Part shown: positions 1 to 37,661 of the stretch, in pieces
Layout: every line of letters starts with the position of its first letter
How positions within the stretch are numbered: the first letter of the stretch is position 1
Origin: Calditrichota bacterium
GTDB lineage: Bacteria > Calditrichota > Calditrichia > RBG-13-44-9
Length of the DNA: 37,661 bases
Assembly (NCBI GenBank): GCA_024276455.1
Contig: JAJRXE010000322.1
Location: 1 to 37,661, forward strand
Direction of reading: 5' to 3'
Made by a program: the position numbers and the translations under genes
Notes under the pieces: model-generated
Databases searched by the model: none
Told to the model about the DNA's origin: nothing
Seen by the model: only the letters and a program-made list of their open reading frames with translations

Positions 1-826
1 CGGTGAGGTAGCTGGCAAAACGGGCCAGTTTGGCGCTTTCTTTCGGGTCGCGCAGGGTAATGAACGCCTCAAAGGAGGCGTTGTAGTTGAACAGGGCGTC
101 TTCGTACACCTCGTAGGGACCGATGACCACTTCAATTGTGTGATTCTTCAAATCCATCCAGGCCAGATCGCTGGGGTAATAGTCGTTGCTCAAAAAAGCC
201 TCGGCCCGGAGCTGCAAATAGCGTTTCAAGGTGGGGTTATCGGCATAATCCGCCGCCTCCCTTAACAACTGAGCCGCTTTGCTCAGCTGGTCGTGGTAAT
301 ATTGGGAATAGGGAATGGCTACCAAACTATCCCCTTTACGCCGGATTACCGTAAACTCCGAAGTAAAAGCTTTTTCGTCCTGGGGACGGGTTTTAATCCA
401 GCTCAGGAATTCCTCTTTGGTCATATCCTCGGGGTAAAAATTGGCTCCCAGCGGTTTGGGTGTCTCCCCGATGAACGGTTTATTATGGTCCAGCCGGTCG
501 AACGGCCCGAACATAATATTGAACAGTTCCAGGCGAAGTTTATCCAGCGGGTCTCTCGAGGTTTCCAGGCGGGCTTTAATCTCTTTATTTCGGGAGTAAA
601 CCTGATCCAGAAAAATATCGTCGATGATTTTAGAAGCGTGGTAGAGTTTCTCGACCACCTTCTGCTGACGGGCGTCCAGCAGGGATTCGTCGTACTCAAT
701 TTTTACGGGAACAAACCGGCCGATTTTTTGCTCCAGGATTTTCATCTCTTCTCCGCTTTGTTTTTGACATCCTGCCAAACCGATCGTCATGGCAAGCAGC
801 AATACCCACCAATGTTTACATTTCAT
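1..826 (-). CDS. DPP III (peptidase M49)-like zinc hydrolase lipoprotein; N-terminal part only, gene runs off the window start
   Basis: Absent from the ORF track because the ORF is open at the window edge. My minus-strand translation from ATG at 826 gives MKCKHWWVLLLAMTIGLAGCQKQSGEEMKILEQKIGRFVPVKIEYDESLLDARQQKVVEKLYHASKIIDDIFLDQVY..., with no stop through position 1. Lipobox LAGC; RBS GAAGGAG lies upstream. The N-terminal region resembles bacterial DPP3-family / Nudix-hydrolase-3 C-domain proteins from memory. The catalytic HExxH region lies outside the window. Confidence 0.6.
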   Translation of the reverse strand, partial: MKCKHWWVLLLAMTIGLAGCQKQSGEEMKILEQKIGRFVPVKIEYDESLLDARQQKVVEKLYHASKIIDDIFLDQVYSRNKEIKARLETSRDPLDKLRLELFNIMFGPFDRLDHNKPFIGETPKPLGANFYPEDMTKEEFLSWIKTRPQDEKAFTSEFTVIRRKGDSLVAIPYSQYYHDQLSKAAQLLREAADYADNPTLKRYLQLRAEAFLSNDYYPSDLAWMDLKNHTIEVVIGPYEVYEDALFNYNASFEAFITLRDPKESAKLARFASYLT

Positions 827-950
827 GAACGGCACTCCTTCTATTTTAATTGAATTCAGCATGGCTTCCGGCTTTGCCACGCTTCAAATTTACACACTTC
901 CGGAGAGAATGGGAATCATTTAATTTAAAATGGAATTTTTCCTTCTCATT

Positions 951-2267
951 TCAGGAGCGGCCGTATTTCTCTTCCCACCAGTTCCGCCAGGCTTGCAGGG
1001 CGGCCCGGTTCTCGCCCGGCCCCTTGAGGGCATCATACCCAAAGTTCTGACCGGCGGAAAGAGTGGTTAAGATTTCCAGCGCTTTCTGGCGGATGAAGGG
1101 AATCCGGCAGGATTCCAGCAGGTCAATTAAATGGAGCGCCCCCAATTTCTGATCCACTTCCACCAGCCGCTTCAGGACTTCGAACTGCTGGTAAGGATTG
1201 TCCAAACGATGAAACACTTTATCTAACTCTGCCACGGTGTGAATATTGCCCAACATCTCTTTTAATTCAGCGTCGGTAACCGTTAGCATTTTCCGGGAAT
1301 CCGTTTGTTCCGCCACGGCAAGAGCCGCTTCCTCCTTGGAGTGCGAATGGGTTCGAAAGGCTCTTCCCAGGCTAAAAAATGCGCCCATGGTTAAAAGGAA
1401 AACAGCGAAACCGATTCCCAGATTCCGAAAGGCGATTGCTTTGCGAGGGGCCCGCACCACGTAAAGCACCAGCGAAAGCAGCAACAGCACCAGCCCGTAA
1501 GTGGACACCACCGTGGGACCACTGGGCAGATCGGCCACGTACGAAACATAGAGTCCCACCATGGAAACAATGGTGCCCATGGTCCAGCCAATGACCAGTT
1601 GCAACCAGAGTTTGTCCGTGAGCATGATGGTAGCAATGGCGGGTACAACCAGAAAGACAAACACCAACAGCACCCCGGCGGTGCGCACCGAATGGGTAAT
1701 CACAATGCCGAAAGAAGCGTAAAACAGGAAATCCCACAATCGGACATTAATCCCCTGGCGATAGGCCATTTCGGGGTGGTTGGAGATAAGCAGGAATTTC
1801 TCTCGGAAAAAGAAATGAAAAGCTCCCACCAGCGCATAGACCACCGCCGCCGTCAGAATGGTTTCCCAGCGAACCCAGAGAATGCTTCCGGTCATGATTT
1901 CTTTGATGTGTTCCGCGCCGTGGGGTGCCCGGTCAATCACCAGAATGGCCAGGGCGGCGGCCAGGGCGTACACCAGGCCAATGACCGCCTCCTGAGGAAT
2001 CTTTTCGTTACGAATCCGGGAAACGGAAAAAATTGCCGCTCCAATCAGGGTAAACCCCAGCGAGAACCAGTAGGCGCCCGGACTGGTGGGATTAATTCCA
2101 AACAAAAAGGCAAAGGTAGTACCGAGAGCGGCAATCTGAGCCAGTGCCAGATCTACAAAGATGACCTTGCGTTTAATGACATGAATACCCAGGTAGGAAT
2201 GAATGCCGACCAGCACCAGGCATTCGGCGAAGGCCGGCAGCATGATTTCAGTCATGTTCACGTTCAT
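951..2267 (-). CDS. Metal (Zn/Mn/Fe) ABC transporter permease, ABC-3 (ZnuB/MntB/TroCD) family, with an extra ~130 aa soluble C-terminal domain
   Basis: Polytopic membrane protein (MNVNMTEIMLPAFAECLVLVGIHSYLGIHVIKRKVIFVDLALAQIAALG...) typical of ABC-3 permeases. I moved the start to ATG 2267 (RBS GGGGAG 7 nt upstream) from the track's TTG at 2285. A hydrophilic helical tail follows the last TM segment (HSHSKEEAALAV...ALEILTTLSAGQNFGYDALKGPGENRAALQAWRNWWEEKYGRS). Confidence 0.85.
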   Translation of the reverse strand: MNVNMTEIMLPAFAECLVLVGIHSYLGIHVIKRKVIFVDLALAQIAALGTTFAFLFGINPTSPGAYWFSLGFTLIGAAIFSVSRIRNEKIPQEAVIGLVYALAAALAILVIDRAPHGAEHIKEIMTGSILWVRWETILTAAVVYALVGAFHFFFREKFLLISNHPEMAYRQGINVRLWDFLFYASFGIVITHSVRTAGVLLVFVFLVVPAIATIMLTDKLWLQLVIGWTMGTIVSMVGLYVSYVADLPSGPTVVSTYGLVLLLLSLVLYVVRAPRKAIAFRNLGIGFAVFLLTMGAFFSLGRAFRTHSHSKEEAALAVAEQTDSRKMLTVTDAELKEMLGNIHTVAELDKVFHRLDNPYQQFEVLKRLVEVDQKLGALHLIDLLESCRIPFIRQKALEILTTLSAGQNFGYDALKGPGENRAALQAWRNWWEEKYGRS

Positions 2268-2342
2268 TTTGCGTTCTCCCCGCAATACATTGAATTGTAA
2301 CGGTAGTTCCGTTGCCTGTGAAAAGGTCGATCGGTTTCAGAT

Positions 2343-3392
2343 CTACGACACGGATTCTACCTCGTTAAAGGCAGCTTTTATATGAGAAATCCAGTAATCG
2401 ATTAACTGGAAGTAGTTTTTGACTTCCGGGACGCCGCCCACCGAAAGCGGCACAATAACCGCCTTTCCCCCGATCTTCTCGGCAATCTCGCGGACTTTGC
2501 GCTCGTCGAAATAATTGGCCGCCAGAATTACTTTTACATGATATTGCCGCATTTTCTGAATCAGTTCTTCCACATGGCGGGGCGAAGGCGGAATCCCCGG
2601 CTTCGGCTCCACGTAACCGATGATGTCTAACCCAAACAATTGCTGGAAATACGCCCAATTTTTATGATACGCCACCAGTTTTTTTCCTCGCAACGGCAAC
2701 ATTTCTTTCATCCAACCGCCCAAATAATCAATTAATTTTTTCCCCTGAAACGTCTGGGATTGGAGAAAGGGAATGAGTTGATTGGAAAGAGCCAGACGGG
2801 TTAACATGTCTCCGCCCAGAATCTGCACCAGTTTTTCGCCGAACAGGCGGTTGTCTATTTCCTGCTTAAACTGTTTCAAACGAGCCTGGAAAAGATCGCA
2901 ATCCTGCGGGGCTACTTTGCAGAGGCCAATGGTAATGTTCTCGGCAATAATTTTAGCGTTAAGGGGACTGGTGTGGATGTGCGGATTACCGTAAATGTGC
3001 ACATCGCCCTGACTGCGATCCATGGTGGTGGGCACTTCCAGCATTTTTACCCCATCCGCTACCGCCACGTAGCCAGGCTGACCACTCCGGATTTTGGGAT
3101 TACGCGATTTGTCCACCAGAGTGGGCGCCCAGAGTTCCAGATCCAGGCCGGTTTCCACAAACAAATCAGCGTTGCTCAACCAGACGGCAAAACTGGGTTT
3201 GGGTTTCACAAAATGGGCGTCCTGGTCGCCCTGCACAATGGCTTTTACCTCCACTTTGTCGCCACCAATGTACTTGGCAATATCGGCGTAAACGGTCAGG
3301 GTGGTAACCACCCGGATTTTCGATGCCGCAAACAGGGTGAACGTCAGGGTTACCCAAAGCACTAAAACCAACCAAAACCGATATATTTTCAT
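2343..3392 (-). CDS. Metal ABC transporter substrate-binding protein (ZnuA/TroA cluster-9 family)
   Basis: Signal peptide, then KIRVVTTLTVYADIAKYIGGDKVEVKAIVQGDQDAHFVKPKPS and GDVHIYGNPHIHTSP, which are typical metal-liganding His motifs of the ZnuA/TroA fold. RBS AAAGGAG. Sits directly upstream of the permease. Confidence 0.85.
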   Translation of the reverse strand: MKIYRFWLVLVLWVTLTFTLFAASKIRVVTTLTVYADIAKYIGGDKVEVKAIVQGDQDAHFVKPKPSFAVWLSNADLFVETGLDLELWAPTLVDKSRNPKIRSGQPGYVAVADGVKMLEVPTTMDRSQGDVHIYGNPHIHTSPLNAKIIAENITIGLCKVAPQDCDLFQARLKQFKQEIDNRLFGEKLVQILGGDMLTRLALSNQLIPFLQSQTFQGKKLIDYLGGWMKEMLPLRGKKLVAYHKNWAYFQQLFGLDIIGYVEPKPGIPPSPRHVEELIQKMRQYHVKVILAANYFDERKVREIAEKIGGKAVIVPLSVGGVPEVKNYFQLIDYWISHIKAAFNEVESVS

Positions 3393-3412
3393 GATCTCAC
3401 TCCTTTCACTGT

Positions 3413-4669
3413 TTAGTAACGTTCGTGTTTATGGGGACCGACCGCCCAGTCAATCTGCAGCGTCAGGCGATTGTCTGTGGCGTCCAGATTGTAACCTGCC
3501 TGGTGCTGGTATTCCAGGCGAAGCAGCACAAATTCACTCTGCCAGAATGTTAAATAAGGCACCACCTGCCAGGTGAGTTGATTGGCGTTGTCCGGTACGG
3601 GAGGTTGCGCCACGTCCACCCGCACCCCGCCGATGAACTGACGGGAGAACCGGTAATCCAGGTAGGTGTACCCTCCCAACGCCTTGATCCGGTCGCTGCC
3701 ATTCAGATCTTTGTTCAAGTAGAACAGCTCGGTGCGCCAGGTAATGCCGCGGTAAAGAGCCTGATTAACCGGCGACCAGGAAAGGGTGAAATCCAGCCCA
3801 CCCAGGTAGGTCCAGCGGTGGTCAGCGGAAAAGGTGAACCCCAGAGAATCGTTGGTACCGGCCAATCCGGTGACTCCCCATTCAAAATAGGTGTCGCGAC
3901 TCAGATCGTAGTAATTTTTCCAGTGCAGGAGGGTGGCTGGCAAGCCAAAATTCTCTCCGCTAAACAACTGTGCGTTCTGGGAATTGGTAATTTCCAGGGT
4001 CAGTTCGTTGGCATGAGCCGTGAAGGAGGGCATCAGCCAGTTCACCGAAACACCAACCTGATTTAATCCCTCTTCGCCCATGTAAAGTTGAATGGGCAGT
4101 GGGAAAGCGCTTTGGTCCAGGGCATGCTGGTGCCAGCGATTGATGACTCCGAACTGCTGGCGGAATTTTCCGGCGGTAAGATTAATACGGGGCAGCACAT
4201 TAACCCAGGTAACATAGGCCTCGCCGACACCCACACCGTCTGCACCAAACTCGATGGCTACCTTCGCGAAACTAAAAGGGTCGAGGTTGGATTGAATGTG
4301 TAATCCCAGTACCCGGAAGAGAAAACCGCTGCGAGCTTCGTCGGTGTAATGGGGACTCTCAATTAAATAGCGGGTTAACATGTCCCCGGTCACACTGATT
4401 TCGGGATTGAGGGCCTGCAAACTGCGGGCACCCTCCCGAAAGGTTTTGGTTACCTTCCGTTCTTCCTTTTGCTGGGCCGCTTCCAGCGCCGCCCGTTGCA
4501 ACTGTTCAATCTCTTGCTTTGCTGACTCCCGGGAAAGCTGATCCACCTGCTGTTTCAATTCCTGAACCATTTTTTGCAGCGAATCCACCCGGGCTGTAAC
4601 CGCCTCTTCCTGGCCGGACACAGATCCAATACCCACCAATAGAATTATTAGCATGGTTAACCGCTTCAT
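3413..4669 (-). CDS. Putative outer-membrane beta-barrel porin with N-terminal coiled coil, first large gene of the metal-uptake operon
   Basis: Signal peptide MKRLTMLIILLVGIGSVSG, a ~60 aa Q/E/K-rich coiled coil, alternating amphipathic beta-strand-like sequence, and a C-terminal aromatic residue (..HKHERY). Start set to ATG 4669 (AGGAGG 9 nt upstream) rather than the track's GTG at 4675. Only 20 nt separate it from the downstream SBP gene. Confidence 0.6.
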   Translation of the reverse strand: MKRLTMLIILLVGIGSVSGQEEAVTARVDSLQKMVQELKQQVDQLSRESAKQEIEQLQRAALEAAQQKEERKVTKTFREGARSLQALNPEISVTGDMLTRYLIESPHYTDEARSGFLFRVLGLHIQSNLDPFSFAKVAIEFGADGVGVGEAYVTWVNVLPRINLTAGKFRQQFGVINRWHQHALDQSAFPLPIQLYMGEEGLNQVGVSVNWLMPSFTAHANELTLEITNSQNAQLFSGENFGLPATLLHWKNYYDLSRDTYFEWGVTGLAGTNDSLGFTFSADHRWTYLGGLDFTLSWSPVNQALYRGITWRTELFYLNKDLNGSDRIKALGGYTYLDYRFSRQFIGGVRVDVAQPPVPDNANQLTWQVVPYLTFWQSEFVLLRLEYQHQAGYNLDATDNRLTLQIDWAVGPHKHERY

Positions 4670-4734
4670 GAACACACTCCTCCTGTTTGGTTGAATAAAA
4701 GCCCGTCAATTTGAACTTTTGTGATTTGGGGAGG

Positions 4735-5016
4735 TTATTTTTGCGGAGGAGCGCGGTTGAAACGGGTGATGAAATGAGGTTGAGGGGCAAGAAACTTTTC
4801 GAAGGAATGAAACGGGGTAATTTGAGGTAGGTTAAAAGCAAAAAGGAACCAAACGACGACTACGAAAGCAGCGGAAAGCACCAGATTGAGTAAATAAACC
4901 GGACAATGAGGGCTCTCGGTAATTTTGGGAGAATGGTTGTGAAAGAAGGGATTCCCGATTAACACAAACAGGAAAAAGAGCAGCAGTAGTAAAATTTTGA
5001 AACGTCGGGAAATCAA
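4735..5016 (-). CDS. Small hypothetical two-TM membrane protein with a His/Cys-rich loop (FFHNHSPKITESPHCP)
   Basis: 93 aa ORF with TTG start preceded by AAGGGGGAA. Same strand as the porin gene and 59-65 nt upstream of it. No family recognised. Confidence 0.4.
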   Translation of the reverse strand: MISRRFKILLLLLFFLFVLIGNPFFHNHSPKITESPHCPVYLLNLVLSAAFVVVVWFLFAFNLPQITPFHSFEKFLAPQPHFITRFNRAPPQK

Positions 5017-5051
5017 AGAAACTTCCCCCTTTCTGCGAACATTTTACATTC

Positions 5052-5081
5052 CAAAATTAACAATCTAGATTAAAATTGCAA
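5052..5081 (-). promoter_or_regulatory. Candidate FCB-type promoter (-33 TTG / -7 TAATTTTG) for the metal-uptake operon
   Basis: On the minus strand: TTGCAATTTTAATCTAGATTGT-TAATTTTG, ending 35 nt upstream of the TTG start at 5016. It matches the Bacteroidetes-style TAnnTTTG -7 element with a TTG ~19 nt upstream. The 8-bp palindrome ATTGCAAT overlaps the -33 element. Confidence 0.3.
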
Positions 5082-5170
5082 TAAATTTGATGATTTGTTT
5101 GTGAAAAAGTTCCGGTGGGTCGATTTTTTTCAATTTTGCAATGTCGGGTAAGACGAGGCAAGAGATTGGG

Positions 5171-5241
5171 AAACGCCCTTAAGGGCGTTTTGGCGCAAGG
5201 GGGTTAACCCCCTTTCGGCGGAAGGCCGTTAACGGCCTTCC
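5171..5241. repeat. Three tandem GC-rich palindromes (hairpins), each centred on TTAA, just downstream of the thyX stop
   Basis: AAACGCCCTTAAGGGCGTTT (5171-5190, perfect 20-mer). AAGGGGGTTAACCCCCTT (5197-5214, perfect 18-mer). GGAAGGCCGTTAACGGCCTTCC (5220-5241, perfect 22-mer, extendable with one bulge to 5216-5246). Likely a 3' stem-loop or terminator cluster. Confidence 0.8.
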
Positions 5242-5261
5242 CGCCGCCCTGCCGTACCTTT

Positions 5262-6194
5262 TTACTCTTCCTCTTTCCAGGGCGGCTGAATCCCCAGCCG
5301 GGCCAGCTTTTCCTCAAATTCCAGACGCTCCCGATTGCGCACCAGGCGTCCATCCCGGCGTTTCAGCCAGCCGAATTCTTCCGCTAATTTCACACACTCC
5401 TCCCACTTATCCTGCACAATCTTGCTCAACAATTCCAGCTCCAGACGGGAAAAACTCTCTGCCTGCAGCTGGTAATCCAGAAACGCCTCCCAGGTAAGGG
5501 GATACCAGCGCCGCACAATCTCGTGACCAATAATATTGGCATACTGGCGGATTTCCCACTGGGCGTTGGGTTCCATGCGCAGTTTCAGGAAATGAAGCAG
5601 GTTGTGGAGGTCAATTTTCCAGTAAGCTTCCGTGTAGGTGGCCAGCGGAAGGTCTTTGCGTGCCTGTTCCCGGGCGATCCCGGCCTGGAGACGTTCCTCG
5701 TACACCTCGCGGGCCAGGCTCTGCAATTGCGCCTCCCGCTCGGTAAAGTGGGCTCCCTGCTCAGGAGGTAGTTTTCCCTCGCTACCCTGCCGGTTTCCTG
5801 TCGCCTGCAACCGCCACTCTCCCGGCGCCGTCGTGTAAGCTGCATCAATGGCAATGGAATATCTTGTCGAGTACTCATTAATGGAAGCCGTTCTGTGGCG
5901 CACCCACTGCCTCCAGGTGTCCATAGGAACCCGCACATGCAGTTTAAGCTCGCACATTTCAAACGGGGTGGTATGCTGGTGACGCATCAGGTAACGAATC
6001 AGTCCCCGGTCTTCATGCACTTTTTTGGTCCCTTTCCCGTAGGACACCCGGGCCGCCTGTACCACCGCTTGATCGGAACCCAGGTAATCAATTACCCGGA
6101 CGAATCCGTCGTCCAGTACTTTAAACGGTACACCCAGAATCTCGTCCAATTCGGGAACCGAAATCCGGGAGAGTTTCTCGAATTTTTCCGCCAC
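5262..6194 (-). CDS. thyX: FAD-dependent thymidylate synthase ThyX
   Basis: Contains the ThyX signature RHRTASINEYSTRYS (RHRxxSxxxxSxR) and typical flanking sequence (HTTPFEMCELKLHVRVP). GTG start after AAAGGGAAAA. Confidence 0.95.
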   Translation of the reverse strand: MAEKFEKLSRISVPELDEILGVPFKVLDDGFVRVIDYLGSDQAVVQAARVSYGKGTKKVHEDRGLIRYLMRHQHTTPFEMCELKLHVRVPMDTWRQWVRHRTASINEYSTRYSIAIDAAYTTAPGEWRLQATGNRQGSEGKLPPEQGAHFTEREAQLQSLAREVYEERLQAGIAREQARKDLPLATYTEAYWKIDLHNLLHFLKLRMEPNAQWEIRQYANIIGHEIVRRWYPLTWEAFLDYQLQAESFSRLELELLSKIVQDKWEECVKLAEEFGWLKRRDGRLVRNRERLEFEEKLARLGIQPPWKEEE

Positions 6195-6299
6195 AATTTT
6201 CCCTTTGTTTTTTCCCTTCCGGGCGGAAATTTAACCACGGAGACCCTCGTTTACAAGTCTTTCCCGATTGAGCCCGGTAAGAGGTTCCCCGGGACCTGC

Positions 6300-7355
6300 T
6301 TATTTAGCCAGGAATTGTAACGGCGTGTACCCCAACCCATCCGGTTGTTTACCGGTGGGCAGATAATTCACCACTTCCCAGCGGGTTAAATCAATCACGG
6401 CCACCGCATCGGCATTGCTGTTGGCCACATAAGCTACTTTCCCCGAGGGGTGAATTAAAATACCGATGGGAACCGGACTCTCACCAAACACATCGCGGAA
6501 AAGTCGGTTGTCTTTGTCACCTCTGGCAGCCAGCTTCATTGGAATCCGATGAATCAGCTGGCGGGTTGCCACCTGAATAGCCGCCACGTCACCGGATTTA
6601 GGACAACTGACCAGCGCCCATTGCCCGTCCGGGGTAAACTGCAGTCGGATGGGGAATCCTGGACAGGGAATGCTCCTGACTACTTTCAAGTCGTTCACCC
6701 GAATAATGCTAATGGTATCCTCTGCTCGATTGGTAACCCACACTTCCTTCCCATCCGGGGTAATGGCCAACCCCTCGGCTCCTTTTCCCGTTTTAATAAT
6801 CTTTTTAACCGTACCGGAAACCAGATCAATCACGCTAACCGAACCGGAACGAATATTAGCCACGAAAGCCAGACGGGCATCGGGCGTTAGCACCACCATA
6901 TGACTGACCTCCTGCTGCGTATCGAGGGCTTTCTCCACCATTTTTCGTTTCACATCCACAATCAGGAGGGCTTTATGGGATTCTGCCGTAACCAGCAAAT
7001 GCCGACCGTCGGGAAAAAACACCAGGCCGTGCGGTTTGCTGTACTTGCCAAGATCTATTTGAACGATCCTTTCTTTCTTTTCCAGATCAATCACGGTTAA
7101 AGAAGCACCGGGATTATGTTCCACATAATTACTCACCACCGCCAATTTTCCATTCGGCGAAACCGCCACTTCGTGGGGATTCGTCCCGGCGGAAAAGGTG
7201 AGCACCGCCTTTCCAGTACGCAGATCCAGCAGGGCGCCGTTTGCCTCGGATTTGTTCAGCACAATCAGCGTTCCCTCAGAGGAATTTCCCTCCGGTTGGC
7301 CCGCCAGAATCACCGCGATGCAAAGAAAAAAAATCAGCCCGAGTACCTTTCTCAT
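6300..7355 (-). CDS. Secreted YVTN-type beta-propeller repeat protein
   Basis: Signal peptide, then ~40-residue repeats of the form P.G(L/V)A..PDGK..(Y/W)V.N....VSVID, as in YVTN / cytochrome-d1-like propellers. RBS AAGGGGG. Confidence 0.75.
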   Translation of the reverse strand: MRKVLGLIFFLCIAVILAGQPEGNSSEGTLIVLNKSEANGALLDLRTGKAVLTFSAGTNPHEVAVSPNGKLAVVSNYVEHNPGASLTVIDLEKKERIVQIDLGKYSKPHGLVFFPDGRHLLVTAESHKALLIVDVKRKMVEKALDTQQEVSHMVVLTPDARLAFVANIRSGSVSVIDLVSGTVKKIIKTGKGAEGLAITPDGKEVWVTNRAEDTISIIRVNDLKVVRSIPCPGFPIRLQFTPDGQWALVSCPKSGDVAAIQVATRQLIHRIPMKLAARGDKDNRLFRDVFGESPVPIGILIHPSGKVAYVANSNADAVAVIDLTRWEVVNYLPTGKQPDGLGYTPLQFLAK

Positions 7356-7510
7356 GTTAACCCCCTTGGTTAGTTGCTGGTTGTTTTTCTTCTGGATTAA
7401 AATTTTTCCTTAAGCTTTTTGTAATGAGATTTATTCCCAAATAAAAGTAAAAAATGGCCTTCGGACAAGAAAATTTTCTCCGATTTTGAAAAAATTTTGC
7501 CATCCTACGA

Positions 7511-7518
7511 TATTTTTG
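7511..7518 (+). promoter_or_regulatory. Candidate -7 box TATTTTTG (TAnnTTTG type) upstream of the ferredoxin gene
   Basis: TTTG at 7485-7488 lies 22 nt upstream. The AT-rich region also holds the direct repeat TTTTGAAAAAA (7484-7494 and 7514-7524) and the inverted repeat AAAATTTTGC (7491-7500) / GCAAAATTTT (7525-7534). Confidence 0.25.
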
Positions 7519-7599
7519 AAAAAAGCAAAATTTTACTTGCGTTCCGCCCCTCCCTCTCTTTATTCTTTTCCCGGGATATTTAGACGAAAAGGAGTAGCA

Positions 7600-7929
7600 A
7601 TGACATACATTATTACTCAACCCTGCGAAGGTGTCTGCAATACCAGTTGCGTGGAAGTGTGCCCGGTGGACTGTATTTACCCACCCCCAGGATTCACTTT
7701 AAGTCCAGAGGACAAAGCCCGAATGAAAACCCAGGGTGCGATGCTTTACATTCATCCGGAAGAATGCATCGATTGTGGGGCTTGTGAGCCGGAATGCCCG
7801 GTGAATGCCATTTTTCCCGATGACGAAGTGCCCGAAAAGTGGAAGGAGTACATAGCGATTAATTACCAGCGCTTCGGCCTTCCCCTGCCGGACGATCGCG
7901 ACCCCGAGGAAGATTTCTTCGAATTTTAA
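7600..7929 (+). CDS. fdxA: 7Fe-type (3Fe-4S + 4Fe-4S) ferredoxin, FdxA-like
   Basis: [27 protein letters not shown]...[24 protein letters not shown] matches the Azotobacter/Mycobacterium FdxA pattern. Start moved to ATG 7600 (AAAGGAG upstream); the track's N-terminal 38 aa extension is non-coding in character. Confidence 0.9.
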
Positions 7930-7950
7930 TTGCCTCCTCAAACGAAGCAC

Positions 7951-7986
7951 AGCCCCTCCACATTCGAACTTACGGAGGGGCTTTTT
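7951..7986 (+). terminator. Rho-independent terminator after the ferredoxin gene
   Basis: AGCCCCTCC-(14 nt loop)-GGAGGGGCT followed by TTTTT. Confidence 0.7.
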
Positions 7987-8003
7987 AATTGGAATCGGAC
8001 GCC

Positions 8004-9410
8004 TCAACAAACGCCGGCGTCGCCGGTAACAGGCTCATTGCTAATTCCCAGCAGCGTTTCCAGACGGGGCGGTTTGTGCCGATTTACCCAGCTCTGGTAG
8101 TCCCCCTCGTAGCCAACCCGCGCCTGCAGTTCGCTTACCTTCCGCTCGATCCGGGAAAGAATTTCGGGAGTAAGCGCCCGCCGGGTATTCAGAAAAAGGG
8201 AAATTTGCTCCAGATGTTGGTCCACCTTTTTTTCCTGCTGTCGAAGCCACTCCTGGTAATCCTCTTCCCGGCTTTCCAGGAAATCTTCCGCAATTTTCCG
8301 CACCGTTTTACGGCTGTGAAGCAGGGAATCGCGAATATTCCCCCGGCCGGTAACGGCGTTACCCAAGGCAAAAACGTTCTCGTAACCGGCAATTTGCCCC
8401 ATTTCCGGATTGGCAAACCGATACAACTCCCCTTCCAGCGGTACCCCGGGAAGGGGTTCCGGAATGCTTCCGATGGAAGAGACTACCAGCGGCGTTTTCA
8501 CGGTCTCCCGCCTGCCGGAAGGATGCTGCACTTTCCCCTCCACCCCGGCAGATTCCTGAAACACCATTCCGACCAGCCGGTCATTCTCGGCGAGAAAATC
8601 GACCGGCACCCGGTTTTCCTGCACCGCGAAACAATATTTCCTCTGAAAATTCTCAAAAATGCGCCGCCGCAAAGCGGCAATTTTGCGGAGATTCTCCAGG
8701 GTGGCTTTCGCCGGCGGCGGAGTGAGGGGCATGTCTTCCACCCGGCGACGATAGTACAGGGTACATCCCTTCACGCCCAGATCGCGCAGGGTGAAACCGA
8801 GTTCCTCCAACACCGCTGGAATGCCCCGTTGCTCCAGCGTGAACAGATTCAGTTCCCGGTGCCCGCGCCGCTGCAGAGCCGCCAGAACCGTTTCCAGCAT
8901 CAAAATTTTCACAACGTCCAGCGATGCCAGTCCGCCACCGATTACGACGGCGCCGTCCCGGGCTTCGCAGTGGGGCATCCAGCCGCCCGGCTCGTGATTG
9001 TGATTAAACCAGGCCACAAACTCGTTCTGGTAACACAGGCCTTTTCCCCGGAATTTCTCAATGCCCGGAACGGGCAACGGACGATCGCGCCAGGCACCCA
9101 CTGCCAGAAGCACCGCACTAAATCCCCAATCCTCCACTAATTCCGTAAGCTGAATCTCTCGCCCCAACTTCACTCCGGGAACAAAATCCACGCCCGCCTG
9201 CTGAAGCTTGCGATCGATTTTCTCTTCCTCCCGATCGCGCAGCTTGTAATGCCATTTCGGCAAACCTTCCTCCAGTTTGCCGTAAGGCAGAAGGTCCGGG
9301 TCGAACAACACCACTCGAATGCCTCGTTGAAAGAGCTGAAAGGCCGCCTCGGCCCCGGCTACTCCGCCCCCAACAACCGCCACCATCCGGCTGGGTCGAT
9401 TCTCTATCAT
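8004..9410 (-). CDS. FAD/NAD(P)-dependent oxidoreductase, adrenodoxin-reductase/FprA-like (putative ferredoxin-NADP+ reductase)
   Basis: N-terminal dinucleotide fold VAVVGGGVAGAEAA, a second Rossmann motif AVVIGGGLASLDVVKIL, and LPYGKLEEGLPKWHYKLR comparable to the FprA LPTPWGLVRSGVAPDHPKIK segment. Start set to ATG 9410 (AAAGGAG 8 nt upstream). Confidence 0.8.
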   Translation of the reverse strand: MIENRPSRMVAVVGGGVAGAEAAFQLFQRGIRVVLFDPDLLPYGKLEEGLPKWHYKLRDREEEKIDRKLQQAGVDFVPGVKLGREIQLTELVEDWGFSAVLLAVGAWRDRPLPVPGIEKFRGKGLCYQNEFVAWFNHNHEPGGWMPHCEARDGAVVIGGGLASLDVVKILMLETVLAALQRRGHRELNLFTLEQRGIPAVLEELGFTLRDLGVKGCTLYYRRRVEDMPLTPPPAKATLENLRKIAALRRRIFENFQRKYCFAVQENRVPVDFLAENDRLVGMVFQESAGVEGKVQHPSGRRETVKTPLVVSSIGSIPEPLPGVPLEGELYRFANPEMGQIAGYENVFALGNAVTGRGNIRDSLLHSRKTVRKIAEDFLESREEDYQEWLRQQEKKVDQHLEQISLFLNTRRALTPEILSRIERKVSELQARVGYEGDYQSWVNRHKPPRLETLLGISNEPVTGDAGVC

Positions 9411-9683
9411 AAAAAACACTCCTTTCGTTTTTTAAACCACCCTTAATGCTGGGGAAACAAATTAAGGAGAAAACGACCGGATCACCACCGGAAATTCGGA
9501 ACCCCGGTGCTTCCCGGAAAGTTGACAGGTGCACCCCCAATAGGAAATCTGTCCGAGTTCCTCTCCAGTTTCAATGTGAAGGAATAAACTTAATTTTTCA
9601 CTACTCACCGGGAAAATCTTTTCCTTAATTTATTTACTTGAGTTTCGATAATAAACCGGTTTGGAAACAGAAAGGAAAATACC

Positions 9684-10739
9684 ATGGGAATTCAGGCCGA
9701 GAGTCTGGAAAAAACTTACCAGCTCATGAAAGAACAGCTGAGCCATCTGGTGCCGGAGGCGGAATTGCGCTACAAAGCCGAGCTGGTTTACGAAATAAAT
9801 CGCTTAAAGAAAGAGCGCGGGGCGGTAATTCTGGGCCACAATTACATGGAACCGGCCCTTTACCATACCGTTCCGGATTACGTGGGCGATTCTCTGGAAT
9901 TAAGCCGTATTGCTGCCCGCACGGAAGGTGACCCGATTATCTTTTGCGGGGTACGTTTCATGGCCGAAACAGCCAAGATTCTGGCGCCGGAAAAAACCGT
10001 TTTGCTGCCCGCTTCCAAAGCGGGATGCTCCCTGGCAGACAGCATCACGGCGGAAGAGGTGCGCCGTCTGAAAGCCGCCTTCCCGGGCGTCCCGGTGGTG
10101 GCTTACGTCAACACCTACGCGGATTTGAAAGCCGAAATCGATTATTGTTGCACCTCCAGCAATGCCGCCCGGGTGGTGCAGGCCATCGACTCCGACACCA
10201 TTATTTTTCTTCCCGATGAGTATCTGGCCAAAAATGTCGCCCGCGAAACCGGCAAACGGATTATCTTTCCGGCGCAAAACGGAGAAATTCAACAGGTTGA
10301 TCCGGGGGAATTAAGAAATACCCTGATTGGCTGGCACGGCAAATGCGAAGTGCACGAAAAATTCACGGTGGACGACATTCAGCGGGTACGGGAACAGTTC
10401 CCGGACGCCATTGTACTGGCCCACCCGGAATGCAGTCCGGAAGTGGTGGAAGCCTCCGATTTTTCCGGAAGTACTTCTGCCATGATCAAATATGTGAAGG
10501 AATCGCAGGCGCCGCGCTATTTACTGCTGACCGAATGTAGCATGGCAGACAATATCTGGGCGGAGAATCGCGACAAAGAAATGATTCGTATGTGCAGCGT
10601 GCGCTGTCCCCACATGAACGAAATTACCCTGGAGGAAGTGCTCGACTCTCTGCGGAAAAATCAATACCGGATTGAGTTGCCAGAAGAAATTATTCGGCAG
10701 GCGCGCCGCTCGGTGGACCGAATGCTGGAAATTGCCTGA
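9684..10739 (+). CDS. nadA: Quinolinate synthase NadA
   Basis: Typical NadA blocks: AVILGHNYM, FCGVRFMAETAKIL, LLPASKAGCSLAD, VAYVNTYADLKA, WHGKCEVHEKF, LAHPEC, LLTECSM. Confidence 0.95.
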   Translation: MGIQAESLEKTYQLMKEQLSHLVPEAELRYKAELVYEINRLKKERGAVILGHNYMEPALYHTVPDYVGDSLELSRIAARTEGDPIIFCGVRFMAETAKILAPEKTVLLPASKAGCSLADSITAEEVRRLKAAFPGVPVVAYVNTYADLKAEIDYCCTSSNAARVVQAIDSDTIIFLPDEYLAKNVARETGKRIIFPAQNGEIQQVDPGELRNTLIGWHGKCEVHEKFTVDDIQRVREQFPDAIVLAHPECSPEVVEASDFSGSTSAMIKYVKESQAPRYLLLTECSMADNIWAENRDKEMIRMCSVRCPHMNEITLEEVLDSLRKNQYRIELPEEIIRQARRSVDRMLEIA

Positions 10740-10867
10740 CCCCGTCCCGCAATTCCTTTAAACGGAGCTTCCTCCCGGCGAGACCGCTCCGCTCGTTTCC
10801 CGGTTTTCACCGGATTGCTTTCCAGAAACCGGTAGCCTTCTCACTTGCGCTCAGACGGCGTACAGAG

Positions 10868-13297
10868 CTAATCGCTTTCCAGTTCAATCAGTTCTCCACC
10901 CAGCAGTTCGGCATGGGTGGGATGACAGGTAAAAATGATGACCTGTTTCTCGGCGGCAAACTCCCGTAGCACCCGGGCGGCGGCTTGCTGACGTGCCGGA
11001 TCGAGGTCCACCAGCGGATCGTCCAAAATGAATGGCCCGTCGCTATTTCGCAGGAAGTATTTCCCGATGGTCAGGCGCAGGGCCAGACCCAGAACGTCCC
11101 GGGTGCCGTGAGACAAAATCCGGTAGGGCAGTTCTTTGCCATCCGGACGAACAAATGCCCGCGGCAATTTTTCCTGCAGGCTCACCCGCCGGTAACGTCC
11201 CTCTGTGAGCTGTTCGACCAACCCCGAAAGCTCCCGTTCTAATTCCCGGAAGGTGTCGCGGTCCAGGTGGCGGAGAATCTCCCGGGTGTGTTCCCGAACG
11301 CGGGCCAGGGCTTCCCCCTGGCGCAACACCTGCTGAAACGCCGCGTCGGCTTCCCGGTACTCCCTCTCCAGCTCTTCGGCACTGTTGCCGGAAATCTCCG
11401 TTTCCAGCTCAAACAAGCTCCTCTCTAATTGGCGAATCTCTTCTTCCAGCGTTTCCCGCTCTTCTTCCTGCCGCCGAAACGTTTCCACAAACGTTTCCGG
11501 AGCGGCAATCTCTTCTGGCAAGGGCGGAAGTTTCGCCCGTTCTTCCTCCAATTGCCGACGCCGGCGGGTAAGCTCCCCAACCTGAATCAACAATTCGTCC
11601 AGACTTCCGTACGCTTCCCGGTACTGGGCGACCCGGGCCCGCCAGTCTTCCAGCTCCCGACTGGCTTGCTCTAACCGCATCCGGGTCTCCGCCAACTCTT
11701 CCGCCACCACGGCCGGCGGACGCGCTTCTTCCTGCGCCTTCATCTGCTCTACCGCTTGCTGTAACGAGTCCAGGGTCTCTTCCCCCAACAGCTCTTCCAG
11801 TGCCTGCCGGGCGAATTCCTCCCGACGCACTTTCTCCTGAAAATCCTGGTGCAACCTCTCCGCCTCTTCCAGGAGGTGAAATCCCAGTTTCGTTTTCCAG
11901 GCGTCCAAATTCCTCTGCACCTCCCGGTAACGCTTTTCCAGGGCGTCAAAATCCACTTTTCTGGAAGTAACCGTAAGTTGCCAGTCCGGGTGTTCCAGGC
12001 GAATCCGCCCGGACACTTCAAACGTCTGTTCCTTCGGCGGTTTCAAAGGCACCTCCCGCGGAGCCTGCAAATCTTCCTGAACGGTGATTTTCAGGGCTTT
12101 ACGCGGGAGAAATTCCACCCGCAGTTCGCCGGCCTGCAAACGGCTCTCCAATCGTTCCCGTTCGTGGTACCATTGTCGAATCTGGCGCATTTCGTCGTCG
12201 GTTAAGGCTTTTACCTGCCGCAGCGCCTGGCGGGCAGCCTCCAGGTCTTGCTGTTTTTTTCTTGCCTGTTCAAACCGCTCCCACAACTTCTGGAACTGTA
12301 CCCGTTGCTCCGCCCGCACGCGTTCCTGTTGCAGGGTCTCCATTCGAATTTGCAGGTCGCGAAGTTCCTTCTCCCGCTCCTTGATTCGGTGGGCCAGCAC
12401 CGGCCACTGCCGGTTGACGTCCTTCAGTTGCTCCAGACGGATATCCAGATGCCCGATTTCCGCTTCCAGCACCTGCCGCCGCTGCAAACTGGTTACCACC
12501 GGACGATTTTTCTCCAGAAAGGCCTGAATTTCCGAGATGCGTTCTAAACGCTCTTTTAAAATCCGGTTGGTGCGGTCGATTTCCTCTTCCACCCGTCGAA
12601 CCGTTTCCAGTTGTTGACGCCGTTCTTCCCGCCGGTACCAGGCTTCCACCACTTTGCCGGTTCCTTTTAACCAGCGATTCCCCAATCCCCGATTACCTTC
12701 GGGGCGTTTTCGTTCCCGGTCCCAGCGTCCAAAGTACGCCCGGTGTTGCGCTTCCAGCTCTGCCTGGAAGCGATCCACCGACACTCCACCGGTTTCGAAA
12801 AGGGCCTGGCGTAAGATGTCTCCCAGGGAATAAATTGTTTCCGGAAAACGCTCCGCCAGCTCCTGGACGGTTTTTTCCAAGCCGGATTGGTAGGTCATTA
12901 GAGCCGAACGAAAAGTGGCCGCATTGGCCGGCAGCAATTCCTCCAGTCGCCGCTCAATCTCCTCCTCGTCGGTAAGCTGAACGCCGTCCGCAAGAATCAG
13001 ACGACTGGCCGCCTCGCTGCCCCAGGAACGCTCCAGACGATACGCCTGTCCCGCTACCTCAAAATCCAGTTCCACCCGGCAGGTGTCGCCTCCCACGGGA
13101 ATAAAGCGCTCCATCTCCCGGGCAAACTGCGGTTTACGCAGCCGGGTGCGGGTAAAAAAGACTTTTTGAATGGCGTGAAAAATGGTGGATTTGCCGGCCT
13201 CGTTGGGACCCAACACCACATTCAATCCGGGCGAAAAAGCCACCTCCCGCCGGATTATTCCTCCGAACGGCTGCAATTTAACCCGTTTAATCTTCAC
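10868..13297 (-). CDS. SMC/SbcC-like AAA ATPase with long coiled coil (YhaN/SbcE-like)
   Basis: Walker A GPNEAGKST at the N-terminus, ~600 aa of R/E/Q/L-rich coiled coil, then C-terminal signature LSHGTRD, Walker B FILDDP and H-loop FTCH. GTG start overlaps the upstream stop (GTGA). Confidence 0.85.
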   Translation of the reverse strand: MKIKRVKLQPFGGIIRREVAFSPGLNVVLGPNEAGKSTIFHAIQKVFFTRTRLRKPQFAREMERFIPVGGDTCRVELDFEVAGQAYRLERSWGSEAASRLILADGVQLTDEEEIERRLEELLPANAATFRSALMTYQSGLEKTVQELAERFPETIYSLGDILRQALFETGGVSVDRFQAELEAQHRAYFGRWDRERKRPEGNRGLGNRWLKGTGKVVEAWYRREERRQQLETVRRVEEEIDRTNRILKERLERISEIQAFLEKNRPVVTSLQRRQVLEAEIGHLDIRLEQLKDVNRQWPVLAHRIKEREKELRDLQIRMETLQQERVRAEQRVQFQKLWERFEQARKKQQDLEAARQALRQVKALTDDEMRQIRQWYHERERLESRLQAGELRVEFLPRKALKITVQEDLQAPREVPLKPPKEQTFEVSGRIRLEHPDWQLTVTSRKVDFDALEKRYREVQRNLDAWKTKLGFHLLEEAERLHQDFQEKVRREEFARQALEELLGEETLDSLQQAVEQMKAQEEARPPAVVAEELAETRMRLEQASRELEDWRARVAQYREAYGSLDELLIQVGELTRRRRQLEEERAKLPPLPEEIAAPETFVETFRRQEEERETLEEEIRQLERSLFELETEISGNSAEELEREYREADAAFQQVLRQGEALARVREHTREILRHLDRDTFRELERELSGLVEQLTEGRYRRVSLQEKLPRAFVRPDGKELPYRILSHGTRDVLGLALRLTIGKYFLRNSDGPFILDDPLVDLDPARQQAAARVLREFAAEKQVIIFTCHPTHAELLGGELIELESD

Positions 13298-14409
13298 CGC
13301 GCCGCCCTCCGCAGTAAATCGTAAGCAATCTGCAGCGCTTCCGAATCTTCCTCTTCTAAAAGGCGGGAAAGCAGTTGGTGCGGGAAGGAACCGCCGGGGT
13401 AGCTCTCCTCAATTTCCCGTCGGGTGAATTGTTTCCGCAATTCGCTGTAATCAGATTGCCAGAAAAGCGCCTGGGCCTCCAGGGGCGCCAGTTGTTCCGG
13501 CAATTCCCGGTACATTTCCGGGGGAATCAGTCCCTTCAGGCACAAACGAACTAATTGATTTGTAACATCCTCATGGCGCAGGCGGTTCAAAAGCCCTTCC
13601 ACCGCCAATTCGTTCTCCAGCTCCTCCTCCCAGATCCGGAACCGCAATTGTCCGGTGGTTTGCAGCTGGGCATTCACCCCGCCCTCCGGCGTCAGCTCCA
13701 GAATCCAGGCGTGCCCGGGATGCCGACAATCGAAGCCGTCCGGTTCGGGAGTTCCCGGGTAAAAAACCCGCTCTTCCCCATTTTCTGCCGGATAGGGACG
13801 GTGCAGATGCCCCAGCAGCCAGAGATCCAGACCGGACTGCTCCAGCAACCGGCGCGGCAAGGGGTAATACAATCCCTCGGTATCGGGCGCCAGCCCTTCC
13901 AGGGTGCCGTGAGCCACCCCAATGTGCCAGCGCACGGCGGGCTGCTGTTCCCGCCCGCTGAAGCCTTCCAGCGGTGTCTCCCTGGAATGTTTACTAAAAC
14001 AGGGGTGAGCATAAATGGCGGCGGGAATTCCGAAATCGTTCAACAGATAAGAACGCGCCTCGGTGAGAAGCAACAAATTGTCTCCGGCCTTCTCCCCAAA
14101 CACTTTCCACAGTCCGCCGCTGGAAGGGGACAGAAAATCGTGGTTACCAGGCAGTACCGCCACCAGCTTGCCATTGAACTGCCCGAAAATCTCCGCCGCC
14201 CGAGCAATGATTTCCCTGGGAACCGTGGTGCGTTCGAACAAATCGCCCGCCACCACAAACAGATCGCAGGAAGCCTCATTCGCCAGCGCCACGCAACGCT
14301 GCAGCGCCTCGAAACGTGCTTCGCGCAGCCGCCCTGCAACGGCAGGTTGATACCCCGCAAACTGCATTCCCAGATGCACATCCGCGGTCAGAAAAATTTT
14401 AAGCGTCAT
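13294..14409 (-). CDS. SbcD-like metallophosphoesterase / DNA repair exonuclease (YhaO/SbcF-like)
   Basis: All calcineurin-like motifs are intact: TADVHLG, AGDLFER, LPGNHD, GVAHG, LLGHLH. Translationally coupled to the downstream ATPase by a 4-nt overlap. Confidence 0.85.
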   Translation of the reverse strand: MTLKIFLTADVHLGMQFAGYQPAVAGRLREARFEALQRCVALANEASCDLFVVAGDLFERTTVPREIIARAAEIFGQFNGKLVAVLPGNHDFLSPSSGGLWKVFGEKAGDNLLLLTEARSYLLNDFGIPAAIYAHPCFSKHSRETPLEGFSGREQQPAVRWHIGVAHGTLEGLAPDTEGLYYPLPRRLLEQSGLDLWLLGHLHRPYPAENGEERVFYPGTPEPDGFDCRHPGHAWILELTPEGGVNAQLQTTGQLRFRIWEEELENELAVEGLLNRLRHEDVTNQLVRLCLKGLIPPEMYRELPEQLAPLEAQALFWQSDYSELRKQFTRREIEESYPGGSFPHQLLSRLLEEEDSEALQIAYDLLRRAAR

Positions 14410-14621
14410 GAATCGTTACCAGCGTTTTTCTTCCGGGTTCACTGCTAAATTAGGAGAGAAAATTCCATTTGGCAAGCATTTCTATTTCGTTCACCAATCC
14501 CCTTGCAACCCGGCAAGGCGGTTTTGCTGAAATAACCGGCGAAACCACCGGAAGGAAACGCTTTGTCCCCGGGGAGCGGCTCCACGCTGGCCCGGAACGC
14601 GGCACCGTAACCATTTTTTCT

Positions 14622-14662
14622 AAAAAAAAAGCGGTTCACCGCCCCGGCGGGCGGCAAACCGC
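14622..14662 (-). terminator. Rho-independent terminator downstream of the T9SS cargo gene
   Basis: Minus strand: GCGGTTTGCCGCCCGCCGGGGCGGTGAACCGC followed by TTTTTTTTT. Confidence 0.7.
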
Positions 14663-14684
14663 AGAAAAGGGAAACCTCTCGCCC

Positions 14685-16145
14685 TTATTTCAGAACCGTC
14701 ATTTTTCGAATCAAGACGGTTCCGGACGCTTCCAGACGGTAAAAATAAACCCCGGACGTCAGGCCCTCGGCCTGGAAAGGCACTTCGTGGCGACCGGCTG
14801 GTAAAACCGCATTAAGCACGGTGGCCACTTCCCGTCCGTTCACATCGAACACCGTAAGGTGTACCTGCGAGGCGGCCGGTAGCTGAAATACAATGTTGGT
14901 GGTCGGATTAAAGGGATTCGGATAATTGGAAAGGGAAAACGTTTCCGGCACCTGCCGGGAAGGATCCACCGCAATTCCCACTGCCGAGGAGTAGGTAAAA
15001 GTCGTGCGTTCGTCGTTCTCCCAGGCTGTACCGTTCCAGACTTGCGAAACAATCTGACTCAGATTACCTGCTCCGTCGTAAGTGTACAGATCGCGAGTGT
15101 CGTTTGTCCAGGCAGAACCTTGCCAGCTCTGTCCCAGCTCTTCGGTTAATTTTTGCTGCGAATCATACGTGTACACATACCTTTCGCTATTCAACCAGCT
15201 CGTCCCATTCCACATCTGAATTAATTCTTCCAGCAGCTCATTGGCACTCCCGTAAGTGTACAGGATCTGAGAATTGTTGAACCAGTCGCTGCCACCCCAC
15301 ACCTGACCAATCTCGGCCGTATTATTGCCCTGACTGTCGTAGGTGTAAGTCCAGCGGGAAGAGTTCATCCAGTTGGTTCCGTCCCAGATTTGCTCAATGA
15401 CCTCGGTCACCTCACCATTGGTGTCATAGGTGGCTGTGCTTCGATTCGTATTGACCCAGGCGGACGCCACCATATCCCAATTCTGCGTCACCAATTCCAC
15501 CAGATTCCCGTTCGCATCGTAGGTGTAGGAGTCCCGGCTGCTGTTCATCCAGTCAGTGCCGATCCAGTACTGACTCACTTCCTCGGTAACCTTCCCATTT
15601 CCGTTGTAGGAATACACCACCCGAAACACATTTGTCCAAACATTGTTGTCCCATTGCTGGAATAGCAATTCCACCAGATAGCCATTGGCATCGTATGAGT
15701 AAACATTTTTAGAGGAATTAATCCAGGAAGCGGTGACATCGTCCCACTGCTGGTAAACTTCTTCACTGATGTTGCCGTTCGCTAAATACGTGTAAAGAGC
15801 CTTTCCGTCCTTCACCCAGCTGCCATTCTGCCAGGTTTCGAACAGAACTTCGACCAGCACATTATCATTCGCACCCAGCGTCACGGAAAGTACCGTAGCC
15901 CGGGGATGAGACATGCCGGCGGAAATTAGCCAGGAGGGCCATTGCACTTTCTCCGGAAAACGCGTCTGAAGATGCTGATAGTTTAACGGTCCCGGGGAAT
16001 TCGTCTGTAATTGCTGTTTTAATAAAATTGTGGGAGCGGAAGTTGTTCTCTCGCCCTTTACATTCGAAACGGCCCACCGGGGGACCAGGAAATAACTCAA
16101 CAAAAATAAAAATACCAGATAATTCCGTAGCAGATTACGCTTCAT
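14685..16145 (-). CDS. Secreted tandem-repeat protein (YD/RHS-like W..YTYD..GN repeats) with T9SS type-A C-terminal sorting domain
   Basis: Signal peptide, then ten ~29-31 aa repeats. The C-terminus NYPNPFNPTTNIVFQLP...LTVFDVNGREVATV...GVYFYRLEASG is characteristic of Por/T9SS C-terminal domains. Confidence 0.85.
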   Translation of the reverse strand: MKRNLLRNYLVFLFLLSYFLVPRWAVSNVKGERTTSAPTILLKQQLQTNSPGPLNYQHLQTRFPEKVQWPSWLISAGMSHPRATVLSVTLGANDNVLVEVLFETWQNGSWVKDGKALYTYLANGNISEEVYQQWDDVTASWINSSKNVYSYDANGYLVELLFQQWDNNVWTNVFRVVYSYNGNGKVTEEVSQYWIGTDWMNSSRDSYTYDANGNLVELVTQNWDMVASAWVNTNRSTATYDTNGEVTEVIEQIWDGTNWMNSSRWTYTYDSQGNNTAEIGQVWGGSDWFNNSQILYTYGSANELLEELIQMWNGTSWLNSERYVYTYDSQQKLTEELGQSWQGSAWTNDTRDLYTYDGAGNLSQIVSQVWNGTAWENDERTTFTYSSAVGIAVDPSRQVPETFSLSNYPNPFNPTTNIVFQLPAASQVHLTVFDVNGREVATVLNAVLPAGRHEVPFQAEGLTSGVYFYRLEASGTVLIRKMTVLK

Positions 16146-16468
16146 ACTTACTGTCTCCTGTTTTTTAGTTAAAAAAGCGCTTCTCGAAGTGAACCTGAAT
16201 TAATTATTTTGTTGGGGAAGTTTTATTTTAAACAGGACGGATCCTGATTAAAAGCAATCGTTTTCGCAAGAAGAACTTCCGTTCTATCCAACATTAAAAA
16301 TGCACAACGAAGTTCCTAAACTTTTTAACAATCAGGCGTGACAGATGTCAAAATTGCTCTATGAGTATTTTGTCAACAAAAGGTGAGGAAGTCAGATCGC
16401 AGGCAGCGGCAAGTGTGCCCCTATTTTCCTTTTGCTGAAGGGACATTCCGGTCCTTGTTTACAATTGG

Positions 16469-17533
16469 TCAATGCTGTTTCTCGGTCACTTCCGTGTTTG
16501 GGAAATAGGTACTCCAGACAAACCAGTACGCCGCGGTGGTGGGTAAATAGCGCAATTGGCGCCCTTGCAACTGTCCTGCCACACAGCGGCCTGTCGCCAG
16601 ATTCCAGGCGGATTGCGTTTCCCGATCGAAAATCTTCCCCGCGCCATTGCGAAAAAAGTGCAAAAGAGTGGTGTCCGTCCGGCTTAAAAAAGCCCGGACT
16701 CCCCCATCTTTTCCCCGGTAAACCACCACCGGCACGCCGCCGATTTGAGTCTGGAGTATTTCGCCTTCCCGTAACAAACTGTCCGGCACAGCCAGCGCCC
16801 GGTTTCCCAGACGTACCCCGTGCACCAGTGTTTTTCCGGGCAAGCGGCCCATGAGCCAGTGAGTCCGGAAGAGGCCTGTTTTCAGGGGCTCTTTAAAATA
16901 CGCATCGTAGGCAGAAAACAGATAATTCCGATCCTTTTTCAAAACCCGGGTGTGGTGATGAGCCGCCAGCCATTCCGCCCAGGTGGTTTGCACCGCCGGC
17001 AAAGTCTCCAGCCGGGCACCCTGCCAGGGACCCAGCAGGGCTTCTCCGGTTACATGACTCCAGTAACTACCCGTCTCCTGATCTTGCATGACCAGGCTGT
17101 TCCGCCACAAGCGCCCCGAAACATAAAAAGTGAAGACATTTGAACCAACTTTGCGGATGTACACGACAGCCGTGTGACAGAGGGGTCACCAGGTTGCGGC
17201 AATGGGGGTTCCGCCTAACACGTCGTTTACAATTTCGTGGCGGTCCAATTGCCAGAGGGAATAGGCAACCGCCTCGCCATTTACCACCAATCCCAGCACC
17301 GGTTCCTCGGGACGCATCTGGGCGGCGACGTCTTCGCCGGTCAAATATTCCGGATTGGTGAGCGCCGGAATGGTACCCGGCGGCAACACCTGGTACATGG
17401 AATCACCACCAATGACCGCCACCACAATTGGCCGGGGCGGCTGGGCGCTTCCCGGTACCAGGAATACCAGCAACATCAGGAGCAGAATTCCGCTCCCCCT
17501 TTTCGAATCGCTTGCCAACACCTTCTCTTCCAT
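16469..17533 (-). CDS. DUF3179-family protein with signal/anchor peptide; candidate selenoprotein (in-frame TGA at 17186-17188 read as Sec in a U-P-L-C motif)
   Basis: Track ORFs 17186..17533 and 16469..17164 share one frame. My minus-strand translation across the junction is ...VNDVLGGTPIAATW-TGA-PLCHTAVVYIRKVGSNVFTFYVSGRLWRNSLVMQDQETGSYWSHVTGEA... This matches the DUF3179 core (VND..GG.P..VT(Y/F/W)CPLC......R......F..SG.L..S..VM.D.ETGS.WSQ) as I recall it. Confidence 0.7.
17158..17179 (-). promoter_or_regulatory. Candidate bacterial SECIS hairpin downstream of the in-frame UGA
   Basis: mRNA: UGA-CCCCUC-UGU(C)ACACG-GCUGU-CGUGUACA. Eight base pairs with one bulged C and a 5-nt apical loop starting with G, 15 nt after the UGA. 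This fits the general bSECIS layout (G early in the apical loop, loop ~16-37 nt from the UGA). Confidence 0.45.
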
Positions 17534-17542
17534 TCACCCATT

Positions 17543-19819
17543 TTAATACAATTTCAGACGCTGCTTTCGTTCCACCGTCTCTCCGCTTCGGCTGTCGGTT
17601 ACTTTCACGGTGAGCCGGTAAATCCCCGGCTCTAAATGACTGGTGTTCAGGGCCACGTATTCGCGGGAATCTTTCTCGCGACCCTGACGGTCGGTGGAAA
17701 TGCTGATCGAATTTTTTGAACCGCCCAACAGGCCAAACAGACGTTTTACCCCACCGGACTTCTTTTCGCTCACCAGGGAGTATTCCACGGTAAAATCGGT
17801 GCGTCCTTCTTCATCTTGCTGAAGATTGTACACCTCGAAATACACATAAAACGGTTTCTCCCGCGAAAAGGCGCTGGAGGGATTGGGAATAATTTGCATG
17901 CCGTTGCGTACAAAGCGTCCTTTTTTGGTGGCCGGTTCCACCTGAACGGCCAGTAAAAGATCGCTCATTTTCAGTTGCGAGGTGGAATAGTCCGGCACAT
18001 CGGTCAGCAAGTTAATACCGCTCAACAGATTGAGTCCCAGCGGCCGCACGTGAAACGCCACATGGTAAGAGTCCGGCGGCAGGGTAAAGCGGTAAAGATC
18101 GATAAAATAAGCGCTGTTTCGGTTACGCACCGGAAACACGTCCCGCTTTTTACTAACCGGATGGTACTCCCGGTCGTAAATGGCAACTCCCCGCTCGAAG
18201 AGAATGTCGCCCTGCACCGCTCCCTGTCCGCGGCGCAAGGAATTCACCGGAATGGCATAGGCCAGCTCCAGTACGGTTTTACCCTTTTCTCCCCGAAACG
18301 TGGCCAGAGTTACCGGCACATTGAGCGGCTTCATGCCTTTTTTCCAGGTGTGGCGATCGATGGACAGCCCCACCTCTACCGATTTGACCGTTTTGTCCAG
18401 CAATTCCTGTTCGTAATCGAAGCGTTCCAGTTCATCCGCCTGCAGCAAACGGTAATACTCATCCCCCCAGCTGATGCGATCTTCCAGCAAACGGGGATCT
18501 TCCAGCAGTGGGCTTAACCGCCAATCGCTCCCGGATTTTCCCAGTAGAAAATGGAATTCCAGACGCGGATTATCCCGGGTAGCGTAATAAAGCCAGGATT
18601 CATTGATAGGGACCCCGTCGCCCTGGGTGGCAATGCGTTCGTCCGGTTTACCGAGACGCAAATAAATCAACCCTTTGTCATTGAACTCGTGGTTTAGATA
18701 GAAAGATTTGGGGTACTTCAAGCGATTCAACTGGTCCGGACTGGCGAACCAGGTTCGAAACCCATCGTATTCGTAATACTTCTCCACATAGACCAGCCGT
18801 CGGTAGTGCTCGGCCAAACGCACATTGGTGCTGGCCGCCGGGGTCGGATCGCGGCGAATCCAGAAAGTGTGAAAGAAATTAATTTTGTCCGGAATGGTTT
18901 TCAGAGCCCGGTATTGTTCCAATTCCTGATCAGTAACAATGTATTTGATGTCCTGGAACACCAGGTCCGCCTCCACATCGTTGGAAATTTCGTTCACCGC
19001 CCGCCAGAAATAGCCTTCGCCCAGGGCGGGATTGTTCTGAGTGTAATAGATTCGTGCCAGAGCCAGATAGATCGGTTGCCGCGGCATCTGCAGACTGTCC
19101 CGCAGCAGGTGAACCAGCGTCTGGCGGGCTTCCGCCAACTTGCCTTCCCGACGAAGCTTCTCTCCGATGAAAAAACGGGCGTAGTCCCAGGGTTGCTGTT
19201 TCAACCATTGAACCGCCTCTTCCAGGTTCCGATGGGTAATATAGTACCGGTACAGGCGGAATATGCCCACCGCCGGCTCTTTCAGTTCCGGACGTAACCG
19301 CATCTGAGCATGAGTCAGACGAATGGCGTCCTCGTATTTACCGCGATACCGTTTCAGCAGGGCGTACTGGTGAAGAACATCCCGAAAAAGGGAATCGCTG
19401 GCCAAAACCGCCTCGCAATAGCGGGCGGATTTGTCCCAATCCCGCTTGCGCATGAGCATGGCTTTGAACTTCCCGGTTTCCCGGTAACTTTGTCCCAGGT
19501 AGTACTGCGCTTCCAGGTTCCCGGGATCGATCTTCAAGATTTTTTTGAATGCATCTTTGCAATCGCCCCATTTTTGCTGCTGAAAGGCGATTAATCCCAG
19601 ACCACGCAGCGCCTCCACCGATTGGCGGTCTTTTTTCAGGATTTTTTCATACTGGCGCCGGGCACTCTTGTACTCCCCGGCCTGGCGAAGCGAATCGGCC
19701 TGGCGCAACCACAAGGCCAGGTCATTTCCCGGAGTCGCCGCCCCCGGAGAAGCGATGAAAACAACGACCCACAGTCCCAGAAAAAAAGTTCGGAAGGTAA
19801 ATGTTTGTTGGGAAGACAT
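17543..19819 (-). CDS. TPR-repeat plus GWxTD-domain protein, secreted
   Basis: Signal peptide; N-terminal TPR-like repeats (AEYKSARRQYEKILKKD, ALRGLGLIAFQQQKWGDCKDAFKKILKIDP, AQYYLGQSY). Central block FFHTFWIRRDPTPAASTNVRLAEHYRRLVYVEKYY...NDKGLIYLRLGKPDE resembles the GWxTD domain. Start moved to ATG 19819 (AAAGGAG 8 nt upstream). Confidence 0.75.
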   Translation of the reverse strand: MSSQQTFTFRTFFLGLWVVVFIASPGAATPGNDLALWLRQADSLRQAGEYKSARRQYEKILKKDRQSVEALRGLGLIAFQQQKWGDCKDAFKKILKIDPGNLEAQYYLGQSYRETGKFKAMLMRKRDWDKSARYCEAVLASDSLFRDVLHQYALLKRYRGKYEDAIRLTHAQMRLRPELKEPAVGIFRLYRYYITHRNLEEAVQWLKQQPWDYARFFIGEKLRREGKLAEARQTLVHLLRDSLQMPRQPIYLALARIYYTQNNPALGEGYFWRAVNEISNDVEADLVFQDIKYIVTDQELEQYRALKTIPDKINFFHTFWIRRDPTPAASTNVRLAEHYRRLVYVEKYYEYDGFRTWFASPDQLNRLKYPKSFYLNHEFNDKGLIYLRLGKPDERIATQGDGVPINESWLYYATRDNPRLEFHFLLGKSGSDWRLSPLLEDPRLLEDRISWGDEYYRLLQADELERFDYEQELLDKTVKSVEVGLSIDRHTWKKGMKPLNVPVTLATFRGEKGKTVLELAYAIPVNSLRRGQGAVQGDILFERGVAIYDREYHPVSKKRDVFPVRNRNSAYFIDLYRFTLPPDSYHVAFHVRPLGLNLLSGINLLTDVPDYSTSQLKMSDLLLAVQVEPATKKGRFVRNGMQIIPNPSSAFSREKPFYVYFEVYNLQQDEEGRTDFTVEYSLVSEKKSGGVKRLFGLLGGSKNSISISTDRQGREKDSREYVALNTSHLEPGIYRLTVKVTDSRSGETVERKQRLKLY

Positions 19820-20008
19820 CCCGAATACTCCTTTCACTCAGGTCGTTTCCGGTTCCCCTTTTCGGAGGAAAAGAGGCCTCCGAAACGTCCCTGAATTTGC
19901 GATGTCCGAGGACATCCTCTTACCGCTCTCTAATATGCAAAATCTCTCACGTTTTTCAAAACGTTTGATTGACGGAAAGGTTTCTTTTCTTCTGCACAAC
20001 AACCATTC

Positions 20009-21766
20009 TTATTTTTGCTGCCGCATTTTGACGGTTCGCAAACGGTTAATGGCGGCGGCGATTTCGAACCGCCGGGGACGCGCGAAGTTGCCGGGGTGTT
20101 TTTCCGCCCGGTGGAAGGGATCCAGCTCGTCCAAACCACGCTCGTCGAAAAAACGTTCCACCTGCCCCACCACTTCTCGCAGAGAATTCTTCCCATCCAT
20201 AAAGCGTTGAACGGCCAGGTGAATGGCGTACCCCACCGCTCGGGTCTGACTCAAATCCACCAACTGTTCCACCTGCCGTAAATCGATCGGTTCGCGTCCG
20301 AAGAGGATCAGATCGCGGGCTTTGGCGTCTATTTTAACCTCCTTTTTACCGCGGGAAGGATCGAAACTGTGCGGCAACGGAATGCGAGGCGTCACCCCGG
20401 AAAAGGGCGCAACATTTTCCCGTTCCCGGCGGGTGGGAAATTTTTCCACCACTTTACGCGCTTCGTCGGTTACCTCGTAAGGAAGGAAATTGCGCATCAT
20501 AATTACCGTGTCCGCCACTTCCAGATAGTCGCCCGAACCACCCATGACCAGTACCGTGGAAACGCCCAGATTCCGGTACACTTCCTGCACCCGATCCAGA
20601 AAGGGCGTAATCGGTTCGTCTTCTTTGTGCACCAGGGCCTGCATGCGGGCATCGCGGATCATAAAATTGGTGGCGGAGGTGTCTTCGTCCAGCAGTAACA
20701 CCCGGGCGCCCATTTCCAGCGCTTCGACAATGTTGGCCGCCTGGCTGGTGCTTCCGCTGGCATCGTCGGTGGAAAACTGGCGAGTGCTGCGTCCATTGGG
20801 AAGATTGTTAATGAATGGACTGATGTCCACCTGCTCCACCCGGCGCCCATCCTCGGCACGAATTTTCACCGCTTCGGCCAGCGTAACCACGTACTCGCGA
20901 CCATCTCCGGGAATGTGGGGATACACGCCCCGTTCCAGCGCCCGCAGCAGGGTGGATTTCCCGTGGTAACCGCCTCCCACAATCAGGGTAATGCCGCGGG
21001 GAATGCCCATGCCGCTGATTTCGGTCACTTCCACCCCATCCTGAAGCAGGGGATTCGGCAGGGGAAAGCTCACCCGCAATTTCTCCGGCGAACGGAAAGG
21101 AACGGCCTGTTCACGGGGCATCGGTCGGTCGCTGGCGCCGCTTTCGCGCGGCAGAATGGCGCCGTCCGCGACAAAAGCCACCAGCCCCTGCTCTTCCAGC
21201 TGCCCGCGAATGGACTCCTGGTTCTCGATGCACTCCACAAAACGGCGCACCTGCGGCTGGGGCAAATTCCTCCAGAAGAGCGCCTGTTCTACAATCCGCG
21301 GTAATTCCTGGCACAGCATGGTTTCCGCTTCGCGTCCCAGAATGGTGCGCCCGCGGGCGGGCAATCCGATTTGAAGCCGGGCTTCCACCCACTCACTTCG
21401 CACCACAACCGCCGTGCGCTGCAAAACTTCCTGCCCCCCGGCATCGATGCTGATTAACCCGCTCTTGCCCATGCCCCGACTTCCCCGTGCAAACCGGCGA
21501 ATGGCCTCGCGGACCGCCCGCGCCAGAAAGTCCTCCAACGCCAGCCGCCGCACCGCGGAGCGGTACAAATCGGGGGGAAAACCAGCTTGCGACATGGCCA
21601 CCCGAACCCGAATTTTCGAGGGCGAGGCAAAGGGATCGCCCTGCACGTGGTCAACAAAAAGAGCGTGGGTGCGGAAACGAAATCCCCCGCTTAAGTCTTT
21701 GTACGCTTTGTACCCTTTTCCGTTAATCCGCTGTAAAATTCCACGCAACGATTCTTCTGTTTCCAT
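20009..21766 (-). CDS. ABC-class ATPase domain protein (COG3044 / PF09818-like)
   Basis: N-terminus LRGILQRINGKGYKAYKDLSGGFRFRTHALFVDHVQGDPFASPSKIRVRV is characteristic of this family. P-loop GGGYHGKST; Walker B VLLLDEDTSATNF. Confidence 0.8.
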   Translation of the reverse strand: METEESLRGILQRINGKGYKAYKDLSGGFRFRTHALFVDHVQGDPFASPSKIRVRVAMSQAGFPPDLYRSAVRRLALEDFLARAVREAIRRFARGSRGMGKSGLISIDAGGQEVLQRTAVVVRSEWVEARLQIGLPARGRTILGREAETMLCQELPRIVEQALFWRNLPQPQVRRFVECIENQESIRGQLEEQGLVAFVADGAILPRESGASDRPMPREQAVPFRSPEKLRVSFPLPNPLLQDGVEVTEISGMGIPRGITLIVGGGYHGKSTLLRALERGVYPHIPGDGREYVVTLAEAVKIRAEDGRRVEQVDISPFINNLPNGRSTRQFSTDDASGSTSQAANIVEALEMGARVLLLDEDTSATNFMIRDARMQALVHKEDEPITPFLDRVQEVYRNLGVSTVLVMGGSGDYLEVADTVIMMRNFLPYEVTDEARKVVEKFPTRRERENVAPFSGVTPRIPLPHSFDPSRGKKEVKIDAKARDLILFGREPIDLRQVEQLVDLSQTRAVGYAIHLAVQRFMDGKNSLREVVGQVERFFDERGLDELDPFHRAEKHPGNFARPRRFEIAAAINRLRTVKMRQQK

Positions 21767-21925
21767 CGTCCCCTGTTCAATTTGTTCGTTTTTCCCAACA
21801 TTTCTTATTCACAACCCCGGTTCCAATTCCCCGAAATCCTTCCCACCGCTCAATCCGGTGTTCCGGTGGGCAACTTCCGGGAGGAAGGAATACCGGGCAC
21901 CGCTTCTTCCGGCCCAACCGCCCGG

Positions 21926-22381
21926 CTATTGGAACATTTTCTCGTACAAATCGTAGTGGTCGCCGCGCATGCCCAGCCGTTCGTACACCCGGCGCGCCAC
22001 CTGATTGCCTTTGTCCACGTAGAGGCGCAAACCGGCCACCCCGGTCCGGTGTGCCTCCTCCTCCACCCATCGAAACATCTGCCGGAACACCCCGCTCCGG
22101 CGCCAATCCGGTTGGACGTACACACTGTGGAGCCACCAGACCTCCCGATTTCGCCAATCACTCCACTCTCTCTGGACCAACAAACAGCCCACCGGTTCCA
22201 CCGCGCTTCTCGCCACCAGATAAAATCCCCGCCAGGGCTCCCGGAAAATCCGCTTCACCCCTTCCCGAACGGTGGATAAATCCAGCTCCAGGTTCTCCGA
22301 CTCCCGAGCCATGAGTACCTGGAAGCGGGCAATGTGCTCCGCATCTTCCGGCCTGGCTGAATCGATGGTAATTTCTCTCAT
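21926..22381 (-). CDS. GNAT family N-acetyltransferase
   Basis: ~151 aa with a GNAT-like core (WWLHSVYVQPDWRRSGVFRQMFRWVEEEAHRTGVAGLRLYV..N..ARRVYERLGM). Start set to ATG 22381 (GGGAG 8 nt upstream), because the track's start at 22423 overlaps the M61 gene. Confidence 0.8.
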   Translation of the reverse strand: MREITIDSARPEDAEHIARFQVLMARESENLELDLSTVREGVKRIFREPWRGFYLVARSAVEPVGCLLVQREWSDWRNREVWWLHSVYVQPDWRRSGVFRQMFRWVEEEAHRTGVAGLRLYVDKGNQVARRVYERLGMRGDHYDLYEKMFQ

Positions 22382-22401
22382 CAAAAAATCTCCCTGCTTT
22401 T

Positions 22402-24180
22402 TCACTTGTCCGGATACAACCACTTGTGGAGGAAGTCCCGTTCCCGCTCACTGAGCGTCTTTTTTTCCGTAACGGTAAAAGCACTCGGACGGGTGTGCGT
22501 CAATAGGGCGGAGCCACTCCGAAGCTCTCCTTTGTGCACCCAGCTCAACTGCACCGGCTGCCCGATCGGTAACGCTTTCAATAGCTCCTCCCAATTCTCT
22601 TCCGAAACCACCTTCCCGTTCACCCCCACCAGACGGTCGCCCCGGGCAATCTCCAACCGATCCGCCGGAGTGTCCGGGTAAACATAATACACGGTAAAGG
22701 GATGTAAGGCTTCGGAATCAAATTTCAACCCCAGAAAGGGGAGCTCCTTCTCGGGACGCAATTCCAATCCTACCCGATTCAGGTATTCCTGTAACGGTAG
22801 CGGTTCCACTCCGGTAACGTAGCGCCAGAAAAATTCCGTGTAATCGTTCCCGCTGTAATCGTTTAAAAGCTGCAGAAACCGGGGCAAATCAAAGGTTTCT
22901 CCCTTTTTGTACACATTCCAGTAAAGGTAACGGAAGAATCCGTCCATGGATTTCTGGTGGTTGGAGGTCAAGCGCATGTCGATGTCCAGCAACAAAGCGA
23001 TCATGGCCCCTTTGGCATAAAACACCCGGAAGGTGTAATCCGGGATGTCGGAATCGGAGATCCAGGAATCGAAACTGTACTGGGCCACCGATTTTAGAGA
23101 GAGGGCCGAATTGTTGAACAGGCTGTTGTAATAGCGCGCCCAGCGTTTGTACACCTCCTGCGGCGCAACAATGCCCACCTTGGCCAGCGGACGATGAGTA
23201 TAGTAGGAAGTAAACCCTTCGCTTACCCAGAGCAACTCGATGTAAACCTCCTTCGTGTAATCGAAGGGAATCAAGCCGGTGGGACGAATTCGTTTCACGT
23301 TGTAGGCATGAAAGAATTCGTGGGTTTCCAGCATCAGCAAATTACCAAAATAGCGCGAATCCGTTAAATCGCCAGACAAAGCTTCCGGAATGGCGCAGGA
23401 CACGTTGGAATTGGCGTGCTCCAGGCCGCCCCGCCCCGGTTTGTCCACTCGTAAAAAGAAGGTGTATTCCCGGTAAGGCAACTCGCCGAACATTGCGGCG
23501 AACCAGTTCACCATTTTGCTGAGATCGCTTTCAATCTGCTTCCGATTGTAAGGGTACCCCCCATTCAAGACAAAATGGTGTGGTACTCCCCGTACCCGGA
23601 AAGAAAACGCAGCCAATTTCCCGAAGAAGGAGGGGGAGTCAATGAATTCATCGTAATCGCGGGCACCGTACTCTCGCTCGCTGTACTTCAGAGGCAGGGA
23701 GGTGTAAAAATCCCACCCCTCCGGGTATTGAAAACGAATCCGCACCGGTCGCTGCTTCTCGCCGTCCACATACATGAACAGATTGGCTCCGTTGTAGTAG
23801 GCAAAATCCGGTTCCAGATGGGCGTTGTACGGATTCCCCGGACTGTAGGCGTACACCTGGTACGAAAGAGACACCTGCCGGACTCCGCTGGTCTTTACCC
23901 GCCAGGTTTGTTTGTCAATTTTCCGGAATGGCAGAGCTTTTCCGGCTTCCGACTCCGCCTGGACCCGCACCACATTTTTCGCCAGATTCTTAATACCGTA
24001 AAACCCCGGCGACCAGGCCGGCATAACGAAATCGACCTGGTCTTTTCCCTCGCTCTGGTAAGTAATTCTCACCGTAAAATAATGGCGGTGCGGTTTCTCT
24101 ATGATTAACTGGTACTGAATTTCTTGAGAGAAAGCCCCGGTCACAATTACCAGGAACAAGACCAGCACAAAACGTTTCAT
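22402..24180 (-). CDS. Peptidase M61 (glycyl aminopeptidase-like) with C-terminal PDZ domain
   Basis: Signal peptide, HEFFHAYNVKRIRP zinc motif, and a C-terminal PDZ-like segment (ADRLEIARGDRLVGVNGKVV). RBS AAGGAGG. Confidence 0.9.
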   Translation of the reverse strand: MKRFVLVLFLVIVTGAFSQEIQYQLIIEKPHRHYFTVRITYQSEGKDQVDFVMPAWSPGFYGIKNLAKNVVRVQAESEAGKALPFRKIDKQTWRVKTSGVRQVSLSYQVYAYSPGNPYNAHLEPDFAYYNGANLFMYVDGEKQRPVRIRFQYPEGWDFYTSLPLKYSEREYGARDYDEFIDSPSFFGKLAAFSFRVRGVPHHFVLNGGYPYNRKQIESDLSKMVNWFAAMFGELPYREYTFFLRVDKPGRGGLEHANSNVSCAIPEALSGDLTDSRYFGNLLMLETHEFFHAYNVKRIRPTGLIPFDYTKEVYIELLWVSEGFTSYYTHRPLAKVGIVAPQEVYKRWARYYNSLFNNSALSLKSVAQYSFDSWISDSDIPDYTFRVFYAKGAMIALLLDIDMRLTSNHQKSMDGFFRYLYWNVYKKGETFDLPRFLQLLNDYSGNDYTEFFWRYVTGVEPLPLQEYLNRVGLELRPEKELPFLGLKFDSEALHPFTVYYVYPDTPADRLEIARGDRLVGVNGKVVSEENWEELLKALPIGQPVQLSWVHKGELRSGSALLTHTRPSAFTVTEKKTLSERERDFLHKWLYPDK

Positions 24181-24455
24181 TTATCGGTCCTCCTTCGCTG
24201 AATTTGAAAATTTCTTTACACTAAGACCTAAAATATAAACAAAACGAGTCAAATCACAATCCAAAAAAATACGAACCCCCGGCCGGAGTAATCTCCTTCC
24301 TTCGGGTTGAAATTTCAATTTTCAGAGTGCTTTCTGGAAACAGATCGGGAGGGAATTTCCGGGGACTTTTTTAGCGGTGGGACTTTTTCGGTTTTACCGG
24401 TTCGGATTTTTTAATATATTTTTTTACACAACGCAAGCAACAGAAAGGCCGGTCC

Positions 24456-24809
24456 ATGAAGCAACATCTCTATTTCTACCGGGCGACCGTAATCTCGGTG
24501 TACGATGGGGACACCATTCGGGTGAATTTGGACCTGGGATTCAAGACCTGGATTAAGAATGAGAAAATCCGCCTGGCGCGCATTAATGCCCCGGAACTGC
24601 GGGGAACAGAACGGGAATCCGGGTTGCGCGCCCGGGATTTTTTACGGGAACAAATTTTAGGGAAAGAGGTGGTGCTGCAAACTCTGAAAGACCGCCAGGG
24701 AAAATACGGGCGCTATCTGGCGGAAATCTGGCTGGAAAAAGAGGGTCGCTGGGTAAACATCAACGACCTGCTGGTGGAAAAAGGGTTTGCGGTCCCCATG
24801 TACGGTTGA
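24456..24809 (+). CDS. Small thermonuclease (staphylococcal nuclease, SNase-like) family protein
   Basis: VYDGDTIRV...IRLARINAPE...GKYGRYLAEIW...LLVEKGFA follows the SNase OB-fold pattern. The usual DxPE appears as NAPE. No signal peptide. Confidence 0.8.
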   Translation: MKQHLYFYRATVISVYDGDTIRVNLDLGFKTWIKNEKIRLARINAPELRGTERESGLRARDFLREQILGKEVVLQTLKDRQGKYGRYLAEIWLEKEGRWVNINDLLVEKGFAVPMYG

Positions 24810-24822
24810 GTCTGTCCCCCGA

Positions 24823-25335
24823 TTAAAAATCGCGGGGCGGCAGTCGAAAGCGCCGGTACATTCTGAAAACGAGGTAGCCCAACGCCAGGATGTAAATCGC
24901 CACAGGTACCCAGAACGGAGCCGCGGCAACGGTTTCCTTTTCCCGCAGGTTGACCCGGATACTCATCTGAAAAACAATCAACAACAAAGCAAAGGTCAGG
25001 TTGTTAATCCACCAAACGTACCCCTGCAGAACCGGAATGGTCTGGCTTCTCCGCTCCCCCGAGAGCCAATAATCTCGATTCGGAATATTAACCAGGGCGC
25101 CCGGGAAGCGAGGAAGCAACCGGCTTATTCCCAGAAAAATCAGCGTATTCAATCCCAGCACAGACCAGAAAATCGCTGCAAACGTTTCCCGGCGGGCCCA
25201 GTTGTCCGGTAATCCTCTGAAATTGAAATGAATGGCTACCTTTTCAGGAAGTTGCGGAAAATAATAGAATTGCTGAATGATGGCTAAAACGACCAACGCC
25301 AAAAACACTCGTTGCGCCAACCGCCGATCTTCCAT
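24823..25335 (-). CDS. DUF1648-domain membrane protein (SdpI-like)
   Basis: YYFPQLPEKVAIHFNFRGLPDNWARRE matches the DUF1648 N-terminal pattern and is followed by three further TM segments. Confidence 0.7.
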   Translation of the reverse strand: MEDRRLAQRVFLALVVLAIIQQFYYFPQLPEKVAIHFNFRGLPDNWARRETFAAIFWSVLGLNTLIFLGISRLLPRFPGALVNIPNRDYWLSGERRSQTIPVLQGYVWWINNLTFALLLIVFQMSIRVNLREKETVAAAPFWVPVAIYILALGYLVFRMYRRFRLPPRDF

Positions 25336-25413
25336 CTCGCCTTATTCTCCCAGATTTTTATGCCTGAACGGCTAAGGTTGAATTTTTTCGGCGGACTTAA
25401 GAACAGTCGGGAT

Positions 25414-26388
25414 TTATTTTCGCCCGGAATTCAATTCATTCCAGATTAACGCTGCCGCCCCCAGCACCGCGGCTCCGCCTTCCGGAAGCAGAGAGGGAAT
25501 CACCCGAACTGTTCCCCGGTAAACCGAAAGCAGGTTTTCTTCCAGATATTTTCGGGTGGGGCGAAAGATGAAATCGCCAGCGGCGGTCAGTCCGCCAAAC
25601 AGAATAATGGCTTCGGGACTTAAATACGCCACGGAATTCGCCAGCGCCTCGCCCAGCACCCGCCCGGTAAATTCAAAGGCTTCCCGGGCAATCGGATCGC
25701 CCGCTTTCGCCGCCTGGTAAATATCTTTTGCCGTCAATTGTTCATAGGTCATATTACGCAACCGACTGGGTTTATTGGAGTTCCCCAGCAATTCAAATAC
25801 GGTTCTTTTAATCCCGGTTGCCGAGGCGTAAGTTTCCAGGCAACCGCGACGGCCGCACCCACACAAACGGCCGTTTCGCTCCACAATCACATGCCCAATC
25901 TCGCCGGCAAACCCGTCGTGGCCGTACACCACTTTCCCGTCCACTACCACGCCACTCCCCAAGCCGGTGCCCAGAGTAATCTCAATAAAGTGTTTCATTC
26001 CCCGGGCGGCTCCGAATTTCATCTCGCCCAGGGCGGCGGCATTGGCATCGTTGGTCAGGACGGTGGGCAAATCCAGGTGCTTACGAACCATCTCCACCAC
26101 GTTTACGTCCTGCCAGCCCAGATTCGGAGGATTTTCGATGGTACCCCGGTAGTAATTCCCGTTGGGAGCTCCCACTCCAATCCCCACGCATTCCAGTTCG
26201 GAGGAAGCCTGTTGCAGTTGCCGCCGAACCAGAGTAAACAGTCGTTCAAAAAATTGCTCCACCGGCTGATCCGCCCGGGTAGGAATGCTCCCCTGATGGT
26301 AAATAGTCCCTTCCTGATCCACAAAACCGTACGCGGTGTTGGTTCCACCAATGTCGATTCCCAGAGTAACTTTCTTTTTCACCGCCAT
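25414..26388 (-). CDS. glk: ROK family glucokinase
   Basis: LGIDIGGTNTAYG ATP motif; ROK signature and zinc motif GHVIVERNGRLCGCGRRGCLETYAS. RBS AAGGAGAG. Confidence 0.9.
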   Translation of the reverse strand: MAVKKKVTLGIDIGGTNTAYGFVDQEGTIYHQGSIPTRADQPVEQFFERLFTLVRRQLQQASSELECVGIGVGAPNGNYYRGTIENPPNLGWQDVNVVEMVRKHLDLPTVLTNDANAAALGEMKFGAARGMKHFIEITLGTGLGSGVVVDGKVVYGHDGFAGEIGHVIVERNGRLCGCGRRGCLETYASATGIKRTVFELLGNSNKPSRLRNMTYEQLTAKDIYQAAKAGDPIAREAFEFTGRVLGEALANSVAYLSPEAIILFGGLTAAGDFIFRPTRKYLEENLLSVYRGTVRVIPSLLPEGGAAVLGAAALIWNELNSGRK

Positions 26389-26656
26389 GCTCTCTCCTTT
26401 AAAAGCCTACCCGGTAAAATAGGAAGCAAGACCTGTTTCATCAAGACAAAAGTTAGTTTTACCCGATTTGCCTATTTCCTTTGTTTCCAAATAGTTATCT
26501 GTCACTTCGGTTCTGCAATTGTAAAAATATTCTTTTCCGGTGAACCAATTCGCCATTTGGGGGTATAAAATTTGTCTAATTTTGTATTTTGTTGAGCTCA
26601 TTTAACTGCTTATATTGAACTCAAATAAATTTAACAAATGTTTAAGGAGATTTTTT

Positions 26657-27142
26657 ATGTCAATTAAACCCGATCAGGTTGTCACCATCCAATACACCGT
26701 AAAGGACGAGGATGGCAAAGTTGTTGACGCAACGGGAGAAGACAATTCGTATTCTTTTTTAAGCGGACAAAACCAAATTCTGCCTAAACTGGAAGAAACG
26801 ATCAGCGATATGCTCATTGGCAGCACGAAAACCATCGAGTTGAGTCCCGAAGAAGCGTACGGAGATTATCAGGAAGATGCGGTCCAACAAGTAAACCGTT
26901 CCGATTTTCCGGAAGGCACCCAACTGGAAGTGGGAATGAGCTTTGTGGCCAACATGGCTGACGGGAAACAGCTGCCCTTCGTGATTACCGCGGTTGACGG
27001 AGACGATATTACCATCGATTTCAATCATCCCTTAGCCGGAAAGAAGTTGACCTTTGAAGTGAAACTCATTGATGTTCGCGACGCCACTCCGGAAGAACTG
27101 GCCCACGGCCATGTTCACGGACCCGGCGGTCACGCCCACTAA
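26657..27142 (+). CDS. slyD: FKBP-type peptidyl-prolyl cis-trans isomerase SlyD
   Basis: VVTIQYTVKDEDGKVVD...FLSGQNQILPKLEE...IDFNHPLAGKKLTFEVKLIDVRDAT plus a His-rich tail HGHVHGPGGHAH. Start moved to ATG 26657 (AAGGAG 7 nt upstream). Confidence 0.9.
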   Translation: MSIKPDQVVTIQYTVKDEDGKVVDATGEDNSYSFLSGQNQILPKLEETISDMLIGSTKTIELSPEEAYGDYQEDAVQQVNRSDFPEGTQLEVGMSFVANMADGKQLPFVITAVDGDDITIDFNHPLAGKKLTFEVKLIDVRDATPEELAHGHVHGPGGHAH

Positions 27143-27165
27143 TACACTGGTGAGAACAGACATGG

Positions 27166-27203
27166 AACAGGTCTGCCTGAAAGGTCGGCAGACCTGTTTT
27201 TTT
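27166..27203 (+). terminator. Rho-independent terminator after slyD
   Basis: AACAGGTCTGCC-(9 nt loop)-GGCAGACCTGTT followed by a T run. Confidence 0.8.
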
Positions 27204-27263
27204 AATATTCTGGATTTCGGCGTCCCAGCCTTCCCATTTCGATTCGCTACCCGTGACAAAGAC

Positions 27264-28982
27264 TTAATCGAGGAATCCGGTCAATTTTTGAATTGCTCCG
27301 GAGGCGTCCTGCCGAAAATGGAACGCAATGACCCGTCGGCCGGCGGTTTGTAAAGCCCGCCGATCGCCCAACATCTGGGCGGTTTTCAACACACCGAAGG
27401 TGATGGAAGATTCCGCCCGATCCGGTTGGTCGGGAATGGGAACATCTTCGGACATTTCTGCGCTCAGCTGGATAAAGAGTCCCTTACCGGCATCCCCCTT
27501 GTGCAATTGTCCGGTGGAATGAAGAAAACGGGGTCCGTAACCCACCGTAGTCGCCACCCGGTAGCGTTTTTGAATCGCGGTCCGCAGCGTCTGCAAAGCG
27601 GCCTCCAGCGCCTGCGACTAAGGCAAGTAGGCCTGAATGGCTAGGCACGGTTGGGGCGGTGCTGTTTCCCTTTCCAGAGGCGCAAGAAAGGTTTTAACAG
27701 CCTCCTCCAGACGGGAAGCCGCCAGGTCACCAAACACCTGAATCCCTGCTTCCTCGAAGAGCGGGTCCGGCTGCGGCAAGCGCCCCTCTTTTTGGTAAGC
27801 CGCCACCATTTCGCGTGCTAATTTTTTGGCCGACTCCACGTTGGGCTGGTCAAAGGGATTGATCTTTAAACGCCAACTGGCAATGGCGGTGGCCATTTCC
27901 CACAGAAAATACTGGGCGCCCAAATCGTAAAGATCCCGCATTCCCAGAACCAACACCGGATGTCCGGCTTGTCGAAGTGGTTCCAGTTTTCGTTCCACTT
28001 CCGCAGACGCCCGGATACGCAGGTACACAAACAACCGATCGTCCCGATAGGTTGTCGCATCCAGCAGCTCTTCGCCCACCACCGGCAGAATGCCTTTGCC
28101 CTCTTTTCCGGTGCTCTCTGCCACCAATTGCTCCACCCAGGCCGCAAACGGGGCAACGGAGGGTGGCAAGACCAGGGTAAGTTTATCGCGTCCGTGGACC
28201 GCTAACTCCCCGAGAATCGTTCCCAGCAGAGCCGCCGGGTTTTCCTGCCCCACCTTCTCTTCGCACCCGCCGCACCAACAACGCATCTCATCGGCTCGTT
28301 CCAGCAGGGTGGCCAAATCCACGCCAACCAGGGCCGCCGGAACCAATCCAAAGTACGAGAGGGCGGAATAGCGGCCGCCGATGTTCGGATCGTTACGGAA
28401 AATTTTACGAAAACCGAGCCGTTCCGCCAGCGTTTCCAACGCGCTTCCCGGATCGGTAATGGCAACAAAATGCCGCCCGGCAGCCTCCTCGCCCAGCGTT
28501 TCCACCGCCTGGCGATAAAAATATTTCATAAACGAGAGCGTTTCCACCGTACTACCAGACTTCGTGGACACGATGTACACCGTGTGCGCCGGATCGAATT
28601 GACGCGCGTAACGCAACACCATGGCCGGATCGGTGCTGTCCAGCACGGCCAGATCCAGATACCCCAACCGTACACCAAAAGTTTTGCGGAACACCTCCGG
28701 GGCCAGACTGGACCCACCCATGCCCAGCAGCAGCGCTTGGGTAAAACCCTCCCGACGCAGGGCCTCGACCAAATCATGAATTTCTGCGAGGTTCGGTTTC
28801 ATCACTTCCGGGCTTTCCAACCAGCCCAGACGATTGGTGATTTCCGTGGGCTCGGGTTTCCACACGGTGTGGTCGTGTTCCCAGATGCGTTTTACCACCC
28901 GCTCTTTTTCCAAATCTGCCAGCGCTTTTTGCACCGTCGTTTCGTACTCGCCTAAGAACACGTGTCGAAAAATCTGCTTCAT
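27264..28982 (-). pseudogene. pgi: Glucose-6-phosphate isomerase (long bacterial PGI type) interrupted by one in-frame TAG at 27618-27620
   Basis: The 454-aa ORF (27618..28982; WKPEPTEITNRLGWL, LLLGMGGSSLAPEV, YIVSTKSGSTVET) and the 110-aa ORF (27264..27596; VATTVGYGPRFLHSTGQLHKG) share one frame. Junction: ...LAIQAYLP-TAG-SQALEAALQTLRTAIQKRYRVATTVGYGPRFLHSTGQLHKG. No other disruption is present. Confidence 0.8.
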
Positions 28983-29236
28983 TGGTATTTACCTCCCTTG
29001 AGATGGGTAACCTGCTCGTGCTTTTCGGACAACGCTGTTAAACTACCGGATTATTGCTTACCGTCGGTTTTCAAAATAAGGACATTTCTCCCCCTAACAC
29101 AATACAAAATATTGCCCGCCGGCTACCGGGAGACACGGCCTGGGACGCTTTTTGCGAAAGGTGTGTTCCATCTTACAGACATTAACAGCGAATTTCCGGA
29201 GATTGGAAACGAATCGAACGTGGAGAAGAAGAAACC

Positions 29237-30556
29237 ATGCGTCCCGACATTGCGCGCTTAATAAAACAGGCAAAAAAGGTACTCCGGCAGAACTGGCGGG
29301 ACCAATTTACCGTCCCTTCACCCAATCTCTACCCCCACCAGTGGAACTGGGATGCCGGATTCATGGCAATCGGCTATGCGCATTTTCATCCCAGGCGGGC
29401 CCAGCAAGAGCTCAACCACCTGTTTGCCGCCCAGTGGCGCAACGGCATGCTTCCGCAGATTGTTTTCAACCCAGAGGCCCTGGGCGGTTACTTCCCGGAG
29501 CCGGATTTCTGGCAAACTGAGCGCAGCGCCAACCATCCGAGCGGTTTTCTCACTTCCGGAATCACCATGCCGCCCCTGCACGCCCTGGCGGCCTGGAAAA
29601 TTTACCGCCACAGCCCGAATCCCCAGCAAACCCGGGAGTGGTTGCGCGATCTCTTTCCCCGTCTCCTGAAAATGCATCGCTATTTCTACCGGGAGAGGGA
29701 CCCTCAACGGGAGGGGCTGGTTTACATTCGGCATCCCTGGGAATCCGGCATCGACAACGCTCCGGCCTGGGATGCTCCGCTCCGGCATATTCCGGTGGAT
29801 TCCGAAACACTCCCCGCCTACCAACGAAAAGATGTAGGGCAGGACGTACCGGCCTCGCAGCGGCCGACCAATCGCGATTACGATCGCTACGTTTACCTGG
29901 TGGCTCTATTTCGCCGCTTGAAATACCATGAAGGCAATCTGTACCGGGAGTGTCCCTTTTTGATTCAAGATCCGTTGACCAACAGTCTGTTGAACCGTTC
30001 CAACGAAGAATTAATCCGGCTGGCCCGCTTGCTGGGGGAAGACAGCGGCGAAATCCGGGAGTGGTACCAGCAAACCTCCCGGGCCCTGCGCACCAAACTC
30101 TGGCACGCCGACCATGGCGCGTTCGATTGCTACGATCTTCGTAATCGCGATTTCATTCACACTCAGATTGCCTCCGCCTTTATGCCGCTAATCTGCGGAG
30201 CGCCCACCACCGAACAGGCAAACCGGATTTACCAGTCGCTGGAATCGAATAGTTTTTGCTCCATGCACAACGATCACTGCTTCTCCATCCCCAATTACGA
30301 TTTAAAGGGAAAAGAACTGGACACCCGAAACTACTGGCGCGGACCGGTGTGGATCAATACCAACTGGCTGCTCATGCAGGGGCTAAAACGCTACGGATTC
30401 CACCAGAAAGCACGAAGCGTGCGGCGGGATATTATTGAACTGGTGAGCCGCTGGGGCTTTCGGGAGTATTTCGATCCTTACCGGGGAACCGGGTACGGCT
30501 CACAACACTTTTCCTGGACTGCGGCTTTGTTCATCGCCACGGTAATGGAAAAATAA
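29237..30556 (+). CDS. GH63-like glycoside hydrolase (MGH1-like; glucosylglycerate/mannosylglycerate hydrolase family)
   Basis: PSPNLYPHQWNWDAGFMAIGY, QWRNGMLPQIVF, IRHPWESGIDNAPAWD and NYWRGPVWINTNWLLMQGL are typical of the (alpha/alpha)6 GH63/GH37-like fold. Confidence 0.7.
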   Translation: MRPDIARLIKQAKKVLRQNWRDQFTVPSPNLYPHQWNWDAGFMAIGYAHFHPRRAQQELNHLFAAQWRNGMLPQIVFNPEALGGYFPEPDFWQTERSANHPSGFLTSGITMPPLHALAAWKIYRHSPNPQQTREWLRDLFPRLLKMHRYFYRERDPQREGLVYIRHPWESGIDNAPAWDAPLRHIPVDSETLPAYQRKDVGQDVPASQRPTNRDYDRYVYLVALFRRLKYHEGNLYRECPFLIQDPLTNSLLNRSNEELIRLARLLGEDSGEIREWYQQTSRALRTKLWHADHGAFDCYDLRNRDFIHTQIASAFMPLICGAPTTEQANRIYQSLESNSFCSMHNDHCFSIPNYDLKGKELDTRNYWRGPVWINTNWLLMQGLKRYGFHQKARSVRRDIIELVSRWGFREYFDPYRGTGYGSQHFSWTAALFIATVMEK

Positions 30557-30688
30557 ACCGCTTTACCCGGAGGATGAAAAGCCTTTTTCCAGAGGCTTCC
30601 CAATCCCGAAACTATTCCGTTAATGGAACGTTTATTTTACAATTGAAATTATTTGTATTAAATTGACCGAAAAACGGGAGTTCACACA

Positions 30689-31165
30689 ATGCTGGATAAA
30701 ATTTACCAATTTTTAGCAAAACCAGTGGAAACAGCGGGGGAAGAGTCGCTGGATCACCAGTCGGAACGGGTGCAAATTGCCGTTTGCGCGTTGCTGCTGG
30801 AAATGGCCGAAATCGACGGGCAATTCAGTGAGAAAGAGAAGAAGAAAATTCTGGATATCCTGCAAAATCACTACGGTCTTCAAAAAGATTACGCCCGGCA
30901 ACTCACCATCCTGGCGGAAAAAGAGAAAGAAGAGAGCCTGGATTTGTGGCAATTCACCAATCTGATTAACCAGAACTTCAGCGAGCAAGAAAAACTCGAT
31001 CTGGTTCACACCCTCTGGGAAATTGTTTACACCGATGGTGCGCTGGACAAATACGAAGACTACCTGATTCACAAGCTGGGAAACCTGTTGAACCTGACCC
31101 ACCGGCAACTCATTGAAGCCAAACTGGACGTTCTGGACAAATTCAAACGCCGTGAATCGTCTTAA
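30689..31165 (+). CDS. TerB-family (tellurite resistance TerB-like) protein
   Basis: CALLLEMAEIDGQFSEKEKKKILDIL ... EQEKLDLVHTLWEIVYTDGALDKYEDYLIHKLGNLLNL is the duplicated TerB helical motif. Confidence 0.8.
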   Translation: MLDKIYQFLAKPVETAGEESLDHQSERVQIAVCALLLEMAEIDGQFSEKEKKKILDILQNHYGLQKDYARQLTILAEKEKEESLDLWQFTNLINQNFSEQEKLDLVHTLWEIVYTDGALDKYEDYLIHKLGNLLNLTHRQLIEAKLDVLDKFKRRESS

Positions 31166-31207
31166 AAGATTTCCGAAACACCTCAAATTCATCACGAAAG
31201 GAGAGTT

Positions 31208-31792
31208 GTGAAAACACTAAAAATGCGAAGCATAAATTGGCTGGGAATTGGTGTACTGGTAATTTGGAGCCTGCAATTGTCGGCCGGATTTACCCAGAAC
31301 CCACTTCCCCCAATTAGCAACAAATCATGCGCTCAGGAGGATTACCGCATGCCGGACCAGCAGAATTACGAAAAATCGGATTTAAAAAATAAACTCTCAC
31401 CGCTACAATACTGGGTGACTCAGGAAAACGGTACCGAACCGCCTTTTACCGGCAAATACTACCACTTCCACGAGCCCGGAACGTACGTTTGTGTGGTTTG
31501 CGGCACGCCGCTTTTCAGCTCTGCGGACAAATACGACTCCGGCAGCGGTTGGCCCAGCTTTCGGGATGCCCTTGCGGAAGGCAATATCGAGCTTCGAGAA
31601 GACCATAGCCTCTCCATGGAACGTACGGAAGTCCGCTGTAAAAAATGCGGTGCCCATCTGGGACACCTCTTCGACGATGGTCCGGCGCCCACTTACACGC
31701 GCTACTGCATCAATTCCGCTGCCTTGAATTTTATTCCTGCTGGAAAAGACACCACCTCTTCGGAGGAAAAAAGAGAGCAGAGCAAACGCTGA
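31208..31792 (+). CDS. msrB: Peptide-methionine (R)-S-oxide reductase MsrB with N-terminal signal peptide
   Basis: [13 protein letters not shown], two CxxC zinc motifs ([21 protein letters not shown]), GWPSF, and catalytic RYCINSAAL. About 60 aa of signal peptide plus linker precede the domain. GTG start 4 nt after AAAGGAG. Confidence 0.9.
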
Positions 31793-31864
31793 AAAGGATT
31801 GGCGGCGTTCTTCGCCAGCCGTCAGGGCATGTTCCCGCAATGGGAAGAGCCAAAACGATTCCCT

Positions 31865-33256
31865 CTACCCCAGAAGGCCGACCCAGAGAAGCAATTTAAC
31901 GCCCAGGGCCAAAAGTGGCAGCAGAAGCAGGGTTCGTAGCACAAACAGAACCAGTAAATGGGTGAAGCGGACCGGTACATCGCGGAACATGTCCAGAATC
32001 ATCGGGCCCAGACTGGAGAAAAAGATGAGCTGGGACGTAGAGAGCACGGCGACAAAAAAACGGGCTGTTTGGGGTGTATTCACCACCAACAGGGCGGGAA
32101 TGTACATCTCGGTAATTTCAACCACCACCGCCGGAGCCACTACTTCCGGTCGGGGGATCCCCAGAAACTGCAATACCGGGACCAGAGGAAGTCCCAGATA
32201 ATGAAACAGGGGGGTAAATTTGGCCAACATCAGTGCCAGGGTTCCCACCGAAACAATGGTACCAATAATTGAACTGGCCAGACGAAGGCCGTCGCCCACC
32301 CCCCGGATGAGCGCCTGAGCGAACGGGGGCGATTGGCGGGCTTTTTCCAGCGCCACCCGCCAGGCCCGGCCCAATAACGACCCCCGCAGTGGTTCCTGAG
32401 TACCTCTTTCCGGCGCTTTATTCACATACGTGGCAGGAATGTGCGACAGGGGCGGAATACGCACCAGCACCGCCGCCAGAAAAACTACCGCCAGCAAATA
32501 AAACAACAAAACCAGAGGAAACTGGGGAAGCAATTCCAGGGTAGCGCAGACAACGCCGACGAATCCAATGGAAACGGTGCTGAAACAGGTGGCCAGGGTG
32601 GCCGCTTCCCGCCGATTGTAACCTCCGTTGTACATGACCGTGCGGGTCAGGTACAATCCCACACTGTAGGAACCAACCCAGGAAGTCAGGGCATCTAACG
32701 CCGCCCGTCCGGGCAGGCGAAACAACGGCCACATGACCGGTTGGGCTAATGTACCTAAAAACTCCATCCCTCCGTACAGCACAAACAGTTGCACAAACAC
32801 GGCTCCCAGAGGGATGATCAGCGCTACCGAAACCGCCAGCACCTGCCAGATCAGACGGTAAATCCCGGCCTGGTAAAACGTCGACGGCAATATCTGCAAC
32901 ACAAACAGCACCGCCAGCACCCCTCCGGCTAAACGCAACCCAAAAATGGGGGAGGAGGTCTGAAAATCTTTCAACCAGTGGTGTCTCCGGGAAAGCCGGG
33001 GAAACCAGCGGCTCAGTACGCTAAAAACACTCCCCAACAACACCACCACCAGCGTGTAAAATTCCGCCGTCCGGGGCCAAGCACCCCTTAATTCGGTAAT
33101 AAAAACATCAAACGGCACCGTCCACTTTCCTCGAAAATACACCGGCATGAGAAAAAATGCCGTTCCCAGCAAAAAACTCAACAGGAACTTCAGCGGTGCC
33201 GAATTGGCTCTTTGTTCTCGACTCACCGACTCTTCCTCGTTTTTTCCTTGCCTCAA
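31865..33256 (-). CDS. Polytopic membrane protein, nucleoside-recognition-domain / YjiH-like
   Basis: At least 10 hydrophobic segments; overall resemblance to YjiH-type proteins from memory. The start is uncertain: TTG at 33256, or GTG at 33226 after GAGGAAGAG. Confidence 0.55.
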   Translation of the reverse strand: MRQGKNEEESVSREQRANSAPLKFLLSFLLGTAFFLMPVYFRGKWTVPFDVFITELRGAWPRTAEFYTLVVVLLGSVFSVLSRWFPRLSRRHHWLKDFQTSSPIFGLRLAGGVLAVLFVLQILPSTFYQAGIYRLIWQVLAVSVALIIPLGAVFVQLFVLYGGMEFLGTLAQPVMWPLFRLPGRAALDALTSWVGSYSVGLYLTRTVMYNGGYNRREAATLATCFSTVSIGFVGVVCATLELLPQFPLVLLFYLLAVVFLAAVLVRIPPLSHIPATYVNKAPERGTQEPLRGSLLGRAWRVALEKARQSPPFAQALIRGVGDGLRLASSIIGTIVSVGTLALMLAKFTPLFHYLGLPLVPVLQFLGIPRPEVVAPAVVVEITEMYIPALLVVNTPQTARFFVAVLSTSQLIFFSSLGPMILDMFRDVPVRFTHLLVLFVLRTLLLLPLLALGVKLLLWVGLLG

Positions 33257-33450
33257 ATCGAGTCCGATTTACTAAAATACGAGAACAATCGGTAAAAATA
33301 AAGCGGGGAAAAATTCCTGAAACACTTCTCCGAACGAGTCCGGCACTTCCACTTTTTGAAAAAATCCTTTCAAAATAGTTGCAAAATGAAAAATGTCCGT
33401 TAAATTAGAGTGGACCGGAAGAAACAAAACCGAAAAAGGGAGCTTTATTC

Positions 33451-34401
33451 ATGAAAGATCATCGCTCCTTCCGATTTTTCTCTTCGCGCTCGCCTCTGCT
33501 TTGCAGTCTGATTGCCGTTTTACCTTTTTTAATCGTGGCGTGCGAGAAAAGCAATCAATCCGCCCCCTCGGACGAAGCCTACGTACAGGAAATCCAGAAT
33601 TGGCACCAGAAACGCCTGGCGGCTCTCACCCGACCGGATGGCTGGCTTACCCTGGTGGGGCTCCACTGGTTGGACGAAGGAGAAAACACTTTTGGCTCCG
33701 ATTCGGCTAACAAAATTGTTTTTCCACCTCAGGCGCCCCTTTTTATCGGTTCCTTTTTCCTGCAAGACGGAAAGGTTACCGTAAAAATTCGTCCCGGCAT
33801 TGCTGTTACCGCCAACGACGCACCGGTGCAGGAGATGGCCCTGCGCAACGACACGGAAGGGAATCCAACGATTCTCAAATACGGGACTCTTCAATGGTAC
33901 ATTATTAAACGGGGAGAGCGCCTGGGGGTGCGCATCAAAGACAGCGAAAGTCCGGTACGAAAAAATTTCCGGGGCATTGAATTGTTTCCCATCGACAAAA
34001 AATGGCGGGTGAAAGCCCGGTTCGAGCCCTATGATCCGCCGAAAACCATCCCTGTTCCCACAGTGCTGGGCACCATTAACGAATTGCCCTGTCCGGGCCG
34101 CCTGGTTTTCGAAATCGAGGGAAAAACCTACCAGCTGGATCCCATTCTGGAACCGGGAGACACGCAGTTTTTCCTGATATTTGCCGACGAAACGAATGGC
34201 AAAGAGACCTACGGTGCCGGACGATTTCTCACGGCCGCACTGCCCGATTCCAACGGAATCACCTACCTTGACTTTAACAAAGCTTACAATCCGCCCTGTG
34301 CTTTTACCAAATATGCCACCTGCCCCCTGCCGCCAGATCAAAATTACCTTCCCATTGCTGTGACCGCCGGTGAGAAACGCTACGCCGGTTCCCATCTTTA
34401 G
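33451..34401 (+). CDS. DUF1684 domain-containing protein (lipoprotein-like N-terminus)
   Basis: YVQEIQNWHQKRLAALTRPDGWLTLVGLHWLDEGENTFGS and the C-terminal AYNPPCAFTKYATCPLPP are characteristic of DUF1684. Confidence 0.8.
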   Translation: MKDHRSFRFFSSRSPLLCSLIAVLPFLIVACEKSNQSAPSDEAYVQEIQNWHQKRLAALTRPDGWLTLVGLHWLDEGENTFGSDSANKIVFPPQAPLFIGSFFLQDGKVTVKIRPGIAVTANDAPVQEMALRNDTEGNPTILKYGTLQWYIIKRGERLGVRIKDSESPVRKNFRGIELFPIDKKWRVKARFEPYDPPKTIPVPTVLGTINELPCPGRLVFEIEGKTYQLDPILEPGDTQFFLIFADETNGKETYGAGRFLTAALPDSNGITYLDFNKAYNPPCAFTKYATCPLPPDQNYLPIAVTAGEKRYAGSHL

Positions 34402-34556
34402 AAGGGCGCGGTTCAAGAAAGCGAATCCGGTAGAACTTGCGGCAACAGATTGTTATCCCTCCGGTTAAGCGCCAAAATTTTTACGGTTATGAAACTCCTC
34501 GCCTTCGAAAATGGTAATATGTTAGGGAGAAAAAAATAGAAAGGAGGTGAGGAGGC

Positions 34557-35318
34557 ATGAAGGTAATGGCCATTGCGAATTATCTGGGAGAAGACCGGGT
34601 ATTAAAAGACCTGGGCAAAGTTGCCAAAGATCAGCATATTGATTTCATTGTTTTTGCCGGGGGCATTGTTAGCGGAACGGAGCGGGTAGCGGAATTCGAA
34701 AATGCGGAAAAAGAAAAACGCCAGGCCAGTTTCGAGAAAATTTCTCAGGAAGAGAGAACTGACCTCCAACAGTACGAAGCATTCTTCAAGGGGCTGGGTG
34801 ACTTGAACATTCCGGTGTACTACATTCCCGGCAAATTCGACGCCCCCATTTACCGATTTCTGCAGGAAGCCTTTAATTACGAGATTGTCTATCCCCACAT
34901 TCGCAATATTCACAAAAGTTTCTCTTTCTACCGCAATCACTACGAGTTAGTGGGATTCGGTGGGGAGATTTCCGAGAAACAGCGGGAAGAACAATTCATA
35001 TTGCGTTACCCGCGCTGGGAAGTGGAATACCACCTGAAAATCATCCGGGATTTACGTCCGTTGCAGCTGTTAATGGTTTTCTACACTCCTCCCTACGGCG
35101 GTAAATTGGATCTGAAAGACGGGCAGCATTTCGGTTCGGAAGTGGTGGAGGATTTCATTAAAACCTTCGATCCCACTTATGCCTTTGTGGGTTCCGGCAT
35201 GGACCAGGGGGAGGAGATCATTGGGACCACTCACGTAATCAATCCCGGTTCCCTGAAAGACGGTGAATACGCCATCTTGAATTTACGCAAACGGGAACTG
35301 CAGTTTAAGACTCTGTAA
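34557..35318 (+). CDS. Calcineurin-like metallophosphoesterase-fold protein with degenerate catalytic motifs
   Basis: The fold pattern is recognisable but the motifs are replaced: AIANYLG (canonical DxH), FAGGIVSG (GDxxD), IPGKFD (GNHD/E), VGSGMD (GHxH). Strong RBS GGAGGTGAGGAGG. Confidence 0.6.
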   Translation: MKVMAIANYLGEDRVLKDLGKVAKDQHIDFIVFAGGIVSGTERVAEFENAEKEKRQASFEKISQEERTDLQQYEAFFKGLGDLNIPVYYIPGKFDAPIYRFLQEAFNYEIVYPHIRNIHKSFSFYRNHYELVGFGGEISEKQREEQFILRYPRWEVEYHLKIIRDLRPLQLLMVFYTPPYGGKLDLKDGQHFGSEVVEDFIKTFDPTYAFVGSGMDQGEEIIGTTHVINPGSLKDGEYAILNLRKRELQFKTL

Positions 35319-35338
35319 ATTGGTATTTCCGGCGGTGG

Positions 35339-35373
35339 AAAAAAATCCCGCTCGAAAAGGGCGGGATTTTTTT
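35339..35373. terminator. Bidirectional rho-independent terminator after the metallophosphoesterase-like gene
   Basis: AAAAAAATCCCGC-(9 nt loop)-GCGGGATTTTTTT. Confidence 0.8.
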
Positions 35374-35377
35374 AACC

Positions 35378-35407
35378 AAAAACGCCCGGTTTTTCTCCGG
35401 GCGTTTT
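35378..35407 (-). terminator. Rho-independent terminator downstream of tRNA-Phe
   Basis: AAAAACGCCCGG-TTTTTCT-CCGGGCGTTTT. Read on the minus strand it follows the tRNA 3' end by about 7 nt. Confidence 0.75.
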
Positions 35408-35413
35408 AACCGG

Positions 35414-35486
<73 letters not shown>

Positions 35487-35502
35487 AGCCTATTGTTCGT
35501 GC

Positions 35503-35510
35503 CAAATTTA
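35503..35510 (-). promoter_or_regulatory. Candidate -7 box TAAATTTG (TAnnTTTG type) for tRNA-Phe
   Basis: Minus strand: TATTG-N20-TAAATTTG, ending 16 nt upstream of the mature tRNA 5' end. Confidence 0.3.
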
Positions 35511-35659
35511 TTATTTCTAATATTTCAAATCAATAACTTTTTCAATCTCTTTTCTGAAACGGTTCTATTTTAAGAAATGTTTATTTCTCCTCTCTGGCAA
35601 ATTATTGATATTGATCCCAGGATTTCCTATATTTCAAGAGCAAGCAAAGGGGCAAACAA

Positions 35660-36643
35660 ATGCGCAGACGCGATTTCCTCCGCAAGAGCATTCTCATTGG
35701 CGCCGGTTTTTCCTGGTTTCCAACCTACCAGACTCTTTTTCCGGAATTGGGCGCCAGTCCGGCACGTTCGCGGGTGGTTCAAATCAACGATCCTCAAGTC
35801 CGCAAAGGTCATTCCTTCGACGAAAAACGGATTGAGGCCATGCTCGACCGGGGCCTTTCCCTTCTGTACGATCAGGAACCGGTGGAGAAAATCTGGGCGA
35901 ATCTGTTCTCCAAAAAAGACGTTGTGGGAATTAAAGTGAACTGCCTTTCGGGAGAACACGGTTCCACGCATCCCATTCTGGTAAATGCAATCATCGAGAA
36001 ACTGCGCCGGATCGGTATTCCGGCGGGCAATATTATCATCTGGGACCGTTTGAACGAGGACCTCGAGAGCGCCGGTTACCCCATTAACTGGAAAAATCGC
36101 CACAAGGTACTGAGTTTTGGCAACGATGCGGTTGGGTTTGACAACAAGCTTTACATCAACGGGTCGGTAGGAAGTTTAATTACCCGCACCGTGACCCAAC
36201 TGTGTACCGCCATCATTAATGTGCCGGTTTTAAAAGATCACGGCATTGTGGGGGTTACCCTGGCCATGAAAAACTTTTTTGGCGCCATCCACAATCCCAA
36301 TAAATACCACGACAACAATGGCGATCCTTACGTTGCCGACCTTTACCAGCTCCGGGTAATTCGCCAGAAAGTTCGCTTAACCATTTGCGATGCGCTGGAT
36401 GCCCAGTACGAAGGCGGTCCTCCTTTCAAACCGCAATGGAACTGGCCTCTGAACGCCCTGTTATTCTCATTGGATGCGGTGGCTCTGGATCGGGTGGGCT
36501 GGGAAATCATCGAACGGAAACGGAAAGAAAAGGGATTTCCATCGTTAAAAGAAGCAGGACGGGAGCCCCGTTACATTCTGACGGCGGGGAGAAAAGGAAT
36601 CGGAGAAAGCGACCTCTCGAAGATCGAATGGATTCGCAGTTGA
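35660..36643 (+). CDS. DUF362 domain-containing protein with twin-arginine (Tat) signal
   Basis: MRRRDFLRKSILIGAGFSWF is a Tat-type leader. The body (VGIKVNCLSGEHGSTHP, INVPVLKDHGIVGVTLAMKNFFG, DALDAQYEGGP) resembles DUF362. Confidence 0.75.
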   Translation: MRRRDFLRKSILIGAGFSWFPTYQTLFPELGASPARSRVVQINDPQVRKGHSFDEKRIEAMLDRGLSLLYDQEPVEKIWANLFSKKDVVGIKVNCLSGEHGSTHPILVNAIIEKLRRIGIPAGNIIIWDRLNEDLESAGYPINWKNRHKVLSFGNDAVGFDNKLYINGSVGSLITRTVTQLCTAIINVPVLKDHGIVGVTLAMKNFFGAIHNPNKYHDNNGDPYVADLYQLRVIRQKVRLTICDALDAQYEGGPPFKPQWNWPLNALLFSLDAVALDRVGWEIIERKRKEKGFPSLKEAGREPRYILTAGRKGIGESDLSKIEWIRS

Positions 36644-36654
36644 GGAATCTGCCC

Positions 36655-37661
36655 ATGAAGGAATTCTTGAAATTAAATCGGCGGCAATTTTTGACCCTCT
36701 GCAGCGTGGCGGGCGGCTACTCCCTGGTGCATTCTCTCGAGCCGCTTTCCGCGATGGTTCCGGGCAATCCTTCCCGTAAAAGCCATCGGGTCAAAGCTCG
36801 CTGGTACGAGGAATTACCTTCCAAGCGGGTAAAATGTAAGCTCTGTCCGCGTGAATGCCAGGTGGACGATCGGGAACGGGGCTATTGCGGTGTGCGAGAA
36901 AATTGGGACGGTGTGTATTACACCCTGGTGCATTCGCGCCCCTGCACGTACCATGTGGATCCCATTGAGAAAAAGCCCCTTTTCCATTTTCTGCCCGGGA
37001 GCACCGCTTTTTCCCTTGCCACCGTGGGCTGTAATGTCAACTGCCAGTTTTGCCAGAATTGGCAAATCTCTCAGATTCGCCCGGAGCAAATCACCAATTT
37101 AGATATGCCGCCTAAAGAAGTGGTTCGGATGACCCGGCAAGCCGATTCCCGCATTATTGCTTACACCTACACCGAACCGGTGGTGTTTTCGGAATACGTT
37201 TACGACACGGCTGCCGAAGGTCGTAAAAAGGGCATTCGCAGCGTCATGATTACCAACGGTTACATTCAGGAAAAACCCATGCGCGACCTGGCCGAAGTGC
37301 TGGACGCGGTGAAAGTGGACCTGAAGGCTTTCAGCGAAAAATATTACCGCGAAATTGTGGTGGGCGAATTGAAACCGGTGCTCGACACCCTGGTGCTCCT
37401 GCGCAAGCTAAACATGTGGACGGAAATTGTTTACCTGGTTGTGCCCACGCTTAACGATAGCGAGCGCGAATTCACGGCTCTGTGCCGTTGGATTAAACAA
37501 AACCTGGGGGTGGACGTGCCGGTTCACTTCACCCGTTTTTATCCTCAATACAAACTGCAAAATCTTCCGCCCACCCCGGTAGCTACCCTGGAAAAAGCCC
37601 ACGACATCGCCCGGGCAGAAGGAATCAAATTTGTGTACATCGGCAACGTTCCCGGACATCC
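36655..37661 (+). CDS. AmmeMemoRadiSam-type radical SAM enzyme (PflA-like activase family), with Tat-like N-terminal leader; C-terminus outside the window
   Basis: Absent from the ORF track because the ORF is open at the window end. My translation gives MKEFLKLNRRQFLTLCSVAGGYSLVHSLEPLSAMVPGN...RVKCKLCPRECQVDDRERGYCGVREN...DPIEKKPLFHFLPGS..SLATVGCNVNCQFCQNWQIS...YTYTEPVVFSEYV...ITNGYI...VKVDLKAF...YLVVPTLNDS...VHFTRFYPQYKL. The CxxxCxxC motif and flanking blocks match the AmrS/PflX-like family. It starts 11 nt after the DUF362 stop, with RBS GAGGA. Confidence 0.85.
   Translation, partial: MKEFLKLNRRQFLTLCSVAGGYSLVHSLEPLSAMVPGNPSRKSHRVKARWYEELPSKRVKCKLCPRECQVDDRERGYCGVRENWDGVYYTLVHSRPCTYHVDPIEKKPLFHFLPGSTAFSLATVGCNVNCQFCQNWQISQIRPEQITNLDMPPKEVVRMTRQADSRIIAYTYTEPVVFSEYVYDTAAEGRKKGIRSVMITNGYIQEKPMRDLAEVLDAVKVDLKAFSEKYYREIVVGELKPVLDTLVLLRKLNMWTEIVYLVVPTLNDSEREFTALCRWIKQNLGVDVPVHFTRFYPQYKLQNLPPTPVATLEKAHDIARAEGIKFVYIGNVPGH

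Follow-up and report, generated by a model that had tools for sequence, protein, structure and literature searches.

The minus-strand locus at 16469..17533 is very probably one gene, encoding a selenocysteine (Sec)-containing DUF3179 protein in which an in-frame UGA is decoded via SelB and a SECIS element, giving a probably exported protein with a presumed UxxC redox function. The gene is complete, with 354 codons plus a stop and with Sec as residue 116, and the window analysed (37.6 kb) is the entire contig on which it lies. The Sec reading is strongly supported by sequence evidence, namely a single reading frame, alignment of Sec with a conserved Cys, a TGA that recurs across phyla, purifying selection both before and after it, a covarying downstream hairpin and ordinary use of TGA as a stop elsewhere in the window.

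The gene is an ordinary, mis-annotated member of a known selenoprotein family and does not found a new one. DUF3179 (PF11376), with the motif UxxC/T, is listed in the prokaryotic selenoprotein catalogue of Zhang et al. 2022 (PMC9312934) and again in that of Zhang et al. 2026 (PMC13188914), and both credit it to Zhang & Gladyshev, NAR 2007 (PMC1976440), who worked from the Olavius algarvensis symbiont metagenome; as catalogued, the family is a computational prediction (PMC9312934, PMC13188914). The proposal of a candidate new selenoprotein, made in a first-pass annotation of this DNA, is thus superseded. The window protein shares with the catalogued members the Pfam domain, Sec at the first residue of the CxxC pair, the U-x-x-C arrangement and a bacterial-type SECIS directly downstream within the coding sequence (CDS), and nothing essential is different. 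Two features set the window copy apart: Ala at residue 122, where Gly is the rule, a change that creates a C·U mismatch in the SECIS stem, and an extra, window-specific alternative hairpin.

On the minus strand, 17533..16469 reads as one frame, whose sole internal in-frame TGA is at 17188..17186. The 115-aa ORF (17186..17533) and the 231-aa ORF (16469..17164) lie in this same frame, separated by that TGA plus 21 stop-free nt, as retranslation confirmed for the first-pass description of the locus; the translation runs from HEIVNDVLGGTPIAATW through the TGA into PLCHTAVVYIRK. The gene contains no frameshifts or stops other than the TGA at 17188..17186, and its genuine stop codon (16469..16471, minus strand) is also TGA, without a SECIS behind it. 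In public annotation, the only called product is a 206-aa C-terminal fragment (P0001, starting MQDQ...), which matches 58% of the query at 100% identity. Such truncation is widespread: among the best 120 database homologues, ~90 are C-terminal fragments of 195–250 aa that begin just past the motif, which is the signature of gene callers halting at a Sec codon. The start codons of these fragments differ in place between homologues (VVY..., MHV..., MGS..., MQD...), a pattern that points to artefacts of gene calling and away from a conserved start.

When the TGA is read as Cys, the protein matches PF11376 with 237.4 bits (cut-off, 27; E=3e-70) over residues 54–347 and profile positions 3–292 of 292, spanning the TGA, so that the family assignment of the first-pass annotation holds over the full length of the domain. 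NCBIfam contains no model for the protein. The Sec codon UGA (residue U116; 17186..17188, minus strand) opens a redox-type motif U-P-L-C (U116, P117, L118 and C119; 17177..17188, minus strand), which is followed by H120 and fits the UxxC/T motif entry for DUF3179 (PMC9312934, PMC13188914). In the alignment, the TGA coincides, as the first-pass annotation had stated, with the conserved Cys that opens C-P-L-C after W or Y; the Cys forms showing this are the homologues P0002, P0006, P0007, P0008, P0033 and P0111 and 22 genomic loci. Variants that retain the first position of the motif and lose the second are also found, namely U-P-L-L in locus L027 and C-P-L-T in paralogues.

Comparison of orthologous loci likewise favoured the first-pass interpretation of a UGA-decoded Sec within U-P-L-C. 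Among 80 GTDB species-representative loci, 54 carry TGA at exactly the same codon, with the protein conserved on both sides, while TGC or TGT occupies this position in 22. The TGA-carrying genomes come from about ten phyla and include Zixibacteria, Acidobacteriota, Krumholzibacteriota, Calditrichota, Eisenbacteria, Gemmatimonadales, Ignavibacteria, Neomarinimicrobiota and Thermodesulfobacteriota. The only close relatives of the window lineage are GCA_054007975.1 and two metagenome contigs. The same TGA is present in the close-relative assemblies L081, L082 and L083, which are independent of one another in source (NCBI, Logan and ENA) and share with the window an upstream TPR gene; the two closest relatives (74–77% identity) have TGA at the same codon and the same synteny. 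Comparison with the L081 orthologue gave a dN/dS of 0.16 for the part preceding the TGA and of 0.12 for the part following it.

The family SECIS is a hairpin at UGA-relative columns 17–23/29–35, represented in the window by CGG-C-UGU [CGUGU] ACA-U-CCG (17154..17172, minus strand). In the family its stem has 7 bp and begins 13 nt past the UGA, and its loop (17165..17161 in the window) holds G25 and U26, both invariant in 50 of 50 Sec-type sequences. Across these 50 sequences 94.3% of cells are paired, compared with 26–52% in slid controls; double changes occur at four of the seven pairs, with 24 compensated cells, and the combination of covariation and pairing was matched by none of 500 shuffles, figures to be read with the region being coding and the 50 sequences being phylogenetically related. 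As compensatory changes, 9 sequences have C-G in place of G-C, 11 have A-U in place of G-C, and 3, the window among them, have U-A in place of C-G; the U21-A31 pair of the window is a compensated change that L081 and L030 also have. De novo prediction with RNAalifold returned the same stem. The nearest Cys form (L009) is without the hairpin, with three of seven pairs and −2.7 kcal/mol.

For a covariance model, 48 other genomes were used, with the window and its closest relative excluded, and the model's sole strong match on both strands of the 37.6 kb was the segment of UGA plus SECIS at 17144..17188 (minus strand; 55 bits, E about 1e-18 by rough calibration; next match 8 bits), much of the score coming from coding-sequence conservation. 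Rfam holds no model recognising the SECIS and gave noise matches only, both for the whole window at gathering thresholds and for 16900–17400 at E≤10.

The window copy of the hairpin is among the weakest in the family, which counts against the Sec reading: six of seven pairs form, C20·U32 is mismatched because of the Gly-to-Ala change (GGU to GCU), and the hairpin alone has an energy of −4.2 kcal/mol versus a family mean of −10.2 kcal/mol (22-nt hairpin). The first-pass annotation had picked out a different hairpin, UGU(C)ACACG [GCUGU] CGUGUACA (17158..17179, minus strand), which is indeed present in the sequence at its reported position, starting 6 nt past the UGA with its loop 15 nt past the UGA, and which is mutually exclusive with the conserved one. 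It is not conserved elsewhere: at its columns (10–18/24–31) 66% of cells are paired in the 50 Sec-type sequences, below all shuffles and with no covariation, so the SECIS role is better assigned to the conserved hairpin 5–7 nt further downstream (17172..17154). Folding of the 71-nt region of the alternative hairpin was no better than chance relative to shuffles (z=+1.07). In the window taken alone, however, the alternative hairpin is thermodynamically the stronger (−6.8 versus −4.2 kcal/mol), with a base-pair probability of 0.3–0.64, and, folded in isolation, should make up most of the predicted ensemble, a further point against the Sec reading; both hairpins reach −8.0 kcal/mol in a 60-nt context with a lower stem. 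For the window gene, the choice between the two overlapping hairpins is one of prediction, and the hairpin bound by SelB may conceivably lie 5–7 nt upstream of the ancestral one, whose stem is weakened by a single non-synonymous change; the alternative stem has gained strength through two synonymous changes.

Bacterial SECIS elements (bSECIS) are described by four features: (i) an apical loop of 3–9 nt on an upper stem of 4–16 bp; (ii) a G as first or second nucleotide of the apical loop, with G or U as its usual successor; (iii) a distance of 16–37 nt from the UGA to the apical loop; (iv) a minimum free energy no higher than −7.5 kcal/mol (PMC13188914). The family hairpin conforms to all four, its stem and loop being 7 bp and 5 nt or, alternatively, 8 bp and 3 nt. 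For the window copy, a 5-nt loop sits on 3 bp, the C·U mismatch and 3 bp; the loop reads C-G-U-G-U (17165..17161), with G at its second position; the spacing of the conserved hairpin is 20 nt (columns 4–23); and the energy of −4.2 kcal/mol falls short of −7.5 kcal/mol unless the 60-nt context (−8.0 kcal/mol) is counted. In the alternative hairpin, a stem of 5 bp, a bulge and 3 bp carries a 5-nt loop, and at −6.8 kcal/mol alone this hairpin too lies above the energy threshold; its loop follows the UGA as first described, yet the 15-nt spacing is one short of the bSECIS range. Compared with the bSECIS model, the window SECIS differs in that its stem amounts to just 3+3 bp flanking a 1x1 internal loop, and in its low stability when taken alone.

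The critical loop bases of the E. coli fdhF SECIS are G23/U24, counted from the U of the UGA, and their counterparts in the DUF3179 SECIS are G25/U26. Like the fdhF-type element and the bSECIS consensus, the DUF3179 element is a stem-loop that lies within the CDS directly past the UGA and presents G then U in a small apical loop; unlike them, it has a short stem of 7 bp with no obvious bulged U.

Elsewhere in the window, no tRNA-Sec was detected by ARAGORN or Rfam (only tRNA-Phe), and no SelA, SelB or SelD Pfam domain was found among the 29 ORFs scanned, in line with the first-pass statement that selA, selB, selD and tRNA-Sec are not on this stretch. Other TGA-interrupted genes in the window were sought as an independent sign of Sec use, and no candidate survived; one at 36545–37111 (minus strand) was rejected for having no coding character. 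Around the orthologues, no tRNA-Sec was found by ARAGORN in 83 loci, and a tally of Pfam families among the 175 ORFs that flank Sec-type loci revealed no conserved operon partner.

Three features of the locus could be turned against a recoded UGA: the selA, selB, selC and selD genes were not found on this contig, a GTG start (17164) lies 21 nt past the TGA, and the sequence derives from one metagenome-assembled contig alone. The first two would fit a UGA that is either a real stop, giving an exported 115-aa fragment and a cytoplasmic 231-aa fragment from the GTG, or a codon that is translated into Trp, Cys or Gly, through near-cognate decoding or reassignment. Such a UGA is improbable, given that the TGA falls exactly on the conserved, catalytic-type Cys column, that the hairpin of bSECIS geometry downstream covaries, that start codons past the motif vary in position between homologues and that the DUF3179 domain runs through the site without a break, a Cys homologue being modelled as a single chain (pLDDT 92.6). 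Moreover, TGA is the ordinary stop in 9 of the 26 Pfam-supported genes of the window, which argues against reassignment of the code. As to the single contig, a sequencing or assembly error concealing a real TGC or TGT is scarcely conceivable, the identical TGA being found in the independent assemblies L081, L082 and L083 and in 54 other genomes.

Decay of the gene was weighed as well, that is, a TGC/TGT-to-TGA nonsense mutation in a Cys-type DUF3179 gene with the two ORFs as its remnants. The treatment of the locus as a truncated gene in public annotation (P0001) and a local SECIS weaker than that of the relatives are what a pseudogene might show; however, this very remote explanation is effectively refuted by the recurrence of this TGA in the closest relatives and in 54 species-level genomes spread over many phyla, by a gene body free of frameshifts and added stops, by a dN/dS of 0.12–0.16 on both sides of the TGA and by the compensated U21-A31 pair that the window hairpin has in common with L081 and L030.

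For the preferred reading, a Sec-containing DUF3179 protein, the following course of events is proposed. The UGA at 17188..17186 would be recoded to Sec by SelB-GTP-Sec-tRNA(Sec), with SelB recruited by the short in-CDS SECIS hairpin 13 nt downstream of the UGA, whose apical loop would present G-U about 22 nt from the UGA. After Sec, a further 238 codons would be translated up to the genuine TGA (16471..16469), yielding a 354-residue product that would be exported by means of a cleavable N-terminal signal peptide and in which Sec116 would serve as the attacking and Cys119 as the resolving residue.

A Sec-type signal peptide is predicted at residues 1–30 (17444..17533, minus strand), as read from the translation: inspection by eye shows a basic n-region (K11 R12), a hydrophobic h-region (I16–V26, ILLLMLLVFLV) and G-S-A followed by Q-P-P, with putative cleavage between A and Q, which agrees with the N-terminal signal or anchor proposed earlier. 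Equivalent hydrophobic N-termini are present in the full-length homologues P0002, P0005 and P0006. The predicted signal peptide implies a probably exported, periplasmic protein. Cys-form homologues P0111, P0113 and P0114 are fusions to thioredoxin/AhpC-TSA/Redoxin domains, and from the motif and these fusions U116-x-x-C119 is most likely a selenol/thiol redox centre.

In its signal peptide and U-x-x-C dyad the protein resembles the exported thioredoxin-fold UxxC/CxxU selenoproteins (DsbA-like/thiol:disulfide interchange), with which it probably shares selenol/thiol-disulfide exchange, DUF3179 homologues (P0111, P0113 and P0114) being fused to TlpA/AhpC-like domains. It differs from them in fold. 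The AlphaFold model of the Cys homologue P0002, of the same pLDDT of 92.6, is almost all beta, and its only credible Foldseek neighbours are Rieske-type ferredoxin domains and not thioredoxins (probability about 1, TM-score normalised to the target, TMt, 0.52–0.62, with non-significant E-values). No thioredoxin-family Pfam domain was found in the window protein, and PDB sequence searches with the single sequence and a profile gave no significant homologue, the best matches being Rieske-domain proteins (E 0.4–0.9). Assignment to the thioredoxin-fold thiol:disulfide oxidoreductases, whose CxxC/UxxC stands at the N-terminus of helix 1, was rejected on the missing Pfam match, the beta-rich model and the Rieske-type Foldseek matches. 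The DUF3179 protein may thus act in the manner of a thiol-disulfide oxidoreductase, and the modelled fold places it outside the thioredoxin fold family.

A bolder and rather doubtful reading is that DUF3179 represents an uncharacterised class, either an exported selenol/thiol oxidoreductase or a metal-handling protein, with two tandem Rieske-like beta domains from which the Fe-S ligands have been lost; a lesser addition to this reading is the shifted hairpin in the window gene. In the Rieske-like case, the active site could consist of the Sec/Cys-x-x-Cys together with the invariant His of H-E-[IV]-V-N-D in the N-terminal domain, and, if true, a UxxC enzyme of non-thioredoxin fold would be distributed across at least ten mostly uncultured phyla. 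As side observations, H100-x15-U116-x-x-C119 was considered as a mimic of the Rieske CxH...CxxH ligand spacing, a lead only; a weak profile alignment located the strands resembling the Rieske 'vvvvR..dG.vrAF' within the C-terminal domain; and, to judge from an internal-repeat analogy, the CPLC would lie at a beta-turn.

The catalogue of selenoprotein families is left unchanged by the window gene. Its main value lies in annotation: this contig and ~90 of the 120 best homologues are recorded as truncated C-terminal fragments, so a whole, probably exported selenoprotein is missed in many MAGs of Zixibacteria, Acidobacteriota, Krumholzibacteriota, Calditrichota and other phyla. The analysis provides a concrete, covariation-supported consensus of the DUF3179 SECIS that is usable for automatic correction of gene calls, and the presence of a DUF3179 selenoprotein gene would mark its host as a probable user of Sec.

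The DUF3179 gene on the minus strand (17533..16469) translates in one frame of 354 sense codons that ends at a terminal TGA (16471..16469), with an internal TGA (17188..17186) as the sole in-frame stop. The ORF finder reproduced the reported split, in which ORFs of 115 and 231 aa share a frame and are separated by the TGA plus 21 stop-free nt. Translated with Cys at the TGA, the product matched Pfam DUF3179 (PF11376; E=3e-70) over profile positions 3–292 of 292, so the domain is uninterrupted across the TGA. As the first-pass annotation had anticipated, the TGA column aligns with the first Cys of W-C-P-L-C-H in full-length database homologues (P0002, P0006, P0007, P0008, P0033 and P0111). The proposed export signal was also borne out by eye: the N-terminus (K11 R12, ILLLMLLVFLV and G-S-A followed by Q) resembles a Sec-pathway signal peptide, and homologues do likewise. 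Likewise as noted before, domains of the selenocysteine machinery were absent among the 29 ORFs scanned in the window, where tRNA-Phe is the only tRNA.

Several independent lines of evidence favour decoding of this TGA. One genome per GTDB species was scanned, yielding 80 homologous loci, 54 of which carry TGA at exactly the same position with the protein conserved on both sides (HEIVND-x10-W-(TGA)-P-L-C-H/F/Y-T-G-V-V); the others have TGC or TGT (22), TAC (1) or a contig ending before the motif (3). Taxon labels of the genomes with TGA include Zixibacteria, Acidobacteriota (Thermoanaerobaculia, Holophagae), Krumholzibacteriota, Calditrichota, Eisenbacteria, Gemmatimonadales, Ignavibacteria, GN15, Neomarinimicrobiota and Thermodesulfobacteriota. 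Moreover, fragments of 195–250 aa make up about 90 of the 120 best database homologues; they start at an arbitrary GTG or ATG just past the C-x-x-C (VVYARTL, MHVRQIG, MGSYVF), as expected of gene callers that stop at a Sec codon. The DUF3179 locus is mis-annotated as a fragment. An assembly error is ruled out by the nearest relatives, L081 (GCA_054007975.1; 74% identity), L082 (a Logan assembly) and L083 (an ENA metagenome; 77%), in which the identical split and TGA recur immediately after the same TPR gene of ~760 aa. Neither a decaying pseudogene nor an untranslated downstream half is compatible with dN/dS against L081, which is 0.16 upstream of the TGA (mature part) and 0.12 downstream of it. 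Furthermore, TGA is the stop of 9 of the 26 Pfam-supported genes in the window (the DUF3179 gene itself counted), therefore the genetic code is standard. The locus is thus very probably a real selenoprotein gene.

The first-pass annotation had presented it as a candidate new selenoprotein; this central claim of novelty fails, as full-text search found DUF3179 in two selenoprotein catalogues. One lists a DUF3179 domain-containing protein (pfam11376, UxxC/T, MBW1804167.1; Zhang et al. 2022, PMC9312934) and the other has PF11376 with UxxC/T and 1 Sec (MDJ0986319.1; Zhang et al. 2026, PMC13188914). Each refers to Zhang & Gladyshev 2007, a study of the Olavius algarvensis symbionts (PMC1976440). 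In its available text the new families are called OS_HP1-3 and the like, and none is identified as DUF3179. One further paper names the domain in passing only. The gene therefore belongs to a family that was predicted computationally and is already in the catalogues, as is its motif; no experimental confirmation or function for it was reported in the literature found by full-text search.

The 45 nt from the TGA onward were aligned gap-free for 50 distinct TGA-bearing sequences, revealing a conserved hairpin at columns 17–23/29–35 (counted from the TGA; consensus CGGGCGU, loop GGUNU, ACGCCCG) with 94.3% of cells paired. Two-sided changes occur in four of the seven stem pairs: G18-C34 to C-G (9 sequences), G22-C30 to A-U (11), C21-G31 to U-A (3) and G19-C33 to A-U (one). 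The observed pairing or covariation was matched by none of 500 shuffles, sliding the 3′ arm by 1–3 columns lowered pairing to 26–52%, and de novo prediction with RNAalifold returned the same stem. G25 and U26 are invariant in the apical loop, which starts 20 nt past the UGA, and the 22-nt hairpin averages −10.2 kcal mol−1. Published bSECIS criteria are a 3–9 nt loop on a 4–16 bp stem, a G at loop position 1 or 2, 16–37 nt spacing and −7.5 kcal mol−1 or lower (PMC13188914); the family hairpin therefore lies within all four. The nearest Cys-type homologue (L009, the locus of P0002) lacks it (3/7 pairs, −2.7 kcal mol−1). Some of the conservation signal is inherited, given that these are related sequences of a coding segment. 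Of the two changes in a double substitution of the stem, often one is synonymous and the other is not, a pattern that speaks for selection acting on the RNA. A covariance model trained on 48 other genomes (the window and L081 left out) gave one strong match in the window, at 17188..17144 on the minus strand (55 bits, rough E ~1e-18; next 8 bits).

The hairpin originally proposed as SECIS, starting 6 nt after the UGA (columns 10–18/24–31), is unconserved: 66% of its cells are paired, below every shuffle, with 1 compensated cell. In the conserved register the window has CGG-C-UGU, loop CGUGU, ACA-U-CCG (17172..17154, minus strand), with 6/7 pairs formed, among them U21-A31, a compensated variant common to L081 and L030. 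Residue 122, Gly (GGN) in nearly all relatives, is Ala (GCU) here, so that G20·U32 becomes a C·U mismatch; L017 and L048 have the same Ala and mismatch. The SECIS of the window is thus atypical within the family. Folded alone, the conserved hairpin reaches −4.2 kcal mol−1 versus −6.8 for the overlapping one, which dominates the predicted ensemble, and in a 60-nt context either gives −8.0 kcal mol−1. The segment at 17154–17179 (minus strand) differs from L081:9962–10006 at three nucleotides: two synonymous changes (UGC to UGU, CAU to CAC) strengthen the overlapping hairpin, and the Gly-to-Ala change weakens the ancestral stem. All three act in the same direction. This could be a register shift or, as a single case, chance; by homology, the conserved register would be the more likely SelB site.

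Two observations concern loci with other codons. At L064:3289 the Sec column is occupied by Tyr (TAC), yet 6/7 hairpin pairs remain. At several Actinomycetota Cys-type (TGC/TGT) loci, including L059, L069 and L076 (about 3192–3236), the S-A-V-A-Y-D-R-R codons span a GC-rich hairpin of another register that is strong (up to −15 kcal mol−1). The clade does not share it consistently, and it may be either a relic or a coincidence of the coding sequence.

Among 175 flanking ORFs, no conserved neighbour of the Sec-type loci was found. FlpD/MvhD-like ORFs (PF02662), a family with selenoprotein members, lie upstream of seven Sec-type loci (7 of 90 upstream ORFs). A Cys-type DUF3179 paralogue stands in tandem at 3–4 Zixibacteria loci, for example L053:2134, L058:2132 and L060:1979, on the same strand immediately upstream of Sec-type copies at about 3300, 3298 and 3145, respectively; their motif Y-C-P-L-T-G-S retains the first Cys only. 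Other neighbours are heterogeneous. Synteny within the lineage of the window, with a TPR protein upstream and sbcD/sbcC-like genes downstream, gives no clue to function. Between the DUF3179 and sbcD-like genes sits a 486-aa repeat protein whose C-terminus is a T9SS sorting domain (14685–16145, minus strand; Por_Secre_tail, with DUF3836 and RHS-repeat matches besides), which hints at the FCB group for the host; at this place the otherwise syntenic L081 has just one ORF of 120 aa. NadA of the window shares 92% identity with its counterpart in GCA_054007975.1 and about 72–74% with those of MAGs labelled Calditrichaeota, Terriglobia or 'bacterium'. The MsrB gene (31208–31792, plus strand) has no in-frame TGA and encodes an ordinary Cys-type enzyme; its Pfam domain name, 'SelR', derives from mammalian selenoprotein R and is no evidence of Sec use.

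The AlphaFold model of the Cys homologue P0002 (me4727785e514; pLDDT 92.6, pTM 0.88) is almost all beta. Foldseek found no significant PDB neighbour, its only high-probability matches being Rieske-type ferredoxin domains (target-normalised TM-score 0.52–0.62, E 0.07–0.1). A PDB-sequence profile search weakly aligned the C-terminal domain (vvvvRgedGgvrAF) with a Rieske start (vvivRsrdGevrAFhNsCrHR) at a non-significant E of 0.4–0.9, and this stretch, unlike Rieske domains, lacks the Cys/His ligands. Judged from these results, the protein lies outside the thioredoxin fold. The order of secondary structures (beta-beta-alpha-beta-beta-beta) repeats at residues of about 70–165 and 230–345 of the window's protein. 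Together with the weak Rieske similarities, the repeat suggests a tandem of two Rieske-like beta domains devoid of Fe-S ligands, with CPLC in the first. The homologue P0005 has Arg at the Sec column (W-R-P-L-C), and L027:3304 has U-P-L-L, without the second Cys. Thioredoxin, AhpC-TSA or Redoxin fusions in three Cys-type homologues, and dyad variants that keep the first position and lose the second (U-P-L-L, C-P-L-T), are consistent with a Sec/Cys that acts as the nucleophile and has a resolving partner, the arrangement of thiol-disulfide oxidoreductases. Therefore, the DUF3179 protein may well work like a thiol/selenol oxidoreductase.
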